In this document: positions 1 through 64,000 of the stretch, one piece after another | Layout: each line of letters opens with the position of its first letter | Position numbering within the stretch: the stretch's first letter is position 1 | Source of the DNA: Euryarchaeota archaeon UBA106 | GTDB lineage: Archaea > Thermoplasmatota > Poseidoniia > Poseidoniales > Thalassarchaeaceae | DNA length: 64,000 nucleotides | Assembly: GCA_002502365.1 (NCBI GenBank) | Contig: DAOJ01000065.1 | Span: 7,547 to 71,546, forward strand | Direction: 5' to 3' | Notes under the pieces: generated by a model | Databases searched by the model: none | Told to the model about the DNA's origin: nothing | Seen by the model: only the letters and a program-made list of their open reading frames with translations | Translations under genes and position numbers: made by a program

Positions 1-930
1 TAGAGCCTCACTAATACTAGCGCCCAATGAAACTTGTAAAAGCCCCGGAGTCCATCGATTAATTACTTCGTCTTTTATTGTCCAAGATGCTGTTAAATCG
101 CCTTCCATAGACTGCCAAATAGATCCTCTTCTTCCTCTTCCTTGCAATTGTATTCCCGCTCGTATTCTTTGCCAACCTTCCAAAGGTAATTCTTTTGCCT
201 CTTCCATGGTGGATTCTGTAGAATCAACATAAGTTTCTTCAACCCCTAGGCCTGGCTTCCAAAAGGCTACAACTTCCAGAGTATCACCGCCTATTCTTTG
301 TGTGGACAAAACCCTAGTCGACCATCCTTTTCTAGTCCAAATTAAAGGCGAATTTTTAGAATTTGAATCTGTATTCAAAAGTAGAATGAATACTTTCTGA
401 TTTAAGTTGTGTTGCTCAGCATATTCTAGCAATAATCTGGACCACCCACTTTCGGGTTCATCAGATAGGGAAGCCTCTTCAATGGGCCCTAGAGTGTCTT
501 GAAAATTAGATTCTAGATAAGGTAAATTCCAGACAACAACGTCTGCGTCGTATGGTAAGGTCCAATTCTCTTCCCCAACTCCTCCTTCTTCTACTGTAAT
601 TTTATCATCAACATCAGCCAAATTCGCATTACCTCTTGTTGCTGCGACTGCCAGAGGATTAATGTCAAAGGCAGAAACTCTCCAACCTGCTATAGCCATC
701 GCTATGGAAATGGCTCCAGACCCACATCCAATTTCTACCAAATGGCCACCACTGGTCCTAAGTTTTTGTAGAGCCCTGTACAGTAATTCAGTATCTTCAC
801 GAGGTGGATAAACAGTAGGCGGGACAGTCAACTGAATTTTTTCTTTATCTTCTATGGAAAATTCGTGTTTTTGGGATGGGGATTTAGAGGAATATTCTAT
901 CTCCCTCTCGATTTTTCCCCTCTCCATACA
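1..930 (-). CDS. Class I SAM-dependent methyltransferase, Mtq2/HemK2 (N6AMT1)-like N-terminal domain plus C-terminal extension; partial, C-terminus runs off window start
   Basis: Own reverse translation from ATG (revcomp of 928-930): MERGKIEREIEYSSKSPSQKHEFSIEDKEKIQLTVPPTVYPPREDTELLYRALQKLRTSGGHLVEIGCGSGAISIAMAIAGWRVSAFDINPLAV...VVVWNLPY. VYPPxEDT, GCGSG (motif I) and N-L-P-Y (variant of NPPY motif IV) fit the HemK2/Mtq2 family. The frame stays open to position 1. Not in the supplied ORF track, presumably because it lacks a stop in-window. Confidence 0.6.
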
Positions 931-1088
931 ATCTCCTGATTTTTCGCAAAAGTTTATCCATGAATATCCTTACTAATATCCGCTCTCTGGGGCTCTAGGG
1001 GGTAAAGGCCCAGCCTAGCCTATGCTATGCATAGACCGTCACTTTCTTAAACACCCCTTCGGACGACGGGCAGCCCAGCACTAGCCAT

Positions 1089-1162
1089 GGGCCTGTAGCT
1101 TAGTCAGGTAGAGCGCCGGGCTTTTAACCCGGTGGCCGGGGGTTCGAATCCCTCCAGGCCCG
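1089..1162 (+). tRNA. tRNA-Lys (anticodon UUU)
   Basis: Hand-folded cloverleaf. Acceptor GGGCCTG/CAGGCCC 7 bp. D stem GCTT/GAGC. Anticodon stem CCGGG/CCCGG with loop CTTTTAA (anticodon TTT). T stem GGGGG/CCCTC (one GU) with loop TTCGAAT. Discriminator G. CCA not encoded. Confidence 0.85.
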
Positions 1163-1164
1163 CC

Positions 1165-1200
1165 TGACCAAGCCTCAGGCCCACGGTTTTCTGGGCTTGG
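1165..1200 (+). promoter_or_regulatory. Hairpin between tRNA-Lys and rpoH (CCAAGCC...GGCTTGG outer 7-bp inverted repeat; inner GCCCA/TGGGC with T-rich loop CGGTTTTC)
   Basis: Inverted repeat read directly from sequence 1168-1199. Could be a tRNA 3' processing/termination element or an attenuator before the RNAP operon. Confidence 0.3.
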
Positions 1201-1210
1201 GGCGACGTAA

Positions 1211-1798
1211 ATGGCAGTGAAGAGTTCTACCAAAAAGCGTCTGATTGAGTTGGGCATCGATGCAGAGCATGCTCACAAACTCGCTGACGACGCTAATATG
1301 GATGCAATCAAGAGAATGACAGTTGAAGAGGTATCCGAAAAGACAGGAGTTGCAATGAGCGATGCAACCCTAGAAAATATAATGACAATCATCAGAGAGC
1401 ACAATACCTCCCGAAGAAGAAGTCGCTCAGGCCGAATTACCATTTCAAGAAAAGCATTAGAACTTGACGACATACCCCAAGGCGATGATAGATTTAATGT
1501 CCTAAACCACATTTTAGTTCCTCATCATGAATTAGTCCCCGAAGAAGAAGAGGCAGCAGTACTGTCACCATGGGGCCTAGAAGTTTCTGACAACGACGGT
1601 GGAACCAGAATAGCTAAGGAATTATTACCTAAGATTTTGATTACAGATCCCGCAGTTCAAGCCATTAAGGAAAAGGTCGAGTCAGAACTCGAAGATTTGC
1701 CTGCAGGATGGCTTGCAAATAGGGTTGTACGGGTAATCCGCTACAGCAGAGTGGCTGGTTCTAGTACAGCGTTCAGACTAATCGTGGAGAGTGCCTGA
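1211..1798 (+). CDS. rpoH: DNA-directed RNA polymerase subunit H (Rpo5/Rpb5 C-domain homolog) with ~110-aa N-terminal HhH-like extension
   Basis: C-terminal ~85 aa (HILVPHHELVPEEE...AVQAIKEKVE...VVRVIRYSRVAGSSTAFRLIV) matches archaeal RpoH (HILVPKHEIVP...GDVVRVIRKS...AYRLV). No Met at the RpoH-domain boundary, so the N-terminal module is fused. Immediately upstream of rpoB, as in archaeal RNAP operons. Confidence 0.85.
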   Translation: MAVKSSTKKRLIELGIDAEHAHKLADDANMDAIKRMTVEEVSEKTGVAMSDATLENIMTIIREHNTSRRRSRSGRITISRKALELDDIPQGDDRFNVLNHILVPHHELVPEEEEAAVLSPWGLEVSDNDGGTRIAKELLPKILITDPAVQAIKEKVESELEDLPAGWLANRVVRVIRYSRVAGSSTAFRLIVESA

Positions 1799-1810
1799 GG
1801 GGTTGATAAT

Positions 1811-4800
1811 ATGAAGGAAATCGTAGAAAGTTATTTTCAGCAAAGAAGTCTAGTAAATCACCAACTTGCTTCATACAACGACTGTATTCCCTCAACAGAT
1901 GGTAAGCTAAGTCGCATGGAAAAAATCGTTCGCAACATCCGTATTGGAACTGATGATCCAGTAGAGGATGACGATGGGGGTATAATCAAACTCGACGTTC
2001 TGGACAAAGAGATAGTAATCAGAATGAAGAATATTCATCTTGGTCGTCCTACTATTCGCGAAGCCAATGGGTCGGAACACCCTGGTACTCCTTTGGAATG
2101 CAGGCTTCGAAAACTGACTTATTACTCACCTGTTCATCTCGATTTCCAGATTATTAGGGACGATAAACCTACACCTGATATAGAAGAAAGAGTTCACATA
2201 GGAAACCTTCCTATTATGGTACGTTCAGCACAATGCAACCTTCACGCTAACCATATCTCACATCTGTGTGGAGAAGCGGATAGAAAATTAAATCCACATA
2301 CCTCAATCGAAGATGCAGAACGGTTGACTGAATTACTTCGAAGAGCCGGAGAAGATCCACTTGATCCAGGTGGCTATTTTATCATCAATGGAACCGAGCG
2401 GGTACTAATTTCAATGGAAGATCTCGCACCTAACCGAGTTACTGTTGAAAAGAACAAAAAGTACGCTCATGAAACAGAAGTCGCTAAGATTTTCTCTCAA
2501 AAAGATGGAGTTAGAAAGCCATTGAACATCGAAAAGCGCCGTGATGGTATGCTAATGGTAAAAATCCCAAGTGCAGGTACCACTCCAATTCCAGTTGTAT
2601 TGTTGATGCGTTCTCTTGGAATGGAAAATGACAAAGAAATTTTCACTGCAATTGCAGGTCCTGCAGAGGCAATGAAGTATACAGTTGCAAACCTCAACGA
2701 TGTCAAGGACAACGAAGAATACAATGTCGAAACCTCTGAGGAAGCACTTCAATGGTTAGAAAAGAAATTTGCCGCCGGTCAGCAAAAAGAATACCGTGAG
2801 GCTAGAATTCAGAATTTGTTGGATAAGGAATTACTGCCTCACCTAGGTTCTGGCCCCGAACATCGTGAAAAGAAGGCTATTTTCCTAGGAAGAATCGTCC
2901 GCCAAGTTTTGGAAATGGCGATCACAGACAAGGATCCTAACGACAAGGACCACTACGCGAATAAGCGCGTTCGTCTAGCTGGGGATTTAGTCGAGGACCT
3001 ATTCCGTGTCAGCCTACAACAACTTGCTAGAGACCTGAAATATCAATTAGAGAGACATCACAATAGGAAGCGTGAATTGAGAATTAACGCGTGCCTACGT
3101 CCTGATGTTTTAACTCAGAAGATAATGCATGCTTTGGCGACTGGAAATTGGGTCGGCGGACGTAGTGGAGTAAGTCAGTTGCTTGACCGAACGACATATC
3201 TTGCCGCTCTGTCACACATGAGAAGAGTCACCAGCCCATTGGTTCGAAGTCAACCACATTTCGAGGCCCGTGACTTACACCCAACTCAATGGGGTAGATT
3301 ATGCCCTAACGAAACTCCCGAGGGTCAAAATTGTGGGCTGGTGAAAAACGCCTCCCAAATGATTGACGTATCGGAGGAAGTTCACGAAAATGATGTCAAG
3401 CAACTTCTTAGCGAAGCCGGTGTAGATTCTTCACCAGCAGGCTGGGCTGAAGGATTCAGAGTTCACGTCAATGGTGACATTTTCGGACTTCACAAGAATG
3501 CTGCTAGATTGGTAAACCAATTCAAGCGCCGCCGCCGGCAAGGACGCATTCGTCCTGAGGTTAGTATCCGATACGACGGGGCGAACCGAGATGTGTTCAT
3601 CAATACTGATAGAGGCCGAATATTGAGGCCTTTACTTGTCCTAGAGGATGGCGATTTAGTATTATCAAAAGAGCATATGGACTTGATTAAATCCGGCGAA
3701 TGGACATTCGCAGATTTGGTCTCCAATGGAATTGTTGAATGGGTAGATGCGGAAGAAGAAGAAGACCTCCTAATAGCCCCACGTCCATTCGATTTGCCAA
3801 TGGTTTCTCCTAAGCATGGTCGGCCAATTAATCCAGCCGCAGTCGAGTGGGTAAACTTAGGCGATTCCCAAATCAAGAAGGCTAAGCTTCGTGTAGAAGT
3901 AAAGATGCCAAATGGGGATGTTGAAGTCGAGAATTTCAGCGTTCCTCTGAACTATTTCCAAGAGGAATTAGAAAGCATAATGCGCAAGCAAAAGCGGCAA
4001 AATACAGTTCTTGCATATACCCACGTAGAAATTGATCCACAATTGATTCTAGGTGTCTGCGCTTCATTGGTTCCTTATCCTGAACACAATTCCACTCCGA
4101 GAGTCACTGGTGGGACAGCGATGGTAAAACAAAGCCTTGGACTCCCTAGTGCGAACTACCGACTCAGGCCAGACACTCGAATGCATGTTATGCACTATCC
4201 ACAACAATCGATAGTAGGAACACGTTCCATGAAAACCACAAACTTCGCTCAAAGGCCAGGTGGTCAAAACTTCGTAGTTGCAATTTTGAGCCACCACGGT
4301 TACAACATGCAAGACGCAGTTGTAATGAATAGAGCAGCTGTCGAGAGGTCTTTAGGTCGCTCATCTTTCATTAGAACATACAATGCTGAGAACAAACAAT
4401 TCCCGGGTGGTCAAAAAGAACAAATCGAGATTCCAGGTACTGGCCTTGACGAGGTCAAGGGTCTAAAATCATGGGAAAGTTACGTTCACCTAGAAAGAGA
4501 TGGATTGCCAACACCAGAAACCCATCTATCTAGCGAGGGTGCCGAGACTGGGGTTTTGGTAGGAAAGACAAGCCCCCCTCGATTCCTCGAGGAATCTCAC
4601 GGCCACTTCCTACAAGCCCAAGAGAGAAGAGAATCATCAATGATGGTACGTAATGGGGAATCTGGTTGGGTCGACAACGTATATGTTACTGAATCCTTAG
4701 ATTCAGGTCTACTTTGCAGAATCACTCTCAGAACCGAAAAGGTTCCTGAACTTGGAGATAAATTTGCAAGTCGTCACGGCCAAAAGGGAATCATTGGCAG

Positions 4801-5497
4801 ATTAGTCGATGAAAAAGACATGCCGTTTACTGAAGATGGTATAGTACCTGACCTTATCATCAACCCACACGCTATCCCATCAAGAATGACCGTTGCTCAC
4901 GTTCTTGAAATGATAGGTGGAAAGGTTGGTTCGATGGAAGGTCGCCAAATTGACGGAACCGCCTTCAGTGGTGAGAAGGAAGAATCACTTCGTTCTGGAC
5001 TTCTTCGCAACGGATTCGCTCACACCGGAAGGGAAGGGATGATTAGCGGCGAAACCGGAGAAGCTTTCGATGCAGAAATATTCACAGGAGTAATCTTCTA
5101 TCAAAGGCTGCATCACTTGGTAAGTAGTAAGCTGCACGCTAGAAGTCGTGGTCGAGTACAAATTTTGACTCGCCAGCCTACAGAAGGGCGTGCTCGCCAA
5201 GGAGGTCTGCGATTTGGTGAAATGGAGAGAGACTGTCTGATTGCCCACGGTGCATCCATGGTAATCAAGGATAGGCTACTTGATGAGTCCGATGGATGGC
5301 CTCTAATGGTGTGTAACAACAGTGGTTGCGGTCACATCGCCTATTATGACTGGAAGAGGAGAACGCCAGTGTGCCCGGTTTGTGGCGACAGAGCAGATGT
5401 TCACTCCGTCCAGACCTCATATGCATTCAAACTACTCTTGGATGAGATGAAAAGTCTTGGAGTGGCTATGCGCCTAGAACTGGAGGATAGAAGATGA
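1811..5497 (+). CDS. rpoB: DNA-directed RNA polymerase subunit B (unsplit B, Rpb2 homolog)
   Basis: 1228-aa ORF with hallmark Rpb2 segments (GYFIINGTERVLIS, NGDIFGLHKN, FRFGEMERDC, C-terminal Zn ribbon CNNSGCGHIAYYD...CPVCG). Single ORF, not split into B'/B''. Confidence 0.95.
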   Translation: MKEIVESYFQQRSLVNHQLASYNDCIPSTDGKLSRMEKIVRNIRIGTDDPVEDDDGGIIKLDVLDKEIVIRMKNIHLGRPTIREANGSEHPGTPLECRLRKLTYYSPVHLDFQIIRDDKPTPDIEERVHIGNLPIMVRSAQCNLHANHISHLCGEADRKLNPHTSIEDAERLTELLRRAGEDPLDPGGYFIINGTERVLISMEDLAPNRVTVEKNKKYAHETEVAKIFSQKDGVRKPLNIEKRRDGMLMVKIPSAGTTPIPVVLLMRSLGMENDKEIFTAIAGPAEAMKYTVANLNDVKDNEEYNVETSEEALQWLEKKFAAGQQKEYREARIQNLLDKELLPHLGSGPEHREKKAIFLGRIVRQVLEMAITDKDPNDKDHYANKRVRLAGDLVEDLFRVSLQQLARDLKYQLERHHNRKRELRINACLRPDVLTQKIMHALATGNWVGGRSGVSQLLDRTTYLAALSHMRRVTSPLVRSQPHFEARDLHPTQWGRLCPNETPEGQNCGLVKNASQMIDVSEEVHENDVKQLLSEAGVDSSPAGWAEGFRVHVNGDIFGLHKNAARLVNQFKRRRRQGRIRPEVSIRYDGANRDVFINTDRGRILRPLLVLEDGDLVLSKEHMDLIKSGEWTFADLVSNGIVEWVDAEEEEDLLIAPRPFDLPMVSPKHGRPINPAAVEWVNLGDSQIKKAKLRVEVKMPNGDVEVENFSVPLNYFQEELESIMRKQKRQNTVLAYTHVEIDPQLILGVCASLVPYPEHNSTPRVTGGTAMVKQSLGLPSANYRLRPDTRMHVMHYPQQSIVGTRSMKTTNFAQRPGGQNFVVAILSHHGYNMQDAVVMNRAAVERSLGRSSFIRTYNAENKQFPGGQKEQIEIPGTGLDEVKGLKSWESYVHLERDGLPTPETHLSSEGAETGVLVGKTSPPRFLEESHGHFLQAQERRESSMMVRNGESGWVDNVYVTESLDSGLLCRITLRTEKVPELGDKFASRHGQKGIIGRLVDEKDMPFTEDGIVPDLIINPHAIPSRMTVAHVLEMIGGKVGSMEGRQIDGTAFSGEKEESLRSGLLRNGFAHTGREGMISGETGEAFDAEIFTGVIFYQRLHHLVSSKLHARSRGRVQILTRQPTEGRARQGGLRFGEMERDCLIAHGASMVIKDRLLDESDGWPLMVCNNSGCGHIAYYDWKRRTPVCPVCGDRADVHSVQTSYAFKLLLDEMKSLGVAMRLELEDRR

Positions 5498-8400
5498 GTG
5501 CCCGCGGAGTTGCAAAAATCCCAAAGAGGATTGATTCGATTAAATTTAGTCTGATGGATCCGAATGAAATACGAAAGATGTCAGCAGTTGAAGTAAAGAC
5601 AGCTGATACCTACAAGGATGATGGTCACGCATTCAAACAGGGTCTTATGGATCCCAAAATGGGTGTTATAGACCCCGGTATTCGATGTGAAACCTGTGGA
5701 AACAAACACGATGAATGTCCTAGCCACTTTGGACACATCGCTCTTGAGTTGCCTGTAATGCACATAGGTTTCACTCCTTTAATCAAAACCACATTGAAGT
5801 GTACATGCAATGAATGTAGCCAAATTTTGCTACACAGTGCTGCTGACACACATCCGTTAGATCCGGAAAAGTCTGAACAGGATTACTACCGAGATCGTGT
5901 TCATGATGTGATGAGAAAACATGGTGTTGGTTCGACAGAATTCAAGAAGATTATCAAAGAAATAGAGAAGGAATGCTCTAGTGCTAAGCGTGCAATTTGT
6001 ATGCACTGTGGAGCGGAGCAAGGAAAGATTATTCTCGATAAACCGACAACCTTCAAAGAGAAGAAAGCCGACAAAGGAGAACATAAACTCAATGCACGTG
6101 ATATTCGTGAATGGCTTGAGAAAATACCTGATGAACATCTGATTTTCTTAGGTATGGACAGTCATTCCAGTAGGCCTGAATGGTCCATAATGAAAGTTCT
6201 TCCAGTCCCTCCAATAACCGTTCGTCCATCAATCACACTAGACAGTGGAGATAGGTCCGAAGACGATTTAACTCACAAACTCGTTGACGTTTTGAGAATT
6301 AACCAACGACTAAGAGAAAATCGAGATGCAGGTGCGCCTCAATTAATTGTAGAGGATTTGTGGGAGTTGTTACAATATCACGTAACTACATACTTTGACA
6401 ATCAAACAAGTGGTATCCCACCCGCTAGGCATCGTTCCGGAAGGCCACTAAAGACTCTCTCGCAACGATTGAAGGGTAAAGAAGGTAGATTCAGGAGTAA
6501 TCTCTCAGGAAAGAGGGTTAACTTCTGTGCTAGAACCGTAATTAGCCCAGATCCAAATTTGGGGATTAACGAAGTTGGAGTGCCCGTGCGAACCGCAAAG
6601 GAACTCACGGTACCAATTCGTTCAACCAGTAGGAATCGTGAACAACTGAGAAGAATGATTCTTCGCGGGCCTGATGTACACCCAGGTGTTAACTACATCA
6701 TCCGCGGTGATAGTTTCCGTGTCAGAATTACAGACAGAACAAAATACATCTGGGCAGGTTTCCGATGCCTCAATCCAGACTGTCATTGTGGCAGTGATGA
6801 TGAACCATATCCAGGTTACAGACCTGACCTAAACACAGTATTACCGTCCCCTAATTTCCTTCCTGGTCTTGAGTTGAAAAAACAAATGAAAAGGAATGAA
6901 TTGGGAGATTTGGAAGACATTTGGTCTGTTGATTTAGATGCCACCCTTGCGAACCTACGTGGTGAAGATGAGAACGGACGCCCACTACCTGAAGATGATC
7001 CAAGAGCAGTAATTCATCACCGCTGGGTTTGGGAACAAAATAATCCTGATGAATATCTTCCTGAACACCTCGAAGTCAACTGCCCACACTGCGGTAGCCC
7101 GGCAATTGAGGATGAGTACGGTGAAGTTTACCGGACTGAAGTAGAAGACCGTCTTTCACCTTACGACAGAGAGGGCAATCCCCGTCCTGGTGTTATTGTA
7201 GAGAGACACCTAATTGATGGAGATGTTGCAATATTCAACAGACAACCATCACTACACCGAATGTCAATGCTTGTTCACGAAGTCAGAGTTATGCCAGGAA
7301 AGACATTCCGCTTTAACTTAGCAGATTGTACTCCATACAACGCTGACTTCGACGGAGATGAAATGAACCTACACGTAATTCAATCAGAGGAAGCAAGAGC
7401 TGAAGCTAAAATCTTGATGAGAGTTCAGGAACATATCATAACTCCTAGATATGGAGGCGCTGTTATTGGAGGAATCCATGACCATATTTCTGGTGCCTAT
7501 CTACTGACCCATGGTGAAAGAGTAATTCCAAAGGAATTAGCAATGGAAGTACTCGGTTCTGTTGGTTGGGATGGTGATATGCCTGAGGAGACTACTACGA
7601 AAGATGGAATAGTTGGGTACAAAGGAGCAGACTTACTAAGTTTAATTGTACCAGCAGGCTTCAAACTGAATTATACTAGCAGAAGCGGTGATGATGTCAA
7701 CGTAACATCGACAGGAATTGTCAGTGGAACTATCGACAAGCGTGGAATCGGTGCTGAAGATGGTCGCCTTCTTGATGCGGTAGTTCAAACTCACGGAACA
7801 GATAGGGGTGCAGAATTCCTAAATCGAATGACAAAAATGACAATTGCGATTTGCACAGCCTTAGGATTTACCACTGGTATCGATGATGAGGACTTACCAT
7901 CTGGAGCAATCAAAGAAATTTCTGAAATCAACGCTCGTGCCAGCGATGCAGTCGATGCTGAATTAGTAAAGTTCGGTAAAGATGGACGAAGATATGAAAC
8001 TAGACCTGGTAGAACCCCTTCAGAGACACTTGAGGAAAACATTCTCCAGATTCTAGATTCAGCCAAGGCCGAATCAGGAAACGTTGCAAAATCATACCTT
8101 GGAGAAGACAACTCTGCTGTAATCATGGCTACTTCAGGTGCTCGTGGTTCTATGGATAACCTAGCTATGATGGCAGGTTCTATTGGACAACCTAAAGTTC
8201 GTGGTAAGAGGTTAGAAAGAGGATACCAAGACAGGGTGTTGTCTCACTTCCCCCGCAACGTAAAGGGCGCTGAGGAGAAAGGTTTTGTTTCTTCTTCATT
8301 CAAACAAGGTCTACAACCTACAGAGTTCTTCATGCTATCAGTATCGGGAAGAGAATCTTTGGTTGATACTGCAGTTCGTACCTCAAAGTCTGGTTACATG

Positions 8401-8592
8401 CAGCGACGATTGATTAACGCAATGGATGATCTGAAAGTATCCGAAGATGAAAATGGATCGGTAAGAAATACTGCCGACAGAATTATTCAATTCGAATATG
8501 GAGAGGATGGAATCGATCCGGCTAGAAGCAGAAAAGGACTTCCGTTTGACATTACGAAGGTTCTAGATGATGCATTGGGAGGTGATGAGTGA
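5494..8592 (+). CDS. rpoA1: DNA-directed RNA polymerase subunit A' (Rpb1 N-terminal part)
   Basis: ATGA overlap with the rpoB stop. N-terminal Zn sites [17 protein letters not shown] and CTCNECSQ...CMHCG. Active-site region [10 protein letters not shown] ... [10 protein letters not shown] present. 1032 aa, including a ~130-aa Cys-containing insertion (see findings). Confidence 0.95.
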
Positions 8593-10169
8593 TGGTTGTT
8601 AAGAGTGCAACAAAGAAGAAACTCATGGATCTTGGTATTGCTGAGGAATACGCTCACCGACTAGCTGATGATCGAAAATGGGATAATGTCAAGGTTCTTA
8701 CCGCAGGAGAAATAGCACAAATTTGTGCTACTGATTCTGGTATGGCACAAAACATCTCTGAAGTAATTCAAGGTTCAACTAAAGCAGCCCAAAAGGAGCA
8801 GAAAGCAGAGAAGACTTTGATTCGACGCCGTGTTACTTCCCGCAGAAGAAAGAAGAGTTTACTTCCTTTACAAGAATATGATTCTGAGGATAAAATGAAA
8901 CAAATCCACCGAGATTTGGATATTGAAAACCCAATGTTCACAAGCCTTTCTGATGCTGCAGTAAAAGAAAATATCAGAATTTCACCCAAGACAATTAATG
9001 ACTTAGTCAATGGTTTACTTTCTAGAGGTCAGAAAAAACTGACACCTGCTCAAGCGCGCAAGGTTGTTACTTGCGCAGCAGCAGATATGAAAATGTCTCG
9101 AGCAGACCCACATGAAGCGGTTGGAATTACCACAGCTCAATCGATTGGAGAACCGGGTACTCAAATGACTATGCGTACTTTCCACTATGCTGGTGTAGCA
9201 ACCGTCAACGTTACACAAGGTCTTCCTCGCGTTATCGAAATCGTTGATGCAAGAAAGGTTCCTAAGACGCCTACAATGCTCGTCTACCTTAATGAAAATG
9301 ATTCCAAGGGCAAACCTTTGCGAAGTAACGAGAAGAAGGTTCAGGCCATTGCTGCCGCAATAGAAACCACCACCACCAGAGATATTGCTTCGATAGATGT
9401 TGATGTTGCGCAAAGGCATCTTAATTTGGAATTAAATACCAAAAATATTCGATTGAAGAAAATGACTGGTGCAGAAGTCAGAGACAAATTACAAAGAGCT
9501 CTTCGACTATACATTCAGGCTGACGACGAAGATAAGCCTAAGGTTCTAAAGGTCATTCCAGGTGTGACAAAAGAGGATGATTTAGCCCAATTAGCAAATG
9601 ACCCACCTACATACACTGCTCTATTGCAATTAGAAGATAAAATCAAGAAATTACGTTTGAAAGGCCTACCCGATATTGTTAGAGCGAATGTTCAGGGTCC
9701 AAACAAGGACACTGGCGAATACTACATTGCAACCATTGGTTCTAACCTATCCAAGGTCAGTATGTTCGATGGCGTTGACAGAGGTCGCACTTACACCAAT
9801 AACATCAATGAAATTTATGGATATCTTGGTGTAGAAGCTGCCAGACAAGCCATAGTTAATGAGATGAAAGATACACTCGAGGGCGCAGGTCTAGAGGTAG
9901 ATACTAGACACTTAATTACAGTCGCAGATGTAATGACAAGCGAAGGTGAGGTTCGAGCAATTGGCCGTCATGGTGTTAGTGGAACTAAACACAGTATCTT
10001 GGCACGATCTGCATTCGAAGTGTCAGTTAACCATCTATTGCGAGCCGGTATTATTGGAGAAAGAGACCATCTACGTGGTGTAACTGAGAATATCATAGTT
10101 GGTCAACCTGTTGCCTTAGGGACAGGTAGCGTAGATCTATTCTACATACCTGAAGAGGCAGGTGCTTGA
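8589..10169 (+). CDS. rpoA2: DNA-directed RNA polymerase subunit A'' (Rpb1 C-terminal part) with ~125-aa N-terminal HhH-like extension
   Basis: ATGA overlap with the rpoA' stop. Canonical A'' core ([28 protein letters not shown] ... trigger-loop region). N-terminal 60 aa are paralogous to the RpoH N-terminus (VKSxTKKxLxxLGIxxExAHxLADD). Confidence 0.9.
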
Positions 10170-10182
10170 AGGAGGAATAGAA

Positions 10183-10479
10183 ATGGACTTAGCAAGACAA
10201 CTCAAACAAGGAATTAGTACTGGAACCGTACTATTCGGACAACGTCAAACAACTAGTGCTTGTAACAAAGGAGATGCTAGATTGGTTCTGGTTGCGGCGA
10301 ATTGTCCCGAGGACTATATTTCCCTCTTGACGACCAGCCATCCCGATATTACAGTACACAGAGTCTCAATGGTCAATCGGCAGTTAGGCGCTGCTTGTGC
10401 AAAACCCTTCCCAGTGAGCGCATTATGTGTTGTAGACCCAGGTCAATCTGATTTACTAACACTGAACGGAAACATTTGA
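10183..10479 (+). CDS. rpl30e: 50S ribosomal protein L30e
   Basis: MDLARQLKQGISTGTVLFGQRQT...ARLVLVAANCPEDY fits the L30e family. GGAGG Shine-Dalgarno 8 nt upstream of the ATG at 10183 (track ORF starts earlier at 10162). Conserved position after rpoA''. Confidence 0.85.
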   Translation: MDLARQLKQGISTGTVLFGQRQTTSACNKGDARLVLVAANCPEDYISLLTTSHPDITVHRVSMVNRQLGAACAKPFPVSALCVVDPGQSDLLTLNGNI

Positions 10480-10564
10480 TGGCAACATCAAATGACTTCT
10501 ATTTTGCATCTCGGTCAGGTAATATCAGGGATTCCTTTCAAGATATGGATGACTGTCAGACACC

Positions 10565-11518
10565 ATGGATGATGCCATCGGGGATTTACTCAAACTCCGT
10601 GGCGTCGAACTATCCAAGGCTGAGAGTGTAACCGAATCATTTGGATTCCGTTGCTTAGGCATAGCTGAAAAAATACCCGAATTACAGTCTGATAACTCCT
10701 CTTCTGTCTACGTTTGGCATATTTCCAAAGGTATTCTTCCAGTTAGTGTAGCAGAAGCTGAGAGATGGTTAGTGGATGTGCCTAAAGGTGCACATTGGGT
10801 ATTGAGTGAAAGGGAGTTTCAAGAGCAAGCGAGTAAACTATTGTATTCAGAGTTAAAAATTGAACTTTGGAGTCCTAAAAAACTCAGTCAATGGATTGGT
10901 GAGGCGGTCTTGAGTGGTGAACTCACAGCCCATGCAGCTCTTTTTCCTTCTACAGAAATAACCCCTGAAGATGAAGAAAAATCTGCTTCCGCAGAAAACC
11001 TCATTGTTTTACAAGCCAAAATCAATCTTGACGAATGGAGTATTCAAAGAGGGATTGAATATCTTGATGCGAAACCTATTCTTTTACAAGCAAGGATTTG
11101 GAATATCGTTGGAGCCTTAGTTAGCCCTGATGGGGATAGGGAAGAGGGTGAATGGAGAGTTCTAGAAGACCCTTGGGCCGATCGTTTAGAGATGTATAAT
11201 TCAGAGAATGGTCTACAAAATCCACTAAACCTTAGAATAATCAATTCGCAAGAAAACAAACTTCTTTCAGAATCAGACCTAAGAGTGATGCTAGTTGGAA
11301 TTCTGGAAACACGAAAGCAAAGAAAACAACAAACCTCAGAGGGGACATCCGTTACAAGCACAATGTTAGAAAGATGGTCATTCGATTCAGAAGGTGCTCA
11401 TCTAGAATGTTTACCCGCAGCCATACCGGGCTGGATTTTAGATTATGATGGAAGAAAGGAGATACTCCATTCAAGGAATGGAAGAACATATGATCTCAGT
11501 TTCTTTGAAGCGCCATAA
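10565..11518 (+). CDS. Hypothetical protein (317 aa), occupying the position where nusA normally follows rpl30e
   Basis: Long ORF in an AT-rich genome. No recognisable NusA KH motifs or other domain signatures by eye. Confidence 0.5.
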   Translation: MDDAIGDLLKLRGVELSKAESVTESFGFRCLGIAEKIPELQSDNSSSVYVWHISKGILPVSVAEAERWLVDVPKGAHWVLSEREFQEQASKLLYSELKIELWSPKKLSQWIGEAVLSGELTAHAALFPSTEITPEDEEKSASAENLIVLQAKINLDEWSIQRGIEYLDAKPILLQARIWNIVGALVSPDGDREEGEWRVLEDPWADRLEMYNSENGLQNPLNLRIINSQENKLLSESDLRVMLVGILETRKQRKQQTSEGTSVTSTMLERWSFDSEGAHLECLPAAIPGWILDYDGRKEILHSRNGRTYDLSFFEAP

Positions 11519-12377
11519 TTTCGTCTGTTGAAAGGGTGTCTCCAGACATCAATCTGGTCATTAGGTCTGCAACTTCCACTTGTTCTTCTTCTTCAGTGGA
11601 ACCTCCTTCTCTAGCTTCAATAGCCTTTAGCAAATCCTGCATAGAATGTATGCAACGAAGAGAAACGATGTATCTGCCGTGTAGTGAATCTGCCTCCCTC
11701 TTAGCTCTTGTTACCCCCGACTGGGCAGAATTTGCCTTTTCTCGAAGTCTATCGACTTCTTCAGATAACTCCGCCATCAGGTCATGGGCTTCTTGTGCAC
11801 CCACAACTGCTCTTTTCACCTTCTTGTGTGCATCTTCTTGTTTCTTTTCCGCATCCCGAAGTTGAATTTTTAATTCTCTAATCCCACCATCTGATTTTTT
11901 TTCCTTTGCTTCCCTTAATTCTTGGTGTAATTTCTTCATTTTGGATACAAATTCACGTTCCTTTTTTCCAAGGAATCGACCTTCGTTATACTGTCTTTCC
12001 AATCTTTCTATTTCAGTTCTGATTCTACCTGGAGATCTTGTTCTGTCCAATTTCTGTTCTCTTTCATCTTTAGCACCGTTTTCAGCGATTTTTTCTCTGA
12101 AAACGGTTCTAATTTCTCTCAGAGTTTCAGTTCTTTCCGCTCTCAAGTCCTTTAACTCGCGAACGGTTTGATTTGCTTCATCTCTAAGTGACTTTTGATT
12201 TTGAACTTCGGTAATCAATTCCTTTACTTGACGATTTAATTCATTTCTCTCATCTAATAATTTGCGGACCTTAGAATTCCATTGGTCTCTCTCTTCTCGA
12301 TTGTAGGATATTTGTTCTTGTACATCATCACAAAGAGGTTGTAAAATGCCGCGAATTTCCTCGCTTTCCATCTTCAT
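11496..12377 (-). CDS. Coiled-coil protein, paralog C (archaeal COG1340-like uncharacterized coiled-coil family, tentative)
   Basis: 293 aa, heptad-rich and charged (NELNRQVKELITEVQNQKSLRDEANQTVRELKDLRAE...). ATG start. C-terminal L..L(M/L)SG.TL motif shared with paralogs B and D. Confidence 0.7.
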   Translation of the reverse strand: MKMESEEIRGILQPLCDDVQEQISYNREERDQWNSKVRKLLDERNELNRQVKELITEVQNQKSLRDEANQTVRELKDLRAERTETLREIRTVFREKIAENGAKDEREQKLDRTRSPGRIRTEIERLERQYNEGRFLGKKEREFVSKMKKLHQELREAKEKKSDGGIRELKIQLRDAEKKQEDAHKKVKRAVVGAQEAHDLMAELSEEVDRLREKANSAQSGVTRAKREADSLHGRYIVSLRCIHSMQDLLKAIEAREGGSTEEEEQVEVADLMTRLMSGDTLSTDEIMALQRN

Positions 12378-12441
12378 TGAATCAACCTCTCAATATTTCG
12401 TCCTATGGTTTGCATATAAGGGCATTTGGTAAAGAATAATC

Positions 12442-13407
12442 TCACTCTCTTCGGGTTGCAGAATTCCCTTTCCTTGGCCCTCCACGGGTAACACCAAGTT
12501 TACGCATACCCTTTTTCCGGCCTCTTGCTCTTTTTTGTGAGGAATTATTTTCATCATTCGACTTATTCGAATTTTCTGTAATTTCAGTAAGCCCACCAGA
12601 TTCCAGTAGTGCAGACAATTCATTAGTGTTTAAGGCGCCCCCTGTACTAGCTCTATTTTTTACATCTGTGAGCCGTATTTTCTTTCCTTGTTGGGATGTA
12701 ATTTTTAGATATGAACGAATTCTTCCTGATTCTTTGCGTAGTTTCCTTCGTTCAGATTTAATGACATCTAGGCGTTTATCGATACCACTAATTTCCTTAC
12801 TCATCCTCCTAATTTCCTTCCTAGTGATTTTGTTTGAATCTAATTCAGTTCCGTCAGTCACAGATTCTTCTGCATTTTGTTTTGTCTTTTTCGTTGAATC
12901 TAAATCAGTGGTAACCTTTCGTAATTTCTCTATTTGTGTCACATATCTAGTGTGGGCCTGCTCTGCTTCTCTCTTGCGAACAACTGCGGCTTGTAACTCA
13001 AAGAATCTTCTAAATGATTCCAATTCTCTATTGATCGTTGGAACTGCCGTAAGGTCGTTATCGATTGTTGTTAACTTAGAATATGTGTCAGCCATCCATT
13101 CTTCCAAGACAGAAGCAGGTGGTGGGATGGAAATATTGACCTTATCTCGTAATTGCCTTTCTTTGTCGGCTTTTTTCTTAATTTCGTGAAACTCTCTCAA
13201 TAAATTACGTCTTTCCCCATCCGCTTCTTCTATACCACCAACAGCCGATCTTAATGATTTGACAATTTCAACCTGGGAGCGTCGCTCTTGTTTTAGGGAA
13301 TTAAATTCATCATCAAGAGAGCGTAAATCTCTCTCCAATTGTTTGGACTTTTCATCGATTTCGACATGAGGTAATGCCTCAAGGTCATCAAAAAGTCCGT
13401 CACTCAT
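12442..13407 (-). CDS. Coiled-coil protein, paralog B, with basic C-terminal tail (…RKLGVTRGGPRKG)
   Basis: 321 aa. Start ATG overlaps the stop of the upstream paralog A (ATGA). C-terminal ALLESGGLTEI + KLGVTRG motif matches paralog D (LLQSGSLTLG + KLGTTRG). Confidence 0.7.
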   Translation of the reverse strand: MSDGLFDDLEALPHVEIDEKSKQLERDLRSLDDEFNSLKQERRSQVEIVKSLRSAVGGIEEADGERRNLLREFHEIKKKADKERQLRDKVNISIPPPASVLEEWMADTYSKLTTIDNDLTAVPTINRELESFRRFFELQAAVVRKREAEQAHTRYVTQIEKLRKVTTDLDSTKKTKQNAEESVTDGTELDSNKITRKEIRRMSKEISGIDKRLDVIKSERRKLRKESGRIRSYLKITSQQGKKIRLTDVKNRASTGGALNTNELSALLESGGLTEITENSNKSNDENNSSQKRARGRKKGMRKLGVTRGGPRKGNSATRRE

Positions 13408-14294
13408 TCTTCTTCAGCCCCTGGATTCGACGACTTAGATTGTTTTGACTTTATATTCTTGGTTGAAGCGTTATTTGTTTTTCTTCGAGCGAAACTGGAA
13501 TCGCCTCCCTGTTTCACTCTTTTCATATCCTTAAGCAGGTCTGGGTAACCTACTCCTAATTCACTATAGCCATCGGATAATCTACGGCCCCAATGTTCTA
13601 TCGCATAATCAGATTGGGAAAGTAATTCCTTTGCTCTATCCAATTGTCTTCTCAATTCTCGAAGCTCAGATTGTAGTGCTACCTTTTTGTCGTGCAAAGG
13701 CTGTGCCTTTTCAACGGCTTTAATCATATTTTTATGAGCCCTATTTGCAATGGAAAATAAATGAGAAACTTCTCTTCTAGAGTCAATATATTCGGCCATT
13801 TCAGGATTCGAATCCCTTCTTTCTCGGAGCCATTTTTCATTTTGCTCGATCAATTTTTTCCTACGATCAATCATCTTCCTTTCGGCCTTATGGTCCAAGG
13901 CAGAGGTCTGAATTTGCTCTTCAATATCCTCTAATTCTTCGAATAATTTTTCTTTTTTCCAATCAGGATCAAGATTAACCATCCCGCCAGATTCTACCAA
14001 AACATCTCGATGCCCTTTGACTTTGGGAATTAAATCTCTTGCTTTAATTTGCGCTTGATCTCTTTCATCCTTTAATTGGGCTACTAATTCGTTAGCTCTC
14101 TTGTGTGTTTCAACAGATCGAGATACCTTTGGTGTTAAATTCTGTTCCTCAGCCTCCAAGGTTCTGATTACTGTAGGCAACTGGTCATTCAACAACATCC
14201 TTCGGTTCAACAAGGCCTGCGCTAACTGATCGGGCGTTACTGCCAAGAGAGCCTCAGAGTCCATATGCATGCGGCGCAAATTAGAATCTGCCAT
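13404..14294 (-). CDS. Coiled-coil protein, paralog A
   Basis: Coiled-coil-rich ORF. Track start at 14303 is GTG; the in-frame ATG (MADSNLRR...) is at 14294. First gene of a three-gene translationally coupled minus-strand unit. Confidence 0.65.
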   Translation of the reverse strand: MADSNLRRMHMDSEALLAVTPDQLAQALLNRRMLLNDQLPTVIRTLEAEEQNLTPKVSRSVETHKRANELVAQLKDERDQAQIKARDLIPKVKGHRDVLVESGGMVNLDPDWKKEKLFEELEDIEEQIQTSALDHKAERKMIDRRKKLIEQNEKWLRERRDSNPEMAEYIDSRREVSHLFSIANRAHKNMIKAVEKAQPLHDKKVALQSELRELRRQLDRAKELLSQSDYAIEHWGRRLSDGYSELGVGYPDLLKDMKRVKQGGDSSFARRKTNNASTKNIKSKQSKSSNPGAEEE

Positions 14295-14360
14295 AAAGGT
14301 CACTACGTGACCTATTTTTGGGGTTTCCTTGATAGGTAGACCTGCTCCGACTTCTCGCCA

Positions 14361-16253
14361 ATGCAGGCAAGCCTTAGTCGAAGCAGCATGTTTGTATTGG
14401 TAGCATCAATAATTCTAGTGACGCTATTTTCGATTAATGTCAGTGCAGAGGAACGATTTACAATAGAAAACCCATTGGATTGGGATACCACTCTAATCGA
14501 TGCATCTACATCAGAGCCATCTGGAAACGATTCTGCATATGCTGGAGATTACATCCTTATCTCAATTGAAATCGATAATACAGATACAACTGCCGGCCAT
14601 GATGAGTGGTGGTTCATAATGGGGATTCAAGGCCAGTCCTCTCCCGAATTGACGGGTTTCCTTGAGGGGTCACAAGATGTTGTTTTGGTTAATTTCTCCT
14701 TTGGACCTCTTTCTGAGGGAGTCTTGCTTCTTACATTCGGCATAGAATCTTCTGGTCAAAATAAGAGTCTAACTTTGGAAGTGGAACCAAATCCGATTAA
14801 TCTCACAGCTGCAGGCTCACCTGAGATAGCAATAACAGGTGAGCCTGTTCACAAGGGAGATACGTTAACCGCCTCAATTTTAGTCCATAACCAAGGTAAC
14901 TCACCTCAAATAGTCAGTCTTCAAATTATTCAAGGCAACCTAAGTCCTATTCAAGGAGCAGGGGTAGAAATCAATCCTGGGTCAAGTAGAGAAGTCTCTA
15001 CCTCTTTCCTGCCTTCATCAGTCGGCTCCTTGAATTTAGATTGGAGTGTAGTCTCCAATAGCGGAGGGGTTGCCCGTGAATTAAACGGAAGTACCACAAT
15101 AGAGGTTCTAGATTCTCAATCATTGGAACTTGTAATTGACTCTACGGATTGGGATTTAGAAAATGGATTAAATTCAGAAGTATCTCTTTATCTTAGCCAA
15201 GGTCGATCTCGAACCGTAGAGATAGAGATTTCTATAGTTGATCAGGCCATAGAATCTACACTACAAACTTTCCAATTCATGATGGATCCTGGAAAAAGAG
15301 ATTTAACACTTCCACTTGGAAATCCATCTGCTGACTCTTTGATTATCAGAGTGACTCCAATATCTTGGTTAGCCACTAATGACATAGAAATTCAAACTAC
15401 ATTAGTGCCGCCTTTGTTGGATTTGGAAGTAATTGCAGGTGTTCCAAATCCAAGTGCACCGATAGTAGGAGGGAGTTTACAACTTCCATTTAGTTTAACA
15501 AATAACGGAAATACTCCTACGCTAATGGGTGAGGCGAGGGTAGTGAGAAATTCTGACAGAATGATACTTGATTCTGTCACTGTAGAATCGGTTAATTCTG
15601 GTGGTGTTTTCAATGGTGATTTTTCGATAAATAACTGGCCTGATTCGAAGGTAGTCGAAGTAGAAATTATTTGGATTACTAGTGGTCAGACAAAAAGCAA
15701 ACTGCTAGAAATTGAAACGTTTTCTGATCCCAACGAAGACGCCGAATTGCCTTTTGATTTGATGGCGTCAATTTACGGAACTATCTCCGGCTTGGTAATT
15801 GTAATCTTCATTTTAGTGTTATACCGGACAGTTTCTGAAAACGTAGAGGACACTGGTAAATCAAGATTTAATCAATTGCGCGTCTCCCGAGGGGAGAAGA
15901 AGAAAACAAGAACCGCTGAAAAAAGAGAGGTCAACTGTCCGGAGTGCGATCAGCGATTGAATATCCCGTATTCTCATTCAGGAGCAGTCAAATGCCCTGC
16001 ATGCACATCGAGGTTTACAGTCGAAGCAATACCCACAAATGATGAGGATAAATCTCAAAATGCCTCCCCTTCAGAGCGGGAATCGATCGAAAATAATTCA
16101 GCTGTATCTAATGATTTAATTGCAATGTCTGCTACTGATATGTTATCCTGTCCTAGTTGTGACCAAACGCTCAAAGTTCCTCTTGAAAGGAGACCGGTAA
16201 AGGCAAGGTGCCCTGCTTGTCGTTCAGAATTCCTAGCCGAAGTAGGTGACTAG
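14361..16253 (+). CDS. Single-pass membrane protein: signal peptide, ~450-aa extracellular Ig/CARDB-like repeat region, TM helix, cytoplasmic tail with two C4 zinc ribbons
   Basis: N-terminal hydrophobic signal (MFVLVASIILVTLFSINVSA). Repeated 'xVxNQGNSPQxVSLQI'-type beta-rich segments. TM segment LMASIYGTISGLVIVIFILVLY. Then CPECDQ...CPACTSRF and CPSCDQ...CPACRSEF. Confidence 0.7.
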   Translation: MQASLSRSSMFVLVASIILVTLFSINVSAEERFTIENPLDWDTTLIDASTSEPSGNDSAYAGDYILISIEIDNTDTTAGHDEWWFIMGIQGQSSPELTGFLEGSQDVVLVNFSFGPLSEGVLLLTFGIESSGQNKSLTLEVEPNPINLTAAGSPEIAITGEPVHKGDTLTASILVHNQGNSPQIVSLQIIQGNLSPIQGAGVEINPGSSREVSTSFLPSSVGSLNLDWSVVSNSGGVARELNGSTTIEVLDSQSLELVIDSTDWDLENGLNSEVSLYLSQGRSRTVEIEISIVDQAIESTLQTFQFMMDPGKRDLTLPLGNPSADSLIIRVTPISWLATNDIEIQTTLVPPLLDLEVIAGVPNPSAPIVGGSLQLPFSLTNNGNTPTLMGEARVVRNSDRMILDSVTVESVNSGGVFNGDFSINNWPDSKVVEVEIIWITSGQTKSKLLEIETFSDPNEDAELPFDLMASIYGTISGLVIVIFILVLYRTVSENVEDTGKSRFNQLRVSRGEKKKTRTAEKREVNCPECDQRLNIPYSHSGAVKCPACTSRFTVEAIPTNDEDKSQNASPSERESIENNSAVSNDLIAMSATDMLSCPSCDQTLKVPLERRPVKARCPACRSEFLAEVGD

Positions 16254-16305
16254 TGGCAATTAATTGAGAGGTGAGTTCCTGACTGAGTTGAGTGAGTTTG
16301 AAGAA

Positions 16306-16929
16306 ATGTACCTCAAACGAATGTTTGAGATACACACTAAACACCCTTCAGCCATCGTCAAGACCTCTAATTTAGCAGAGATGATGGGTGTAAGTGCAGC
16401 ATCAACCACAGAAATGATTCAACGTTTAGCAAATAGGGATTTGGTGACTTACATTCCATACAAGGGTTCTCGCCTTACAACTGAAGGATTCTCCATTGCT
16501 GGCAAAATTAAACGACGTCAATTACTAATTGAAATGCTATTGACAGATGTAATTGGGTTTCAAGGTGATATTCATGCAATCGCTTGCGAAATGGAACATG
16601 CGATAAATAATGAGTTAGAAGCGGCGATAGATTCCCTCTTGGGCTATCCTGAGGAAACCAAATCAGGAGAACGTATTCCACAAGTAGCTAGACACTTTGA
16701 AACTAATATTCAAACCCCTCTTTTGCCAATATCGAATATGCCTAATGGAAGCACTGGAGAAATAGAGTTCATTGCTCTTTCAGGACAAGATTCGAAGACT
16801 TTGGATAATCTAAATTTTGGAATTGGTAATTTCGTTTCAAAAACAGATGATGATTTGTATATTGATACAAAACAAATTTCTCTTTCCGATAGTTTATCCA
16901 AGAAAATTTTAGTCAGATTAGGAGGCTGA
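16306..16929 (+). CDS. DtxR/MntR-family metal-dependent transcriptional regulator
   Basis: MYLKRMFEIHTKHPSAIVKTSNLAEMMGVSAASTTEMIQRLANRDLVTYIPYKGSRLTTEG matches the DtxR N-terminal wHTH and dimerisation region. Track ORF starts at TTG 16264; the ATG at 16306 is the likely start. Confidence 0.75.
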   Translation: MYLKRMFEIHTKHPSAIVKTSNLAEMMGVSAASTTEMIQRLANRDLVTYIPYKGSRLTTEGFSIAGKIKRRQLLIEMLLTDVIGFQGDIHAIACEMEHAINNELEAAIDSLLGYPEETKSGERIPQVARHFETNIQTPLLPISNMPNGSTGEIEFIALSGQDSKTLDNLNFGIGNFVSKTDDDLYIDTKQISLSDSLSKKILVRLGG

Positions 16930-16932
16930 ATC

Positions 16933-18522
16933 ATGGAAGATGATGACACTTATAGTTTAGAGAAAGCTCTAAACTCTTTAACAGATTTACCTGCAGAGGA
17001 AGAGTCCAATCTAGAAGAACAAAGCCCACATAATCATGAATCGCAATTAGGAATAGTAGAAACTGCCCAAATCAAATCCTCTAAAATTCATAGTTTGAGA
17101 AGCCAGGAAAAAACCCTCCTCCGGATAGACCGACTACTAGTAAGTGGTGGGATTCGTTTTGTTTTGTTTTTACCGTTAATTGTAATCGTTAATTTTGGTC
17201 TTGCACACTCTTACAGAAACACTACACCAGAATGGTGGATCGAACATATGCAGGAAGTCGCACCAGTCGAAATGCACTTAGGGATACATTTCCTATCGTT
17301 ATTTATTTTAGTAGCAAACATGGCTTTGTTAATTCTGCTATTCCGTCTACTAAGTGTCACAAAAATGATTTTTCAACACGAAGCTGAGGCTCTTACAACA
17401 GCTGGATTAACATTCAAAAGTTCACACGGTTATGCCGAAATGCGTGCAACGATTAATGGCTCTAGGAGACAATTAGGTGCAACGATAACTTTCCTACTAT
17501 TTGCAATAATTTTCCTTGCTATTGCCTTATGGTTAGCACCTGATGGTGATTTGTCCCCAAGGCTTGTGGCTCTCTCAACAGGCTCTGTGCTCGCAGGTCA
17601 TGGAACCTTCCTTGTATCGAATAATTCTCGATTCAATGCCAACGAACCCTGGGGCATGCTGAATGCTTTCTCGCCTCCTATACACCCGGCATTATTGACA
17701 AGACCTTTTTCAGATGTAATTAAGGCCCATATTGACCCATTGTTGGCAGTTAGGATCTCTGAATACCTCCGCACAGTCGAAAACGAAGTTAATCCTGGTT
17801 TTTCAATGACTCAGATGCAAGAAACTCTTCTACATCTTCTACATCTAAGGAGAAGGTCATTAATTGATGAAAAGGAATTCAGAGCCGCACTTTCCGAAAT
17901 GATTGATACGGGTTCGATTGACAGATTTTTCGACCACCCAGAATTAGGTCAGGAGACTTGGGACCGCCTTTTATCGAGAGCTATGATAGATTGTGCCCCA
18001 TTTTTCCGCCTCCATGACAGGTTACATATGAGGCATCAAACCGGTAGAATAGACGATGTTTGGTTTGATGTGGATATGGAGAATTTAGTAGTTGGCCCTG
18101 CAAACTTATTTGCATTTATTCTTAATCAAACTAATGAGGTTCAAGATCTAGTTTTAAGGGTTCAAACTCCAGACTTTAGACCTAATGAATGCGAATATAG
18201 ACTCAAGGTCGACCCTCATAAATCGATTTCATTTGATGGCATTATTTCCCCTAAACTCACAGAAAATTTACCTAATTTACTTAATTCTACCAGAATAATT
18301 TGGCAGAGTTTACTTCCATCCGGAACAGGGGAATCTACCGTTACAATCCGGCTTGAAGATTTGCAAGGGAATTTAATTGCGGGTAGAGTATTAACAGTCC
18401 AAATCCGAAATGATTTGTTTACACGTCTAAGAATGACAACGGGCGCACTCTTCATATTAGGGGCTATAATTGCCATCTTGTCGCCAATATTACCATTTGT
18501 TGGTTCAGTACTTGGCCTGTGA
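16933..18522 (+). CDS. Polytopic membrane protein, hypothetical (acidic N-terminus, 4-5 TM, ~270-aa soluble domain, C-terminal TM)
   Basis: ATG preceded by GGAGG. Hydrophobic segments read from the translation. No transporter signature recognised. Confidence 0.55.
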   Translation: MEDDDTYSLEKALNSLTDLPAEEESNLEEQSPHNHESQLGIVETAQIKSSKIHSLRSQEKTLLRIDRLLVSGGIRFVLFLPLIVIVNFGLAHSYRNTTPEWWIEHMQEVAPVEMHLGIHFLSLFILVANMALLILLFRLLSVTKMIFQHEAEALTTAGLTFKSSHGYAEMRATINGSRRQLGATITFLLFAIIFLAIALWLAPDGDLSPRLVALSTGSVLAGHGTFLVSNNSRFNANEPWGMLNAFSPPIHPALLTRPFSDVIKAHIDPLLAVRISEYLRTVENEVNPGFSMTQMQETLLHLLHLRRRSLIDEKEFRAALSEMIDTGSIDRFFDHPELGQETWDRLLSRAMIDCAPFFRLHDRLHMRHQTGRIDDVWFDVDMENLVVGPANLFAFILNQTNEVQDLVLRVQTPDFRPNECEYRLKVDPHKSISFDGIISPKLTENLPNLLNSTRIIWQSLLPSGTGESTVTIRLEDLQGNLIAGRVLTVQIRNDLFTRLRMTTGALFILGAIIAILSPILPFVGSVLGL

Positions 18523-18567
18523 CTTTTCATCAGGTCCATTCAAGAAGCAAACACCTGTGGCCGGCCC

Positions 18568-19554
18568 GTGTCTGAAGAGGTTACCAACCCAGACGATGAC
18601 CTTAGGAGTCGTCTGCATGCAATGGAGACAAAACTCCGACGTATGAGAGATAATCGTAACAGTCACAATGAAAATGCACGTAGAGCTGCTGATTCAAGGA
18701 ATGCTGTCCAAGAGCAAGCCAAGGTAATCAGAGAATCAATCGATGAATTGAAGTTACAACAAAAGGAGATAAGAGATAAAGCACTTATTCACAAGGCCAA
18801 GCGAGATGAAATCCAAGGCCATATCCGTGAATTAATCTCCAAAAAGCGTGGTCGAAGAGATGAAGAAAGAGGTTCAAAATCAATTGTTATTGAATTGTCT
18901 GAAACGGAAGGTCAAATAGAAAGAATCGAAAGACGATTAGAAACAGATGGTCGATTAAAATTAGAGGATGAAAATAAACTCCTCAAAGAATTAAAAAAAT
19001 TAATTGGTAAGCGAAATGAACTTCTGCCAGCGGTAAAGCAACACCAAGCGATAACGATTGACCTTGGAGATATGGATGAATCCATAACACGACTCAAGGC
19101 TGAAGCAGATTCTGAACACCAATCAATGGTAGATTGCCATAAACAGGCAGATGAAGTGTGGGAGGAAATTAAACCTCTCTTTGAAGAGAGAGATTTCTTG
19201 AGAGCCGAAGGTGATAGACTTCACAACGCTTTCCTCGAGGCCCGAAAATCAGCCGATGAGGTTCATACCGAAATGAAGGTGCTTTTAGATCAAGTTAATG
19301 AAATTCGAGATTCAATCAAAGCCGCACGCGAAGAACGTGAAAAGACGATTAAAGATCATAATCAGTCCGTAAGGGATGCAATTAGGTCTCCTTCTGAAAG
19401 TGAAGAATTAGCAGGCTCCTTAGAAGAAATGTTGTTGCAGAGCGGGTCGCTTACATTGGGCGGAACCGGAATGGAAAAAGAACCAGTCACTTCAGAAGGT
19501 AAGGTTAAGAAAACCAAAAAGAGAAAGTTAGGCACCACTAGAGGAAAGGTTTGA
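18568..19554 (+). CDS. Coiled-coil protein, paralog D, basic C-terminal tail (…KKRKLGTTRGKV)
   Basis: 328 aa, charged heptads. C-terminal motif shared with paralog B. GTG start in track. Confidence 0.7.
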   Translation: MSEEVTNPDDDLRSRLHAMETKLRRMRDNRNSHNENARRAADSRNAVQEQAKVIRESIDELKLQQKEIRDKALIHKAKRDEIQGHIRELISKKRGRRDEERGSKSIVIELSETEGQIERIERRLETDGRLKLEDENKLLKELKKLIGKRNELLPAVKQHQAITIDLGDMDESITRLKAEADSEHQSMVDCHKQADEVWEEIKPLFEERDFLRAEGDRLHNAFLEARKSADEVHTEMKVLLDQVNEIRDSIKAAREEREKTIKDHNQSVRDAIRSPSESEELAGSLEEMLLQSGSLTLGGTGMEKEPVTSEGKVKKTKKRKLGTTRGKV

Positions 19555-19556
19555 GA

Positions 19557-20546
19557 TTACCAGCCTCTCTCTTCTAAACGTACATCCAAGGTTTCAATTT
19601 CTAAACCAGGCATAGGTTCTCCTATCATTGCACTTGCTTCTGCAACAATCGATGGGTCTTCAAAGTGGTGAGTCGCTAGAACAATTGCTTCCGCTGTTTG
19701 CACAGGATCAGAACTCTTGAAAATCCCTGAGCCAACGAAAATACCATCCATTCCATGTTTCATCATCAATGCTGCATCCGCAGGTGTTGAAATTCCTCCT
19801 GCTGAGAATGTGACTACGGGTATTCTACCAAGCCTAGAAACATCTTCGAGAACTGCCGATACTTCTAACCTTAGTTCTTCTATAGTTCCGAAGGGTGTAT
19901 CTGCTGTCTCTAGATTGAAAGATGAGACTTTCTTGATTCGATGAAATCCTTCCATAATCGTATCAACCATTTCCTCTCTTCCATCTTTGCCAACTGATTG
20001 AGCGTGAGCGATTTCGTCAGCAACTAATCTTGCATGTTGCACTGCACTGACGACATTCCCAGTTCCAGCTTCGCCTTTTGTTCGCATCATCGCGGCACCT
20101 TCGGCTACCCTTCTTACCGCTTCACCTAAATTTGTGCAGCCGCAAACGAAAGGAACTGTGAAGTTATTCTTAGCAATGTGGAAAAAAGGATCAGCAGGAG
20201 TTAATACTTCAGATTCATCAATCATATCTGCCCCTAATGCTTCCAAGACTCTGGCTTCTTCATCATGGCCTATCCTCGCTTTTGCCATGACAGGTATTGA
20301 AGTGGTTTCTATAATTTCTTTAATCATATCAGGGTGACTCATTCGGGCAACCCCGCCGCTTGCTCGTATATCGGCAGGCACTCTCTCTAACGCCATTACG
20401 GAAACCGCTCCTGCGTCTTCGGCAATGTGTGCTTCCTCTGCGTTAACGACGTCCATTATGACTCCGCCTTCTTGCATTTTGGCGAAGCCTCTCTTCAGCA
20501 ACTCTGTGCCGTGACGCATTCCTGACAGGTCAACTCGTTGAGTCAT
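19557..20546 (-). CDS. pdxS: Pyridoxal 5'-phosphate synthase subunit PdxS (Pdx1/SNZ)
   Basis: [52 protein letters not shown]...[36 protein letters not shown] is a near-canonical PdxS core. Confidence 0.9.
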
Positions 20547-20605
20547 ATATATGCCTGAGAGTAATCACTCATCAATATATGTCTAAGCCCAGCAGCGGCT
20601 AAACT

Positions 20606-20893
20606 TCAATCAGCGAGAACGGGCGAATCACCCGTGGCAATTTCCAGCTCGAGGCTTTCATTCTCATTCCTCTCGATCCATTCCATTTCTTCTTCGGGAA
20701 CATCAGTATCGGCAAAAATCGCTTCGACTGGGCATTCCGCAACACAGGCAGCACAATCAATGCATTCATCAGGGTCGATGACCAAATATGTGTCTGCTTC
20801 TTTGAAAGCCTCGACTGGACAAACTGCCACACAATCCTGATACTTGTGTCCAACACATGCGCTTGTAACTACGTGGGTCATCTTATCACTCAA
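20606..20893 (-). CDS. Ferredoxin (7Fe/2x[4Fe-4S]-type, CxxCxxC...CP motifs)
   Basis: [15 protein letters not shown] ... [12 protein letters not shown]. Confidence 0.85.
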
Positions 20894-20961
20894 ACCTCGG
20901 TGGGGGATTTAGCATAAGAATCCTTGTCAGCATTTGTAGTAAAACTCTCTCAAAGATGAGT

Positions 20962-21402
20962 TTATTCAGAGCTGGCAGTTTCTAGTAGAGCCGTAATTAT
21001 TTCGCTTGGTTTCTGGCCCGGATACGATTCAATTTTGAATCGACCTTTTACAGCATTTTTCCTTTCAGGGCCTTTTGCTAGTCTGTATTCTCCTGAGACC
21101 ATGGCAGATAAAGAAAGCCGGACATGCAAAACTTTGTCATCATCAATTTGAGATTTGAGTCCATTGCTGACAATTTCCTCCAAGACGTCCTCGCCTAATT
21201 TTAAAAAACTCAATTTGGCCGATTTCTTATTACTGATTTTCATTTCCAAAATAACCTGAGGTGCTCCGTGATACGACTTACTTTTCTCTCTAATTATTTC
21301 CGATTTTGTGTCGGAAAGATGCTTCATTGCTTGCTCAATTAGATCTATGTCATCAACACAACTACAATGTATCCTCCAAGATACGCTGTGGAATGCCATC
21401 AT
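20962..21402 (-). CDS. Hypothetical small protein (possibly UPF0201/RNA-binding-like)
   Basis: 146 aa from the first ATG (MMAFHSVSWRIH...). Divergently arranged with rps3ae. The family assignment is weak. Confidence 0.4.
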   Translation of the reverse strand: MMAFHSVSWRIHCSCVDDIDLIEQAMKHLSDTKSEIIREKSKSYHGAPQVILEMKISNKKSAKLSFLKLGEDVLEEIVSNGLKSQIDDDKVLHVRLSLSAMVSGEYRLAKGPERKNAVKGRFKIESYPGQKPSEIITALLETASSE

Positions 21403-21539
21403 TACCTCCAAGCATAGGCAGCCCTTGAAGAACTCCCTTTCGGCATTTGGAAAGTTAGAGTATAGGGGCTTTCATTCAAATACTGGATGTAGGTCGGCCG
21501 GTTTGCAAACGGGGTAGCCCCCGATACGAGGTGTTTCTC

Positions 21540-22481
21540 ATGGCAAAGGGCGCAAAAGCAAGGGCAGCGGCACGCAAACAGAGAGACAAGTGGAAGGCAA
21601 AGCGCTGGTACACAATTCGAGCACCTCGTAATCCTTGGTCATTCAGAGTCATTGGGGAAACCCTTGCAGAAGAGCCTGAGCAGTTGATTGGCCGCACCTA
21701 CGATATAATGCAGAATGAACTAGATGGTGACTTCTCAAAGATGCACGTACAGGTGATTTTCAGGATCACGGAAGCACTAGGTGGAGACGCACTAACCGAA
21801 TTCATAGGTCACAATGTTTTGAAAGACCATATTCGCCGTCAAATTCGCCGTCATCGAGGTAAGGTAGATGATACTGTTGATGTTGTTACCGAGGATGGTT
21901 ATTATGTCAGATTCAAGCCTTTACTTATTTCTCGATCAAGAGTTAAGTCCAGCCAAAAGTCCGCTATGAGAGCCAATGCACGTGATACAATCCTAACCAT
22001 GGGTGCAAGTTCCACTTGGATTCAATTACAAAAAGCTGTACTAGATGGCACAATGGAGGATGCAATCAAGGAATCAGTTTCCAAGGTCAGTCCTGTAAGG
22101 ACAGTAATGATTCGTCGAAGTCAATTACTTCAGAGTGGAGTAATAGTGGAAGATGGTCCTACATTGGACGAAATTCATGCCGAAGAAAAGGCAGCCGCGG
22201 CAGCAGCTGAAGTTGAAGAAGTAGACGTATTGGCTGCTGCAGAGGCTTCAGCAGAACTATCAGAAGTTGATGAGTCGAATGTTAGTGAGGATGTAGAATC
22301 CGAGGCAGAGGGTGATGATTCCGGAAATAATGAAGATTCAATCGACATTCCAGAGACTAATGATAACACAGAGCAAGATTACGACTCTATGACCGTAGCC
22401 GAATTAAAGCAATTACTCAAGGAAGCTGGAAAACCAGTTTCTGGTAAGAAAGCAGACTTAATTGCTCGACTGCAAGAGTAA
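21540..22481 (+). CDS. rps3ae: 30S ribosomal protein S3Ae (eS1) fused to an acidic low-complexity linker and a C-terminal SAP-like motif
   Basis: MAKGAKARAAARKQRDKWKAKRWYTIRAPRNPW...: classic S3Ae N-terminus and core (~205 aa). Then an E/D/A-rich ~75-aa linker. Then MTVAELKQLLKEAGKPVSGKKADLIARLQE (SAP consensus L..L.V.ELR..L...GL...G.K..LI.RL). Confidence 0.85.
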   Translation: MAKGAKARAAARKQRDKWKAKRWYTIRAPRNPWSFRVIGETLAEEPEQLIGRTYDIMQNELDGDFSKMHVQVIFRITEALGGDALTEFIGHNVLKDHIRRQIRRHRGKVDDTVDVVTEDGYYVRFKPLLISRSRVKSSQKSAMRANARDTILTMGASSTWIQLQKAVLDGTMEDAIKESVSKVSPVRTVMIRRSQLLQSGVIVEDGPTLDEIHAEEKAAAAAAEVEEVDVLAAAEASAELSEVDESNVSEDVESEAEGDDSGNNEDSIDIPETNDNTEQDYDSMTVAELKQLLKEAGKPVSGKKADLIARLQE

Positions 22482-22520
22482 TGATAAAGTGGGCAGGAAG
22501 CCCATTTCATCATCAGAGGG

Positions 22521-23285
22521 TTGGTTAGTTTGGCAAGATTAGCGGTGGTAAGTGGGACTGGAATGTCTGCACTCGCTGATGAATTATTAGATTTTGGAGG
22601 GACTCAAAACACCATCCGTGTAGATTCAAAATGGGGTCAAGTTCCATGTATTGTAATTAAAACAAAAAAGCATTCAATTTTACTAATCGATAGACATCAT
22701 TGTGAGGGTGATGAAAGAACTCCGCCTCATGAAATTGAACACAGGGCAAATATTCATGCAGCCAAATCATTTACTCCAAATTTAATTTTAAGTGTAAATT
22801 CTGTTGGTTCAATGATAGAAGAATTGCCTCCAGGGAATATTGGTGTAGCAGGAGATGTACTCGATCTGGCTGTTAGGCCTTGGACATTTCATGACGATGA
22901 TGCGATTCATGCAGACAGAACCTCGATTTTTGACACAAATGCAAGTTTAATTTGTTCCAATTCACTTTCCAATAGTCAAGAAAATACACCAATCGGAATT
23001 ATTGTTGCACAGTGTGTAGGCCCCCAATTCGAATCACCATCAGAAATTGATGCACTTGTCAGGTTAGGGGCCGATGTTGTCGGAATGACACTTGGCCCTG
23101 AATCGCGACTAATCGCAGAAACCGGTATCCCACATGTGGCAATTTCTTGCTCTTCAAATTGGGCTGCCGGAAGGACACCCGGCGACCCGTCTGCGGAAAT
23201 AGATCACCATGCCGTTGATGCAATGGCTGCAACTCTAAGAGCTAGGGTGAAAGATTGTATTATTGCATTATTAGATAATTATTGA
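22521..23285 (+). CDS. 5'-methylthioadenosine/purine nucleoside phosphorylase family (MTAP/PNP-I)
   Basis: Gly-rich N-terminus (LAVVSGTG), VGMTLGPE...LIAETGIPHVAISCSSN typical of MTAP/PNP. Start is probably a TTG (22521 or 22530). Confidence 0.7.
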   Translation: MVSLARLAVVSGTGMSALADELLDFGGTQNTIRVDSKWGQVPCIVIKTKKHSILLIDRHHCEGDERTPPHEIEHRANIHAAKSFTPNLILSVNSVGSMIEELPPGNIGVAGDVLDLAVRPWTFHDDDAIHADRTSIFDTNASLICSNSLSNSQENTPIGIIVAQCVGPQFESPSEIDALVRLGADVVGMTLGPESRLIAETGIPHVAISCSSNWAAGRTPGDPSAEIDHHAVDAMAATLRARVKDCIIALLDNY

Positions 23286-23294
23286 GGGTTAAAT

Positions 23295-23597
23295 TTGCGT
23301 GACCAAAGGATAGGTTTAGCCCTTCTTGTAATAGCAATAATTCTATTCGCATATTCTATTGATCGTATGGATTATTGGGACCAAGCAGACAAAGCTTACG
23401 AGAAAGAATGTCTGCCTCATAATAATCCTCAGCCAAACGCGGAAATCTGTCAGGAATTGGAAAATGAAGCAAATTCTCGATTAACCAAATTTTCTCTAAT
23501 ATTATTTTCATCAATTGTAATGTCGCTTATTGGTCTTGTATATCTTCTTCCTCAGGGGGATGAGTACCCTAAATCTCCACCAGGTGGAAGGTTCTAG
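23295..23597 (+). CDS. Small two-TM membrane protein, hypothetical
   Basis: TTG-initiated ORF with two hydrophobic helices (LALLVIAIILFAYSI; LILFSSIVMSLIGLVYLL). Confidence 0.3.
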   Translation: MRDQRIGLALLVIAIILFAYSIDRMDYWDQADKAYEKECLPHNNPQPNAEICQELENEANSRLTKFSLILFSSIVMSLIGLVYLLPQGDEYPKSPPGGRF

Positions 23598-23639
23598 GGG
23601 ATTAGACAATTTGATGGTTCTCCAACATCTGGGCGCTCT

Positions 23640-24029
23640 ATGGAAAGGCTCCTGAGTGTAGATGATTGGAAGGAAATTGATTGGAATTCTAAGCCCGATG
23701 GCTCTTGGTCTACCATGATGGCTAGGGTTGCCGCTTTCCATAGTAAACACGATTTCGCCAACCCTGAGAATAATGGTCATGATATGGGTTACCGTGTGGC
23801 CCTAACCGTTGAGGAATTAGGTGAGTTTGCAGCGGCAATCACCAAAGGAAAGCCTAAGGAAGAAGCCTCCGAAGAACTAGCAGATTTGTTGATTTTGATT
23901 CTTGGCCACTCTCTTGCAATGCACATTGATTTGGAATCCGAATTCCATACCAAAATGGACAAAATAATGCAAAGAAAAGCCAGAAGAGGAAACTTGGGAA
24001 TTAGAGTAACAGAATACGACGGAGAATGA
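23640..24029 (+). CDS. MazG-like nucleotide pyrophosphohydrolase (all-alpha NTP-PPase)
   Basis: LTVEELGEFAAAITKGKPKEEASEELADLLILILGHSLAMHIDLESEF: EExxE...EELADLL...GIDLE MazG signature. Confidence 0.7.
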   Translation: MERLLSVDDWKEIDWNSKPDGSWSTMMARVAAFHSKHDFANPENNGHDMGYRVALTVEELGEFAAAITKGKPKEEASEELADLLILILGHSLAMHIDLESEFHTKMDKIMQRKARRGNLGIRVTEYDGE

Positions 24030-24117
24030 ATTTGGATAAAATTCTACACCTGTCATAATAAATCTCGTACTCAATTTTATTAGATTTTTTTAAATTGTTA
24101 ATAATGTCGGGTCAACT

Positions 24118-25290
24118 ATGGCGTTGGACATACAAACCGCTCAAGATGATGAAGAATCGAATCCAAAAGTCGACTCTGAAACTTATGATGTAATTATCGT
24201 CGGAGCAGGTGCAGCGGGAATCGGTGTTGGAATTGCTATTGCTCATGCAGGAATTGAGAACTTCCTGATTGTTGATAGAGATACAGTAGGTTCCTCTTTT
24301 TCTTCATGGCCAGAAGAGACTCGATTCATTACGCCCTCATTTCCCAGTAATTCTATTGGAATGCTAGATCTAAATTCGATTGCAATCGGGATATCTCCCG
24401 CATTTAGCATGAAGGTTGAGCACCCTACTGGTAAAGAATACGCCGAACACTTACAGGATATAGCTGAATATTTTGAGCTCCCAATTTTAGAAAATACAAA
24501 TGTAGATTCTATAGAGAAAATCGACGGTTTATTTCATCTAAATATTGGTGACAGTAACTTGCTGGCGAAGAATGTAATTTGGGCTGCAGGGGAATATCAA
24601 TATCCACTTTTGGATGGATTTGAAGGTGTTGAATTATGTAGGCATACGGCAACAGTTTCGAGATATGCAGATTTACAAGGGGACAATTTTCTAATTATCG
24701 GGGGATACGAAAGTGGAATAGATGCTGCATATCATCTTGCTAATAATGGTAAAAAGGTGGTATTATTCGACATTAACAGCCCATGGGACGAAGAAAGTTC
24801 AGATCCAAGTATTACTTTGTCTACCTTTTCATTCGAACGAATGAGAAATTCCAATTTTGAAAATAATGTTAGATTAAACCCGCAGACTCAGGTAAAATCA
24901 GTCAATATATTAGATGGAACATACGAAGTCAGAACTCAAGATGGGCAAGTCTTCAGTTCTGATTCTAAGCCTCTATTCGCAGGCGGATTCGACGGAAGTC
25001 ACAAATTCGTGTCAAATTTATTCGATGAAAGAGAAGATGGATTCCCCCTACTGAATGATAGTGACGAATCAACTATAGTTCCTGGTATGTACCTCTGTGG
25101 TCCATCAGTTCGTCATGACGGTCATATTTTTTGTTTCATTTTCAAATATAGACAACGGTTTGCAATCGTCGCACAAGCAATTGCATCGTCCCTAGATATT
25201 GATACCGATGAATTCGTTGAGGCTTACAGGGGTTGGGGGATGTATTTAGACGATTTATCCTGTTGCGGACAGGAGTGTTTGACATGTTGA
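24118..25290 (+). CDS. FAD/NAD(P)-binding oxidoreductase (flavin monooxygenase/CzcO-like)
   Basis: YDVIIVGAGAAGIGVGIAIA Rossmann GxGxxG at the N-terminus. A second nucleotide-binding stretch FLIIGGYESGIDAAYHL. Confidence 0.7.
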   Translation: MALDIQTAQDDEESNPKVDSETYDVIIVGAGAAGIGVGIAIAHAGIENFLIVDRDTVGSSFSSWPEETRFITPSFPSNSIGMLDLNSIAIGISPAFSMKVEHPTGKEYAEHLQDIAEYFELPILENTNVDSIEKIDGLFHLNIGDSNLLAKNVIWAAGEYQYPLLDGFEGVELCRHTATVSRYADLQGDNFLIIGGYESGIDAAYHLANNGKKVVLFDINSPWDEESSDPSITLSTFSFERMRNSNFENNVRLNPQTQVKSVNILDGTYEVRTQDGQVFSSDSKPLFAGGFDGSHKFVSNLFDEREDGFPLLNDSDESTIVPGMYLCGPSVRHDGHIFCFIFKYRQRFAIVAQAIASSLDIDTDEFVEAYRGWGMYLDDLSCCGQECLTC

Positions 25291-25484
25291 AGGGAAATGA
25301 AACTCGAATAGGAAAAATTCTGAGTATTGAATGGCTTGGACAAACCCTTGCAAGTCTATGCTGGATTATCAGTGTATTCGTATACGAAATTGAAGGCCCT
25401 GGTGATTGGTTACAATTGGGGGCTGCTTCATTTTGGATGATGTCAAACATTTCGGCAATATTTAGCATAAAACAACATGGCTAA
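25285..25484 (+). CDS. Small two-TM membrane protein (66 aa), hypothetical
   Basis: ATG at 25285 (MLKGNETRIGKILSIEWLGQTLASLCWIISVFVYEI...). Overlaps the 3' end of the upstream gene by 6 nt. Confidence 0.3.
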
Positions 25485-25524
25485 TAATTCAGAATCCGCA
25501 GCCAACTGAACCATGATTATATCC

Positions 25525-25926
25525 TTAATGAAAAGTTTTTGTTCTCTTTTCCATAGTATATTCTGCTATCCACAAACTAACCCATATTCCCGCTAATTGC
25601 AATGTTAGTCTCACTAAATTTCCTAATTCCGTTAATGATTCACCATCGCCCAGTTCGACTGAAAATATCCACATGTATAGATTTGCAGGATATAGCCAAA
25701 CCAACATAGCAGCACTTGCAAAACCACCAATTCCTCTTAATGAGGGGATTATGAGTAAAGTTCCTACAACAATCTCTACAATTCCACTAAGTATTACCCA
25801 AAATTTAGCAGAACCAAGGAATGGTGGTACAATTGGCTCGAACCATTCAGTATCTGTGAAATGCAAAATTCCGACATATACAAAAAACGAACCACCGATA
25901 ATTGCGAACAAGTCGCGTGAATTCAT
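25525..25926 (-). CDS. Integral membrane protein (DoxX-like?), hypothetical
   Basis: Four hydrophobic helices. Internal ATG (MNSRDLFAIIGG) at 25926 abuts the folA stop; the track start at 25968 would overlap folA. Confidence 0.5.
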   Translation of the reverse strand: MNSRDLFAIIGGSFFVYVGILHFTDTEWFEPIVPPFLGSAKFWVILSGIVEIVVGTLLIIPSLRGIGGFASAAMLVWLYPANLYMWIFSVELGDGESLTELGNLVRLTLQLAGIWVSLWIAEYTMEKRTKTFH

Positions 25927-25927
25927 A

Positions 25928-26437
25928 TCATCGCCTAGTCCAGATGGAATATGTAGTGTCGTATTCATTGTTGGAGTCTAATTGCAATTTTTCGATAACT
26001 TCCTCAGACCATTCAGACCTATTCCAGTAGGGGAATTTTACTTCACCACTCTCTGTGGTTTTGACGGTTGTAAGATGAATTTCTTCTACTCGATCAAGGA
26101 ACATTTGGTAAATCTGAGCCCCGCCAATAATCCAGCATTCATCGCAACCATCTGCATAGGCGATTTCTATTGCTCGACCGATATATAGAGCAGTTTCTGC
26201 TCCATCTGCTTCCCATCCGGTGTCTCTTGACATGACGATGTTCAATCTCTCAGGTAATGGCCTATACGCTTCGGGGAGTGAATCCCAAGTTTTTCTTCCC
26301 ATTATTACAGCGTTAAATCCATCTCCTTCAGTCAATTGTTTGAATCGAGCCATATCAGAAGCCAGACGCCATGGAAGGCCTTCTCCTCTTCCTATACAGC
26401 CATCTTCATCCATCGCCACAATCATTGCCATTCGCAT
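25928..26437 (-). CDS. folA: Dihydrofolate reductase
   Basis: MIVAMDEDGCIGRGEGLPWRLASDMARFKQLTEG..VIMGRKTWDSLPEAYRPLPERLNIVMSRD...WIIGGAQIY is the canonical DHFR. Confidence 0.9.
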   Translation of the reverse strand: MRMAMIVAMDEDGCIGRGEGLPWRLASDMARFKQLTEGDGFNAVIMGRKTWDSLPEAYRPLPERLNIVMSRDTGWEADGAETALYIGRAIEIAYADGCDECWIIGGAQIYQMFLDRVEEIHLTTVKTTESGEVKFPYWNRSEWSEEVIEKLQLDSNNEYDTTYSIWTRR

Positions 26438-26446
26438 ATTTATTCC

Positions 26447-27241
26447 TCAAACTGATATAGGTGCAGAGATGTGTGGGTGATGCTCATAATTGAGAATTTC
26501 AATACTTTCAGCAGTAAACTCATCAATTTCTGAGATAGTCTCATCTAACTTGAGTTTAGGCAATGGAAGTGGTTTCCTAGAAATTTGTTCCTTGGCTTGT
26601 TCTAAGTGATTTAGGTACAAATGACAATCTCCCCCAGTCCAGACAAATTCTCCTGGTTGCAAACCGCATACTTGAGCCATCATACAGGTCAGCAGGCTGT
26701 ATGATGAAATATTGAATGGGACTCCAAGAAAAGCATCAGCACTTCTTTGGTATAATTGACAGGACAATTTTCCTTCGTTGACATAGAATTGGAAAAAAGC
26801 ATGGCAAGGCATTAGCGCCATGTCTTCCAATTCACCAACATTCCAAGCTGAAACAATTATTCTTCGTGAATTCGGGTTCTGTTTGATCATTTCAATGGCG
26901 TTTTCAATTTGGTCAACGACCCTGCCATCATTAGTCTCCCATTTTCTCCATTGTTTTCCATAAACAGGTCCAAGGTCACCATCCTCGTCTGCCCATTCGT
27001 TCCATATACGGACATTATTTTCCTGTAGATAGGCAACGTTAGTATCTCCAGATAAAAACCACAACAGTTCATGGATGATACTAGGCCAGTGGAGCTTTTT
27101 TGTGGTAACCGCTGGAAAAGATTCAGTAAGGTCAAACCTCATTTGATGCCCAAAAACAGAGATTGTACCTGTGCCTGTACGGTCTGATTTTTCTACTCCC
27201 TCATCGAGTATTCGTTCGAGGAATGCTAGGTATTGCTCCAT
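26447..27241 (-). CDS. thyA: Thymidylate synthase (ThyA, bacterial type)
   Basis: [38 protein letters not shown]...[29 protein letters not shown]...DCHLY aligns almost residue-for-residue with E. coli ThyA. Forms a thyA-folA operon. Confidence 0.92.
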
Positions 27242-27320
27242 GGTTACTAGCATCGGACGCCATCTCAAGTCCATGAAGGATGCGGCACTCGTTACTCCGA
27301 TTCTGATCGTTAAATCTGTA

Positions 27321-28121
27321 TCATGGAGCCCCTAATTCTCTTAGATTCTCCATTAGTTGGTCTGTAAATTTCCGATACAATGATTTCATGATGGATCTTT
27401 GCCCGTGCTCATCTAACTTTACCAAATTGTCAACATCCCCGTCAGTGAAATTACCTCCTTCAGAGCTGGCTAACCAATCTGCAAACGTAATTGGAAAATC
27501 GATGTTAACTTGCACTTTCGCAAGTGGGTTGATTATTGCTGAACCCGGAGCCATAAAGTCCCTAGAACCAATTATTGCCATTGGTACAATTGGGACATTT
27601 GGGAACTTAGCCGCTAATCTTGCAACTCCTGTTTTCCCTCTCGATAAATAAGGTGCTTGCTTATTTCTTGAGCGGGTTCCTTCAGGAAAAATTCCCATTA
27701 TATTTCCACTTGACAATACGTCAACGGCACTAGTCAAGGCATCTCCTCCGCCTGATTCTCTATAGGTTTCAATTTGACCTGTTGAAGTCATTATTTTCTG
27801 AAATTTCCTATCTTCAAAGTGTTCTGCTTTAGCAAGATAGTGAACTGGTCTTCTTGCACCCATTATCTTGACGATTGGATCTATATGGGATGTATGGTTT
27901 CCTGTTAATATCGCGGGGCCGTTTTTTGGAATTCTTTCCAATCCTTGGTACCTCACGTTTGTGATTGACCTTACAAGAGGTGGAAGTACGTACATTAGGC
28001 CCCTGTAGAATATTGGAGTTGACTGTTGGTGACCTGAACCCTGTAAGCCAGTCAGGTCCGAAATGTTCTGCAAAGATGCCAAACTTAACTCGGCCATGGT
28101 ATGTCGAAGACTTAGAGGCAT
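27321..28121 (-). CDS. 1-acyl-sn-glycerol-3-phosphate acyltransferase family (PlsC/LPLAT)
   Basis: [13 protein letters not shown] (HxxxxD) and GIFPEGTRS motifs. Start is probably an internal ATG (28121 or 28097) rather than the track start at 28289. Confidence 0.75.
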
Positions 28122-28176
28122 TATTTCTTTACGGAAGTCCGATGCCTTCTTTTGGAGTCCCCTACAGCGATTGATT

Positions 28177-29295
28177 GTGGTGAATCGCAGAGCGGTTAGC
28201 ATCGTGCTTTGTAGCATCTTAATCATACCCATTTCAACTCCTTCAGTTGTTGCAGAATGGGACGATGATAATTGGCTGAAAAACATCATTGGACCAGAAC
28301 GACTTGAGCTTGGAGACGAGTTTGGTTGTCATGGTTTTGAAGGAATAGATTTGAGAGAAGAGGCTTGGGTTATTCAGGGTTGCAGAGATTACCTAAGCGG
28401 TTTCACAGACGCATCCCGTTGGGGTGCTCCTCCGATTTCGTTCGGCCATCCAAACGGGCCAGTAACCGAAGATGTAGCCCGCTCGCTTTCAGATGCAGGT
28501 TTTTCTATTATTGGAGATAGAATCGAAGGCGATACCTATGGGTTAAATGTTGTAAATAGACTTACCAGCCTTGAGAAAGGCCAAGCGAATTTAACCGCTA
28601 TAGAAAACGCTGCAGAAGACAGTTTAGTCAGTTTGTATTGGATTGGTAGATGGCATGATGTGAACATCCGTGAAGATAAATCTGCAATATCCTTGATAAC
28701 TTCTCAGGAGGTTTGGTTTACAACTTGGGGGGAATGGTTTGGTCACAAGCAATCGGGTGAGTCTTTTGAACGAATTTTAGTCAATGACCCAACGATGAAA
28801 ACATATCGTATTTCTACTTTTGAAGAATCATCTTGGTCTGTCCCAGGAACTGCATTCTTTGAGTGGTCAGAACCGCCAATAAATATTCAATTCAACGGAG
28901 AAAATGCGATGATTATACCCAGTGGACAAAAGCATTTGATCACAGGAGTTCGCCCTGTTGAAGGTGGTGCATTTGTTACAGTAAAACCAGGTGTGTTCGT
29001 AGATTTTATTTTCGAATCAGAAAATATTTCTGTAAACCATAGTCCACAGTTAACATTCAATGGTTTACACCACTCAGTGAGTGTAGTTGGACATCATGTT
29101 ACAAATCTACATGACTGGACTTCTGATTTTCATGAATCTCCTCTTAGGTTTACTTGGTTAATTGAACGTCCCGCGGCACTGGAAATGGATTGGAGACTCC
29201 CTGTGTTGGCAATCGGGATTCTAATTTCCACTCCAATTGCAATCAAATGGGTTGTAGCCAGAGATAAAGAAAACGAAAATCAACGTTGGGATTAA
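28177..29295 (+). CDS. Exported protein with C-terminal membrane anchor, hypothetical
   Basis: GTG start giving signal peptide VNRRAVSIVLCSILIIPISTPSVVA|EWDDD. Large soluble domain. C-terminal TM LPVLAIGILISTPIAIKWVV. Confidence 0.55.
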   Translation: MVNRRAVSIVLCSILIIPISTPSVVAEWDDDNWLKNIIGPERLELGDEFGCHGFEGIDLREEAWVIQGCRDYLSGFTDASRWGAPPISFGHPNGPVTEDVARSLSDAGFSIIGDRIEGDTYGLNVVNRLTSLEKGQANLTAIENAAEDSLVSLYWIGRWHDVNIREDKSAISLITSQEVWFTTWGEWFGHKQSGESFERILVNDPTMKTYRISTFEESSWSVPGTAFFEWSEPPINIQFNGENAMIIPSGQKHLITGVRPVEGGAFVTVKPGVFVDFIFESENISVNHSPQLTFNGLHHSVSVVGHHVTNLHDWTSDFHESPLRFTWLIERPAALEMDWRLPVLAIGILISTPIAIKWVVARDKENENQRWD

Positions 29296-29296
29296 C

Positions 29297-29330
29297 TAAT
29301 TTACAAACATCCAAAGAACATATCCTGATG
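29297..29330 (+). terminator. Hairpin plus oligo-T downstream of 28177..29295
   Basis: AACAT-atcctg-ATGTT followed by TTTTTT, between convergent genes. Confidence 0.35.
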
Positions 29331-29346
29331 TTTTTTCTAAGTTAGA

Positions 29347-30399
29347 TTATATTTCCGGCCCATCAATTCGTATATTGTTCAATTTCATAACGTTGATAAT
29401 TTTAGAAATAGTTTCATTTCCCAATGTTTCTGGTGCATGGACGCCTACAGGTAACATGTCTGGATCTTCTAACCAGGCTTCTACACAACACGCCGTCACC
29501 ATTCCAGTTGCTCTAGCCATAGAATGACCATCGTCTCCTCCATGGTCCTCGACTTCCCACTCGAAAATTTCACCATTTCTCGACTCAGCTCTAACCTTCA
29601 TCCAAGTAAATTCAGGGATCTTGTGGTCATAACTCCACTCGAAAATCAATTCGTCTTCATTCAAATCACCAGATTCTCTTTCGTCGATAAATTTCTGAAT
29701 ATGGCCCGGCCATCGGACGGTGAATTCGGACATCTCAACCGCTGGAATTGATTTCAGTACAGAACGTAATCCATCTGTTAGAAAAGCCTCCATTTCACCA
29801 TGCTCTCCGGTATCAACCATATGGCGCTGAGTTAAGGCTGGAAGAACGACTTCTTCTCCTTGGCGAATAACCCTAGCTGGCCTAGTATATTCTGCAATTA
29901 CATCAATGGGGGAAAATGGAGCCATATACTTCCATTCCCCATACGGTCCCGTAGGGTTTCCACCTACCCAAACTTCGGCTTTCTCTAAAGGCCCAATTGC
30001 TCTATCAGCATAGGCTAACAACATATTGGATAAACCGGGTGCTATACCTACGTCCCAGAGAATACTAGCCCCGTAATCCTGTGCTTTTTGGTTATCTCTG
30101 TCAGGTGTATGTTTACTGAAACTTAAATCCACTAGTCGATATCTACTTTCAGCGAGATCGGTTGTTGCCATATGTCCGATATCACCGGGTAACATATTCA
30201 CAACAATGTCAACTTGACCATTGTTGCTCATAGACATCAGGTTATCTAAAACATCGCCTTGATGTACCGTAATTCCTTCAATGCCCATTACTCGATGGGG
30301 CTGAATGTCATAGGCGTGAACTTGGTGTCCCAGTGCAGCTAGACGTTTTGCAACCCAAGCTCCCACTAACCCGCAACCTAAGCAATGAACCACAGCCAT
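29347..30399 (-). CDS. Saccharopine dehydrogenase-like NAD(P)-binding oxidoreductase
   Basis: MAVVHCLGCGLVGAWVAKRLAALGHQVHAYDI Rossmann N-terminus and overall Sacchrp_dh-like layout. Confidence 0.6.
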   Translation of the reverse strand: MAVVHCLGCGLVGAWVAKRLAALGHQVHAYDIQPHRVMGIEGITVHQGDVLDNLMSMSNNGQVDIVVNMLPGDIGHMATTDLAESRYRLVDLSFSKHTPDRDNQKAQDYGASILWDVGIAPGLSNMLLAYADRAIGPLEKAEVWVGGNPTGPYGEWKYMAPFSPIDVIAEYTRPARVIRQGEEVVLPALTQRHMVDTGEHGEMEAFLTDGLRSVLKSIPAVEMSEFTVRWPGHIQKFIDERESGDLNEDELIFEWSYDHKIPEFTWMKVRAESRNGEIFEWEVEDHGGDDGHSMARATGMVTACCVEAWLEDPDMLPVGVHAPETLGNETISKIINVMKLNNIRIDGPEI

Positions 30400-30486
30400 G
30401 ATTGCCGAAAGCCGGTTAAGTTATTGATTAGTTCCAGTTGGCTATCTGAGGCATTTTTGAAGCGATTACTTGATTGAGGAGAGCAT

Positions 30487-31881
30487 TTGCGAGGTATCGT
30501 GGAAGACTCCTCTCGCATAGACCCATGGTCGTCGGAGCAATCAACAGATTATGCTCGAATTCGCGATCAATTTGGCCTAGAAGGCGTCAACATATCTAAG
30601 ATTCCAAACCCAAGCATGTTACACCGTAGGGGTATTATTTTCGCCCAAAGAGATTTAGACGTAGTTTTGGGTTGTATGGAGCGTAAGGATCCGTTTGGAG
30701 TTCTAACCGGATTGATGCCAAGTGGCAGGATGCACCTTGGTCATTCAATGGTTATCGAACAGGTTAGATGGTTTCAACAACAAGGTGCAGACATTACTGT
30801 AACAGTGGCTGACCTTGAAGCATTGGCTACCCGTGGAACTAGCCTCGAAACTGGTCGGGAAACAGCAATCAAGGAATACATTCACAATTATGCTGCTTTA
30901 GGGCTTGATCCTGATACAACAAATGTTTACTTTCAAAGTAGTAGGCCTGAGGTTCAGAGATTAGCATTCACATTGGGTCGTAAAACTAACCTGTCTGAAT
31001 TTGAAGCGATTTATGGTTTCAAAGGCGATACAAACCTAGCTCATGTTCAAGCTCCTCTGGTACAAGTTGGAGATATCGTCCATCCTCAGCTGGAAGAATT
31101 TGGTGGATTACGACCCATCGTGGTTCCTGTAGGAGTTGACCAGGACCCACACTTACGACTCACTCGTGGAATTACTGGTAAAACAAACTGGTTCAATGTC
31201 AAAGTGAGAAAAGCAGGTGGGCTCACAGTCTCCCTTTCAATACAGGAAGATAACTCTGAACTCTTTGGTACTTCGACCAATGGTAGGATTGACCGTAAAG
31301 TTCGAGAATCTATTTTCGAGCGATTAAAAAATTCACTAACTCCTATCGGTTATTCAGATTATATTTCTAATCCAAAGCATGGTACTTTGGATATTCCAGG
31401 AGCCAAAGCATCGGATTTATCTCAGGTTAGAATGTGTGTTTTACGATTAGAGCGAGAGTTGGGAGGCATGGGGTTAATGCCGCCCAGTTCTACATACCAC
31501 AGATTCGCAGTCGGAATGACTGGAGATAAGATGTCCTCTTCCAAGCCTGAGACTACAATTTTCATGGACGATAGCCAAGAAGAGATGACTAAGAAGGTTA
31601 AACGAGCATTTAGTGGTGGTCAACCAACGGTAGAAGAACATCGGAGACTTGGTGGAGATTGCTCTAAAGATGTAGCATTCCAATATCTACAATTCTTCTT
31701 CGAATCAGATGATTCAGAATTAAGCAAAATTGCTAGGGACTATGAAGCTGGAAAACTTCTGACGGGCGAAATCAAACAAATTTGCATTGATAGAGCCAGT
31801 GAGTGGCTCAAGGACATAGCTGAAAGAAGGGACATGTGGGATGGCCGATTAGAGGAGTTCCTTGCTCTAGATGCATTGTGA
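30487..31881 (+). CDS. trpS: Tryptophan--tRNA ligase (archaeal/eukaryotic type)
   Basis: PSGRMHLGHS (HIGH), GVDQDPH, KMSSSKP (KMSKS). C-terminal RAFSGGQPTVEEHRRLGGDCSKDVAFQYLQFFFESDD...DYEAGKLLTGEIK aligns with eukaryotic TrpRS ([37 protein letters not shown]...DYTSGAMLTGELK). Confidence 0.85.
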   Translation: MRGIVEDSSRIDPWSSEQSTDYARIRDQFGLEGVNISKIPNPSMLHRRGIIFAQRDLDVVLGCMERKDPFGVLTGLMPSGRMHLGHSMVIEQVRWFQQQGADITVTVADLEALATRGTSLETGRETAIKEYIHNYAALGLDPDTTNVYFQSSRPEVQRLAFTLGRKTNLSEFEAIYGFKGDTNLAHVQAPLVQVGDIVHPQLEEFGGLRPIVVPVGVDQDPHLRLTRGITGKTNWFNVKVRKAGGLTVSLSIQEDNSELFGTSTNGRIDRKVRESIFERLKNSLTPIGYSDYISNPKHGTLDIPGAKASDLSQVRMCVLRLERELGGMGLMPPSSTYHRFAVGMTGDKMSSSKPETTIFMDDSQEEMTKKVKRAFSGGQPTVEEHRRLGGDCSKDVAFQYLQFFFESDDSELSKIARDYEAGKLLTGEIKQICIDRASEWLKDIAERRDMWDGRLEEFLALDAL

Positions 31882-31884
31882 GTT

Positions 31885-32490
31885 TTATTTTTCAAATTCA
31901 CTGGAATCAAAAACTGGTATTTGAGGACCCGTTGCCAAAGCAGATACTTCTTCCTCAGAAAGTTCTGAAGATTTTGCTGATTTATGTAGAATCTGTGAGT
32001 GTCCATTAGGGTCCAAAAACAAAAGTTCTGCACTTTCTTTTCCATTTTTTATTCGATCAATCCTTTCTAGCAATTCTTCACAGGATTTCACTTGTTCTAT
32101 GCCTTCTTCACCATCTCGAATAGCCCCCCTCATAACTATCCCTATGGCATCAGAAAATCGATTCAAAACACCCTCTATGTTGGAGATATATCCAGTTGCG
32201 TTATCTCCGGGTTCAACCTCTAAACCCAATTCTACAATTCTAACGGTGCAAGAGGAAGATCTCACAACTCGAATAGACATGTGCTCCAATGAATCTATTT
32301 TGAATGAGCATAAAGTTGCTTTTTGTCCCTCTGAAGGGATAAAATCCGTGTGTCGCCAGCCACAATCCGAACAAATCAAAGTCATCTCTGTATGCTCTCC
32401 AAAGTATGGTATTTCGGAAGTATGAACATTCAGGGAAAGGCTATCTTCAGAAGAACATATAGGACATGGGTAGTTGATTAAACTCTCCAA
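31885..32490 (-). CDS. ZPR1-type zinc-finger protein
   Basis: CPICSSE...CSDCGW zinc ribbon followed by a ZPR1-like beta-rich domain. Confidence 0.55.
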   Translation of the reverse strand: MESLINYPCPICSSEDSLSLNVHTSEIPYFGEHTEMTLICSDCGWRHTDFIPSEGQKATLCSFKIDSLEHMSIRVVRSSSCTVRIVELGLEVEPGDNATGYISNIEGVLNRFSDAIGIVMRGAIRDGEEGIEQVKSCEELLERIDRIKNGKESAELLFLDPNGHSQILHKSAKSSELSEEEVSALATGPQIPVFDSSEFEK

Positions 32491-32499
32491 TTTAACACC

Positions 32500-32958
32500 T
32501 CAAAAAGCATTATTCCGATTCTCGGAGATTGCAAATGTAGAGGGGATAAGTAATAATCTGGATGTACCTAATCTGATTACTTCTCCTGCCATATCGCTTT
32601 CCACGAAATTTTGTATTCTTTCCACTGCCATTCTAAGTTCGGTTTCCACAGATAGTAATCTGGACATTTCTAAAATTACAATATCTCCATCCGAAAGCCA
32701 ATCTAGTATTGTAGGAATCCCTGTAATGTCATCTAGTACTGCTCGGTGTACAATTACATCACCCACCCCCCTGGCCACTGGGGCATCTGGAAAAATCTCG
32801 CCTAGATCGTGGTAATCTTGACCAGGGTCAATAGAAATAGGTGTACTCTGGTTTGGCAGACTAGGCATTTCAATCCACTTTGGTTCTTGCCTATTCACCT
32901 TCGCCATGAATACTGCCGAGGTAATCGGCCCTTTGATTAATACGGTCAGGATTTGCAT
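32500..32958 (-). CDS. sepF: Cell division protein SepF (FtsZ membrane anchor)
   Basis: DGDIVILEMSRL...ELRMAVERIQNFVESDMAGEVIRLGTSRLLLIPSTFAIS matches the SepF/DUF552 core pattern (DGDxVIxDIxRL ... GDIV..G...L.VTP.GV.IS). Confidence 0.7.
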   Translation of the reverse strand: MQILTVLIKGPITSAVFMAKVNRQEPKWIEMPSLPNQSTPISIDPGQDYHDLGEIFPDAPVARGVGDVIVHRAVLDDITGIPTILDWLSDGDIVILEMSRLLSVETELRMAVERIQNFVESDMAGEVIRLGTSRLLLIPSTFAISENRNNAF

Positions 32959-33096
32959 TTTCTGTTTGGTTTAGAACATTAGTGCTAATTTCGAATCAGA
33001 CGGAACAAAATATACTAGATTCGATATAATTCCTCAATACGCTCCCGTCGGATTGATAAGGGGCCGGATTTGAGTTGATTCCGCAGGGAACTCTCC

Positions 33097-33738
33097 GTGC
33101 GGACGATTCACATGAACGCAGAAGCAGACGCGGTAAAGACCGGAACTAGCACAGTAGGCATTACTTTTGATGGAGGTGTGGTAGTAGGTGCTGATCACAG
33201 AGCCACAATGGGTCACTTTATTGCCAACAAGAGTGTAAAGAAATTATTCAAAATTTCAAACAATGTTGCTTTGACTACTGCAGGTTTGGTCGGACATGCT
33301 CAATCACTTTCCAGAACACTTGCAGCGGAACTGCGTCTTTATGAGCTAAAACGCAACACACCAATGACTGTTCGTGGCGCAGCTACCTTAACTGCAAATA
33401 TTCTAGTCGGCCGCCCACACTACGTTCAGTTGTTGATAGTGGGCACAGATGAAGATGGCCCAAGTGTATATTCGATTGACTCAGCAGGAGGCTCGATACC
33501 GGACGTTTACTGTGCTACCGGGTCTGGAAGTCCGTTCATGTATGGAGTACTCGAAGATCAATATAAGGATGGAATGACCAAAAATCAAGCTCTAAAAGTA
33601 GCCGCTAAGGCACTCCTCGCCTCTGCTCAAAGAGATGCAGCAAGTGGTAATGGAATGGATTTAGCAGTAATTACAAAAGAAGAAGGCTATCAGCAACTAA
33701 CAGAGAAAGAGGTCACTGACCTTCTTTCAAAATTGTGA
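33097..33738 (+). CDS. psmB: Proteasome subunit beta
   Basis: Propeptide then TGTSTVGITFDGGVVVGADHRATMG (Thr1 active site) and the full beta-subunit fold. Confidence 0.9.
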   Translation: MRTIHMNAEADAVKTGTSTVGITFDGGVVVGADHRATMGHFIANKSVKKLFKISNNVALTTAGLVGHAQSLSRTLAAELRLYELKRNTPMTVRGAATLTANILVGRPHYVQLLIVGTDEDGPSVYSIDSAGGSIPDVYCATGSGSPFMYGVLEDQYKDGMTKNQALKVAAKALLASAQRDAASGNGMDLAVITKEEGYQQLTEKEVTDLLSKL

Positions 33739-33819
33739 ACATTCTCCACGGCAATTTGCCTTACAACCCATTTCTGGGTTTTTGGATGGGTGTGGAGTTC
33801 CCCATATGAGGTGTATATT

Positions 33820-35736
33820 ATGCGACTAACACTGACAGAAGTAAAGCAACGTGTATCGAAGTTGGTACCTGAGAATATTGACTATGATGTTGATGTCGAA
33901 GCAGGATCGATTGCAATTATCACTAAACAACCAGAAGCCTTTGCAATTGCAGGTCAATCATTGACTGTAAAAATTGCAAAAAATGTTAAGCGAAGAGTAA
34001 TTGTTAGACCTCACCCTGATATTCTATCCGATGAGGCTACAGTTCTCCAAAAGGTCAACGAAATTATTCCCGCCGAGGCAGAAGTAAGAAATGTCTGGCT
34101 CGACCCAGCACTCTCTGAAATAACATTAGAGTGCGATGATCCGGCTTCAGCAGTTGGTCCTAAAGGGGTGCATATCAAAAATCTTAGAGATGAAATCGGT
34201 TGGTTAGTTTCCGTTGACCGTGCTCCGGCCTTTGAGAGTAGAACACAGCACGATATTCGCCGATACAGGAAAGAGTTAGCAGATGAACGAAAGGCCCTTC
34301 TGAGGAAATTTGGCACTCGTATATATCGCCCAAAAAGACCTGGTGAACCTTGGGTCCGATTAACAGCCCTAGGGTCATACAGGGAAGTTGGGAGGGCTAT
34401 GCATTTGGTTACCACAAATGAATCTAGAATACTTGTTGATTGTGGGGCTAAACCTACAATTAATAGAAATGAAGTACAACCATTTTTCAACGCCCCAGAA
34501 TTATTACCTTTGGACAATCTCGATGCTATCGTACTAACTCATGCTCACGTAGACCATATTGCTATGCTGCCGGTACTCTTTCGCTATGGCTACAGGGGTC
34601 CGGTGTATTGTACTCCTCCAACTAGAGATTTAATGACGCTGTTACAAATGGATTACATCAAGGTTTCACAAGCTGAAGGGTCTGAGCCACCTTATTCGAA
34701 AGCCGATATCCAAGAATGTATCAAACATGTAGTTGATGTAAGGTGGGGAGATAAAACGGATATTGCACCAGACGTTAAAATTACCATGGAGAATGCAGGC
34801 CATATACTTGGTTCATCAAGTGTATATATGCAGATTGGCGAGGGTAATTTTGAACACAGATTATTATTTTCTGGAGATATAAAATATGAAAGGTCGTGGT
34901 TATTTGATGCTGCTACAGTTAGGTTCCAGAAGGTTGAAACTTTAGTTATTGAGTCCACATATGGAGGTCCACAAGATTTCCAACCCAATCGTAATGATGC
35001 AACTCAAGAACTCCAAGATTTGGTTAAATTAGCTCTGTCTCGCGGTGGAAAAATATTCTGCCCAGTATTCGCGGTTGGGCGTTCTCAAGAAGTTATGATT
35101 GCACTGGATCAATTATTCAAATCAGGCGAAGTTCAACCTGTTACTGTTTGGCTGGATGGGATGATAGCAGAAGCAACCGCGATACATGCCAGTCATCCAG
35201 ACTTCCTAAACAGAGAGTTACGAAGTAAGGTGCTTAAAGGAGGTGAAGAAAATCCGTTTAATTCGCCCTGGTTTAAACAGGTCGATAGTCGAGAACAACG
35301 GGAATCTATACTCTATGATCCTTCACCTTGTATAGTTCTAGCAACCTCAGGAATGATGACTGGCGGGCCAATAATTGAATATTTCAAACACTGGGCACCA
35401 GAACAAAATAATACTCTTTGTTTTGTAGGTTATCAGGCCTCTGGTACACTTGGAAGAAGACTTCAACAAGGTCATGCAGAAGTGCCTCTGATGGATAAGG
35501 GGCAGACACTTATGGTTCCCATTTCTTGCAACGTAGTAACCATTGATGGTTTCAGCGGCCACTCAGATAGACGTCAGTTAATGGATTATGTCAAAGCGTT
35601 GAATCCAACCCCTAGGAAAATAATTTGCCATCATGGTGATCCAAAAACCTGTAACGCATTCCGGCAAGGTCTTAGAGATGAATTTAGAGTTCAAACCTAT
35701 GCGCCAGCAAACCTAGAGACATTGCGACTGAAGTAA
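33820..35736 (+). CDS. fttA: aCPSF1/FttA: KH-domain, metallo-beta-lactamase/beta-CASP ribonuclease (transcription termination factor)
   Basis: N-terminal KH region. LTHAHVDHIAMLP (HxHxDH), beta-CASP and C-terminal His motifs. About 640 aa, typical of aCPSF1. Track ORF begins at GTG 33790; the ATG is at 33820. Confidence 0.85.
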   Translation: MRLTLTEVKQRVSKLVPENIDYDVDVEAGSIAIITKQPEAFAIAGQSLTVKIAKNVKRRVIVRPHPDILSDEATVLQKVNEIIPAEAEVRNVWLDPALSEITLECDDPASAVGPKGVHIKNLRDEIGWLVSVDRAPAFESRTQHDIRRYRKELADERKALLRKFGTRIYRPKRPGEPWVRLTALGSYREVGRAMHLVTTNESRILVDCGAKPTINRNEVQPFFNAPELLPLDNLDAIVLTHAHVDHIAMLPVLFRYGYRGPVYCTPPTRDLMTLLQMDYIKVSQAEGSEPPYSKADIQECIKHVVDVRWGDKTDIAPDVKITMENAGHILGSSSVYMQIGEGNFEHRLLFSGDIKYERSWLFDAATVRFQKVETLVIESTYGGPQDFQPNRNDATQELQDLVKLALSRGGKIFCPVFAVGRSQEVMIALDQLFKSGEVQPVTVWLDGMIAEATAIHASHPDFLNRELRSKVLKGGEENPFNSPWFKQVDSREQRESILYDPSPCIVLATSGMMTGGPIIEYFKHWAPEQNNTLCFVGYQASGTLGRRLQQGHAEVPLMDKGQTLMVPISCNVVTIDGFSGHSDRRQLMDYVKALNPTPRKIICHHGDPKTCNAFRQGLRDEFRVQTYAPANLETLRLK

Positions 35737-35794
35737 AATTTTGTATTCTCAACACTCCACCAAACTCAAACATAATACCCGCTCCCGAGGAATT

Positions 35795-37012
35795 ATGAGG
35801 TTGGTTGCCTGTACTGTTTTGAGTATCGTAATTCTTTCATCCTCTCTATCTGGTTGTCTTAGTTCCGATGAAGGAGATGATTCAATCATAGAAATCGAAG
35901 AGCCCAGTAAAGCATTTAGTATAGTCGCACCAATTGATACTGGAATCAATGTTTATCATAATCACTTTATCATGAATGAATCCATTCCTGATTGGATAAT
36001 AGAGGGGATGGGTGTTACCATATGGTGTAATATTACCAAAGAAGGAACTTGGCAGGAAAGATATGAGGCCGACAAAGAAAATTGTTGGGATATTATCACT
36101 TCAAATGATATCGTATATTTTGTAGGGACTAGGATAATTGGTACGACACCAGACGATCAAACAGATATACCCATTCTTGATGATCCGTCCGATGGCCATG
36201 GGACTGCAGTCACTGGGGCTGTTTTAGATGCCAATCCCAATGCAATAATTTTCTTTGTCGAAGGGTTTAGTGACGCTGCAGTTTTGGCGGCAGCCAATCA
36301 GCCACTTGTGGATATTATCACCACTTCATTCGGACCAATTGGTTCAATCCCCGTTCCCGGAATCGAGGACTCAACAAGGGTTGCAGTAGTAGAAAACAAA
36401 AAGATTCACACAGGTGCGGCGGATAATACTCCATCTCCAGCAGTACAAGATTCTACTGCGGGTCCTCCTTGGTCGATTGGGATATCGGGTTATGCCGAAG
36501 AAGAAGATGACCAGAAAGAAACCATGAGTGGTTCATATCCAGACATAGCAGCTGACTGGACGCAGTTACTTCCTAATCATGATGATATTGATGGCTATCA
36601 TCAAACATCTGGAACCTCTTTTGCTACACCTAGGACTGCAGGAATACTTAGTATGATTTTGACAATGTTAAGAGATGATGTAGGTGATACTAGAACAGGT
36701 GCTTCAAGTGACAGGTCTGGTTTGTTAGTAAATGGAACTAATCTTTCTATTACCAATGATGACATCAGAGATGCACTTAACTTGTCCGCATGGTATCCAA
36801 GTGCATCGACTTGGGATCCAACCTCTGGTACATTGCCGATTTCCCCAATTGCTCCATGCACACAAGTCGGCTGGGGTGTAGTTAATTTATCAAATATTGA
36901 GCCAATGTACAAACACCTAGCAGGGATAGATACTATGCCTCAAAGACCATCAGATGTTGTTGCTTGTATGGAAACCAACCAAGCAATGCGAGAAGCCTAT
37001 TGGGGAAGCTGA
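35795..37012 (+). CDS. Secreted subtilisin-like serine protease (peptidase S8), possible lipobox LSGC
   Basis: Catalytic triad motifs in order: DTGIN (Asp), HGTAVTG (His), GTSFATPRTAG (Ser). Signal peptide with LSGCLSS. Confidence 0.8.
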   Translation: MRLVACTVLSIVILSSSLSGCLSSDEGDDSIIEIEEPSKAFSIVAPIDTGINVYHNHFIMNESIPDWIIEGMGVTIWCNITKEGTWQERYEADKENCWDIITSNDIVYFVGTRIIGTTPDDQTDIPILDDPSDGHGTAVTGAVLDANPNAIIFFVEGFSDAAVLAAANQPLVDIITTSFGPIGSIPVPGIEDSTRVAVVENKKIHTGAADNTPSPAVQDSTAGPPWSIGISGYAEEEDDQKETMSGSYPDIAADWTQLLPNHDDIDGYHQTSGTSFATPRTAGILSMILTMLRDDVGDTRTGASSDRSGLLVNGTNLSITNDDIRDALNLSAWYPSASTWDPTSGTLPISPIAPCTQVGWGVVNLSNIEPMYKHLAGIDTMPQRPSDVVACMETNQAMREAYWGS

Positions 37013-37017
37013 AAGAT

Positions 37018-37416
37018 TTACAATACTGGTACGTCAAAACCGTCTTCCACAGGATCTGGTGCATTTTTCTTGGTATTGATTTCGTCTATATCCTCGCTCA
37101 CCTCGACTCGTTCATTTTTTTGTATTGATAAATAATTTGAATTTCCGGACAATGCAAAAGCCAACGCAGCCGGTGTTAAGAGAAGGTATACCCAAACCTC
37201 AATCGTCAATGCCGATTCTGAGATTAGTGAGTTGATGGAGAGTGAAATTAGTAGGAAAAAAGCCAACCAACTCAATATCACCCGTGTATTCCTCACGTAT
37301 AGCCGTAAAGCATTATGTTTCATTAGGGATACGTTGATTCTAGCAATTATGTCTCTAATTATATGCTTGAAAATAATAAACAATATCTTGAACCTTGACT
37401 TTTCACCAAGGTTCAT
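37018..37416 (-). CDS. Small membrane protein, hypothetical
   Basis: Hydrophobic helices. Start uncertain. Confidence 0.35.
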   Translation of the reverse strand: MNLGEKSRFKILFIIFKHIIRDIIARINVSLMKHNALRLYVRNTRVILSWLAFFLLISLSINSLISESALTIEVWVYLLLTPAALAFALSGNSNYLSIQKNERVEVSEDIDEINTKKNAPDPVEDGFDVPVL

Positions 37417-37852
37417 GCAGACCGATTGGCTTCTACTTAGGTGTGTTTGCGGTCAATCATTTGGTTCTCGTCGTGGCACAAAGGCTTCCTGTATTCGGTG
37501 CGGTGAATCAAAGCAAATTACTACTGCTGCGGTATTTTCAGATCCAAATAAACTTACAGAAGCGGTGGCAAAAGCAAATCTACCAACCGAAATTAGAGAT
37601 GAAATAAATAAAAAACTCGATGACAAAAAAAGAAAGCAATTGAAAACAAGAAATCATGCTAATCCAAATACAATACAATTCATTCTTAGACAATCCACTG
37701 ATGAAAGAGGGATATTGACACTAAGTTCGTTGCATCATATACTCCAATGTGAAGGAATTTCGGACCCCTCACCTGAACAAATTATAGGTATGGCAGAATT
37801 ACAAGGAGTAGTCCAGAGAGTGGGCAATGAAGAGTGGAAATGGTTAGCGTGA
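37415..37852 (+). CDS. Zn-ribbon protein, hypothetical (CVCG...CIRCG)
   Basis: From ATG 37415: MQTDWLLLRCVCGQSFGSRRGTKASCIRCGESKQ... then a charged helical region. The upstream part of the track ORF (37232-37414) is probably non-coding. Confidence 0.45.
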   Translation: MQTDWLLLRCVCGQSFGSRRGTKASCIRCGESKQITTAAVFSDPNKLTEAVAKANLPTEIRDEINKKLDDKKRKQLKTRNHANPNTIQFILRQSTDERGILTLSSLHHILQCEGISDPSPEQIIGMAELQGVVQRVGNEEWKWLA

Positions 37853-37889
37853 ACTCCATAAAGTCGACTAGGGTGGCCAAGACACTCAC

Positions 37890-37967
37890 GGGCCTGTGGG
37901 TTAGTCTGGCCTATGCTAGATGGTTTGGGACCATTTGACCCTGGTTCAAATCCAGGCAGGCCCACCA
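37890..37967 (+). tRNA. tRNA-Pro (anticodon UGG), CCA apparently encoded; D-arm non-canonical
   Basis: Acceptor GGGCCTG/CAGGCCC + A + CCA. T arm CCTGG-TTCAAAT-CCAGG. Anticodon arm GATGG-TTTGGGA-CCATT (UGG, G37). The D region is 3 nt longer than standard and pairs poorly. Confidence 0.6.
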
Positions 37968-37999
37968 TTTCTTCTTCTCCGAGTGATAGCAAAGCCTAA

Positions 38000-38761
38000 T
38001 CATAGAAATTTTTCAATAGCCTCTATATCAAATAATGAAACTGCAACAGACAAAGCTTCTTCTTTTTCGAACCATTTCGCTTCCTCTATTTCATCGTCCT
38101 TTGGTACTATGTTTTCAGCGGCAATATCTGCTTCACATTTGTACGTAAATGATAGCCAACTAATACCATCTGGTGTGAAAATCTCTTGTCTTACAATTGA
38201 GTCAACGATATTTCCATATCCTTCACTAGACTCTCCCATTGGATCGGGAATCCTAATATTGATTCCTAACTCTTCTAACGCTTCACGTTCCGCACCTTTC
38301 CTAGGGTGTTCTCCGTAATCTACGAAGCCTCCAGGTAATGTCCAACATCCTGTAAAAAAACCACGTGTAACCTTTGCTAAAAGGACCTGATTGTTGGGAT
38401 TAATTACTACAACCTTGCTAACAACTCTATGTAGAGTACGATAAACAGATTCCCTTGCCACAGGGTCTACTTCACTGTCACTAATTACAGAATCTTTCCA
38501 TGCCCATTCTCTAGGCCAAGGTATATCAGGAGTGGCGACTATTACTTGATGCATTTTTTGTCCTAATCTAAACTCATTAGTCCTATTTACCTTCCAACTC
38601 AACCCCATACTTTCTGCTTCATCTGGAGTTGGTAGTCTAATTGAGTAACTACCCTTTCCTTCCCTGCCCATTTGCGGAATTACGGGGCCATTTCCCTCCA
38701 AATCTACTAACAATAATTTCCCATCATGTTCGAGATGAATGTGATGAGAAATATCATTCAT
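38000..38761 (-). CDS. NUDIX hydrolase with ~115-aa N-terminal extension
   Basis: Nudix box GGFVDYGEHPRKGAEREALEELGI in the C-terminal half. Confidence 0.75.
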   Translation of the reverse strand: MNDISHHIHLEHDGKLLLVDLEGNGPVIPQMGREGKGSYSIRLPTPDEAESMGLSWKVNRTNEFRLGQKMHQVIVATPDIPWPREWAWKDSVISDSEVDPVARESVYRTLHRVVSKVVVINPNNQVLLAKVTRGFFTGCWTLPGGFVDYGEHPRKGAEREALEELGINIRIPDPMGESSEGYGNIVDSIVRQEIFTPDGISWLSFTYKCEADIAAENIVPKDDEIEEAKWFEKEEALSVAVSLFDIEAIEKFL

Positions 38762-38828
38762 ATTTAATCACGGAAAGAAGAAAGGAAATGAAATAATCGG
38801 ACAAATGAGAAGTCATTGGGAAATTTAT

Positions 38829-39824
38829 CTACAATAACTCGCTTACCGCTTCCCTTTCTTGCAATAATGCTTGGATATTCTCAGAAATTTTTCCTTGAGC
38901 AAATTCGTCAATTTCTAAGTTGTCTACAACATTAATTTCTCCATCTTCACATTTGCATGGGAAGCTGTAGACCAACCCTTCTGGCACACCGTACCAACCT
39001 TCAGAAGGCAATGCCATTGACACAATACGTCCATCCGAACCTTGCCACCAATCTCTCATGTGGTCAACAGCCGCTGAAGCGGCTGAGGCGGCTGAAGAGG
39101 CACCGCGAGCCATAATCACTGCCTTCCCCCTTGTGGCGACTGTGTTTAGGAACTCACCATTTAGCCAATTACGATCAAAAATTTCCGTTGCATGTTGATC
39201 TTCCACCAATGCGAACCTAGGGTCGGGGTACATTGTGTTAGAATGATTTCCCCAAATGAAAACATCCTTTATTCTTGATGAAGTAACTCCGGCTTTTTCC
39301 GCCATCAATCCAACGGCTCGGTTTTGGTCTAGACGTGTCATAGCAGTAAATTGTCTCGATGGTATATCTGGAGCGTTAGCTGAAGCAATTAGAGCATTCG
39401 TGTTACACGGATTACCTACTGTAATGACCTTAACATTTCGTGATGCAACGGAATTTATTGCTCTTCCTTGACCAACAAAAATCGGACCATTGGCGGCCAC
39501 TAAATCTGATCTATCCATGTCCTTGGTACGTGGACGTGAACCAACCAAGAATATTGCCTCTGTATCTTTGAAAGCAACCTCTGGATCATCAGTTCCAATT
39601 ATATCATGGATTAATGGGAAGGCGGAATCTTTCAATTCCATTATCACTCCTTCTAATCGTTGCATTCCTGGTGGGATTTCTAGTAATTGCAATATGATTG
39701 GTTGATTACTGCCAAAGCAATCTCCACTTGCAATTCTCCATAGTAAAGCATAACCGATATTTCCTGCGGCTCCTGTAACTGCTACTCTGATTGGTTTAAT
39801 CGATTGGTCTTGTCCCCTTTGCAT
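38829..39824 (-). CDS. mdh: Malate dehydrogenase (NAD, cytosolic/Thermus-type LDH/MDH family)
   Basis: [23 protein letters not shown]...[11 protein letters not shown]...[12 protein letters not shown]...[17 protein letters not shown]...[12 protein letters not shown] is the canonical cytosolic-type MDH. Confidence 0.9.
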
Positions 39825-39933
39825 ACTATTTCCCCGTAGTTGGCGAAATTATTCCAACCCTTAGCCTTTAGTGAGTAGACAATTCATCTTATGCCGCCCG
39901 AAGACTAATTGGAGAATTTAATTTGGCGGTTGT

Positions 39934-40614
39934 ATGGAGTTGCGCCATAAGTCCCTATTAGGGTTAATTTTGGTATCACTTATGCCAACCTTCTCTATAT
40001 TATTTACATATTCAATTAGTAGTTCTGAATCTCAGTCCCAATTGTTTTTTTTGTTTGCGAAAATATGGATTATAGCTATCCCAATTTATTGGATTTACAA
40101 AATTGAAAATCAACGTATAGTGTTAGGTAATTTTGACAGAGTATCAAAAATAGAATCAATCATTTCTGGAATAATTATGTTTTTAATTATACTAGGGATG
40201 TATGCTTTTTTTCATTCTACTTTAGACGTTGAATTAATGCGGCAAGAAATAGGCTCTACAGGATTACTTGATTTACGCTTGTACATTCTTGGAATGATTT
40301 TTTGGATTTCAATAAATAGTCTCATCGAAGAACTAGTATTCAGACAATTTATTGGAGACAGGCTTCTCGAATTAACCGGCAAAAAAAATCTGACTGTATT
40401 ATTCTCAGCCCTGATTTTCACTTCTCATCATACAGTTGTTTTGAGTTATTATTTTTCACCTCTACAGAATGCTGTGGCGAGTTTAGGGATTTTTCTTGCA
40501 GGTGCGACATGGTCCATTTTGTGGCTACGGCATAGGTCTTTGATGGTCTGTTGGATATCCCATGCGATTGCAGATATTGCAGTATTTGGATTAGGGTACC
40601 TTATCTTGTTCTAA
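39934..40614 (+). CDS. CPBP family intramembrane metalloprotease (CAAX protease/Abi)
   Basis: EELVFRQF, FTSHH, HAIADIAVF motifs in a polytopic membrane protein. Confidence 0.75.
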   Translation: MELRHKSLLGLILVSLMPTFSILFTYSISSSESQSQLFFLFAKIWIIAIPIYWIYKIENQRIVLGNFDRVSKIESIISGIIMFLIILGMYAFFHSTLDVELMRQEIGSTGLLDLRLYILGMIFWISINSLIEELVFRQFIGDRLLELTGKKNLTVLFSALIFTSHHTVVLSYYFSPLQNAVASLGIFLAGATWSILWLRHRSLMVCWISHAIADIAVFGLGYLILF

Positions 40615-40727
40615 TTTTACAGGAATCTTTCCTTGAGGTAACTAATCCGTTTGTTTCAATAATCTAATTCCTGTCGCTAGCATCAACATACATGAGCCTA
40701 CGGCTCATTGGAACGAGTGTGGCATTT

Positions 40728-41891
40728 ATGAGACTGGGTATATTGAAGGAACCAGAAGAAGAAACTAGGGTTGCAATCGTACCTAATTCGGTTCCAAAAT
40801 TAAAGAAATTAGGTTTTGAGGTTCTAATCGAATCTGGAGCCGGCATTTCAGCCCATCATTTGGATGCCGAGTACGAGTCAAAGGGAGCCTCGATCGTGGG
40901 CCGCGATGATGCGATGGCCTGCGAGATGTTGATTTGCATCGGAGCGCCTGATTTTTCTGCTCTTTCGGAGGGTCAAATGGTCGCATGTGTGTCTGATCCA
41001 TTCCGTCATCCTGAGCGGGTCAGGCAAGCCATGGATGCCAAGGTCACCCTGATGAGTATGGACATGATTCCTCGCCGCCTCTCTCGTGCTCAAGCGATGG
41101 ATGTGAACTCAAGCCAAGACAATCTAGCTGGTTACAAAGCAGTATTGATGGGTGCTGCACAAGTTCCCAAGGGAATTCCCATGATGACCACCTCAGCCGG
41201 CACTGTTCGTCCAGCCAAGTTCGTGATTATGGGCAGTGGTGTGGCGGGTTTGCAAGCCATCGCCACAGCCAAGCGTTTGGGTGCGATTGTCTATGCTTCT
41301 GACGTTAGAAAGTCAACTGCTGAGCAGATTCAATCCGTTGGTGGCCGATTTATTGAGGTCGAAGGAATGGATGATTTCGAAGATGATTCTGGATATGCCA
41401 AACCTCTCACTCCTGAGTTTATTCAGAAGGTAAACGATACAGTTTGCGAAGTTGCTGCAGATGCTGATGTTGTCGTCACGACAGCACGAATCTTCGGACG
41501 CCCTGCGCCGATTACGGTCCCCGCTTCAGCGGTTGCCAATTTCAAACCAGGATCAGTAGTTGTCGATATGAATGCGGATGTTGGGGGCAATTGTGAACTA
41601 ACTTCAGCGGGTGAAATTATTACGACAGATAATGGCGTGACCATCGTTGGGACCACCAATCTCCCTGGTCAATTGGCATCGACTGCAAGCATGTTGTATT
41701 CTAACAATTTGACAACCTTTGTCGCATCTCTTGTCAAGGATGGTGAAATTGTAATTGATCCAGAAGATGATATCTTGTTTGGAGCTCCAGAAGGCAGTGA
41801 TTTCTATGTCTCAGGTATGGGGGGTGTGCTGGTTTGCATGGATGGGAAAATCCATGCTAAGCAAACCCGATTGTCCGAGGTGGTTGGATGA
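40728..41891 (+). CDS. pntAA: NAD(P) transhydrogenase subunit alpha part 1 (PntAA)
   Basis: MRLGILKEPEEETRVAIVPNSVPKLKKLGFEVLIESGAG...MGSGVAGLQAIATAKRLGA (AlaDH/PNT domain). Confidence 0.88.
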   Translation: MRLGILKEPEEETRVAIVPNSVPKLKKLGFEVLIESGAGISAHHLDAEYESKGASIVGRDDAMACEMLICIGAPDFSALSEGQMVACVSDPFRHPERVRQAMDAKVTLMSMDMIPRRLSRAQAMDVNSSQDNLAGYKAVLMGAAQVPKGIPMMTTSAGTVRPAKFVIMGSGVAGLQAIATAKRLGAIVYASDVRKSTAEQIQSVGGRFIEVEGMDDFEDDSGYAKPLTPEFIQKVNDTVCEVAADADVVVTTARIFGRPAPITVPASAVANFKPGSVVVDMNADVGGNCELTSAGEIITTDNGVTIVGTTNLPGQLASTASMLYSNNLTTFVASLVKDGEIVIDPEDDILFGAPEGSDFYVSGMGGVLVCMDGKIHAKQTRLSEVVG

Positions 41892-42211
41892 GTTTGACAC
41901 TTGCAGCATTGATTGGGAGCATTACGGTTTTTGTTTTGGCAATTTTCCTCGGGTTTGAATTGATAAGTAAGGTCCCCCCAACTCTACATACTCCGTTGAT
42001 GTCCGGAGCAAACGCGATTTCTGGGATTACCATTGTTGGTGCTCTGATTCTATTGAACAATAACAGCTGGAACGACGGTGACCCCGGTATTGCCGCTTGG
42101 TTGGCATTCGCAGCTCTGGTTATGGCGACCATCAACGTCGTCGGCGGATTCATGGTTACCAACAGAATGTTGGAGATGATTGCTGGAAAGAAAAAGAGAG
42201 GGGGTGACTGA
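41888..42211 (+). CDS. pntAB: NAD(P) transhydrogenase subunit alpha part 2 (PntAB, membrane)
   Basis: Three hydrophobic helices, ~100 aa, ATGA-coupled to pntAA. Confidence 0.85.
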   Translation: MSLTLAALIGSITVFVLAIFLGFELISKVPPTLHTPLMSGANAISGITIVGALILLNNNSWNDGDPGIAAWLAFAALVMATINVVGGFMVTNRMLEMIAGKKKRGGD

Positions 42212-42212
42212 A

Positions 42213-43658
42213 ATGGTAGATTCTGTTGTATGGGATATCGGATATTTGGTATCCGCTGCACTCTTTATCCTTGGAATAAAGAGGTTGTCTAGCCCGCGAA
42301 CGGCGCCACAAGGAAACCGCTTGGGAGCATACGGGATGATGCTAGCCGTGTTGGTTACGATGGCCAAATTGTATTCCGATGGCTTGATTGGTCTAGAATT
42401 GATTGTCGCCGGGCTCATTATTGGAACCATCATAGGCGCTTGGCTCGCCATCCGTGTAGAAATGACAGGGATGCCCGAACTGGTTGCCTTGTTCAATGGA
42501 TTTGGCGGTGGTGCATCCGCTTTAGTTGGATTCTCCGAAGTATTGGATCGCTTGAATAAAGGCAATGTTCCAGATGCAGGCGTTGAACTCTATGCAACTT
42601 GGATAGCTATCGGTCTTTCCGGTCTCGTCGGTTGGCTCACTTTGACTGGTAGCCTCATGGCCATGGGCAAGTTAATGGGTGGATTCTACATTCCTTTCAC
42701 AAAGAAGGATGATCGCGGTCGGCGAAAGTGGGTCAGTTTCCCAACTTGGGGTCCACCTTGGTTGAATTTTGTCAAAGGAATTCTACTGATTGCATCTTTG
42801 GCTTTGATAGCCCTAACAATTGATAATCCTACTGAAAAGGAATACGTGTATTACTTGGTCGGTACCTCATCACTGCTTGGTGTTCTATTTGTTTTACCAA
42901 TCGGAGGAGCTGATATGCCTGTCGTGGTCAGTCTTCTCAACTCAATGTCTGGGATTGCAGCGGCCTTCACAGGCTTCGTTATCGGCAACAATGTGCTAAT
43001 TATTGCCGGTTCGATGGTTGGTGCTGCGGGTCTCATTTTGACTTTCATCATGTGCAAGGCGATGAACCGAACTCTTTCCGCGGTTCTGTTCAAATCCTTC
43101 GGTGGTGGTGGTAAAGAAACCGTCACGAGGACTAAGGTTGGTAGCGATCCAGAAGAAGTCGCTATGGTATGTGATGGTATCAGTAAGTGCGTAATTATTC
43201 CAGGTTATGGTATGGCGGTCAGTCAAGCGCAACACGCAGTCAAGGAATTTGCAGATTTGCTTGAAGCAGAAGGGGTTGAGGTCAGTTATGGAATTCATCC
43301 GGTTGCTGGTCGAATGCCGGGTCACATGAACGTCCTTCTGGCTGAAGCTAACGTTCCTTATGAGCAGCTCATTGAGATGGACGAAATAAACTCTGAACTA
43401 CCGGAATGCGACGTTGCTCTCGTGATTGGTGCTAATGACACGGTTAACCCCGTTGCACGGAGTGGTGAAGGTCCCCTAGGTGGCATGCCAATCATCGATG
43501 CCGATAAGGCACGAGTGGTGGTTATCATCAAGCGCAGCTTATCCGTTGGATACGCAGGAGTCGACAATGACTTGTTCTATGATGACAAGACAATGATGCT
43601 CTTTGGTGATGGTAAGAAGATGATGAATGAACTCAACGCGGCGGTAAAAGAATTGTAG
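42213..43658 (+). CDS. pntB: NAD(P) transhydrogenase subunit beta (PntB)
   Basis: N-terminal TM region plus C-terminal NADP(H)-binding domain (GYGMAVSQAQHAV...VALVIGANDTVNP). Confidence 0.9.
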   Translation: MVDSVVWDIGYLVSAALFILGIKRLSSPRTAPQGNRLGAYGMMLAVLVTMAKLYSDGLIGLELIVAGLIIGTIIGAWLAIRVEMTGMPELVALFNGFGGGASALVGFSEVLDRLNKGNVPDAGVELYATWIAIGLSGLVGWLTLTGSLMAMGKLMGGFYIPFTKKDDRGRRKWVSFPTWGPPWLNFVKGILLIASLALIALTIDNPTEKEYVYYLVGTSSLLGVLFVLPIGGADMPVVVSLLNSMSGIAAAFTGFVIGNNVLIIAGSMVGAAGLILTFIMCKAMNRTLSAVLFKSFGGGGKETVTRTKVGSDPEEVAMVCDGISKCVIIPGYGMAVSQAQHAVKEFADLLEAEGVEVSYGIHPVAGRMPGHMNVLLAEANVPYEQLIEMDEINSELPECDVALVIGANDTVNPVARSGEGPLGGMPIIDADKARVVVIIKRSLSVGYAGVDNDLFYDDKTMMLFGDGKKMMNELNAAVKEL

Positions 43659-43663
43659 TAAGC

Positions 43664-43686
43664 AACGCCTCCCAAGGGGAGGCGAA
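43664..43686 (+). terminator. GC hairpin after pntB (CGCCTCCC-aagg-GGAGGCG)
   Basis: Perfect 8-bp inverted repeat read from sequence. No downstream T-tract. Confidence 0.3.
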
Positions 43687-43739
43687 CAAGCAATGGTTAT
43701 GTGTTTGAATCGGTCGCAATAAATCAAGAGGTGGCGCTA

Positions 43740-44729
43740 ATGGGTCGGTCTACGAGGTTCATCATCGCGATTTTTGTAGTTGGCCTATTAGCAATCCCCG
43801 CATTTGCGAATAGCGGAGGTCCACCATACCTGAACTCCGATAATCAAGAGACGGCAAAATACGGTTGTACTTGTCACTATTCTAGCCCTGGGGATAGAGC
43901 TGTAGTCATGATCTCCGGAGTGCCGGTTATGTACGAATTAGGTCAATCGTATGATTTTGTAGTCACGGTTGCAGATTCCGCCACACTAGCTGGTGCTGAT
44001 GGAAATACGAAAGCAGGTTTCCTAATGACAGATAATGGGGCTGGAATGTTTTCTTGGGATGATTCTCAAGACATTAGAGAAGCAGATGGAGATCCCAATG
44101 CGATTTCTCACTCCGCAACTGGTGAAGGCGTATGGGCAATTAGTTGGATGGCTCCATCTGAAGATTCTGGAACAATCCTCTTCAGTATAGCAGGGAATTC
44201 TGTTAATGGCGATGGAGCCCCAAATGAATACGATTACTGGAACATCCTAACTTTTTCAATAAATGCTCCCGGGTCTGTTACCGAAGGAGACAGTGAGGCC
44301 ACTCTGCAAACTAGGACTATAGCAGTCGGTGATTATCAAACATTATTCGTGATTGAAGAAAGCGAATCTGAGAAAGAAAAAGAAAGACAAAGACATCTTT
44401 CAGATGCAGTTTTTGAAAGTGGGAATTTATTCTACTGGACCTCTTTAACCGCCTTAATCGTAGGAGCAGTCTTACAAAGGGAAATCTTGGAAAGACGTCA
44501 CAACACCGGTCCCGAATATTTAGCCATGGAATTAGCATATCCTCAAGGAATTAGGCGCGGATTTATTTCCCTAGTGGCATTCTTCCTAGCAATAACTTGG
44601 ACTGCAGATGGGGGGCAACATGATTTCATAATCGGATGTACTTGGTTCATCGGATTTTGGGCAATGTACGGTGTTTACAGAACCGTACGTTCCGCAAAAA
44701 CTGAACCTACCGTCCATGACGTGATGTGA
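43740..44729 (+). CDS. Exported protein with C-terminal 3-TM anchor, hypothetical
   Basis: Signal peptide MGRSTRFIIAIFVVGLLAIPAFA. Beta-rich extracellular domain. Three C-terminal hydrophobic helices. Confidence 0.55.
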   Translation: MGRSTRFIIAIFVVGLLAIPAFANSGGPPYLNSDNQETAKYGCTCHYSSPGDRAVVMISGVPVMYELGQSYDFVVTVADSATLAGADGNTKAGFLMTDNGAGMFSWDDSQDIREADGDPNAISHSATGEGVWAISWMAPSEDSGTILFSIAGNSVNGDGAPNEYDYWNILTFSINAPGSVTEGDSEATLQTRTIAVGDYQTLFVIEESESEKEKERQRHLSDAVFESGNLFYWTSLTALIVGAVLQREILERRHNTGPEYLAMELAYPQGIRRGFISLVAFFLAITWTADGGQHDFIIGCTWFIGFWAMYGVYRTVRSAKTEPTVHDVM

Positions 44730-44730
44730 G

Positions 44731-45846
44731 ATGGACCAATCTAATCTTGTAAATTTTGAGTCATCAGTCCCTAAACACTTTTCAGAACTTCATACACTTT
44801 TTCGTACAACAGCGTTTGTGTTCTTACTTTCAACGATAATTTCTTCAATTTGGCTTGAAACCATAGTTTTAGATTGGGTAATCTCCCAATCATCTTCTAG
44901 TGAAATATCAGTCTACGGTCCATATGACTGGGTCGAAATGAGATTACTATCAATTATCATATTATCATCTCTAATCACACTGCCATTTTTCTCAATCGGT
45001 TTCCGTTCTTTCGCCATTCAGGGTCTGCTTCCAAAAGAAAGGCTTTGGTTAGATCTGTACCTGTTACTCAATGCTCTATTGCTTCCAATTATTTTGTATT
45101 GGGTTTGGTTTATATTGATCCCAAATTATACAGAAACCAGTTTACAATTGGATTCTATATCTGGAGTAAATCCACGATATGATGCCTCTGAAATTTTTTC
45201 TTTTGCATCTGGAATCTCATGGGTATTAATTTTAACATTCAGCTCAACTTTATTCCTTTCTATATCTCGATTATTTGGACTAGTAGAAGAAGGAAGGAGC
45301 CGATTTCGAAATAGAATTTTAGCTATTACAGGTGGATTGCTAATTTTGACTTTACCTGAACCGTTTGAAGGTCTACGAATATTGATTGCGATAGTGGTTG
45401 TTGCTATAGTTGAATATATTTCTCGAACAGTTCCTAATGGCCCATTGGGGCTCCGAAATCCAATTTTTCCAGAAATCGTAAACAAAGATGGCTTCAGAAC
45501 AAAAGTTCTCTTGATGAATTGTTCTTGTGAAGGCGCTTGCCCATCTTTTGACAAATCCTGGATTAACCAAGATATTTCCGTTTTGCATGCTAACGCCCTG
45601 TGTTTGGATGACACAGAGCAACTCGCACTGAGGGATTTGATTTCTCGTAATTCAATAACTCAATTGACTATCTCAGGCTGTAATGGTTCGCCATTGCCCT
45701 TGGATTTACGAAATTTTCTTACCACTCATAACACTTCTTTAGATGGACTGAATTGGTTAGATCAACTAAATGTAGATAACATAAATTGGAGGAAAACTTC
45801 CCTACAAGCATATTCCTCACAATTCAATCAGGTAGACTCGAGATAA
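44731..45846 (+). CDS. TatC-like membrane protein with ~130-aa Cys-containing cytoplasmic C-terminal extension (tentative)
   Basis: Six hydrophobic helices. FAIQGLLPKERLW resembles the TatC F..PGL...E+ motif, and N-terminal HFSELHTLFR resembles TatC EHLxELRxR. Confidence 0.4.
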   Translation: MDQSNLVNFESSVPKHFSELHTLFRTTAFVFLLSTIISSIWLETIVLDWVISQSSSSEISVYGPYDWVEMRLLSIIILSSLITLPFFSIGFRSFAIQGLLPKERLWLDLYLLLNALLLPIILYWVWFILIPNYTETSLQLDSISGVNPRYDASEIFSFASGISWVLILTFSSTLFLSISRLFGLVEEGRSRFRNRILAITGGLLILTLPEPFEGLRILIAIVVVAIVEYISRTVPNGPLGLRNPIFPEIVNKDGFRTKVLLMNCSCEGACPSFDKSWINQDISVLHANALCLDDTEQLALRDLISRNSITQLTISGCNGSPLPLDLRNFLTTHNTSLDGLNWLDQLNVDNINWRKTSLQAYSSQFNQVDSR

Positions 45847-45898
45847 CTGTATATTAGACTAAATCATAGTTCAATTATCCGTTCCCTTCAAGGTAGCG

Positions 45899-47923
45899 AT
45901 GTGGCTCGGTTTCAATATGAGGGCACTCCAGTCTACTTTAGCCGGATTACTCCTCTTAAGTGCCCTCTTTGTCAACCTTAATTCCGAATTGGTAGATAAT
46001 TGGGCTGAAAACAGGTCTGAATCAGAAGATTCGAAACTTACTCTTTTAGGCGTTCAAAATGAAGAAAATTGGTTGGTACTGCAAGTAGAATTCCCTGGCA
46101 ATTCTTTCCCTGAATCTATAGTTATTGATTCATTGATAGGGGACAATTCAGCAGAAGAATACATTGAGCAAATGACTGCCGGTGAATCAACGCTTTCTGT
46201 TACACTTTTCGATGAAGTTTGGCAATCTCCCTACGATGTAAAGAAATGGGGTGAAGATGTTGGTAGTGAGCGAGATTACGGTTCAGACGGCAATGGGGCT
46301 GAAGATCTCCTAAGAACAGTTGCCAATGAACAATTGGAAGGATATGATTTATCTGACTGGGACTTAAACAACGATGGAGTAATTGACCGAATACTGATTC
46401 TTCATTCAGCGCAGCCTCAGGAAATTAACGGTGGTGCAGATTCCCTATGGAGTCATTTTACAGGCATGCAAGAACCACTAACAATTGATAAATGGACCAT
46501 CGAGCATTTCACCATAGCATCAGCCTATTCCGGAGTTGGTACAATTGTTCATGAAATGCTTCACCAAATGGGTGCTTACGACTTATATGATGTACACAGT
46601 GATATTCCAACCAGTAATTGGAACGGCATTGGTGACTGGGGAATAATGGCGAGCGGAAATTGGAATGGCAACGGTGCAGTACCTTCCCTTCCATCATCTT
46701 CAACTCTCGATCTGATAGGTGTTAATAGAGGAGTTCTCGTTACTCCGCTAATTTCCGATTATTCAATTACAGGGATTTCTGAGGGGGGCTCCTACCTAGA
46801 AATACCCATTGCACCTAATGAATGGGTACGGTTTACATTACGTGTCGATTCAGGATTTGATTCAGCCCTCCCTGGTCACGGCGTAATCGTCGAAATTCAA
46901 GATAAAAATAATGGAGATCCTAATCGAAATCTTGTGAATACTGACCCTGATAAGGCGTGGTTAAAAATCATTGAAGCCGACGGAAATGCAGCCTTGGAAA
47001 GAGGAAGGAATAGCGGAGAATCTACTGATACTTTCTCGGAGGGTGATCAGTTGGGGGCAAATGGGATGCAAATACGCGATAGTCGCGGCCGGCTAGTACA
47101 ATGGACTGCCACAATTACAAATCTAGATTCCAATGAGGCTGTAATTACTTTCACTTTCCCAGAAAATCTCTCTACAGTTGAAGTTCTACCTCCAAGAGGT
47201 CCTATAGAAATTCTTGGACAAGAATCTGTTTTCGCAACCGTAATCTCAGACAAAGCTTGTCAGTTAACGATTGATATTTCCACCACAACTAATGCAGCTG
47301 AGTCCTCTCCAAGAGTCATTTCAATAGATCAAGGAGAATCAATCATAGAACTCGCAACTGCTAATCAAATTAGTCAAGGGTCAGGCTACCTCAGGGGTTC
47401 AGTCGGGTGTGAGGGGGATGAACCTTGGCTCATTGACCTCGATTGGTTTTCAGTCGGACATAGAATTACCTCAGAGCACCTTTCAGCAATTATTCCATGG
47501 GATAAGGATTCACAACTGAGCCTTGCAACCAAATGCACTGGCGAAGAATCTAGAACCTATTCTATAGCCGTTGAAGGTGCCCTTTCAAGAATTGCTGTAG
47601 CAGAAAATGGGGGTGAGTTAGAAGCCTGCCCTACCGCGGTTTTAGCAATTTCACCTGATGGCTTATTGACTCCTGGAATGACTGCTGAAGGAGAAATCGT
47701 CTTCGTCGATCCATTTGGCTTAGAGACAAGAGTTCCAGTAACACTTACCGCCCAATCTTCCTTCAATGGGGACAGTCCACTAGCTTGGTTAGTCCAACCA
47801 AGTAACGCAATATCGGTTATTTTCGTCTTATTAGCGATATCATTGATTTCGAGTTCTAACTCGAAACCTAATGGTGGAAATTTTTCAACAGAGCAAGAAG
47901 ATAATGACTCACAATTAGATTGA
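45899..47923 (+). CDS. Secreted zinc metalloprotease (HEXXH; M6/InhA-like), C-terminal TM anchor
   Basis: Signal peptide. GVGTIVHEMLHQMGAYDLYD (HExxH...G..DxYD). C-terminal hydrophobic helix. Confidence 0.65.
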   Translation: MWLGFNMRALQSTLAGLLLLSALFVNLNSELVDNWAENRSESEDSKLTLLGVQNEENWLVLQVEFPGNSFPESIVIDSLIGDNSAEEYIEQMTAGESTLSVTLFDEVWQSPYDVKKWGEDVGSERDYGSDGNGAEDLLRTVANEQLEGYDLSDWDLNNDGVIDRILILHSAQPQEINGGADSLWSHFTGMQEPLTIDKWTIEHFTIASAYSGVGTIVHEMLHQMGAYDLYDVHSDIPTSNWNGIGDWGIMASGNWNGNGAVPSLPSSSTLDLIGVNRGVLVTPLISDYSITGISEGGSYLEIPIAPNEWVRFTLRVDSGFDSALPGHGVIVEIQDKNNGDPNRNLVNTDPDKAWLKIIEADGNAALERGRNSGESTDTFSEGDQLGANGMQIRDSRGRLVQWTATITNLDSNEAVITFTFPENLSTVEVLPPRGPIEILGQESVFATVISDKACQLTIDISTTTNAAESSPRVISIDQGESIIELATANQISQGSGYLRGSVGCEGDEPWLIDLDWFSVGHRITSEHLSAIIPWDKDSQLSLATKCTGEESRTYSIAVEGALSRIAVAENGGELEACPTAVLAISPDGLLTPGMTAEGEIVFVDPFGLETRVPVTLTAQSSFNGDSPLAWLVQPSNAISVIFVLLAISLISSSNSKPNGGNFSTEQEDNDSQLD

Positions 47924-48000
47924 TTTACACTTTAACTAATATCGCATAATACCCCAGTCCCTTTAGTTCATTGATAGGTCGTTTATTCAGACATTTATTC

Positions 48001-48822
48001 ATGGTGGAAACTACAGGTGTTTCTTGGGGAGATTGTTCGATAGACCTCTCATTCCCTAAGCCAAGGTTGTCGTCCGTTCTTCTCATTGATCAGAACACTC
48101 AGGATTTTCAGAGTGTATTGTTGAGAATGGTTGCCAATGAATTAGAATCATCTAGACCTGTACACTGGATAGATGGAGGTATGTCATTCGATCCATCTCC
48201 ACTCCTTCCTCTGTTACGAATGCGTAATTGTGACACTCTAAATCCTCTGAGAAGTTTTCACATATCTCGAGGATTTACAGCACATCAAACAGTATCTATC
48301 GTAAAGAGGTTGGCTGATGAGGCTAAATTAAGTCCTCCTCCTGATCGAATAATTAACGGTCGGCTAATTATTATTTCAGAAGTATCAAGGATGTTCATGG
48401 ACTCACAACTTAAGAAACCAGAAGGTCGCTCTTTGTTAACGGAAACACTTGAGCGTTGCAGGGCCTTGAGTAAGGATTCCGAGTCCTTAGTGATAATCAC
48501 TTCAAGTCGTAATTCATCACCACCTCTTAGTAAGGACATGCGTCATATTTTGAAACGATTTTCAGATGACACTCTGAGAATCAGCAATCTTTTATCTAAA
48601 AACCGTGATAGAAGTTTTGTTAGGAAAAAACTGCATTTACTCTCCATTGATAAGGAGGTTATTTGGGCAAATTTACCAGTAGGTCAAACTTCACTTCTAG
48701 AGTTTCGTCATAACCAAGAATCTAGGCTAGATTGTCTCATCGAACCGTTAGCCAGAAGCTCTTCACTCCAACCAAATGGAGAAAGGATAGCTGTCGCTGC
48801 TCGAACTGCCAATCGTGTATAG
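48001..48822 (+). CDS. RadB/RecA-fold paralog with degenerate Walker A (putative pseudo-ATPase)
   Basis: MVETTGVSWGD (cf. RadB MLSTGVKSLDE). VHWIDGGMSFDPSPL (cf. YVDTEGGFSPERL). RLIIISEVSRMF Walker-B-like. But the P-loop position reads LIDQNTQDF instead of GxxSGKTT. Confidence 0.55.
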   Translation: MVETTGVSWGDCSIDLSFPKPRLSSVLLIDQNTQDFQSVLLRMVANELESSRPVHWIDGGMSFDPSPLLPLLRMRNCDTLNPLRSFHISRGFTAHQTVSIVKRLADEAKLSPPPDRIINGRLIIISEVSRMFMDSQLKKPEGRSLLTETLERCRALSKDSESLVIITSSRNSSPPLSKDMRHILKRFSDDTLRISNLLSKNRDRSFVRKKLHLLSIDKEVIWANLPVGQTSLLEFRHNQESRLDCLIEPLARSSSLQPNGERIAVAARTANRV

Positions 48823-51095
48823 AATTCTGTATCTCCTTTCTCCTCTGAAATTGAATCTGTCGAAAATTCTATTTCTGATTTCAATCTGACTCTATCTACA
48901 GGATTCTTCCTATTCCATCCTGTTACAGCAAAGTGTATTTTTCTTCCTGGAGGTGTGATTTGATTCAATTCCTTAGAACGTAGAAGAGCGCCTGCTGTTA
49001 GATTCATAACACGATGATTTCCAGCTTCATATCTTACTCTTCTAGCTACAATTAATTGCTCCAGTGGAATTTCTCCACGCTTCATAAGAGAAATTTCAGT
49101 CACAAGTCTTTGTGCAGCTATTTCGGGACCAATTCCAAATGGATCATTTGCTAAGTCCTCTAACATATTCTCCTGTAATTTCCTAATCCAATAACAGGTT
49201 GAATGTTGACGCAATTCTATACCTCTGACCTTCCATTCATCACCTATCTTTGCATAATACTTAGTCAGGGCACCTACGCCTGTAGTTCTGTTCGGAATAA
49301 AAGCAATCCAGTCATATTCGTATTCCAATTCTAGTGGTATTCCAATTAATACTTCAATTCTTTCAATCAAGCGTTGGTATGATTTGCGCTTTTCTTCTTG
49401 ACTTCTATCCTCACGGTCTTTAATCCAAATAGCATCAACTATCGCGTGTATACAATCCCACCCTTCCTTATTTGCTTCTTCAATTGTGGTTAGGAGAATT
49501 TCACGAGACCAAGCGCAAATTGCTTCGTGACATTCGATACGACCAAATCGGGCATTCCGATAACCAGTATATCCAAAACAGGTAACTAAAATCCACTTGA
49601 GAACGTTTTGCCTTCTGTCCCATGAATCTCCTTTTTTTCTTCTTCTTGCTTTCAGAGAATTTCTTCTTTCGATTATAGGTGCTACGACCCTTCCAAGGAA
49701 TCCATGCTTACGAGTGCAAACATGTAATCCAAGTTCGGGAGCAATTAATTTTCTATGTTCGTCATTTTTTATTCTTTTTTGAATTTCATAAGAGGCAGCT
49801 AAAACATCCAGTGGTAATCTCCCATCTTTCATCTCGTAATTTCCAATTTTTGGATTACAGCATGAGCAATTCATAGTTTCAGGACTTATGTTTCTAGTGG
49901 CAATAATACTAGGGAATAAACTTGCAAAATCAAGTTCTATTGCTCCTTCATGAACTCCAACAATTGGGTCGAGATACAATCCCCCTCTGTCTGCTAAAAT
50001 TAATTCATCAGCATTTTTCAAATCCTCAGGTCTGTTCTTTTTCCAAGGAATTAGGACACCATCTTCCATTGATTGTCTTATTTGCATGGCTGATATCGCG
50101 GAACCAGGAGAGAGTCTAGACAAATCGGCGGCAGGCAAACCGGAAGTTCTTGCTAATTCCATTATCCCTTCTATACCTCCTTCCTTACCTATGAAGGAAC
50201 GCTTCATGTCTATGTGTAATCTACCTTCTAGGGGATGGTACGCTTCTTTTCTCATAAGGCGTCCATAACTCCAATCTACTCTTTCTTTTGTTCGTGGACT
50301 ACTGTCGCTTCCGTTCCTACTAATGTCGAGATTCATTTCAGATTTTTGAGCTAGACGAATCAAAGCGGGAATATCTACACTGTCTCCATCATAGGTTATT
50401 ACGATATCAGGGTCAATTTCTTTCATTTTTTTTTGAAAATCATTCAACATATGTGCTGAACATGTATATGCTTCTGAAATTAAATTGTAACTGATTTGTT
50501 TTTCAGAATTTATAATTCCTCTATCCAATATTTTGATGCTTGAAATCGGTGCGTCAAATTTCCTTTTTCCATTTGTATCGTAACAATTAACTCTAATCTC
50601 TACTATTCGTAAAGGTGGAAATTCCCAATCTACTTTGTTTCTCGTATCTAAAGGAATTATTCGTTTGCCACAAATCCGTACTCTTCCAAATGGATGTGTT
50701 TTGAGATCTAACAAAAACCTCTGGGAAATCTTTGGGTCCACAGAAAAAATTTCAAAATTTTTCCAAGAACCATTTGCATCAATAATTTCAGCGATTTTTA
50801 CAATCTTCGATATTTTTTGCAATTTAACTGCCAAAACCTCAACTTTTCTCTCTGATTCATGAGATGTACGATGTTTTTCCAATTTTAATGAAATTGGACC
50901 AAATGGCCTTTGGTATTCCGGTCTTGAAAGAGCCCCAGCTAATTCTCTAAGTCTGTGTGGTTCCCCTTTAACGTATATTGTGAAGAACCATGGGGTCATG
51001 ATATGTCTAATTTCTCCGTCATCCATTTTTATCCAAAGGCACATGCATTCACTTTTGTTATCTAAATGACAGTCGATTATCCATCCCTCATTCAT
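48708..51095 (-). CDS. polB: Family B DNA polymerase homolog, divergent; Exo I, Exo III and motif C degenerate
   Basis: Motif A DFASLFPSIIATRNISPET. Exo II ITYDGDSVDIPAL. KxY TKYYAKIGDEW..RGIE present. But Exo I YDTNG (FDIET expected), Exo III QSMEDG (Y lost), motif C AIVDAI (YGDTDS expected). Confidence 0.75.
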   Translation of the reverse strand: MNEGWIIDCHLDNKSECMCLWIKMDDGEIRHIMTPWFFTIYVKGEPHRLRELAGALSRPEYQRPFGPISLKLEKHRTSHESERKVEVLAVKLQKISKIVKIAEIIDANGSWKNFEIFSVDPKISQRFLLDLKTHPFGRVRICGKRIIPLDTRNKVDWEFPPLRIVEIRVNCYDTNGKRKFDAPISSIKILDRGIINSEKQISYNLISEAYTCSAHMLNDFQKKMKEIDPDIVITYDGDSVDIPALIRLAQKSEMNLDISRNGSDSSPRTKERVDWSYGRLMRKEAYHPLEGRLHIDMKRSFIGKEGGIEGIMELARTSGLPAADLSRLSPGSAISAMQIRQSMEDGVLIPWKKNRPEDLKNADELILADRGGLYLDPIVGVHEGAIELDFASLFPSIIATRNISPETMNCSCCNPKIGNYEMKDGRLPLDVLAASYEIQKRIKNDEHRKLIAPELGLHVCTRKHGFLGRVVAPIIERRNSLKARRRKKGDSWDRRQNVLKWILVTCFGYTGYRNARFGRIECHEAICAWSREILLTTIEEANKEGWDCIHAIVDAIWIKDREDRSQEEKRKSYQRLIERIEVLIGIPLELEYEYDWIAFIPNRTTGVGALTKYYAKIGDEWKVRGIELRQHSTCYWIRKLQENMLEDLANDPFGIGPEIAAQRLVTEISLMKRGEIPLEQLIVARRVRYEAGNHRVMNLTAGALLRSKELNQITPPGRKIHFAVTGWNRKNPVDRVRLKSEIEFSTDSISEEKGDTEFYTRLAVRAATAILSPFGWSEELLANGSMRQSSLDSWL

Positions 51096-51375
51096 CCCCT
51101 AACCTCTCAATTTGTTTTTCAATTTGCGCAATTCTTTCATATGCCTCAACTAACATTGAAAGTAGGATTGGTTCAATTGGGTCTACGTTTGGAATCATGC
51201 CACAAGCAGCAGCTCTAGACCTTGTAGCGTTCATCATCGATTCGTAAGCCAAACGATCTTGAGGTCTCAGAGTTCTATAGAATCGCCTCCACTCTTCTAT
51301 TCGAGACTCTCCTCTCATTCTCCAAGTTGCGACTGTCCTACCCATGGATTTGTTTGGCGAATTAAATCGCTTCAC
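51088..51375 (-). CDS. Hypothetical protein (95 aa), between endA and polB in the same transcriptional direction
   Basis: ORF overlaps the polB start by 8 nt. Basic and helical. No family recognised. Confidence 0.4.
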   Translation of the reverse strand: MKRFNSPNKSMGRTVATWRMRGESRIEEWRRFYRTLRPQDRLAYESMMNATRSRAAACGMIPNVDPIEPILLSMLVEAYERIAQIEKQIERLGDE

Positions 51376-51427
51376 TTTCTTTTTGAAGACAGAGAGTTAT
51401 TTTAGAGAGTAAAAGTGAAACAGATTA

Positions 51428-52426
51428 TCAGAGTTTTCTCGGGTTTGTCCAACGTGAATCTGCAGGAGGCCTTGTTATTGCGAGGTAATTCCAGGAGCCT
51501 TCATTATTTACAGGATGTAACCAAATTTTGTTAACACCTGAAGCTAATCTAGATGCTAGGCAGGCACCAGCCCAGTTCTTTGGCGCCTCATCTGGTAAAA
51601 CTACTAGGTATGGAGCGTGGTCATCTCCTATGCGCTTTTCATAACATCTCCATTTGGAACCATACTTGAATCCAGGTCTAATCACAAGACCTCTATCTAG
51701 TAAATCTAAGAGAATTAAAGCACCCTGGCTGAGTGGTGACTTACCATCCACAATTTCACTGGCTATCGTATCCAAAAAAATGCCTTCTTCAGTAGGTATG
51801 CCTAATTGTTCTATTTCCCAATTTTCGGATGGGAAAATCATACCGTCCGCAGAGTTAATTCCATCAGATAAGTTTGGTAATTTTTCACCTAATCTTTCCT
51901 CTTTGAAAATACCTAATGGAGATTCAGATGATAACTGGTAGCTAACGACACTAAGTTCTTCATCTACTATCATTACTTCTGGAATCCTGTTTGAGTTTCT
52001 TACCTCTACAGCCCAATTATGTAATTCGGCTGGGTTAAGCATTTCTGAATCTAAAAACCATCTGACTTCAGCAGTTGGTTGAGAATCTTTTGGGTGAGAA
52101 TTCGATGGCCACCTACACGCCCATGTTTGAGGTTGATAATCTAAATCAAAAAGATCTAGATTTCCCGTAAGTACAACCTTATTCCCTGGGACTCTCAAAG
52201 CTTCAAGAATGCAATACTCTTGTAGTAGCATACCGTTCATGGAAAGTGCATTTGTTTTCCAATCATTATCTGGCAATTCTATATTTCGGTGGTGGTGGAC
52301 AAAAAGTGTCTCCGCAGGAGATAGAGCTAGACTTCCATTTTTCAAAAGTCTCCCAATTACTGACTTTTGCCAGAGCCTTTGTGAGGCGGGGCCATCATAT
52401 TCCCAAACCTCAGGAGTGCCGCCCAT
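51428..52426 (-). CDS. endA: tRNA-splicing endonuclease (EndA), two-domain homodimeric type
   Basis: C-terminal catalytic domain LLDRGLVIRPGFKYGSKWRCY...GDDHAPYLVV fits the EndA L..RG..V+.G.KFG.DF..Y...H signature. 332 aa suggests an N-terminal degenerate repeat plus a C-terminal catalytic repeat. Confidence 0.6.
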   Translation of the reverse strand: MGGTPEVWEYDGPASQRLWQKSVIGRLLKNGSLALSPAETLFVHHHRNIELPDNDWKTNALSMNGMLLQEYCILEALRVPGNKVVLTGNLDLFDLDYQPQTWACRWPSNSHPKDSQPTAEVRWFLDSEMLNPAELHNWAVEVRNSNRIPEVMIVDEELSVVSYQLSSESPLGIFKEERLGEKLPNLSDGINSADGMIFPSENWEIEQLGIPTEEGIFLDTIASEIVDGKSPLSQGALILLDLLDRGLVIRPGFKYGSKWRCYEKRIGDDHAPYLVVLPDEAPKNWAGACLASRLASGVNKIWLHPVNNEGSWNYLAITRPPADSRWTNPRKL

Positions 52427-52522
52427 ATCGGTCCGAAACTAACACTTCGCTTGAGTTCGTCGGTCAATCGATGGTTATTTCTCAGCCCCAAAACTCATTC
52501 ATCTCCTCATCCTCGAAGTACC

Positions 52523-53581
52523 ATGGCGATTGACGAAGACACAGTGTCCCGTACCGAAGCTCTACAACGTTTACGCTCAACTTTGGATGAAATGAAAGGT
52601 TCCCAAGTAACTTTGCTAGGAGATGTAATGTTAGACAGATACCATCATGGTTATGCAAACAATTTGAATTCAATTGCGCCGGTTCCCGTCCTAAAAATAT
52701 TCCAAACCGATGAAAGCCCCGGAGCAGCTGCACATATTGCTAGAGGATTAAATTCCATAGGTTTAGATGTAGATTTTCACACTTATGTTGGTGATGATAG
52801 AGAAGGGGAAACAATTCGGAATATGTTGGAGCAAGACGGTATTTCAATTGAAGGAATAGAATCGATAAAAAATCGACACACACTGGTCAAAATTCGGTTT
52901 TTTGGAAGTAGAGAGAGTTTACTCGATGACAGCCAAATTTTGTTACAAGCTGACAGAGGTCCATTAGAACAAATTGACAGGTATATTTCCGAGAAGCTGA
53001 CAAATAATGCTATGAAAGCATTAGAGGAAAGTTGTGCTTTAGTTATCTCTGATTATGACAACGGTTCAGTTAGAGTTTCGAGCGCCTCGACTCTTATTGC
53101 CGAGGCTTCGAAGAATAATATTCCAGTTATTGTAGACCCGAAGTTAACCGGACTAGAAAGGTCTAGAGGGGCAACAGTAGTTCTTGTTGAAATGAGAGGT
53201 ATGGAACTCATGCGAAGAAGATTAGAATCATCTGATGCGGCTAGCGCAGCATCAGAATTAATCGATACATATGATTGGAATGCTTTAGTGGTTTTAGGTG
53301 GTGTTAATGGAGTAACTCTATATCAATCAGAAGGAGAAACTATCCATTTTGATTGTTATGCTTCAGCTCCTAAGCAACAGATAGGTCTCCATGATGCTGC
53401 TGCCACAGCGCTTGCGGTTGCGTTAGGAAATGGGTTACCAATGGAGGATGCTGGATTGTTAGCAGCCGCGGCCTGTGACTGCATTTTAACCGCAAAAGCA
53501 AGCCAGGAATTTGTAGATCTTGATACACTAGGTACATGGTTGGATGAATTGGTCTGGCAAATGCAAATTTCAGAGAGATAA
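52523..53581 (+). CDS. PfkB-family carbohydrate kinase, RfaE/HldE domain-I-like (heptose-7-phosphate kinase-like)
   Basis: VTLLGDVMLDRYHHGYANNLNSIAPVPVL matches the RfaE kinase motif (GDxMLDxY...PEAPVPV). C-terminal GG/anion-hole region. Confidence 0.6.
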   Translation: MAIDEDTVSRTEALQRLRSTLDEMKGSQVTLLGDVMLDRYHHGYANNLNSIAPVPVLKIFQTDESPGAAAHIARGLNSIGLDVDFHTYVGDDREGETIRNMLEQDGISIEGIESIKNRHTLVKIRFFGSRESLLDDSQILLQADRGPLEQIDRYISEKLTNNAMKALEESCALVISDYDNGSVRVSSASTLIAEASKNNIPVIVDPKLTGLERSRGATVVLVEMRGMELMRRRLESSDAASAASELIDTYDWNALVVLGGVNGVTLYQSEGETIHFDCYASAPKQQIGLHDAAATALAVALGNGLPMEDAGLLAAAACDCILTAKASQEFVDLDTLGTWLDELVWQMQISER

Positions 53582-53632
53582 TTGGCTCACGTATCCATGA
53601 GGTTCAATACTGAAGGACTCATCCAATACTCA

Positions 53633-55111
53633 ATGAATAGACGCTGGTTAGCCATAATTCCGGCTATGGCTGCAATTTTATTGCTTTCGACTAATGTTCA
53701 GGCAGATGATAGTGACCCAGCGCTCATCAGTATAAATGTTGAAAATGGTGCATATACTAATGACACGATTATTTTCTCAGGTATAATTGAAGATGATATC
53801 AAACCGGCTCAATCCTTTTGGAGAGTTAGTAAAGAAGGAACTACATTTGGAGGTGGTGACCTTTATCAAAATCTCGAAGAAACCCCTTCAACGAGTAGCC
53901 GAACTCAATGGACATGGTCATTCAGTTTATCAATTGAAGAAACTGGTGAATGTGCTTGTTACGTCAGTATCCATATAATAGATGAAAATTCTAACGAAAT
54001 CATAGGGCAAAGAGTAATTTTCATGGTCTCAGAAAATACATCGGGTCTAATTGGCTTCATGCTATATGAGGATCTTTCGGGCAATTTTATCGATTCTTTC
54101 GTCAATGTGAAGGGCTGGGTGGGGAGCTATCCAGAATCTAGTGTGACGATTGAAATAATCACTTCAATTACTCAGGGTTTAATTGAAGCTACACTATTTC
54201 CTCAACCCACAACTTGTTCTACGCCCTCGTTTACATCCGACACGGAAACATTTGCTAATGGCGAGTTTGAATTCGAATTCGATATCTCTTCCAAACTTGA
54301 TGGTTGGTTAAAGATAGATTTGATTTCTTGTTCTTCCAGTTTATCTTTCTTGGAAGGTTCAATCCAAGAATTTTCTATTCGTGTTAATAATGAACCGCCG
54401 ACAATAAAAATTTCTGGTATCGATTTTGCAATTGAAGATGATACCTGGCATACATTCGATGCTTCACTGACCGAAGATCCATATTGGGGTAGAACCGATA
54501 TGTATTATGTTTGGACATTATACCGTACATCCCATTCAGGTTTTTCTCCTATTGATGTAAAGATGGGTGTTGACATAACCAGTTACTCAATTTCTGGTAC
54601 AAAATCTGGTAATTATTCACTTAGCTTAACTGTCTATGATGAAGGAGGCCAATATTCCGAAAAGGTGGTAATTTTTGATATTGCAAATACAGTTCCAATT
54701 ATTTCATTAGAAATTGATGGAGAGCCGGTATCAAATAATCAGGAAATTAAGTTAACAAATCCATCAGATACTTTATTGGATGCAACAGCAAGTACAGATT
54801 CAGTCAATGATAAACCTGGGTTAAGGTGTGTTTGGTTGTTAGATAACGTACCTTTGTATGAAGGCTGCAATCGCTCTTTTTCTTGGGATGAATATCAAGG
54901 TGAAGATTACCGGGCAGAACTAACACTTGAAGTGATTGATGATGATGGTGAATACTCGACATTGAATGTCATACTAATCCATCCCAATGAAGTGCAACCT
55001 ATACCTATAATTCTGGTTATTCCAGCAATATCTCTAATTTTCCTCATTTACGCTACAATTAATCGATTCAAGTCCAATAATGAACTAGAAATTCCTAAGT
55101 GGAAATCTTGA
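53633..55111 (+). CDS. Cell-surface protein with PKD/Ig-like repeats, possible Tat-type signal (NRRWLAI), C-terminal TM anchor
   Basis: MNRRWLAIIPAMAAILLLSTNVQA signal. Repeated beta-rich modules (YSLSLTVYDEGGQYSEKVVIFDI...). C-terminal hydrophobic helix plus basic tail. Confidence 0.55.
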   Translation: MNRRWLAIIPAMAAILLLSTNVQADDSDPALISINVENGAYTNDTIIFSGIIEDDIKPAQSFWRVSKEGTTFGGGDLYQNLEETPSTSSRTQWTWSFSLSIEETGECACYVSIHIIDENSNEIIGQRVIFMVSENTSGLIGFMLYEDLSGNFIDSFVNVKGWVGSYPESSVTIEIITSITQGLIEATLFPQPTTCSTPSFTSDTETFANGEFEFEFDISSKLDGWLKIDLISCSSSLSFLEGSIQEFSIRVNNEPPTIKISGIDFAIEDDTWHTFDASLTEDPYWGRTDMYYVWTLYRTSHSGFSPIDVKMGVDITSYSISGTKSGNYSLSLTVYDEGGQYSEKVVIFDIANTVPIISLEIDGEPVSNNQEIKLTNPSDTLLDATASTDSVNDKPGLRCVWLLDNVPLYEGCNRSFSWDEYQGEDYRAELTLEVIDDDGEYSTLNVILIHPNEVQPIPIILVIPAISLIFLIYATINRFKSNNELEIPKWKS

Positions 55112-55177
55112 ATTTTACCTCACGTTGTTGTATTTTTCATACCACAGAAATAAGAATGGGTTCCACGTCCGCCAAAC

Positions 55178-56533
55178 ATGGGTGGGGTGACTAAACTACC
55201 ATTTGAGGCGGCAGAGTATAAGCAACGTCAGTCTCGTTTCCTATCTCAGATTGACAAGGATTGTTTGGTCCTTATTCCAACGAATCCTCTTTCTATTCGA
55301 TCTAACGATGTGCACTACCCATACAGGGCTAGTTCCTACATGTTGTACCTCTGTGGTTGGAGTGACCCAGGTTCAGTCTTCATGGCACAACACGATGGAG
55401 AGGAATGGAAAGTGAGTCTTTTTGTCCAGCCTAAAGATACTACAGCGGAAATTTGGGAAGGGAGACGCATTGGAGTTGACGGGGCCGCTAAAGGCTGGCC
55501 TATTAATCACGCAAATTCTTTATTAGACTTAGAGGAAATTATAGAACAATCACTTAGTGATTCTAATGGGGTCTATCTTATCCAAAAATTAAATCAACAA
55601 ATTGATGAAATTGTTAATCGCTCATTGACTTCCAAGAGCCGACAAAGAAATACTCACGGAATCGGGCCTACGAGTATTGTGGACCCTTCGTCAATTTTAG
55701 ACGAAATGAGGCTGTGTAAATCTCCAAGTGAGATTGAAATTATGAAGAAATCTGCAGATTTAGCCTCCGAGGCACATTCTATTGCCATGGAAAAAACTCA
55801 CCCACAGATTGCAGAATGGGAAATACAAGCTATTATTGAAGGACACTTTCAATCTAAAGGTTCACAATGGAGTTATCCTTCCATAGTAGGAGGAGGTGAT
55901 AATGCAACGATTTTGCATTATCATGCAAATAATAAATCTGTCAAAGATGGAGATTTAATACTGGTGGATGCTGGTTGTGAAATAGATGGTTACGCTTCGG
56001 ATATTACTCGAACATGGCCAGCTAATGGTAAATTTTCCGAAGCTCAGAGAGAAATATACAACTTAGTCCTAAAAGCCGAAATTGCAGCTATCGAAGCTTG
56101 TCAAATAGGATCTCCTTGGAATTCTTCACACAGAGCTAGTATGGAAGTAATTTCAAGAGGATTGATTGAATTAGGTATCCTCGATTGTTCTTTTGAAGAA
56201 GCTATGGGTGATGATTTAGACGGAAAAACTCGACAATTTTTCATGCATGGTACTAGCCATTCACTAGGCTTAGATGTACATGATGTCGGAGTTACTAGAC
56301 CTGAAGGTAAGGGTGATGGACGGCTTTTGGAAGAAGGAATGGTTCTTACCGTGGAACCTGGTTTATATTTTGGTTCTTGGAGAGAAGATATCACTATCCC
56401 AGAAAAGTACTCGGGAATTGGCATTCGCATAGAAGATAATGTGGTCATCACAAAAGAAGGCCCAATCGTCCTAACATCAAATTGCCCAAAACAAATTTCA
56501 GAAATTGAATCATTGGTTGGCTCAGGGGTTTGA
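55178..56533 (+). CDS. Xaa-Pro aminopeptidase (peptidase M24B, PepP-like)
   Basis: AMP_N-like N-domain. HYHANNKSVKDGDLILVDAGCEIDGYASDITRT, HGTSHSLGLDVHD, VLTVEPGLY metal-ligand motifs. Confidence 0.8.
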   Translation: MGGVTKLPFEAAEYKQRQSRFLSQIDKDCLVLIPTNPLSIRSNDVHYPYRASSYMLYLCGWSDPGSVFMAQHDGEEWKVSLFVQPKDTTAEIWEGRRIGVDGAAKGWPINHANSLLDLEEIIEQSLSDSNGVYLIQKLNQQIDEIVNRSLTSKSRQRNTHGIGPTSIVDPSSILDEMRLCKSPSEIEIMKKSADLASEAHSIAMEKTHPQIAEWEIQAIIEGHFQSKGSQWSYPSIVGGGDNATILHYHANNKSVKDGDLILVDAGCEIDGYASDITRTWPANGKFSEAQREIYNLVLKAEIAAIEACQIGSPWNSSHRASMEVISRGLIELGILDCSFEEAMGDDLDGKTRQFFMHGTSHSLGLDVHDVGVTRPEGKGDGRLLEEGMVLTVEPGLYFGSWREDITIPEKYSGIGIRIEDNVVITKEGPIVLTSNCPKQISEIESLVGSGV

Positions 56534-56537
56534 TAAA

Positions 56538-57707
56538 ATGGCCGATTGGCGTGCGATTCTTGAAGGGCTATTGGTACTAAAACCTCCAAGATTAACTGTT
56601 GAAGAAGCTATTATTCTGTATGATGAAGCAGACCAGAATGAGCTATTGCATGCTGGTTTACAAATGCGTAGATTACGTGTGCCAGGGAACAAAGTCACAT
56701 ATCTTGTTGATCGAAATGTAAACTACACTAATGTGTGCACAATAAATTGTCAATTTTGTTCATTCTATAGACCACCTGGACATCAAGAATCCTACACTCA
56801 AACTATCGAACAAATCAGTGCGAGATTTTCTGAGTTAGAATATATCGGAGGTTCGAGAGTACTGATGCAGGGAGGAGTTAATCCAGACCTACCACTTGAA
56901 TGGTATACAGATTTAATTTCAGAACTTAGAGTCAGGCATCCTACTATTGATTTAGATTGCTTTTCACCCATCGAAATTGAAGGTATTGCAGAAGTCTGTG
57001 AATCTACTACCAAAGAGGTCCTTCTAAGATTAAAGGATGCAGGAATGCATGGATTGCCCGGTGGAGGGGCAGAAATGCTTGTTGATGATGTACGTTTAGA
57101 TGTCTCTCCCAAAAAAGGTAGTGCAGATAATTGGTTGAGGGTAATGGATGAAGCTCAACAAATTGGTTTGACAACTTCTGCAACTAATGTAATTGGTTTT
57201 GGGGAAAGTAATGAGCATCGCGTAAAGCACATGGAAAAAATTAGGGAATTGCAAGACCGAAATCTAGCAAAAGGATTGCGAGGATTCACATCATTTATTG
57301 CATGGCCAGTACAATTGGAAAACAATTCCTTTGGCAAACGAAATAAGGGGCAAAATAAGATTGAATTGGGGGCTGGTGCCTACGAATACCTTCGTCATGT
57401 TGCGATTTCACGCCTATTTTTCGACAATATTGAACACATACAGGCATCATGGCCAACGATGGGAATGGGTATTGCACAATTAGCGTTATTCGCTGGTGCT
57501 GATGATGCTGGTTCCACAATGATGGAAGAAAATGTAGTATCAGCTTCAGGGACCACAAAAACTCTTGCAGGTGAAGATGAATTACAACTTACAATCTTAC
57601 GAGCGGGTTTCATTCCACAAAAAAGGGATTCAAATTACATGCATCTGGACACTCAAATCCAAAATGAAAAAGTCTTACCGTGCCCACCTCCTTTGCAACC
57701 CGCATAA
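56538..57707 (+). CDS. Radical SAM enzyme, MqnC/MqnE/CofH-ThiH family
   Basis: NYTNVCTINCQFCSF (CxxxCxxC) in the characteristic RN(I/V)NYTN context. ~390 aa. Confidence 0.65.
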   Translation: MADWRAILEGLLVLKPPRLTVEEAIILYDEADQNELLHAGLQMRRLRVPGNKVTYLVDRNVNYTNVCTINCQFCSFYRPPGHQESYTQTIEQISARFSELEYIGGSRVLMQGGVNPDLPLEWYTDLISELRVRHPTIDLDCFSPIEIEGIAEVCESTTKEVLLRLKDAGMHGLPGGGAEMLVDDVRLDVSPKKGSADNWLRVMDEAQQIGLTTSATNVIGFGESNEHRVKHMEKIRELQDRNLAKGLRGFTSFIAWPVQLENNSFGKRNKGQNKIELGAGAYEYLRHVAISRLFFDNIEHIQASWPTMGMGIAQLALFAGADDAGSTMMEENVVSASGTTKTLAGEDELQLTILRAGFIPQKRDSNYMHLDTQIQNEKVLPCPPPLQPA

Positions 57708-57716
57708 TCAATCCTT

Positions 57717-58781
57717 TTACTCTTCAGAGCGGGCTGCTCGTAATGGCATTTCATCTATTTCAACAGGTTCTTCTGTTTGAGGGAAAATTAATGGTTTAAC
57801 CCATCTTAATCTCATACCATCCCAAGTTACATGGATATGCAACTCCCAATGTAATGCAATAACAGAGGAGTAAATCGTACCAGGCCACCTTTCCTTGGGT
57901 CCGTTCACAGTGATTGGTAAATTGGTATCAGAATTATATTCCCCTCTCGCTCTAACTCTCATGGGTTCCAATAGTAATATTCGAGTGTAATCAACCGCTA
58001 ATGGAGTCGATTCTCCAACACCGGTTCCATGTTCCTCTCCTCCAGTCAGTCTCTTTTCAGGCAATGGAGTAGACATACCTGGAGGGGGTTGACCGAATTC
58101 TTTCCTATTGGAAGATTGAAGCATGGTATTTCGTTCTGGTATCGCTATTCCTGCTTGAATTCTTGACCCAATTAGGTGTACGTTATCCGGTAACACTAAT
58201 TTTGTAATTTTGACGTTACCATCACCTATTTGGAATTCAATTTCAGGTTCAGAAATTGGAGATTGAATGTATAGGTTTTGTCGATTTATGTCTCGTGTGT
58301 TTGCATATATCCTGATAATTATTGGCAATACAAAAATTGGAAATGTTAAGAATAATAATTTAGGATAATCTAACGGTCCAATTTGGTAAGATCCTTGTGT
58401 AATCCAAGAAAGTACTGGAGTATTATCCAAAGCCGGAGCAATTGCGTGTAAAAATAATGAAAAAATAAGTAAAATTACTGTTGGAGCAATCAACTTCCTT
58501 GCGATAGCATGTAATGGATCTGGTTCAATATACCAACCATTTCTAGTTCTCATTAGAAACGGCAATGTTGCTGTTGTAGTTACGGATTGTATTCTTGGTA
58601 AATGATTGTCTTTTTCGGTTACCCTTCGCCATTCAACAAACCAACCCGATTCTGAGCCTATTCTAAATGGGGTTGGTGGGGGCGAATCAGATTCTAGAAT
58701 GACTTCTGTTATAGGTAAAGAATTAGGGTCAATATTGGCATGGTCAAATGGTGGATATCTAATTCTTTGAACAGATTCCAT
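57717..58781 (-). CDS. Membrane protein, hypothetical
   Basis: Long ORF with several hydrophobic segments. Confidence 0.45.
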   Translation of the reverse strand: MESVQRIRYPPFDHANIDPNSLPITEVILESDSPPPTPFRIGSESGWFVEWRRVTEKDNHLPRIQSVTTTATLPFLMRTRNGWYIEPDPLHAIARKLIAPTVILLIFSLFLHAIAPALDNTPVLSWITQGSYQIGPLDYPKLLFLTFPIFVLPIIIRIYANTRDINRQNLYIQSPISEPEIEFQIGDGNVKITKLVLPDNVHLIGSRIQAGIAIPERNTMLQSSNRKEFGQPPPGMSTPLPEKRLTGGEEHGTGVGESTPLAVDYTRILLLEPMRVRARGEYNSDTNLPITVNGPKERWPGTIYSSVIALHWELHIHVTWDGMRLRWVKPLIFPQTEEPVEIDEMPLRAARSEE

Positions 58782-58785
58782 TTTT

Positions 58786-60003
58786 TTAACCCCAAATTAA
58801 TGCTGAAGCGCCCTTTGTTGCTAATCGACGGAACTCTGGAATTTCCTTTAGCATCTTTATGCCAAGAGGTATTGGATTGTCGATATCGCCAACTTGATTG
58901 ATTAATTCTATAACTTCTGGTTGAGCCCAAACTGAAAATAATTCATCTAGTTCTTCATCAGTTGATTCGCTAAGAAAAACGTTCCTTAAAGCTCTAGATT
59001 TGTTTTGTTTTCGCCTCAGGCTTGAAAGAGTTGAGTTAAGGTCTTGTATAGTTTTAGCATTAAAATCATTAGAAATTAATATAGACACTAACTTTGGTAA
59101 CATTAAGTCTACTTGATCAAATCCCATCCCAATACCTCCTCCAGTAGTAGGTTTGCATAACCCGGCAGCATCTCCGAATACTGCAACTCGATTAATAACA
59201 GGTTTTAGGATTAAACCGGAAGGTACAGGTCCACAAAATCTGCCAATTTCCTTGCAATTTGCAAACCTATTTTTCCACATAGGAGATTGCATAAATCTCT
59301 CCAATAAATCTTCACATGAGTATTCGTTCAATTTATCTGGTAATGTCCAGTTTCCTATTCTTGTGGTTTCACCCGAAGGTATTGCCCAAGAGAAAAAACC
59401 TGGTGCAATATCGTCTCCCGTGAAAAGATCCAACCGACCATCTTCCCCTGGATATCCTGTAACCTCAATTTGGAATCCTATCATCAATTCTTTTGGCCGT
59501 CCCATCTTGAAGGTCCGGCGAACCCATGAATGTGCCCCATCTGCACCACAAATCATACGACTGAAAAATTGCTGGTTTTCCCCATTTACATTTATTTCGA
59601 TTTCTACACCTAATTCCGTTACCACGGCATTGGTGGGTTTCGATTCCAATAGTAAATCTGCTCCAGATTCTATTGCAAGTTGAACAACTCTTTCATCGAA
59701 CAATTTTCGACAAACCGACCAAGTTCTGGTTCTATCCGGATTTCCAATTTTTATTTCTGTACCAGAGGGACTATACATTCTAGCACCCCATATTCTTGTT
59801 AGAACTGTATCATATGCTCCAATCCTTTCCATTGCGGAGGGATTTACCATGCCTGCGCATTGAAATGGCCTTCCAACTTCTGCATGCTCCTCAATCATTA
59901 GGACATCTATTCCATTTTGGGATAACTTCCAAGCGAGATAGCCACCTACGGGTCCCGCTCCGATAATGATTACGTCGTAATTTTGCTTAACCAACTTCAT
60001 CAC
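58786..60003 (-). CDS. Geranylgeranyl reductase family flavoprotein (digeranylgeranylglycerophospholipid reductase-like)
   Basis: YDVIIIGAGPVGGYLAWKLSQNGIDVLMIEE FAD-binding N-terminus. ~400 aa with GGR-like layout. Confidence 0.7.
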   Translation of the reverse strand: MMKLVKQNYDVIIIGAGPVGGYLAWKLSQNGIDVLMIEEHAEVGRPFQCAGMVNPSAMERIGAYDTVLTRIWGARMYSPSGTEIKIGNPDRTRTWSVCRKLFDERVVQLAIESGADLLLESKPTNAVVTELGVEIEINVNGENQQFFSRMICGADGAHSWVRRTFKMGRPKELMIGFQIEVTGYPGEDGRLDLFTGDDIAPGFFSWAIPSGETTRIGNWTLPDKLNEYSCEDLLERFMQSPMWKNRFANCKEIGRFCGPVPSGLILKPVINRVAVFGDAAGLCKPTTGGGIGMGFDQVDLMLPKLVSILISNDFNAKTIQDLNSTLSSLRRKQNKSRALRNVFLSESTDEELDELFSVWAQPEVIELINQVGDIDNPIPLGIKMLKEIPEFRRLATKGASALIWG

Positions 60004-60053
60004 CCGCTATGCCCAGACGTAAAGGACGGTGACGGCGTCTGGATTGTGGAATA

Positions 60054-62339
60054 TCACTTCTTTTGTTGGCGCTTACGTGCCTGAATCATCTTTTTCATGT
60101 TGCCAATAAGCCCGCTCGCTTCATTTTTGGTGATTTCATCAATAGTGGTTGTATCGGCTAGTGCCATAGCATCTTCAATACTCATGTCTAGATTTTCAGC
60201 CATCGATTGAATAGTCGATACCTGTTTTTCTGTTGCTGGAGAATTCTTGTCTATAGAAATCAAATCATTAATCAATTTACTTGCAGTACCATCACGTCCA
60301 CCTGTTAAATCATCGATATCATTGTGCCCCAAATCAGATAACATCTGAGAAAGATCCACTTTGTTCTTATCGGATAATCTGATAATTAATGCAACCTGTT
60401 TTTCACTTGGCGGAACATTACCATCTGAGGAATTGTTTAATTCTTCAATAATCCTTCTTGCATCTTCTCCAGTAAGTTCTTCGAATTTTTTCCCAGCCAA
60501 AATCTTTGATTTTGTTTCTTCGTCCATGCGAGACATTCTATTTCGCATAAAATTCAATTGTTTGACTGTAGGTTTTTCTTTACGTAATTCGAGTGCATTA
60601 TTGTGCATATTTCTAAAATCTGAGACAAATACGTGCCAAATATTTGCACCACTCGTGTCTCCGTGCTCTACTCGGTCTAAGTTTGCCTCCATCAAAGCAG
60701 TAAATTTAGGTGTAAACAAACCCTCTGAAATTGTTTGGGAGCTGTTCTCTTCAGAGCCATAGAATGGCACAACTTCTATCCAGAGTAATTTTCCATTTTC
60801 GGTAGGAATTAGTGAACTTCCATCCTTATTCACGTATCCTCTGTCGACTAATTTACCAACAGTTGTGAGATATGTAGAAGGCCTCCCTATGTCCGCTTTT
60901 TTCATTTCTCTAATTATAGAACTCTCTGTGAATCTTCGAGGAGGTTTAGTTTCGTCGGATGTGAGTAATGGGTTATCCTCATTATTCGAAAATTGCCATT
61001 TCGATCCAACATCAAAACCAATTTTGGGAGGTTCAGTTTGAACTTGTTTATCTGCCGAATAAACAATTTCCCAACCCGCATGAATTCTCCAAGAACTAGT
61101 GCCATACAATGGCCTATCTACACTGTTAACCTTAGTGACGAGATTTCTTGTTTCTCTTATTGAATCTGACATTTGGCTGGCAGCGAACCTTCCCCAGATT
61201 AATCTGTATAGAGCTTGTTGATCTTCATCGACTCCCGTTAGTGTCTTGATTTCTGGTTGTGTTGGCCTAATCGCTTCGTGGGCATCCTGTACGTTACTCG
61301 CCCCTTTTTTTGCATCGGGCCCCAAAGCTCCAGGCCCAAGATAATTTTCACCGTGTTCGGTTTTGATTAACTTACGTATTCTATCTCTTGCATCCTTGCT
61401 TGTTCTAGTTGAATCGGTCCTAATGTAAGTAATATGCCCTGCCTGATAGAGAGCCGTTGCCACTCTACTAGTTCTCCCTATTGCCCATCCCATTCGGCCG
61501 TTAGCTGCTCTTAGCATAGATTCTGTTGTAAACGGAGGCTGAGGTTTTCTCTTGTTTGTTCCCTCCTTAACAGATTGTATTGTCATTTCACCTGCGTTCT
61601 GTAATGCGAGTAATGTGTCATTTGCTAATTTCCCATCAAAAGTTCTGTCTGGGAAATGTTTCCCATCATCATCGAACCAAGCGTCGCTATCCTCCTTTTC
61701 ATGGAAGCGGACCTTGAAAGATACTCCGTTTGAATCAACGGAAATTGAATGATAAGGGATTGGCACATGAGCTTCTCTTTCTATCTCTCGTTCTACTATG
61801 AATCCTAAAGTAGGTGTTTGTACTCTACCCATAGAAGAAAGATTCCAAGATCGGCTGAATCTTGAACATCTGTAACCCACTAATCTGTCCATAAACCTAC
61901 GAACTTTGGCTGCATCCACTAAGTCCATATCTATCTCCCTAGGAGTTTCTATTGCTTCCTGAACGGCTGTGTTTGTTATTTCATTAAATGTAACTCGATA
62001 AATCCTGTCATAATCCGAAAAGATTTCTTTGAGCCTCCATGCAATAAATTCCCCCTCTCTATCTGGGTCAGTAGCAATGTAAATCTCTTCCACTGAGTTA
62101 GACTCTGCTTTCTTTCGTAATTTTGTTACAACCTTTTCAGCACGTTCAGTCCAACTCCATGGGGGATTGGGTAACTGACCTTCTTTAGAAGACCACATTG
62201 CCTTATTGTCATGTTTGGTTCCTCCCCTTGAAGGCAAGTCCTGAACGTGTCCATTGCAAGCATCAACTATCCAACCTTTACCTAGGTATTTCTTAATCGT
62301 CCGGGCTTTGGCACCGGACTCTAAAATCATGAACTTCAT
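60054..62339 (-). CDS. topA: DNA topoisomerase I (type IA) with C-terminal HhH-repeat extension
   Basis: TOPRIM N-terminus (MILESGAKARTIKKYLG...IATDPDREGE). Topo IA core with active-site region. 761 aa. Confidence 0.85.
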   Translation of the reverse strand: MKFMILESGAKARTIKKYLGKGWIVDACNGHVQDLPSRGGTKHDNKAMWSSKEGQLPNPPWSWTERAEKVVTKLRKKAESNSVEEIYIATDPDREGEFIAWRLKEIFSDYDRIYRVTFNEITNTAVQEAIETPREIDMDLVDAAKVRRFMDRLVGYRCSRFSRSWNLSSMGRVQTPTLGFIVEREIEREAHVPIPYHSISVDSNGVSFKVRFHEKEDSDAWFDDDGKHFPDRTFDGKLANDTLLALQNAGEMTIQSVKEGTNKRKPQPPFTTESMLRAANGRMGWAIGRTSRVATALYQAGHITYIRTDSTRTSKDARDRIRKLIKTEHGENYLGPGALGPDAKKGASNVQDAHEAIRPTQPEIKTLTGVDEDQQALYRLIWGRFAASQMSDSIRETRNLVTKVNSVDRPLYGTSSWRIHAGWEIVYSADKQVQTEPPKIGFDVGSKWQFSNNEDNPLLTSDETKPPRRFTESSIIREMKKADIGRPSTYLTTVGKLVDRGYVNKDGSSLIPTENGKLLWIEVVPFYGSEENSSQTISEGLFTPKFTALMEANLDRVEHGDTSGANIWHVFVSDFRNMHNNALELRKEKPTVKQLNFMRNRMSRMDEETKSKILAGKKFEELTGEDARRIIEELNNSSDGNVPPSEKQVALIIRLSDKNKVDLSQMLSDLGHNDIDDLTGGRDGTASKLINDLISIDKNSPATEKQVSTIQSMAENLDMSIEDAMALADTTTIDEITKNEASGLIGNMKKMIQARKRQQKK

Positions 62340-62443
62340 ATTACCACTTTCATAGTCCGGTTACACGGCTGAATTGCCGTACCACGATTTCCGGTGGCGA
62401 GATGAACACTGTATAAACGTGAGTAAGGTTAGAGCGATGCAAG

Positions 62444-62478
62444 GCGCGCGCGCGCATGCCTGTACGTACGCGCGCGTG
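62444..62478. repeat. Alternating purine-pyrimidine GC tract (Z-DNA-prone, palindromic): GCGCGCGCGCGCATGC-C-TGTACGTACGCGCGCGTG
   Basis: Read directly. 16-nt and 18-nt perfect alternating Pu/Py runs, ~85% GC, in a ~42% GC genome. About 105-140 bp upstream of the topA ATG and ~20 bp downstream of the preceding gene's stop. Confidence 0.6.
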
Positions 62479-62498
62479 AGGAATGTCTCAAATCAGTT

Positions 62499-62912
62499 CT
62501 ACTGTAAATCAAACATTTTTCGAATTTCAGTTTCTTGCCAGGGCAATTCAGCATCTTCCCCTCCACAACCAACACAACCAGGGTAACCTGCACCAGCCAA
62601 TCTGATTACTTCTAGAGACAATTCATCAAACCCAACCTGCAGATCTACCGGTATCCATACTTCCGTTTCTGGTGGTTCAGGAAACCCAATTTGCCCACCT
62701 AACTCTCCGATATTTGTAATTATGATTTGTTCTTTTTTATGGAATTTAATTTCGAACCCAAAATAAAGACTAGGTGCCAGGTCAGAAATTTTTAGGGATA
62801 GAGAATCATCTATGTCAATGTGTTCGGGTGTTTGGATAATTACCCCCCTAGAACGCAACATCCGTCTTGCTAGTTCCCGAATGGATCTAGCACACAATTC
62901 CGCGTTCATGGT
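62499..62912 (-). CDS. Hypothetical protein
   Basis: Track ORF 62499..63026 would overlap the well-supported pyrD start by 64 nt. The internal ATG (MNAELCAR...) at 62912 avoids this. No family recognised. Confidence 0.4.
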   Translation of the reverse strand, partial: TMNAELCARSIRELARRMLRSRGVIIQTPEHIDIDDSLSLKISDLAPSLYFGFEIKFHKKEQIIITNIGELGGQIGFPEPPETEVWIPVDLQVGFDELSLEVIRLAGAGYPGCVGCGGEDAELPWQETEIRKMFDLQ

Positions 62913-62962
62913 TATCGTAATACACGCAAGATTTGAAGGATGCCCATCAAGCCGAACGAAGG

Positions 62963-64000
62963 ATGGGCATACCATATCGATACATAGTCCGTCCTTCTTT
63001 ACGATTTTTAGACTCTGAAAAAGCACACAAATTAACTGTTAATGGCCTATCCAAATTTGCTGAGAACAGAGGTAGCCAGAAATTACTCAGCTCTATTTAC
63101 AGAACTCCGAATCTTCCAATTAACGTATTTGGGAAACTATTCCGACACCCATTAGGACTTGCTGCTGGATTTGATAAATCTGCACAGGCCCTAGGGGCAT
63201 GGCCTTCCCTAGGATTTTCCTGGGCTGAATACGGAGGTATCACACGTTATCCACAAGAGGGAAATCCCAAACCAAGGATGTTTAGATCAAATTCAGATGC
63301 TGCTTTGATTAACCGAATGGGATTTAACAATCCAGGTGCACAAAGTGTCCGCGATACATTAGCGCAAAGAGAAATTTCTGGTAAGTGGCCTAATGTCCCT
63401 TTGGCAGCAAATATTGGACGTTCCAAAACCGTAAGTAACGAAAGAGCCCCACATGATTATGCTGATACATTCAATCTATTGTATGACTATGCAGATATTT
63501 TTGTCCTTAATGTCTCATCTCCTAATACACCAGGGTTAAGGGAGTTACAAGAGGAAGACCACATCAGGGAAGTGGTCAATGCCTGTACTTCAATTAGAGA
63601 CAAAAGGGCTGGTTTGAAACCAATCCTACTGAAATTTTCACCTGATTTAGATAGAGATTCAATCTTATCATGCGCAGGGGCAGCATTATCGTCTGGAATT
63701 GATGGATTTGTGGCAACAAATACAACAATCAGTCGTCCCGCACCGAAAAATACAGGATCTCGAAATTTTCTTTCAGAGAGCGGAGGGTTGTCAGGTAGGC
63801 CACTTCACGAAAAATCTATCCAGTGTATTGGAGATTTATATGATTCAATTGGAAATAAGGTTCCTATTATCGGATGTGGTGGGATAGAATCTCCTGATAC
63901 GGCGTGGAATGCGATTAGCAACGGAGCGACTTTGATACAATTGTATTCAGCCTTAGTTTTCCAAGGTCCATCTGTGGTGTCACAGATTACCAATGGCCTA
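62963..64000 (+). CDS. pyrD: Dihydroorotate dehydrogenase (quinone), class 2; partial (3' end beyond window)
   Basis: Own translation: MGIPYRYIVRPSLRFLDSEKAHKLT...FRHPLGLAAGFDKS...NRMGFNNPG...NVSSPNTPGLR...GLSGRPL...IIGCGGI. Aligns along its length with E. coli PyrD ([22 protein letters not shown]...NPLGLAAGLDKD...NRMGFNN...NISSPNTPGLR...IIGVGGI). Not in the ORF track because it has no stop in-window. Confidence 0.9.
   Translation, partial: MGIPYRYIVRPSLRFLDSEKAHKLTVNGLSKFAENRGSQKLLSSIYRTPNLPINVFGKLFRHPLGLAAGFDKSAQALGAWPSLGFSWAEYGGITRYPQEGNPKPRMFRSNSDAALINRMGFNNPGAQSVRDTLAQREISGKWPNVPLAANIGRSKTVSNERAPHDYADTFNLLYDYADIFVLNVSSPNTPGLRELQEEDHIREVVNACTSIRDKRAGLKPILLKFSPDLDRDSILSCAGAALSSGIDGFVATNTTISRPAPKNTGSRNFLSESGGLSGRPLHEKSIQCIGDLYDSIGNKVPIIGCGGIESPDTAWNAISNGATLIQLYSALVFQGPSVVSQITNGL

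What the first reader, a model, noticed from the sequence alone, without database searches (positions are those of the whole stretch)
1211..8950. Paralogous HhH-like N-terminal modules fused to both RpoH and RpoA''
The first ~60 aa of the rpoH ORF (MAVKSSTKKRLIELGIDAEHAHKLADDANMDAIKRMTVEEVSEKTG...) and of the rpoA'' ORF ([49 protein letters not shown]...) are clearly homologous, about 45% identical. Each is followed by an Arg-rich linker (RRRSRSG / [11 protein letters not shown]) before the canonical subunit begins. Canonical archaeal RpoH is ~80 aa and lacks the N-terminal 'jaw' domain of eukaryotic Rpb5. Canonical A'' starts near the region equivalent to the Rpb1 jaw/cleft. In Pol II the Rpb5 jaw and Rpb1 jaw jointly grip downstream DNA. 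Two copies of a helix-hairpin-helix-like (L..LGI....A..LADD) nucleic-acid-binding module appended at exactly these two subunits suggests a lineage-specific, convergently evolved downstream-DNA clamp on the archaeal RNAP.
Basis: partly seen in the sequence, partly recalled or inferred. Interest (0 to 1): 0.75.

Follow-up and report, generated by a model that had tools for sequence, protein, structure and literature searches.

The report
Shared helical handle on archaeal RNA polymerase
In the abundant but uncultured marine archaea of Marine Group II, two RNA polymerase subunits that sit next to the incoming DNA each carry an extra, related, strongly conserved small helical domain on a positively charged leash, and the same domain also heads many unrelated, probably viral, proteins.

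Summary
rpoH (1211-1798) and rpoA'' (true ATG at 8592, ends 10169) each begin with a homologous module of about 62-64 aa. The two are 41% identical over 63 aa and 57% over the first 35 (E 2e-13). There are only two copies in the window. Each module is followed by a basic linker and then the canonical subunit.

The fusions are not artefacts. All 127 rpoH and 134 rpoA'' genes in 168 independent loci are in frame, in both Marine Group II families. The first half of the module is more conserved than the subunit cores.

The "downstream DNA clamp" reading is only partly supported:
- The module is net acidic.
- Its second hairpin is not conserved.
- It also heads about 20 or more unrelated protein families. 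These include a TFB-cyclin protein without a zinc ribbon, a defence-type ATPase, and ORFans on virus-like contigs.

My best reading is a pair of leashed adaptor domains, comparable to the bacterial alpha-CTD, on the polymerase lower jaw. Mobile elements appear to share or mimic their ligand. Neither DNA binding nor protein docking has been shown. I found no earlier description of it.

The parts
1211..1402 (+). RpoH N-terminal module (aa 1-64): five-helix SAM-like/(HhH)2 domain, H-type (…LADDANMDAIKRM…)
1403..1492 (+). RpoH basic linker (aa 65-94: NTSRRRSRSGRITISRKALELDDIPQGDDR)
   Evidence: Net charge is +3 here, with an orthologue mean of +3.5. It is nearly invariant in close relatives. AF2 confidence is below 50, so it is predicted flexible on its own.
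1493..1798 (+). Canonical RpoH/Rpo5 assembly domain (aa 95-195) plus stop codon
   Evidence: Pfam RNA_pol_Rpb5_C, E 2e-13. NCBIfam subunit H. Aligns to 1hmj and 4qiw chain H from their residue 3-6.
8592..8777 (+). RpoA'' N-terminal module (aa 1-62 counted from ATG 8592), A''-type (…[13 protein letters not shown]…)
   Evidence: Mean pairwise identity among 119 orthologues is 0.76, rising to 0.89 for aa 1-35. This is higher than the catalytic core at 0.79.
8778..8906 (+). RpoA'' basic linker (aa 63-105, includes [13 protein letters not shown])
   Evidence: Net charge is +8, with an orthologue mean of +8.4. The sequence is variable (identity 0.46) but always basic.
8907..10169 (+). Canonical RpoA''/Rpo1C (trigger loop, jaw, cleft) plus stop codon
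   Evidence: Pfam Rpb1 domain 5. TIGR02389. Aligns to Rpo1C of 2waq, 7ok0 and 4qiw from their residues 14-36.
1811..8592 (+). Context: unsplit rpoB (1811-5497) and rpoA' (5494-8592), lying between the two module-bearing genes in one operon

Best explanation
These are genuine accessory domains of the RNA polymerase, found across the order Poseidoniales (Marine Group II). A duplicated five-helix domain of about 62 aa, of the SAM-like/(HhH)2 fold class, is attached through a positively charged linker of 30-45 aa to the N-termini of subunits H (Rpo5) and A'' (Rpo1C). These are the subunits that build the lower jaw next to downstream DNA.

I propose that they work like the bacterial alpha-CTD: small helical 'handles' on leashes that give the enzyme additional, specific contacts. 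The basic leash, and possibly hairpin 1, would touch nucleic acid. The strongly conserved, mixed-charge first half of the domain (KSxTKKK…E..AH.LADD…D) would recognise one specific conserved ligand. That ligand could be a protein, the sister module, or a defined nucleic-acid feature. Other proteins that carry the same N-terminal handle, many apparently encoded by viruses or mobile elements, and one a TFB cyclin domain without a zinc ribbon, would use it to reach the same ligand and so reach the transcription machinery.

Shown:
- the modules are paralogous;
- the fusions are in frame in all loci;
- the modules are under purifying selection;
- the fold class;
- the charge pattern;
- the presence of the module on unrelated proteins.

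Inferred:
- the position of the modules relative to DNA;
- the flexibility of the leash;
- the existence and identity of a common ligand.
For: Fusion and conservation:
- 578 or more matching stretches in GTDB species representatives.
- 127 of 127 rpoH and 134 of 134 rpoA'' genes in frame across 168 loci.
- More than 1000 clusters of the 195-aa fused RpoH, from NCBI, JGI, Tara, ENA and Logan.
- Present in both Thalassarchaeaceae and Poseidoniaceae.
- aa 1-35 are 83-89% identical among orthologues, versus 68-79% for the subunit cores.

Fold:
- AF2 pLDDT 79-84 with five helices.
- Foldseek: FANCM probability 0.99, and the RadA N-terminal domain at 20-25% identity.

Pointers to a specific ligand:
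- The module is net acidic (-2 and -1.5) and the leashes are basic (+3.5 and +8.4).
- An exhaustive HMMER search finds only 205 representatives. About 50 credible ones have unrelated C-termini, in about 20-25 families.
- Those carriers keep aa 1-30 but not the second hairpin.
- Third codon positions are saturated, so the conservation acts on the protein.

Carriers:
- P0178: module plus TFIIB cyclin repeat (Pfam E 1e-5, NCBIfam E 5e-14).
- P0201: defence-type ATPase.
- P0212: lies beside Mom-like, ERCC4, PCNA and RNR genes on a 27.5-kb virus-like contig.

Literature: H and A'' form the lower jaw and contact downstream DNA (PMC2847245). Other lineages fill the empty groove beside Rpo5 with Rpo13 or the Rpb5 jaw (PMC2675907).
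Against: - There is no direct evidence for any ligand.
- No multimer or DNA-complex model could be run.
- The viral origin of the other carriers is shown for only one or two contigs. The module was not found in IMG/VR or in GenBank phages.
- The RpoH linker is almost invariant. This fits a fixed docking on the enzyme better than a free leash.
- The geometry of the A'' N-terminus relative to Rpo5 and DNA was not computed.
Confidence: 0.4

Rival explanations
1. Downstream-DNA clamp. The two (HhH)2 domains and their Arg/Lys-rich linkers bind the duplex DNA entering the enzyme without sequence preference. They would replace the missing Rpb5 jaw or Rpo13 and raise open-complex stability or processivity. 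The other carriers would simply be DNA-binding proteins that reuse a convenient domain.
For: - The (HhH)2-type fold has DNA-bound relatives: Topo V, FANCM-FAAP24, XPF and Hef.
- The linkers are basic.
- The attachment points are the two lower-jaw subunits that cross-link to DNA at +10 to +20 (PMC2847245).
- Rpo13, with its Lys-rich tail near DNA at +8, is a precedent (PMC2675907).
- The co-occurring domains in other carriers are DNA-related: TFB cyclin, C2H2 zinc fingers and an ABC/OLD-type ATPase.
Against: - The module is net acidic, with conserved E18, D26, D27 and D31 next to hairpin 1.
- There is no match to any Pfam HhH model, even at E up to 10.
- Hairpin 2 is not conserved, and G15 is replaced by Q or L in some A'' orthologues.
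- Identity of 60-75% between polymerase and non-polymerase copies over aa 1-34 exceeds what backbone-mediated, non-specific DNA binding should require.
Confidence: 0.3
2. Cis-acting structural brace. The modules dock permanently onto their own enzyme and have no external ligand. [quoted passage not shown] The modules would stabilise or tune lower-jaw and clamp movements, or aid assembly.
For: - The RpoH linker is nearly invariant, which suggests a fixed path on the surface.
- The module is acidic and the groove is basic (PMC2675907).
- The enzyme has a further lineage-specific 146-aa Cys4 insertion in the A' dock region, which suggests a co-evolved, remodelled surface.
Against: - It does not explain why the same module, with the same conserved face, sits at the N-terminus of about 20 or more unrelated proteins.
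- It does not explain why two paralogous copies are kept.
- AF2 predicts no contact between the module and the RpoH core, although that model is poor outside the module.
Confidence: 0.15
3. Artefact or non-functional. The extensions would come from gene-calling or assembly errors, or from untranslated upstream sequence, with the real subunits starting at internal codons.
For: A word-indexed protein search with the module returned only short ORFs under 120 aa, many with frameshifted tails.
Against: - Those short ORFs are fragments from short or error-prone contigs.
- In GTDB genomes and long metagenome contigs, every copy is in frame with its subunit.
- More than 1000 clusters of full-length 195-aa RpoH exist.
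- There is no homopolymer run in the linker.
- The codon-position pattern and the high conservation show selection on the protein.
Confidence: 0.02

Closest known systems
Bacterial RNA polymerase alpha-subunit C-terminal domain (alpha-CTD)
   Same: A small all-helical domain with HhH-like elements, tethered to the polymerase by a flexible linker. There are two copies per enzyme. It makes accessory contacts, with DNA and with regulators, rather than catalytic ones.
   Different: - There is no sequence relationship.
- Here the two copies sit on two different subunits (H and A''), at the N-terminus.
- They are on the downstream or lower-jaw side rather than upstream.
- Function is untested here.
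Eukaryotic Rpb5 N-terminal 'jaw' domain
   Same: An extra domain N-terminal to the conserved Rpb5/RpoH assembly domain, on the lower jaw next to downstream DNA. It is also a docking site for regulators.
   Different: - The fold and origin are unrelated. There is no Pfam Rpb5_N match, and the module is predicted all-helical at about 62 aa versus about 130 aa.
- Here it is separated from the core by a basic linker.
- Here it is duplicated onto A''.
Rpo13 of Sulfolobales/Desulfurococcales
   Same: A lineage-specific small helical element with a basic tail. It occupies the groove beside Rpo5 and lies near downstream DNA (PMC2675907).
   Different: - Rpo13 is a separate subunit with a helix-turn-helix, not a fused domain.
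- It is found in Crenarchaeota only.
- It has no paralogue on A''.
- It is not known to be shared with viral proteins.
NusA acidic repeats AR1/AR2, and (HhH)2 domains of XPF-ERCC1, Hef, FANCM-FAAP24 and RadA/Rad51 N-terminal domains
   Different: - Only 10-25% identity, with no profile match.
- The hairpin consensus is only partly kept.
- Always at the extreme N-terminus, with a conserved [10 protein letters not shown] start.
SAM (sterile alpha motif) domains
   Different: - No sequence match to SAM families.
- SAM domains are essentially eukaryotic signalling modules.
- Oligomerisation is untested here.

Membership tests
(HhH)2 domain (RuvA domain 2-like superfamily) | Two helix-hairpin-helix motifs joined by a connector helix, giving a compact five-helix unit | tested here: met
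(HhH)2 domain (RuvA domain 2-like superfamily) | Hairpin consensus h-G-h-G (LPGIG-like) in both motifs, and a sequence match to HhH profiles | tested here: not met
   Hairpin 1 is L-G-[IV]-x-E, with G15 replaced by Q or L in some orthologues. Hairpin 2 is not conserved. No Pfam HhH hit at E up to 10. No PDB profile hit.
(HhH)2 domain (RuvA domain 2-like superfamily) | Non-sequence-specific binding of duplex DNA through hairpin backbone amides | not testable with these tools
   This needs EMSA or a structure. The net acidic charge of the module argues for caution.
SAM domain | Five-helix bundle of about 65-70 aa | tested here: met
SAM domain | Sequence membership (Pfam SAM_1/SAM_2) and head-to-tail pairing through the ML and EH surfaces | tested here: inconclusive
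   There is no Pfam hit.
Rpb5 N-terminal jaw domain (Pfam RNA_pol_Rpb5_N) | Homologous alpha/beta domain of about 130 aa preceding the Rpb5 C-terminal domain | tested here: not met
   Only Rpb5_C is detected in RpoH. The extension is a 64-aa all-helical module plus a linker. It is analogous in position only.
RNA polymerase subunit H / Rpo5 | Rpb5 C-terminal assembly domain, encoded at the head of the rpoH-rpoB-rpoA'-rpoA'' operon | tested here: met
   Pfam PF01191, E 2e-13. NCBIfam NF007129. Aligns to 1hmj and 4qiw_H. Operon order.
RNA polymerase subunit A'' / Rpo1C | Rpb1 domain 5 with trigger loop and jaw, encoded directly after rpoA' | tested here: met
   Pfam PF04998, E 1.9e-48. TIGR02389, E 1e-123. 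PDB Rpo1C, E 7e-80.
Bacterial alpha-CTD | C-terminal domain of the alpha subunit that binds UP elements and activators | tested here: not met

The most novel reading that the evidence does not exclude
The module is a homotypic docking handle. The H-type and A''-type copies pair with each other or with like modules. Viruses and mobile elements of Marine Group II archaea put the same handle on their own effector proteins, including a TFB-like cyclin domain without a zinc ribbon, to plug them directly onto the host RNA polymerase lower jaw. This would redirect or block host transcription. It would be a modular system for hijacking the polymerase, with no described counterpart in archaea.
Probability: 0.2. 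Interest if true: 0.85.

Novelty: new variant of a known kind. Interest (0 to 1): 0.6.

Why it matters
Textbook and primary literature state that archaeal RpoH consists only of the Rpb5 C-terminal domain, with no N-terminal extension (PMC3906176). Here a whole order of globally abundant, uncultured ocean archaea breaks that rule. It does so twice with the same domain, on the two subunits that form the lower jaw.

This adds a fourth independent solution to decorating that site, after the Rpb5 jaw, Rpo13 and the Thermus beta' insertion. It is also the first case I know of a paralogous tethered domain pair on an archaeal polymerase.

The module defines an undescribed domain family. That family links the host polymerase to dozens of ORFans on virus-like contigs. 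This gives a concrete, testable entry point into how viruses of uncultured Marine Group II archaea deal with host transcription.

Tried and rejected
1. Sequence-family assignment of the module failed. I tried Pfam at E up to 10, NCBIfam, a PDB profile search and BFVD. None gave a usable hit.

2. A nucleotide-level explanation was rejected. The idea was that the conserved 5' end acts as an attachment site or RNA element shared with mobile elements. Identity is 0.7-0.9 at codon positions 1 and 2 but only 0.38-0.5 at position 3.

3. Assembly error or programmed frameshift in the linker was rejected. The first protein search returned only short, frameshifted ORFs, which suggested this. However, all copies on good contigs are in frame, and the linker has no slippery run.

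4. Carriers were not found in known virus collections. There was nothing in IMG/VR with two pattern sets and nothing in GenBank phages. The viral origin therefore rests on gene content of contigs L170 and L083 only.

5. The metagenome scan aimed at non-polymerase carriers returned only rpoA'' loci.

6. The AF2 model of full-length RpoH was poor outside the module (pLDDT 54). It says nothing reliable about contacts between module and core.

7. The afdb50 fold library was unavailable.

8. No paper describing these extensions was found.


Full report
**What is in the window**

The region holds a classical archaeal RNA polymerase operon on the + strand:
- rpoH, 1211-1798, 195 aa
- an unsplit rpoB, 1811-5497, 1228 aa
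- rpoA', 5494-8592, 1032 aa
- rpoA'', listed from GTG 8589, ending at 10169
- rpl30e, 10162-10479

A tRNA-Lys(UUU) lies 46 nt upstream of rpoH.

The rpoA' stop and an ATG overlap as TGATG at 8590-8594. The A'' protein therefore most likely starts [10 protein letters not shown] at 8592, mirroring MAVKSSTKKR of RpoH.

Pfam finds only the Rpb5 C-terminal domain in RpoH (aa 95-191) and Rpb1 domain 5 in A''. Alignments to solved archaeal polymerases give these equivalences:
- RpoH aa 97 corresponds to residue 3 of the 78-aa M. jannaschii subunit H.
- A'' aa 121 corresponds to residue 14 of S. shibatae Rpo1C.

About 94 and about 107 N-terminal residues are therefore extra.

The two extensions are homologous:
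- BLASTP gives E 2e-13.
- tblastn of either module against all six frames of the 64-kb window finds only the other one, at E about 1e-11 with 41% identity over 63 aa. The next hits have E > 0.28.
- Over the first 35 residues, 20 are identical.

Each module is followed by a basic stretch, with net charge +3 in RpoH and +8 in A''.

**It is not an artefact**

A word-indexed search with the module profile returned only ORFs under 120 aa, many with tails that look frameshifted. That raised the possibility of separate genes or assembly errors. Genomic loci settle the matter:
- The module patterns hit at least 578 places in GTDB species representatives.
- In the 80 best loci, plus 80 metagenome loci, every one of 127 rpoH and 134 rpoA'' genes carries module and canonical part in one reading frame. 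No third copy lies nearby.
- The full 195-aa RpoH has more than 1000 clusters at 90% identity, from NCBI, JGI, Tara, ENA and Logan. Sources annotate it simply as subunit H.
- Named sources include Thalassarchaeaceae (MGIIb) and Poseidoniaceae (MGIIa). The feature is therefore order-wide.

The window itself is closest to MGIIb-O1 genomes (L001 and L002).

**Selection**

Among 108 RpoH and 119 A'' orthologues, mean pairwise identity of module residues 1-35 is 0.83 and 0.89. That is higher than the canonical cores, at 0.68 and 0.79. The second half of the module is less conserved, at 0.56-0.60. The RpoH linker is nearly invariant among close relatives. The A'' linker varies in sequence but stays strongly basic.

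**Fold**

With a 73-sequence alignment, AlphaFold2 gives a five-helix domain. Mean pLDDT is 79, with helices at 6-14, 18-27, 30-34, 38-45 and 52-67. In a full-length RpoH model the module is again confident (about 84), while residues 66-110 fall below 50.

| Search | Matches |
|---|---|
| Foldseek | FANCM, probability 0.99; SARM1 SAM; RadA N-terminal domain at 20-25% identity; all with weak E-values |

No Pfam, NCBIfam or PDB sequence profile matches the module. It is therefore an undescribed family within the SAM-like/(HhH)2 fold class.

**What argues for and against a DNA clamp**

For:
- The fold class fits.
- The linkers are basic.
- The literature says that H, A' and A'' form the archaeal lower jaw, and that H cross-links to DNA from +10 to +20 (PMC2847245).
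- Archaeal Rpo5 lacks the roughly 130-aa Rpb5 jaw. This leaves a positively charged groove that Sulfolobales fill with Rpo13 and eukaryotes fill partly with the Rpb5 jaw (PMC2675907).

Against:
- The globular module is net acidic, at -2 and -1.5 on average.
- Its most conserved exposed residues include E18, H22, D26, D27 and D31, alongside the N-terminal K4, K8 and K9.
- The hairpin-1 glycine is replaced by Q or L in some A'' orthologues.
- Hairpin 2 is not conserved.

**The unexpected part**

I ran an exhaustive HMMER scan of 1.84 billion representative proteins with the module profile. It found only 205 hits. Besides RpoH, RpoA'' and their fragments, about 50 credible representatives in roughly 20-25 families carry the module at their extreme N-terminus, in front of unrelated sequence. 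Examples:
- P0175, a 1292-aa ORFan.
- Families of 316-337, 284-295, 210-225 and 160-190 aa.
- P0201: C2H2 zinc fingers, the module, and an ABC/OLD-type ATPase that matches the defence proteins NsnB, AriA and GajA.
- P0178: the module, a basic linker and one TFIIB cyclin repeat, with no zinc ribbon (Pfam E 1e-5, above the gathering score; NCBIfam TFIIB E 5e-14).
- P0171, a natural tandem of two modules.

These carriers keep residues 1-30 (M-V-V-K-S-A-T-K-K-x-L-x-D-x-G…A-H-x-L-A-x-D-R) at 60-90% frequency. After residue 34 they diverge.

Against the window's rpoA'' 5' end, codon positions 1 and 2 are 0.7-0.9 identical and position 3 only 0.38-0.5. The conservation is therefore on the protein, not on an attachment site or RNA element.

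**Where the carriers live**

Their contigs are gene-dense, largely co-directional and almost free of annotated families. Two have informative gene content:
- On a 27.5-kb contig (L170), the carrier P0212 lies beside a Mom-like DNA-modification gene (PHROG E 6e-30), an ERCC4 nuclease, a PCNA and a ribonucleotide reductase. This is a virus-like gene set.
- L083 carries a phage-type thymidylate synthase hit.

The module was not found in IMG/VR or in GenBank phages. A viral origin is therefore likely for some carriers and unproven for most. The magrovirus paper mentions an 'RNA polymerase A' gene in its unresolved group D (PMC5434244). That may be worth re-examining in this light.

**Interpretation**

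A dedicated downstream clamp does not explain why the same face of the same domain is kept on so many unrelated proteins. Non-specific DNA binding should not need that much sequence conservation. I therefore favour a broader model.

In this model, the modules are leashed adaptor domains on the lower jaw, analogous to the bacterial alpha-CTD. Their conserved first half recognises one specific ligand, which could be a protein, the sister module, or a defined nucleic-acid feature. The basic leashes can touch nucleic acid. Other proteins, including those of mobile elements, use the same handle to reach that ligand.

My estimates are about 0.4 for this model, 0.3 for the pure DNA clamp, 0.15 for a purely cis structural brace, and 0.02 for an artefact. 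The most novel reading still open is homotypic docking that viruses exploit to attach effectors to the host polymerase. I put that at about 0.2.

**What was not possible**

I could not run multimer or DNA-complex predictions. I could not measure distances in solved polymerase structures. I could not consult proteomics. No paper describing these extensions was found. One paper explicitly states that archaeal RpoH has no N-terminal extension (PMC3906176).

Noticed in passing
window 6751-7188 (rpoA' aa 420-565): rpoA' carries an insertion of about 146 aa between the positions equivalent to P. furiosus Rpo1N residues 401 and 409. This is the dock region, where the TFB zinc ribbon binds. The insertion has a split Cys4 pattern (C-x-N-x-x-C … C-P-H-C). 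It is present in all 127 related loci with coverage, at 50-99% identity. It is a third lineage-specific decoration of this polymerase.
   Followed up: partly
proteins P0175, P0188, P0191, P0212, P0215, P0221 and others; loci L081-L088, L169-L175: The polymerase module also heads about 20-25 unrelated protein families, mostly ORFans on small, gene-dense contigs. One 27.5-kb contig (L170) has Mom-like, ERCC4, PCNA and ribonucleotide reductase genes next to the carrier, so it looks viral.
   Followed up: partly
L087 314-895 (P0178); L173 291-908 (P0420): A protein of 193-205 aa made of the module, a basic linker and a single TFIIB/TFB cyclin repeat. It has no zinc ribbon and no B-reader. Only two clusters are known, both on ORFan contigs.
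   Followed up: partly
L086 1012-3567 (P0201): An 851-aa protein with C2H2 zinc fingers, the module (aa 93-162) and an ABC/OLD-type ATPase that matches the defence proteins NsnB, AriA and GajA. Three ORFans follow it.
   Followed up: partly
window 1089-1164: tRNA-Lys(UUU) lies only 46 nt upstream of the rpoH start codon, with a GC-rich inverted repeat in between. No obvious AT-rich promoter lies in the gap, so rpoH may be co-transcribed with the tRNA or use a very short leader.
   Followed up: no
window 1493-1795 (RpoH aa 95-195): The canonical RpoH domain has two internal insertions of about 11 and 13 aa relative to M. jannaschii subunit H. This explains its weak scores against the subunit H models.
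   Followed up: no
window 10565-11518: The gene after rpl30e is a 317-aa ORF with no Pfam match, where many Euryarchaeota have nusA. A convergent 293-aa coiled-coil-like ORF (11496-12377, - strand) follows it.
   Followed up: no
protein P0171 (186 aa): A natural protein with two tandem copies of the module. It hints that the modules can work in pairs.
   Followed up: no
9 hits (e.g. P0009, P0019, P0029): Many database ORFs containing the module are truncated by frameshifts just after the Arg-rich linker. The window has no slippery run there, and good assemblies are in frame, so these look like sequencing or assembly errors. Their frequency at that spot was not quantified.
   Followed up: partly

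Follow-up and report, generated by a model that had tools for sequence, protein, structure and literature searches.

A probable four-fold expansion of the DUF7121/COG1340 coiled-coil family across two predicted divergent operons of Poseidoniales archaea

Introduction

Do four highly charged coiled-coil proteins of similar size, encoded on both sides of a membrane protein gene, form one system, and to which family do they belong? This question is raised by a locus of Euryarchaeota archaeon UBA106, within a 64-kb window, by which we mean the whole stretch of 64,000 nucleotides that was analysed. The organism belongs to the Poseidoniales (Marine Group II). Marine Group II archaea abound in the surface ocean but are uncultured, so that their cell biology is read almost wholly from sequence. 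A preliminary description proposed that the four proteins are paralogs of a COG1340-like family for which no function is established. This is consistent with the published account, which describes COG1340 as a highly conserved archaeal group whose function is unknown (PMC1322226); nothing known of its function is at odds with the reading.

Results

Layout of the locus

We found the four open reading frames of 293-328 aa at the coordinates first given for them, together with the following features.

11496..12377, minus strand: paralog C, 293 aa, canonical DUF7121/COG1340 orthologue
12378..12441, minus strand: B-C spacer, 64 nt, with a TATA-like TTATAT and GAGG ahead of the C start
12442..13407, minus strand: paralog B, 321 aa, probable, very diverged DUF7121 relative
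13404..14294, minus strand: paralog A, 296-aa open reading frame as first described; the conserved start is probably 14264, giving 286 aa
14296..14314, strand not applicable: 19-bp palindrome AAGGTCAC-NTA-GTGACCTT between the divergent A and M1 promoters
14361..16253, plus strand: membrane protein M1, 630 aa
16264..16929, plus strand: DtxR/IdeR/MntR-family metal-dependent regulator, within the predicted M1-M2-D operon
16933..18522, plus strand: M2, 529-aa orphan membrane protein
18568..19554, plus strand: paralog D, 328 aa, last gene of the predicted M1-DtxR-M2-D operon

The proteins are as highly charged as had been described (36-42% charged residues in A-D), and the AF2 models of C and B are helical almost throughout. 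The arrangement suggests two divergent operons, one running from A through B to C and the other from M1 through DtxR and M2 to D, with intergenic gaps of 10, 3 and 45 nt inside the latter. Three of the genes had been called translationally coupled. The ATGA overlap between the A stop and the B start is present here and retained in other genomes, but coupling of all three genes is not supported, because B and C lie 64 nt apart and the overlap is confined to A and B. The B-C spacer measures 58-76 nt in other genomes and, judging by its TATA-like box, C may have a promoter of its own. The start of A is probably its third Met, at window position 14264, rather than 14294; the conserved ATGGA at this start lies about 30 nt downstream of a TATA-like box.

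Family membership of the four proteins

The COG1340-like assignment was borne out both by Pfam DUF7121 (PF23435) and by profile-profile comparison. Relative to the DUF7121 gathering threshold of 29 bits, C scores above (48.5 bits), D and A just below (27.8 and 24.6 bits), and B has no match; precomputed Pfam matches at E<=1e-5 similarly place DUF7121 on orthologues of A, C and D, not of B. Using a canonical profile of 31 sequences, drawn from non-Poseidoniales members only, hhalign matched C at 100% (E=3e-43), D at 98.7% (E=2.6e-16), A at 97.2% (E=3.7e-11) and B at 91% (E=1e-6), against reversed-profile controls with E from 0.016 to 0.48. With the same profile, HMMER gave 177.5 bits for C, 78.1 for D and 43.2 for A, and no match for B. 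On the family HMM, D reaches 95.9 bits, collinear over model positions 6-259, and A reaches 52.7 bits. BLASTP similarity among A-D is weak (best pair C-D, 6e-4), with no significant match between B and the other three, so the paralogy rests on the profile comparisons. The claim of four paralogs is thus to be graded: C is a genuine member, the paralogy of D and A is clear despite their divergence, and the very diverged B is a probable paralog, on its hhalign match and two short motifs.

Upon searching for relatives, C retrieved 297 representative proteins at E<=1e-3, mostly aligned end to end. B retrieved 328 homologues at E<=1e-3; among the 120 listed, those that are named come from Thalassarchaeaceae or from unclassified Thermoplasmatota/euryarchaeal MAGs, and none of the 120 carries a DUF7121 match. 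Relatives are currently named 'coiled-coil protein' by NCBI and 'uncharacterized coiled-coil DUF342 family protein' (COG1340) by JGI. Pfam DUF342 is absent from all four proteins at E<=1, which rejects a DUF342/FapA identity, and the legacy name phosphoserine phosphatase finds no HAD or phosphatase family in A-D (Pfam and NCBIfam, E<=1), the models of C and B being helical coiled-coils. Membership of the SMC, Rad50 or archaea-specific SMC-related proteins was likewise rejected, as the NCBIfam matches cover coil only and score 8-23 bits against cut-offs of 300-1087, and the proteins have about 300 aa and no globular ATPase domain. For ESCRT-III/PspA/Vipp1, neither Snf7 nor PspA_IM30 was found in Pfam at E<=1, nor any such protein among the 50 best Foldseek PDB matches.

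Hairpin architecture and core layers

The AF2 model of C (pLDDT 84) contains helices 2-110, 116-131, 138-160, 166-257, 269-277 and 284-292. On this model C is predicted to be an antiparallel coiled-coil hairpin with arms 2-110 and 166-257, a small helical tip (116-160) and a C-terminal helix-turn-helix, with no tail. The most conserved residues of the family occupy a/d positions and are paired in antiparallel register, with core pairs R30/H233, R44/Q219, R65/H198 and R79/H184 in C numbering, whose residue numbers sum to 263. The core layers also include N34, N48 and N69, and the Arg/His/Asn layers repeat at intervals of 14-21 residues along the rod. C has every one of these layers, D keeps three, A keeps R79/H184 and N69/Q195, and B keeps the H233 equivalent alone. 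Both sides of two layers are altered together in D (R65Q/H198W and N69R/Q195D).

Each paralog retains a different subset of the ancestral signatures, namely the Arg/His and Asn/Asp-Gln layers, the tip motif, which reads (L/I)E..T..E in the family, and the C-terminal helix-turn-helix. Paralog A keeps the tip as I126-E127-T132-E140 alongside its R79/H184 layer, and its C-terminus runs from GGxSSFA(R/K) through a K-rich stretch to a conserved acidic EEE-COOH end. Paralog B retains the second-arm motif K-x-x-A-E-x-A-H-x-x-Y-V and the helix-turn-helix (STGGALNTNELSALLESGGL), followed by a disordered tail; its AF2 model has helices 14-93, 97-117, 125-184 and 196-237, a broken return arm, a helix-turn-helix at 246-269 and a disordered tail at 275-321. 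Paralog D is a full-length diverged paralog with a degenerate helix-turn-helix (SLEEMLLQSGSLTLGG), followed by a linker and a basic tail.

The hallmark C-terminus of the family, GEKLSTEDLMxLQKaGLL, is represented in C by the following feature.

11499..11582, minus strand: hallmark C-terminal helix-turn-helix of C (EVADLMTRLMSGDTLSTDEIMALQRN), with G279 (97%), L282, L290 and Q291 conserved family-wide

Paralog C has the motif and ends there, B has it and continues for about 50 aa, and D and A have a degenerate version of it ahead of their tails. An element 'LMSGDTLST' in C had been thought to be shared with the 'SGxLT' of B and D. This equation does not hold, the alignment being out of register: LMSGDTLST is the G-E-K-L-S-T turn of the family and corresponds to 'STGGALNTNE' in B, whereas 'LLESGGLTE' in B and 'LLQSGSLTL' in D correspond to the terminal 'LQKaGLL'. 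By sequence alignment, the 'SGxLT' of B and D is the degenerate end of the hallmark helix-turn-helix.

Basic tails of B and D

The shared basic end described for B and D was confirmed, with the core [KR][KR]LG[VT]TRG, which is found at no other place when the 64-kb window is translated in all six frames.

12445..12516, minus strand: B tail motif KKGMRKLGVTRGGPRKGNSATRRE, after a variable polar linker; core 12481-12498
19507..19551, plus strand: D tail motif KKTKKRKLGTTRGKV; core 19528-19545

The tails of B and D are roughly 45 aa long, and that of B has pLDDT below 50, i.e. is disordered, in the AF2 model. The motif is conserved across homologs, in 30 B orthologues and most of 78 D orthologues. 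In the 30 B orthologues (49-77% identity) K298, K299, L304, G305, V306, R308, R312, G314 and R320 are invariant, and most D orthologues carry K/R-K/R-L-G-T-T/S-R-G, with the variants RKPKSFRGRGK and RKVG(S/A)FRKxRK in two clades. Profile-profile comparison of the two tails gave E=1.6e-5 (reversed-profile control 0.48). All 185 of 185 non-Poseidoniales members stop no more than 14 residues from the hallmark motif, and no more than 9 in every case but one, and the tail motif is found in 0 of 185. The tails are thus a Poseidoniales innovation, in which B in one operon and D in the other each gained a disordered linker ending in the same invariant peptide. It had been suggested that the basic tail could bind nucleic acid or acidic lipid, and it may do so; because L-G-V/T-T-R-G is invariant residue by residue, a specific tail partner is favoured over generic charge binding.

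Membrane proteins, regulator and palindrome

By hydropathy, M1 consists of a signal/anchor (9-27), an extracellular Ig-like/CARDB region (Pfam CARDB match, 24.1 bits), a transmembrane segment (469-487) and a cytoplasmic tail containing two zinc ribbons that are kept in all complete orthologues.

About 15933-16025 and 16140-16232, plus strand: two CPxC...CPxC zinc ribbons in the cytoplasmic tail of M1, matching Pfam zinc-ribbon families

M2 has five predicted transmembrane segments (68-199 and 499-517, by hydropathy) and a domain of about 300 aa, and it is present in every locus that reaches its position. No family was found for M2 in Pfam or NCBIfam and no relative in the PDB, and neither M1 nor M2 matches a transporter family (Pfam and NCBIfam, and the PDB for M2).

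The regulator encoded between them matches Pfam Fe_dep_repress (PF01325, the N-terminal wHTH) at 49.6 bits and Fe_dep_repr_C (PF02742, the metal-binding/dimerisation domain) at 60.3 bits, with cut-offs of 26 and 27, and aligns with DtxR/IdeR/MntR chains of the PDB at E=2e-18 to 3e-6. Its M15, C108, E111 and H112 align, by the offsets of the PDB alignment, with the metal ligands M10, C102, E105 and H106 of DtxR.

The palindrome is the single such site in 64 kb at <=3 mismatches (0.04 expected). Its exact 17-mer occurs once, at the same place, in 65 of 89 Poseidoniales loci, and versions with <=2 mismatches occur in all remaining loci up to L079; a divergent clade has a different palindrome, AGCCCACATAGGGCT, at this position. 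TATA-like boxes flank the palindrome in the alignment, and it abuts the one on the A side. Its proximity to the gene for the DtxR-type regulator suggests that it is probably the operator of this protein. In the recognition helix, most members of the main clade have ASTTEM and most of the different-palindrome clade have ASVTEM, a correlation confounded by phylogeny.

Conservation of gene order

Every one of the roughly 80 species-level Poseidoniales loci that extend to these genes has the A-B-C / M1-DtxR-M2-D order, unchanged down to 43% identity of C. The cluster lies between RNA polymerase/L30e genes and S3Ae, and the entire 20-kb region (S3Ae, PdxS, L30e, RpoA2 and others) is collinear in every genome sampled. 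Since this collinearity includes housekeeping genes in the streamlined genomes of one order, synteny is weak evidence of functional linkage. Neighbourhood conservation holds within the Poseidoniales and does not extend to the five loci examined outside them, which each contain one DUF7121 gene and have quite different neighbours, either a KaiC/GvpD-like ATPase with two HTH genes or SRP54. In three Methanomassiliicoccales loci the ATPase and HTH genes precede the single DUF7121 gene, and in other Thermoplasmata it adjoins SRP54, PCNA and TFIIS-type genes. These neighbours are unrelated to those found here, and an M1/M2-like partner is not a general feature of the family. In this analysis, the four-fold expansion of the pan-archaeal hairpin protein was seen only in the Poseidoniales.

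Discussion

Our favoured, tentative interpretation, to which we give somewhat less than an even chance, is that the four-fold DUF7121 expansion in two divergent operons produced a co-regulated heteromeric coiled-coil assembly coupled to M1 and M2. The embedded regulator, sensing Fe(II)/Mn(II), would bind the palindrome and switch both operons together; the four hairpins would co-assemble into a heteromeric bundle or rod, in which subfunctionalised subunits A-D would stand in for the homo-oligomer of single-copy relatives. The B and D tails would serve as tethered peptides that dock on a single shared folded partner, for which the locus itself offers two candidates, the pair of zinc ribbons in the M1 cytoplasmic tail and the M2 domain on the cytoplasmic side; such docking would tie the assembly to the membrane at its inner face. 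The possible filament or membrane scaffold first proposed for the cluster gains indirect support from the place of D in a tight predicted operon with M1 and M2, from the two M1 zinc ribbons kept in all complete orthologues and from the one palindromic putative operator common to both operons, but with the whole region collinear, synteny by itself is weak evidence for it. A bolder extension, which we regard as improbable, holds that DUF7121 proteins are subunits of an unrecognised archaeal cytoskeletal or scaffold polymer held in Arg/His/Asn register, its Poseidoniales form being four-subunit, metal-regulated and membrane-anchored, with the B and D tails clipped to the M1 zinc ribbons. If true, the cell envelope, through a surface-exposed Ig-domain protein, would be linked directly to an internal scaffold in abundant uncultured marine archaea.

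The tails can also be read as RGG-, AT-hook- or histone-tail-like, in which case DUF7121 proteins would be nucleic-acid-associated rods acting on chromatin, transcription or translation, with the helix-turn-helix as a SAP/HeH-like DNA/RNA-binding motif. The tails are indeed strongly basic with RGG/GPRKG-like strings, the hallmark FKkGEKLSTEDLMxLQKaG looks by eye like a SAP helix-extension-helix, a genuine SAP domain is present on S3Ae in the window, and Arg/His/Asn layers recur every 14-21 residues along the rod; RNA polymerase/L30e and S3Ae border the cluster here, as SRP54, PCNA and TFIIS-type genes do in other Thermoplasmata. However, no SAP or other nucleic-acid-binding domain was found in A-D (Pfam, E<=1), the conserved Arg and His sit at core a/d positions and not on the surface, the invariant L, G, T and G of the tail suit a specific pocket better than charge-driven binding, D shares an operon with two membrane proteins, and closeness to information-processing genes is part of the region-wide collinearity. 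We consider such rods fairly unlikely. The same collinearity favours a plainer reading, in which there is no integrated system and old duplicates with separate or redundant roles have stayed adjacent, the palindrome merely autoregulating the DtxR operon: every gene of the 20-kb region holds its place in all loci, unrelated housekeeping genes included, C is preceded by a 64-nt spacer with a TATA-like box, and the examined single-copy members elsewhere have unrelated neighbours. What makes this quite unlikely in our judgement is that the same invariant tail appears on B and D, in different operons and on proteins otherwise barely alignable, together with the conserved A-B ATGA coupling, the complementary subsets of ancestral signatures and a palindrome that abuts the A-side TATA-like box.

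Two further readings take the neighbouring genes as their lead. In three Methanomassiliicoccales loci a KaiC/GvpD-like ATPase gene and two HTH genes stand ahead of the DUF7121 gene, an arrangement that would fit partners of P-loop ATPases, resembling McdB or the ParB N-terminus, whose tail would dock on or stimulate a ParA/MinD/KaiC-type ATPase that positions cellular cargo. McdB-type adaptors are charged coiled-coils with basic disordered ends, and ParB N-termini contain (K/R)xGLG(R/K)G-type peptides that stimulate ParA and bear a loose likeness to RKLGVTRG. This likeness is weak, the Methanomassiliicoccales proteins have no tail, and a scan of 24 ORFs of the window, lying between 8.6 and 35.7 kb, turned up no ParA/MinD/KaiC-like gene, which leaves ATPase partnership very unlikely. 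The DtxR-type regulator with its intact Met/Cys/Glu/His ligand set, the conserved putative operator between both promoters and the invariant His, Asp and Asn layers of the coils would instead fit a metal-stress module, with both operons derepressed on Fe/Mn limitation, M1 and M2 in metal sensing or uptake, and His/Asp/Asn-rich cores binding metal. We see only a slim chance of this, as the His/Arg layers are family-wide and occur also in archaea with no DtxR neighbour, Arg within the same layers speaks against metal sites, and M1 and M2 match no transporter family.

Under the favoured interpretation of a co-regulated, membrane-coupled assembly, the locus offers several handles on the family: four subfunctionalised paralogs can indicate which ancestral sites are separable, a short invariant peptide can serve as bait, two candidate membrane partners are at hand, and a putative operator together with a metal-sensing regulator gives a prediction of the conditions of expression. 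Should the parts assemble, they would form a new kind of archaeal membrane-linked coiled-coil structure; should they not, a clean annotation remains, in which 'phosphoserine phosphatase' is a wrong name for the relatives, B is a distant member of the family and the start of A is to be moved.

Comparison with known systems

Among coiled-coil proteins, the sole Foldseek matches are SMC/Rad50/MukB arms and methyl-accepting chemoreceptor hairpins (best E=7e-3, TM ~0.3-0.6), which share the long antiparallel two-helix coiled-coil. The present proteins lack an ATPase head, a hinge, a zinc hook, HAMP and a signalling tip, their NCBIfam scores are 9-23 bits where the cut-offs are 567-1087, and what they have in common with these matches is generic to the fold. 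SNARE-type four-helix bundles contain a buried polar 'zero layer', and they offer an analogy only: several diverged paralogs of one coiled-coil family whose conserved buried layers, polar or charged, could determine the register and the choice of partner. The present proteins are predicted intramolecular antiparallel hairpins with about 100 residues per arm, and have no sequence or fold relationship to SNAREs.

The regulator resembles DtxR/IdeR/MntR in both Pfam domains, in the primary-site ligands of DtxR and in the 19-bp palindrome at its own divergent promoter. It differs in that the putative operator is not a classical DtxR box and that, in place of known metal transporters, its predicted targets are coiled-coil proteins and orphan membrane proteins. 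The closest known system is the DUF7121/COG1340 family itself, typically of about 285-300 aa. C resembles it in its length and two-arm hairpin, in the Arg/His core layers and the tip motif, and in the GEKLSTEDLMxLQK helix-turn-helix at the C-terminus; D and A have the arms and tip in common with it, and B the second-arm motif and helix-turn-helix. Whereas the relatives examined outside the Poseidoniales are single genes per locus that end at the helix-turn-helix, here four diverged copies stand in a fixed divergon, two with a linker and an invariant basic peptide and one with a basic stretch ending in EEE-COOH.

Four coiled-coil genes in two divergent operons

We assign the window to a Thalassarchaeaceae-like member of the Poseidoniales (Marine Group II archaea); many marine metagenome contigs hold exactly the same locus, and its close relatives are MAGs with Thalassarchaeaceae or Poseidoniales names. 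The four ORFs of the preliminary description, here A to D, are all present as it described them, and they lie in two diverging operons, A-B-C and M1-DtxR-M2-D.

Features of the locus
11496-12377, minus strand, coiled-coil protein C
12442-13407, minus strand, coiled-coil protein B
13404-14294, minus strand, coiled-coil protein A
14296-14314, palindrome AAGGTCAC-NTA-GTGACCTT, between the A and M1 promoters
14361-16253, plus strand, membrane protein M1, co-directional with the regulator, M2 and D
16264-16929, plus strand, DtxR-family regulator, between M1 and M2
16933-18522, plus strand, membrane protein M2, between the regulator and D
18568-19554, plus strand, coiled-coil protein D, last gene of its operon

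All four proteins are highly charged, as had been noted, with an Asp, Glu, Lys and Arg content of 36-42%; none of A-D shows a transmembrane segment in a simple hydropathy scan, and the predicted structures of C and B, the two paralogs modelled, are helical almost throughout. The stop codon of A overlaps the start of B in an ATGA that is kept in distant relatives, whereas a 64-nt spacer with a TATA-like TTATAT and a GAGG lies between B and C; translational coupling had been proposed for all three genes, but coupling by overlap is limited to A and B. The gaps inside M1-DtxR-M2-D are, in order, 10, 3 and 45 nt.

Family membership and paralogy

Pairwise BLASTP (C-D 6e-4, A-C 4e-3, B without a significant match) is too weak to establish paralogy, and we therefore used profile comparisons with reversed-profile controls. 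Against Pfam DUF7121 (PF23435; gathering score 29), C scores 48.5 bits, D and A fall slightly under the gathering score (27.8 and 24.6 bits) and B has no match. An exhaustive phmmer search with C returned 297 representative proteins at E<=1e-3, most of them 280-300 aa long and aligning end to end. When a profile of 31 non-Poseidoniales members was aligned by hhalign with about 80 locus-derived orthologues per paralog, we obtained 100% for C (E=3e-43, full length), 98.7% for D (E=2.6e-16, full length), 97.2% for A (E=3.7e-11, central 145 columns) and 91% for B (E=1e-6, partial). Reversed profiles, which preserve composition and helical periodicity, only reached E values of 0.016 to 0.48, indicating that the paralog signal is not coiled-coil bias. 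The family assignment and the paralogy of A, C and D are solid, and the 64-kb window holds no further family member besides A-D.

The alignment of B with the family runs through two signatures, the second-arm motif K-x-x-A-[DE]-x-x-H-x-x-Y-[IV] (in B, RKREAEQAHTRYV) and the C-terminal helix-turn-helix, which in B are separated by an insertion of about 55 residues. B has 328 homologues at E<=1e-3; judged from the 120 listed, they appear confined to Poseidoniales-type MAGs, the names given being those of Thalassarchaeaceae or of unclassified Thermoplasmatota/euryarchaeal MAGs. None of these 120 has a DUF7121 match on record, and about 15 match the unrelated coiled-coil family PF16043/DUF4795.

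The one relevant paper in the literature searched, a 2005 survey, lists COG1340, to which C belongs, as a highly conserved archaeal group without known function (PMC1322226). A PDB sequence search with C gave nothing meaningful, and structural matches were to generic coiled-coil arms. The names phosphoserine phosphatase and DUF342 (the DUF342/FapA reading) that some relatives bear find no support in any domain match, and we rejected both. An SMC-like reading of A-D was likewise set aside, its matches being to the coil region alone and under the cut-off, as was an ESCRT-III/PspA reading, for which Pfam gave no match at E<=1; a MIT-interacting motif (MIM1) at the C-terminus of C was dropped, LxxRL being the sole fitting part.

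Hairpin architecture and division of ancestral signatures

AF2 folds C (pLDDT 84) into an antiparallel hairpin: helix 2-110 runs out to a tip of two short helices (116-131 and 138-160), helix 166-257 returns, and a small helix-turn-helix (269-277 and 284-292) forms the C-terminus. Across 59 diverse family members, the most conserved residues, in C numbering, are R30, N34, R44, N48, R65 (100%), N69, V72, K76 and R79 in arm 1, L126, E127, T132 and E140 at the tip, H184, Q195, H198 (100%), M201, D230 and H233 in arm 2, and G279...L290, Q291 at the C-terminus, where the family hallmark reads a-E-D-i-F-e-R-F-K-k-G-E-K-L-S-T-E-D-L-M-x-L-Q-K-a-G-L-L. The conserved Arg and His occupy core positions, on the 3-4 hydrophobic series, and form the antiparallel pairs R30/H233, R44/Q219, R65/H198 and R79/H184, whose residue numbers sum to a constant 263. 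In D both members of two layers are swapped (R65Q with H198W, N69R with Q195D, each in 100% of 78 orthologues), providing independent support for the hairpin register. DUF7121 proteins family-wide carry such core layers, invariant Arg in arm 1 and invariant His in arm 2, every 14-21 residues, flanked by layers of Asn versus Asp/Gln.

Retention of family signatures in the four paralogs
C: core layers all kept; tip T132 lost; helix-turn-helix kept; no tail
D: core layers kept, two swapped; tip kept; helix-turn-helix degenerate; tail a basic peptide
A: distal core layers kept, N-terminal arm diverged; tip kept; helix-turn-helix degenerate; tail a basic stretch ending EEE
B: only the H233-equivalent layer kept; tip not aligned; helix-turn-helix kept; tail a basic peptide

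We infer that this complementary retention of sites fits duplicated oligomer subunits that share out the ancestral functions.

C-terminal tails

The B segment ALLESGGLTE and the D segment LLQSGSLTL are equivalents of the family's final LQKaGLL. The C element LMSGDTLST, previously counted as shared with them, is homologous to a family motif; however, it is the G-E-K-L-S-T turn, one helix upstream of LQKaGLL, of which B has its own copy (STGGALNTNE), so that the earlier alignment was out of register. An end motif was recognisable in 185 non-Poseidoniales members; every one of these proteins ends within 14 residues of that motif, and all but one within 9; none carries a basic tail motif. By this comparison the basic tail is, on solid grounds, a new feature of B and D relative to the non-Poseidoniales family.

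After the end motif, B and D carry 25-30 aa of variable, polar or acidic linker sequence with predicted disorder, followed by an invariant basic peptide. The tail of B reads KK-x-x-[RK][RK]-L-G-V-[TA]-R-G-G-x-R-[RK]-G-x-x-A-x-[RK]-R-E, and that of D, in most lineages, [KR][KR]-x-[KR][KR]-L-G-T-[TS]-R-G-[KR]. The near-identity of the two basic ends was correctly recognised: an LG[VT]-type peptide is common to both and conserved in orthologues. Two clades have variant D tails, RKPKSFRGRGK or RKVG(S/A)FRKxRK, and in the same two clades LGVTRGG of the B tail becomes (L/I)GVSRRG.

The end of A (13404-13500, minus strand, residues ~255-296) consists of GGxSSFA[RK], a Lys-rich stretch and a terminal (G)EEE-COOH, which nearly all A orthologues have; it is a second conserved terminal peptide of the cluster, opposite in charge to the B/D tail ends. 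At position 9847 of one metagenome contig, L001 (about window 12531, B codon 293), a single A-to-T change turns AGA into TGA and cuts B off just ahead of the basic tail, the 119 aligned bases being otherwise identical; the change may be natural, giving a B without a tail, or may be an error in the sequence.

Control region and regulator

The 66 nt between A and M1 contain the 19-bp palindrome, the only such site in the 64-kb window at <=3 mismatches, with 0.04 expected by chance. We compared 89 Poseidoniales loci, 80 from genomes (retrieved with C as query, 43-95% identity) and nine from metagenomes, near-identical or related to this one. Of these, 65 contain the exact 17-mer, a single time and in the same place, and all the others down to about 52% C identity contain it with <=2 mismatches, so that the site is present at the equivalent place in L001-L079; the most divergent clade (L080-L089) has another palindrome, AGCCCACATAGGGCT, at the same position. 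In a scan of metagenome contigs for other members of the regulon, a 14-base palindrome pattern matches mostly unrelated environmental contigs, 8 of 120 matches being this locus, and two other low-GC matches with the full 17-mer have almost no ORFs.

On the A side of the palindrome, TTTAT/TATAAT lies about 30 nt ahead of a conserved ATGGA(C), the third Met of the ORF as first delimited (window 14264). Since this is the only ATG conserved across genomes and lies about 30 nt past the TATA-like box, A probably starts there and has 286 aa, rather than starting at 14294. That spacing suggests a leaderless mRNA, and the M1 side is alike, with a TATA-like TTGATAC about 27 nt ahead of the M1 ATG; such a layout would be expected if a pair of archaeal TATA promoters, placed back to back, gave rise to leaderless mRNAs.

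No regulator other than the DtxR/IdeR/MntR-family protein of the M1 operon lies nearby. Both of its Pfam domains score above threshold, and solved DtxR/IdeR/MntR structures match it with E values of 2e-18 to 3e-6. Its M15, C108, E111 and H112 align with DtxR M10, C102, E105 and H106, which we take to be the primary-site metal ligands. The recognition helix is ASTTEM in the majority of the main clade and ASVTEM in the majority of the AGCCCACATAGGGCT-palindrome clade, a correlation that is suggestive, though confounded by phylogeny. The palindrome at 14296-14314 is probably the operator of this regulator.

Gene neighbourhood

The order S3Ae-PdxS-D-M2-DtxR-M1 | A-B-C | U317-L30e-RpoA2 is kept in the 89 loci wherever contigs extend. 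In M1 a signal or anchor precedes an extracellular Ig-like/CARDB region; a single TM follows, and then a cytoplasmic tail of 143 aa with two zinc ribbons, CPxCxQRLxIPxxHxGxVKCPAC and CPxCxQxLKVPxxRRPVxxRCPACRxEF, both kept in all complete orthologues. M2 has five predicted TMs; neither M2 nor U317, an orphan protein of 317 aa, has a Pfam, NCBIfam or PDB relative. U317 (10565-11518, plus strand) lies downstream of L30e on the same strand, its 3' end overlapping that of C by 23 nt, and is present in every Poseidoniales locus reaching that far; archaeal RNA polymerase operons usually have NusA at this place after L30e. In S3Ae (21531-22481, plus strand) an acidic linker leads to a C-terminal SAP domain (Pfam SAP, E=1.4e-13), to our knowledge an unusual fusion for a ribosomal protein. 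RNA polymerase subunit A'' (8589-10169, plus strand, 526 aa) matches Rpb1_5 at residues 79-469 over only about 220 profile positions, pointing to a large lineage-specific insertion and an N-terminal extension.

Outside Poseidoniales, all five loci examined have a single DUF7121 gene with other neighbours. Three Methanomassiliicoccales-type loci (L090 4277-7870, L091 4225-7870, L093 3284-6870) place a KaiC/GvpD-like P-loop ATPase (~540 aa, DUF7125 match) and two small HTH_20 genes ahead of DUF7121 on the same strand; this arrangement may offer a lead to what the family does. SRP54 adjoins DUF7121 or lies one gene off in the Thermoplasmata loci L091 (7001-10266) and L094 (6001-8464), and one of the five has neither neighbour.

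Interpretation

We regard as solid the descriptive part of our account: the family, the A/C/D paralogy, the tails as an innovation, the conserved divergent arrangement and the palindrome. Its mechanistic part, a co-assembling, co-regulated and subfunctionalised set of four hairpins linked by tails to a common partner, is the best supported of the readings and is put forward tentatively. The four DUF7121 hairpins would assemble with one another, the B and D tails would connect the assembly to one common partner, for which the cytoplasmic portions of M1 or M2 are the most plausible candidates, and the DtxR-family regulator would bind the palindrome and control both operons on Fe(II) or Mn(II). 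The scaffold reading has its basis in gene context.

We consider it unlikely that the proteins are rods associated with nucleic acids, whose tails would be RGG/AT-hook-like and whose C-terminus would be SAP-like: the L, G, T and G of the tail are invariant in B and D, which are otherwise barely alignable, and this speaks for a defined docking site more than for an effect of charge in general. That there is no integrated system at all seems less likely again. The region is collinear including unrelated housekeeping genes, and gene order alone is therefore weak evidence, but there are more specific links in the A/B overlap, the tight M1-DtxR-M2-D spacing, the common control region and the common tail peptide, borne by one protein of each operon. 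It is improbable that A-D are adaptors of a P-loop ATPase with a McdB/ParB-like basic peptide, a role that the Methanomassiliicoccales-type neighbourhood brings to mind; the 24 Pfam-scanned window ORFs (8.6-35.7 kb) include no ParA/MinD/KaiC or cytoskeletal gene. A metal-stress module, as the family of the regulator might imply, we hold to be just as improbable.

Neither the four-gene arrangement of Poseidoniales nor its tail peptide or operator is described in the literature searched, which excludes most papers of subscription journals. Overall, the four-paralog locus is a real, clean and testable observation in an uncultured organism; the family is already known, as a DUF/COG alone, and the four-gene Poseidoniales variant is the new part.

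Follow-up and report, generated by a model that had tools for sequence, protein, structure and literature searches.

A RecA-fold pseudo-ATPase encoded tail-to-tail with polB2 in a Marine Group II genome is probably iRadA, a predicted subunit of a translesion polymerase complex

What is a RecA-fold protein for once its ATPase site has gone, and to which family does it belong? The question is raised by an open reading frame at 48001..48822 on the (+) strand of a 64-kb stretch of a Marine Group II (Poseidoniales, Thalassarchaeaceae-like) genome, which was analysed as a whole and is called the window here. The frame encodes 273 aa plus stop, scans against Pfam and NCBIfam return nothing at E<=10, and proteins of its subfamily stand in public records as 'hypothetical protein'. 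A preliminary description had taken it for a RadB with a destroyed Walker A motif, reminiscent of the Shu complex and uncharacterized in archaea. We give it another name, with a probability of roughly 85%: iRadA, a subunit with a catalytically dead Rad51/RadA core that belongs to the archaeal translesion complex of PolB2, a polymerase of Dpo2 type. The identity is settled by the adjacent genes, those for PolB2 and PPB2.

The gene runs from an ATG at 48001 to a stop at 48820-48822. We prefer this start over a TTG upstream at 47971, because the homologues are likewise 272-275 aa long. All four peptides quoted in the preliminary description are found in the translation, namely MVETTGVSWGD (residues 1-11), LIDQNTQDF (28-36), VHWIDGGMSFDPSPL (54-68) and RLIIISEVSRMF (121-132). 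A database search for homologues yielded 27 clusters, each unnamed or 'hypothetical'. Wherever a genome or metagenome locus covers the ORF, its frame is unbroken, and the alignment keeps 31 invariant columns at identities down to 33%; for these reasons we reject the readings as a pseudogene and as a spurious ORF. One distant cluster (P0027) has Rad51 (PF08423) as its sole Pfam match. JGI names its members 'predicted ATP-dependent serine protease', which is probably a misannotation carried over from bacterial RadA/Sms.

Taken singly, the sequence matches RadA weakly, with P. furiosus RadA found at E=0.018 and in the correct register. A profile of 16 family members reaches RAD51D (8e-6), RadA (9e-6) and DMC1 in the PDB and hits no chain outside the Rad51/RadA family at E<0.2. 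Similarly, an AF2 model computed from the family alignment (pLDDT 81.7, pTM 0.79), in which the core begins at about residue 6, retrieves exclusively RecA, RadA, RAD51, DMC1 and RAD51 paralogues in a Foldseek search of the PDB, with E-values of about 1e-12 to 1e-10 and alignments that cover 233-248 columns of RecA, RadA, RAD51 and DMC1 targets longer than 300 aa. Family profile, AF2 model and Foldseek all agree on the RecA/Rad51 fold, as had been claimed, and the best profile and structure matches stay within this superfamily, with no non-RecA family among them. From the model we are confident in assigning a Rad51/RadA ATPase core without the N-terminal helical (HhH) domain.

The nucleotide site of this core is another matter. 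At the former Walker A position, residues 28-36 (48082..48108, (+) strand), the protein reads LIDQNTQDF, without a Gly-rich loop, Lys or Ser/Thr. HMMER places the stretch LLIDQNTQDFQSVLL on IVGGPGSGKTQVCL of RAD51D, the region of its GPGSGKTQ P-loop, and in the AF2 model the P-loop position is taken by QNTQD (32-36), a loop that joins strand 25-31 to helix 37-49. The entire protein was searched for the pattern G-x4-GK[ST] and none was found. The destroyed Walker A motif, the core observation of the preliminary description, is confirmed, and two losses can be added to it. The invariant W56-I57-D58-G59-G60 (48166..48180, (+)) stands where RadA has 'IDTE', being aligned to 'WIDTEN', and replaces the catalytic Glu by Gly. 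In the Walker B-like strand R121-E127 (RLIIISE; 48361..48381, (+)), aligned by HMMER to 'VVVVDS' of RAD51D and 'LLIVDS' of RadA, the position of the Walker B Asp is taken by S126, which is nearly invariant in the family. The same active-site losses recur in the homologues, which make up about 27 clusters, and at 38 genome loci of Poseidoniales (Marine Group II), and aligned orthologues conserve the loss of the P-loop throughout the window's subfamily. Because the losses are conserved through the family, chance and sequencing artefacts are excluded as explanations.

Traces of the motif persist elsewhere in the order. MGIIa iRadAs hold partial P-loop remnants (GNGFAGKN, GYGHAGRS, GPGASGGR), other MGIIb clades hold EGGKS or EGSKKST, and none of the relatives inspected by eye has a complete G-x4-GK[ST] at this position. 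Compared with the full erasure in the window's clade, these remnants look like a stepwise decay within one order, as far as can be read from the sequences. Remnants such as GNGFAGKN and GYGHAGRS, or EGGKS and EGSKKST, might also be taken to mean that iRadA is a switch and not a pure scaffold, with a nucleotide or phosphate ligand bound at a non-canonical site. For the window protein this is extremely improbable, given that DQNTQDF offers no arrangement of Gly, Lys, Ser or Thr and that neither the catalytic Glu nor the Walker B Asp is left.

The two neighbouring genes connect this dead core to a polymerase. The polB2 gene (48708..51095, (-) strand) encodes 795 aa plus stop, a B-family polymerase of the PolB2/Dpo2 group with Pfam DNA_pol_B and exo domains, whose identity to the Poseidoniales PolB2 EHR76801, compared over the first 399 aa of the latter, is 39% (E=3e-92). 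Its catalytic DxD is replaced by I552-V553-D554 (49434..49442, (-)), in which the first Asp is changed, a hallmark of PolB2. The supplement of PMC11791011 lists 'IVD'/'IID' for PolB2, and the window's HAIVDAIWI parallels KWILVACFGYQGF...HGIVDSIWV in the PolB2 rows given there. Alignment with EHR76801 locates the D(K/R) motif at D369-R370 of 'LADRGG' (ADRGG 368-372; 49986..49991, (-)). Membership in family B, the replaced first Asp, the D(K/R)GG and the similarity to known PolB2 are thus all in place.

Upstream of polB2 lies the gene for PPB2 (arCOG07300), at 51088..51345 on the (-) strand, coding for 85 aa plus stop with the N-terminus MGRTVATWR. The product is 37% identical (E=2e-18) to the Poseidoniales PPB2 EHR76802. 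A listing of ORFs starts it at an upstream GTG at 51375 (95 aa); homology and the functionally important MGRT arm led us to place the start at the ATG at 51345. With its 85 aa the protein lies within the range of about 85-95 aa expected of this helical family, and it has the N-terminal MGRT arm with Arg3 and Arg9 that is highlighted in PMC11791011. A Pfam scan of its 85 aa gave nothing useful, and the homologous gene in one locus of our set (L001) carries PF26485 DUF8156. The PPB2 stop overlaps the polB2 start region by 8 nt, an arrangement that suggests translational coupling.

In this context, Makarova et al. reported in 2014 inactivated RadA homologues in the PolB2 operon, linked with arCOG07300 (PMC4104785). 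Timinskas, Timinskas and Venclovas introduced the names iRadA and PPB2 in 2025 and modelled a PolB2-iRadA-(PPB2)3 heteropentamer for 40 species, Poseidoniales among them (PMC11791011). According to their supplement 2, the Poseidoniales trio was modelled with a ranking score of 0.866, and the window's iRadA, PolB2 and PPB2 each match the Poseidoniales proteins given for this model. For iRadA itself the relationship is a distant one: BLASTP against the modelled Poseidoniales iRadA EHR76800 gives E=2e-17, with the window's subfamily just 27% identical over 132 aa. Comparison of the family profile by hhalign with nine published iRadAs from six phyla, taken from that same supplement 2, yields a probability of 99.75% with E=3e-27 over 183 columns.

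The published iRadAs (arCOG07763/arCOG04294/arCOG08101; S. islandicus F0NED7, Poseidoniales EHR76800) resemble the window protein in having a core without N-terminal domain, in the loss of the ATPase residues, in a gene beside those for PolB2 and PPB2 and in the C-terminal region, where the window protein has a candidate PIP-like motif. There are differences as well. The Gly-rich loop is fully erased in the window protein, whereas the MGIIa members keep G-x-G-x-A-G-K/R, and the window protein extends beyond the PIP-like motif by a tail of 37 aa that is antisense to the end of polB2. The accessions HIE81749, HIL50027, HIC76033 and MEO2243004 of the window's clade, and the motifs of this clade, were looked for in the supplements of PMC11791011, and the parts of these at hand contain none of them. 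The literature searched yielded no biochemical work on iRadA, and as late as 2026 a review described the complex as predicted. Even so, PMC4104785 and, by name and model, PMC11791011 have already brought the family, its inactivation and its likely role into print, which removes the claim that such a protein is uncharacterized in archaea; the window protein is an ordinary, divergent and database-unannotated member.

Could it still be a degenerate RadB orthologue that serves RadA as a non-catalytic recombination mediator, in the manner of Shu or the Rad51 paralogues? RadB, a short paralogue of RadA in euryarchaea, retains Walker A and B and binds ATP. Like the window protein, it has a RecA-fold core, a similar size and no N-terminal HhH domain, and the best single PDB profile match of the family is indeed a Rad51 paralogue, RAD51D. 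However, no chain named RadB occurs among the 37 PDB sequences that the family profile finds at E<=1, headed by RAD51D, RadA and DMC1, and profile and fold searches together favour these and RecA. An intact Walker A (GxxxxGKT/S) and Walker B are missing, the sequence is no closer to RadB than to RadA, Rad51 or their paralogues, and the genomic context is another. The 99.75% match to published iRadAs and the linkage to polB2 and PPB2, and not to recombination genes, in all loci examined speak against a recombination mediator as well, as does the modelling in PMC11791011, in which PolB2 is specific for iRadA and not for RadA. Near iRadA, the window holds no recombination genes. We regard a RadB-type mediator as very unlikely, and neither the RadB assignment nor the Shu-like role of the preliminary description can be upheld. 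The RecA/Rad51 fold and the conserved non-ATPase site are upheld, and its more general idea of a structural, non-catalytic subunit is plausible. A canonical radA or radB was sought across the 64-kb window with the family HMM at maximum sensitivity and with a Walker A regular expression, and none was found.

The assignment as iRadA gains from how consistently the trio is kept. In the window it spans 48001-51345 in the layout iRadA -> <- PolB2 <- PPB2. A scan with one genome per species gave 38 loci at 93% to 28% identity, all from Marine Group II/Poseidoniales MAGs and single-cell genomes and many of them labelled Thalassarchaeaceae; the iRadA-polB2-PPB2 trio is present in the loci L001-L003 and likewise in the MGIIb and MGIIa loci. 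In every MGIIb locus that holds both genes, iRadA and polB2 converge and overlap by 115-145 nt, the exceptions being loci cut by a contig end and one locus, L024, with an apparently frameshifted polB2. In the latter (Thalassarchaeaceae MAG PACB-20200310-m80, about 6771-9063) the polB2 frame is interrupted, its long ORF stopping 324 nt before the iRadA gene, and iRadA is intact; a frameshift, pseudogenisation or faulty assembly could each account for the interruption.

For the sister type, MGIIa, 77 metagenome loci (L042-L118) were fetched with EHR76800 as query, to which L042 and L043 are 100% identical. Synteny with PolB2 was seen in 62 of the 63 that have a complete iRadA ORF, and in the remaining one the flanking PolB ORF was not found. 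The genes converge here too, with PPB2 upstream of PolB2, and the distance between iRadA and PolB2 ranges from -222 to +60 nt. In PMC11791011, exemplars such as EHR76800 are filed under the operon group '3b (PPB2-PolB2-iRadA)'. Going by the loci of this exemplar for the meaning of the group label, the Poseidoniales entries in '3b' imply that the convergent layout has evidently been catalogued already. Since iRadA is convergent to polB2-PPB2, co-expression from a shared operon cannot be assumed here.

The wider neighbourhood bears on a second proposal, that of Makarova et al. (2014), by which the trio serves not translesion synthesis but the initiation or regulation of replication or the rescue of stalled forks. 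In many euryarchaea the operon is associated with orc1/cdc6-type genes (PMC4104785, PMC11791011). The window trio, however, is not flanked by any of the genes reported as enriched near polB2, that is orc1/cdc6, SRAP or DUF72, and genetics and biochemistry in Sulfolobus assign PolB2 the role of a translesion extender. A replication role is therefore improbable in our estimate. What does flank the trio is a set of three ORFs upstream of iRadA (43701-47923, (+)), comprising a 342-aa ORF without Pfam match, a divergent TatC-like protein of 371 aa (PF00902 at E=1.7e-9) and an M6-type metallopeptidase of 674 aa. On the other side, a 332-aa ORF at 51428-52426 (-) has the tRNA intron endonuclease C-terminal catalytic domain (PF01974, residues 241-310) as its sole Pfam match, which leaves some 240 residues at its N-terminal end unassigned.

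Returning to iRadA as a polymerase subunit, a link to the sliding clamp is suggested by short motifs in both proteins. In iRadA, the candidate PCNA-binding motif Q229-T-S-L-L-E-F-R236 (48685..48708, (+)) fits QxxLxxF, its L232 is invariant, and in the alignment it falls on 'NQYTIDEFRG', close to the C-terminal end of the distant homologue P0027. The PMC11791011 supplement shows similar iRadA C-termini, NQTTLEEFLRR* and GQLTLEVF*, and a clamp-binding motif in this region is common among iRadAs without being obligatory. The motif of the window protein is, however, internal, with 37 residues after it, and has an Arg at position 8 in place of an aromatic or hydrophobic residue; going by the motif itself, we infer that QTSLLEFR may bind PCNA. 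PolB2 ends on a canonical PIP box of its own, Q-S-S-L-D-S-W-L (48711..48734, (-)), directly before the stop; most MGIIb loci keep this box in the form Q[ST][ST]L[DE]xW. The coding sequences of the two motifs are on opposite strands, no more than about 50 nt apart. By a loose QxxLxxF/Y/W pattern, a pattern match alone, both proteins are positive in 22 of 36 distinct MGIIb loci, and the same pattern finds no PolB2 and 6 of 57 iRadA loci in MGIIa. In PMC11791011, PIP-like motifs in PolB2 and iRadA together are described as rare.

The tail-to-tail arrangement has a further consequence for the protein. In the window the two genes share 115 nt on both strands (48708-48822), and residues 237-273 of iRadA, a C-terminal tail of 37 aa (48709..48819, (+)), are encoded on the strand opposite the final 37 codons of polB2. 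Within the MGIIb clade the tail extends 37-47 residues beyond the PIP-like motif, and it is absent from MGIIa iRadAs. In the AF2 model most of residues 242-273 have a pLDDT below 50 and form its disordered stretch. Third codon positions of the two genes coincide within the overlap, the codons for a conserved (F/Y)Y of PolB2 supply the iRadA stop in antisense, and the apparent conservation of the tail mirrors the PolB2 motif SPFGW.EE on the polB2 strand. When PolB2 codons were resampled synonymously for 24 distinct loci, 31-100% of the trials left the frame unbroken as far as the observed stop, and these 24 loci gave no codon-level sign of selection for an open tail frame. The PolB2 sequence by itself leads one to expect an open frame, and a passive effect of the overlap is enough to account for the tail. 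That the 115-145 nt overlap in MGIIb is itself functional, through obligatory antisense pairing of the mRNA 3' ends or through a tail that tunes access to PCNA, is in our view rather unlikely. If pairing did take place, it would couple or limit the expression of both iRadA and polB2. Beyond the long, conserved overlap of the two genes and the presence of PIP-like motifs in both proteins, the locus offers little that is new.

How the parts might work together can be sketched from models in the literature and from genetic work in Sulfolobus, by which iRadA would neither hydrolyse ATP nor form filaments. PMC11791011 predicts that the PolB2 segment before the D(K/R) motif attaches to iRadA in the manner of an oligomerisation motif of Rad51. 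By sequence, GVLIPW...LADRGG in the window's PolB2 appears to be the counterpart of this stretch, and PolB2 would dock on iRadA via this beta-alpha segment (GVLIPW...ADRGG) in mimicry of the oligomerisation motif. The models further suggest that a PPB2 trimer reaches with one of its MGRT N-terminal arms into the cleft that PolB2 and iRadA form near the DNA. PCNA, as predicted in PMC11791011, would be recruited by a C-terminal clamp-binding motif of either iRadA or PolB2; here QTSLLEFR of iRadA, QSSLDSWL of PolB2 or both would tether the complex to the clamp. As the introduction of PMC11791011 recounts, PolB2 of Sulfolobus is an active, damage-inducible translesion extender. The holoenzyme may accordingly extend mismatched or lesion-containing primer ends and so provide damage tolerance at the price of mutagenesis. 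The most probable role of iRadA would then be non-catalytic, as a subunit that acts as scaffold in a translesion PolB2 holoenzyme and tethers it to PCNA.

Comparable solutions exist in other lineages. The parallel with Pol V was drawn in PMC11791011: there, too, a recombinase-fold accessory subunit of a translesion polymerase is bound via an oligomerisation-like motif, but Pol V employs the active cellular RecA with ATP and a Y-family polymerase, whereas the archaeal complex would combine a dedicated dead paralogue with a B-family enzyme. The Shu complex Csm2-Psy3 and XRCC2 share the Rad51 fold, a degenerate nucleotide site and a structural role, and complexes with RAD51D and XRCC3 rank near the top of the sequence and fold matches of iRadA. 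Those proteins act on Rad51 filaments in recombination, iRadA is tied to a polymerase, and the likeness holds at the level of the superfamily only. ImuA/ImuA' of the bacterial ImuA-ImuB-DnaE2 mutasome is RecA-like with a degenerate ATPase and is encoded with a mutagenic polymerase cassette. Its polymerase belongs to family C, and its partners differ.

The value of the identification is mainly corrective, in that a 'hypothetical protein' invisible to Pfam and NCBIfam can now be named. For the organisms it means that Marine Group II archaea, which are abundant in the surface ocean, carry a full PolB2-iRadA-PPB2 damage-tolerance module, which fits with their exposure to sunlight.
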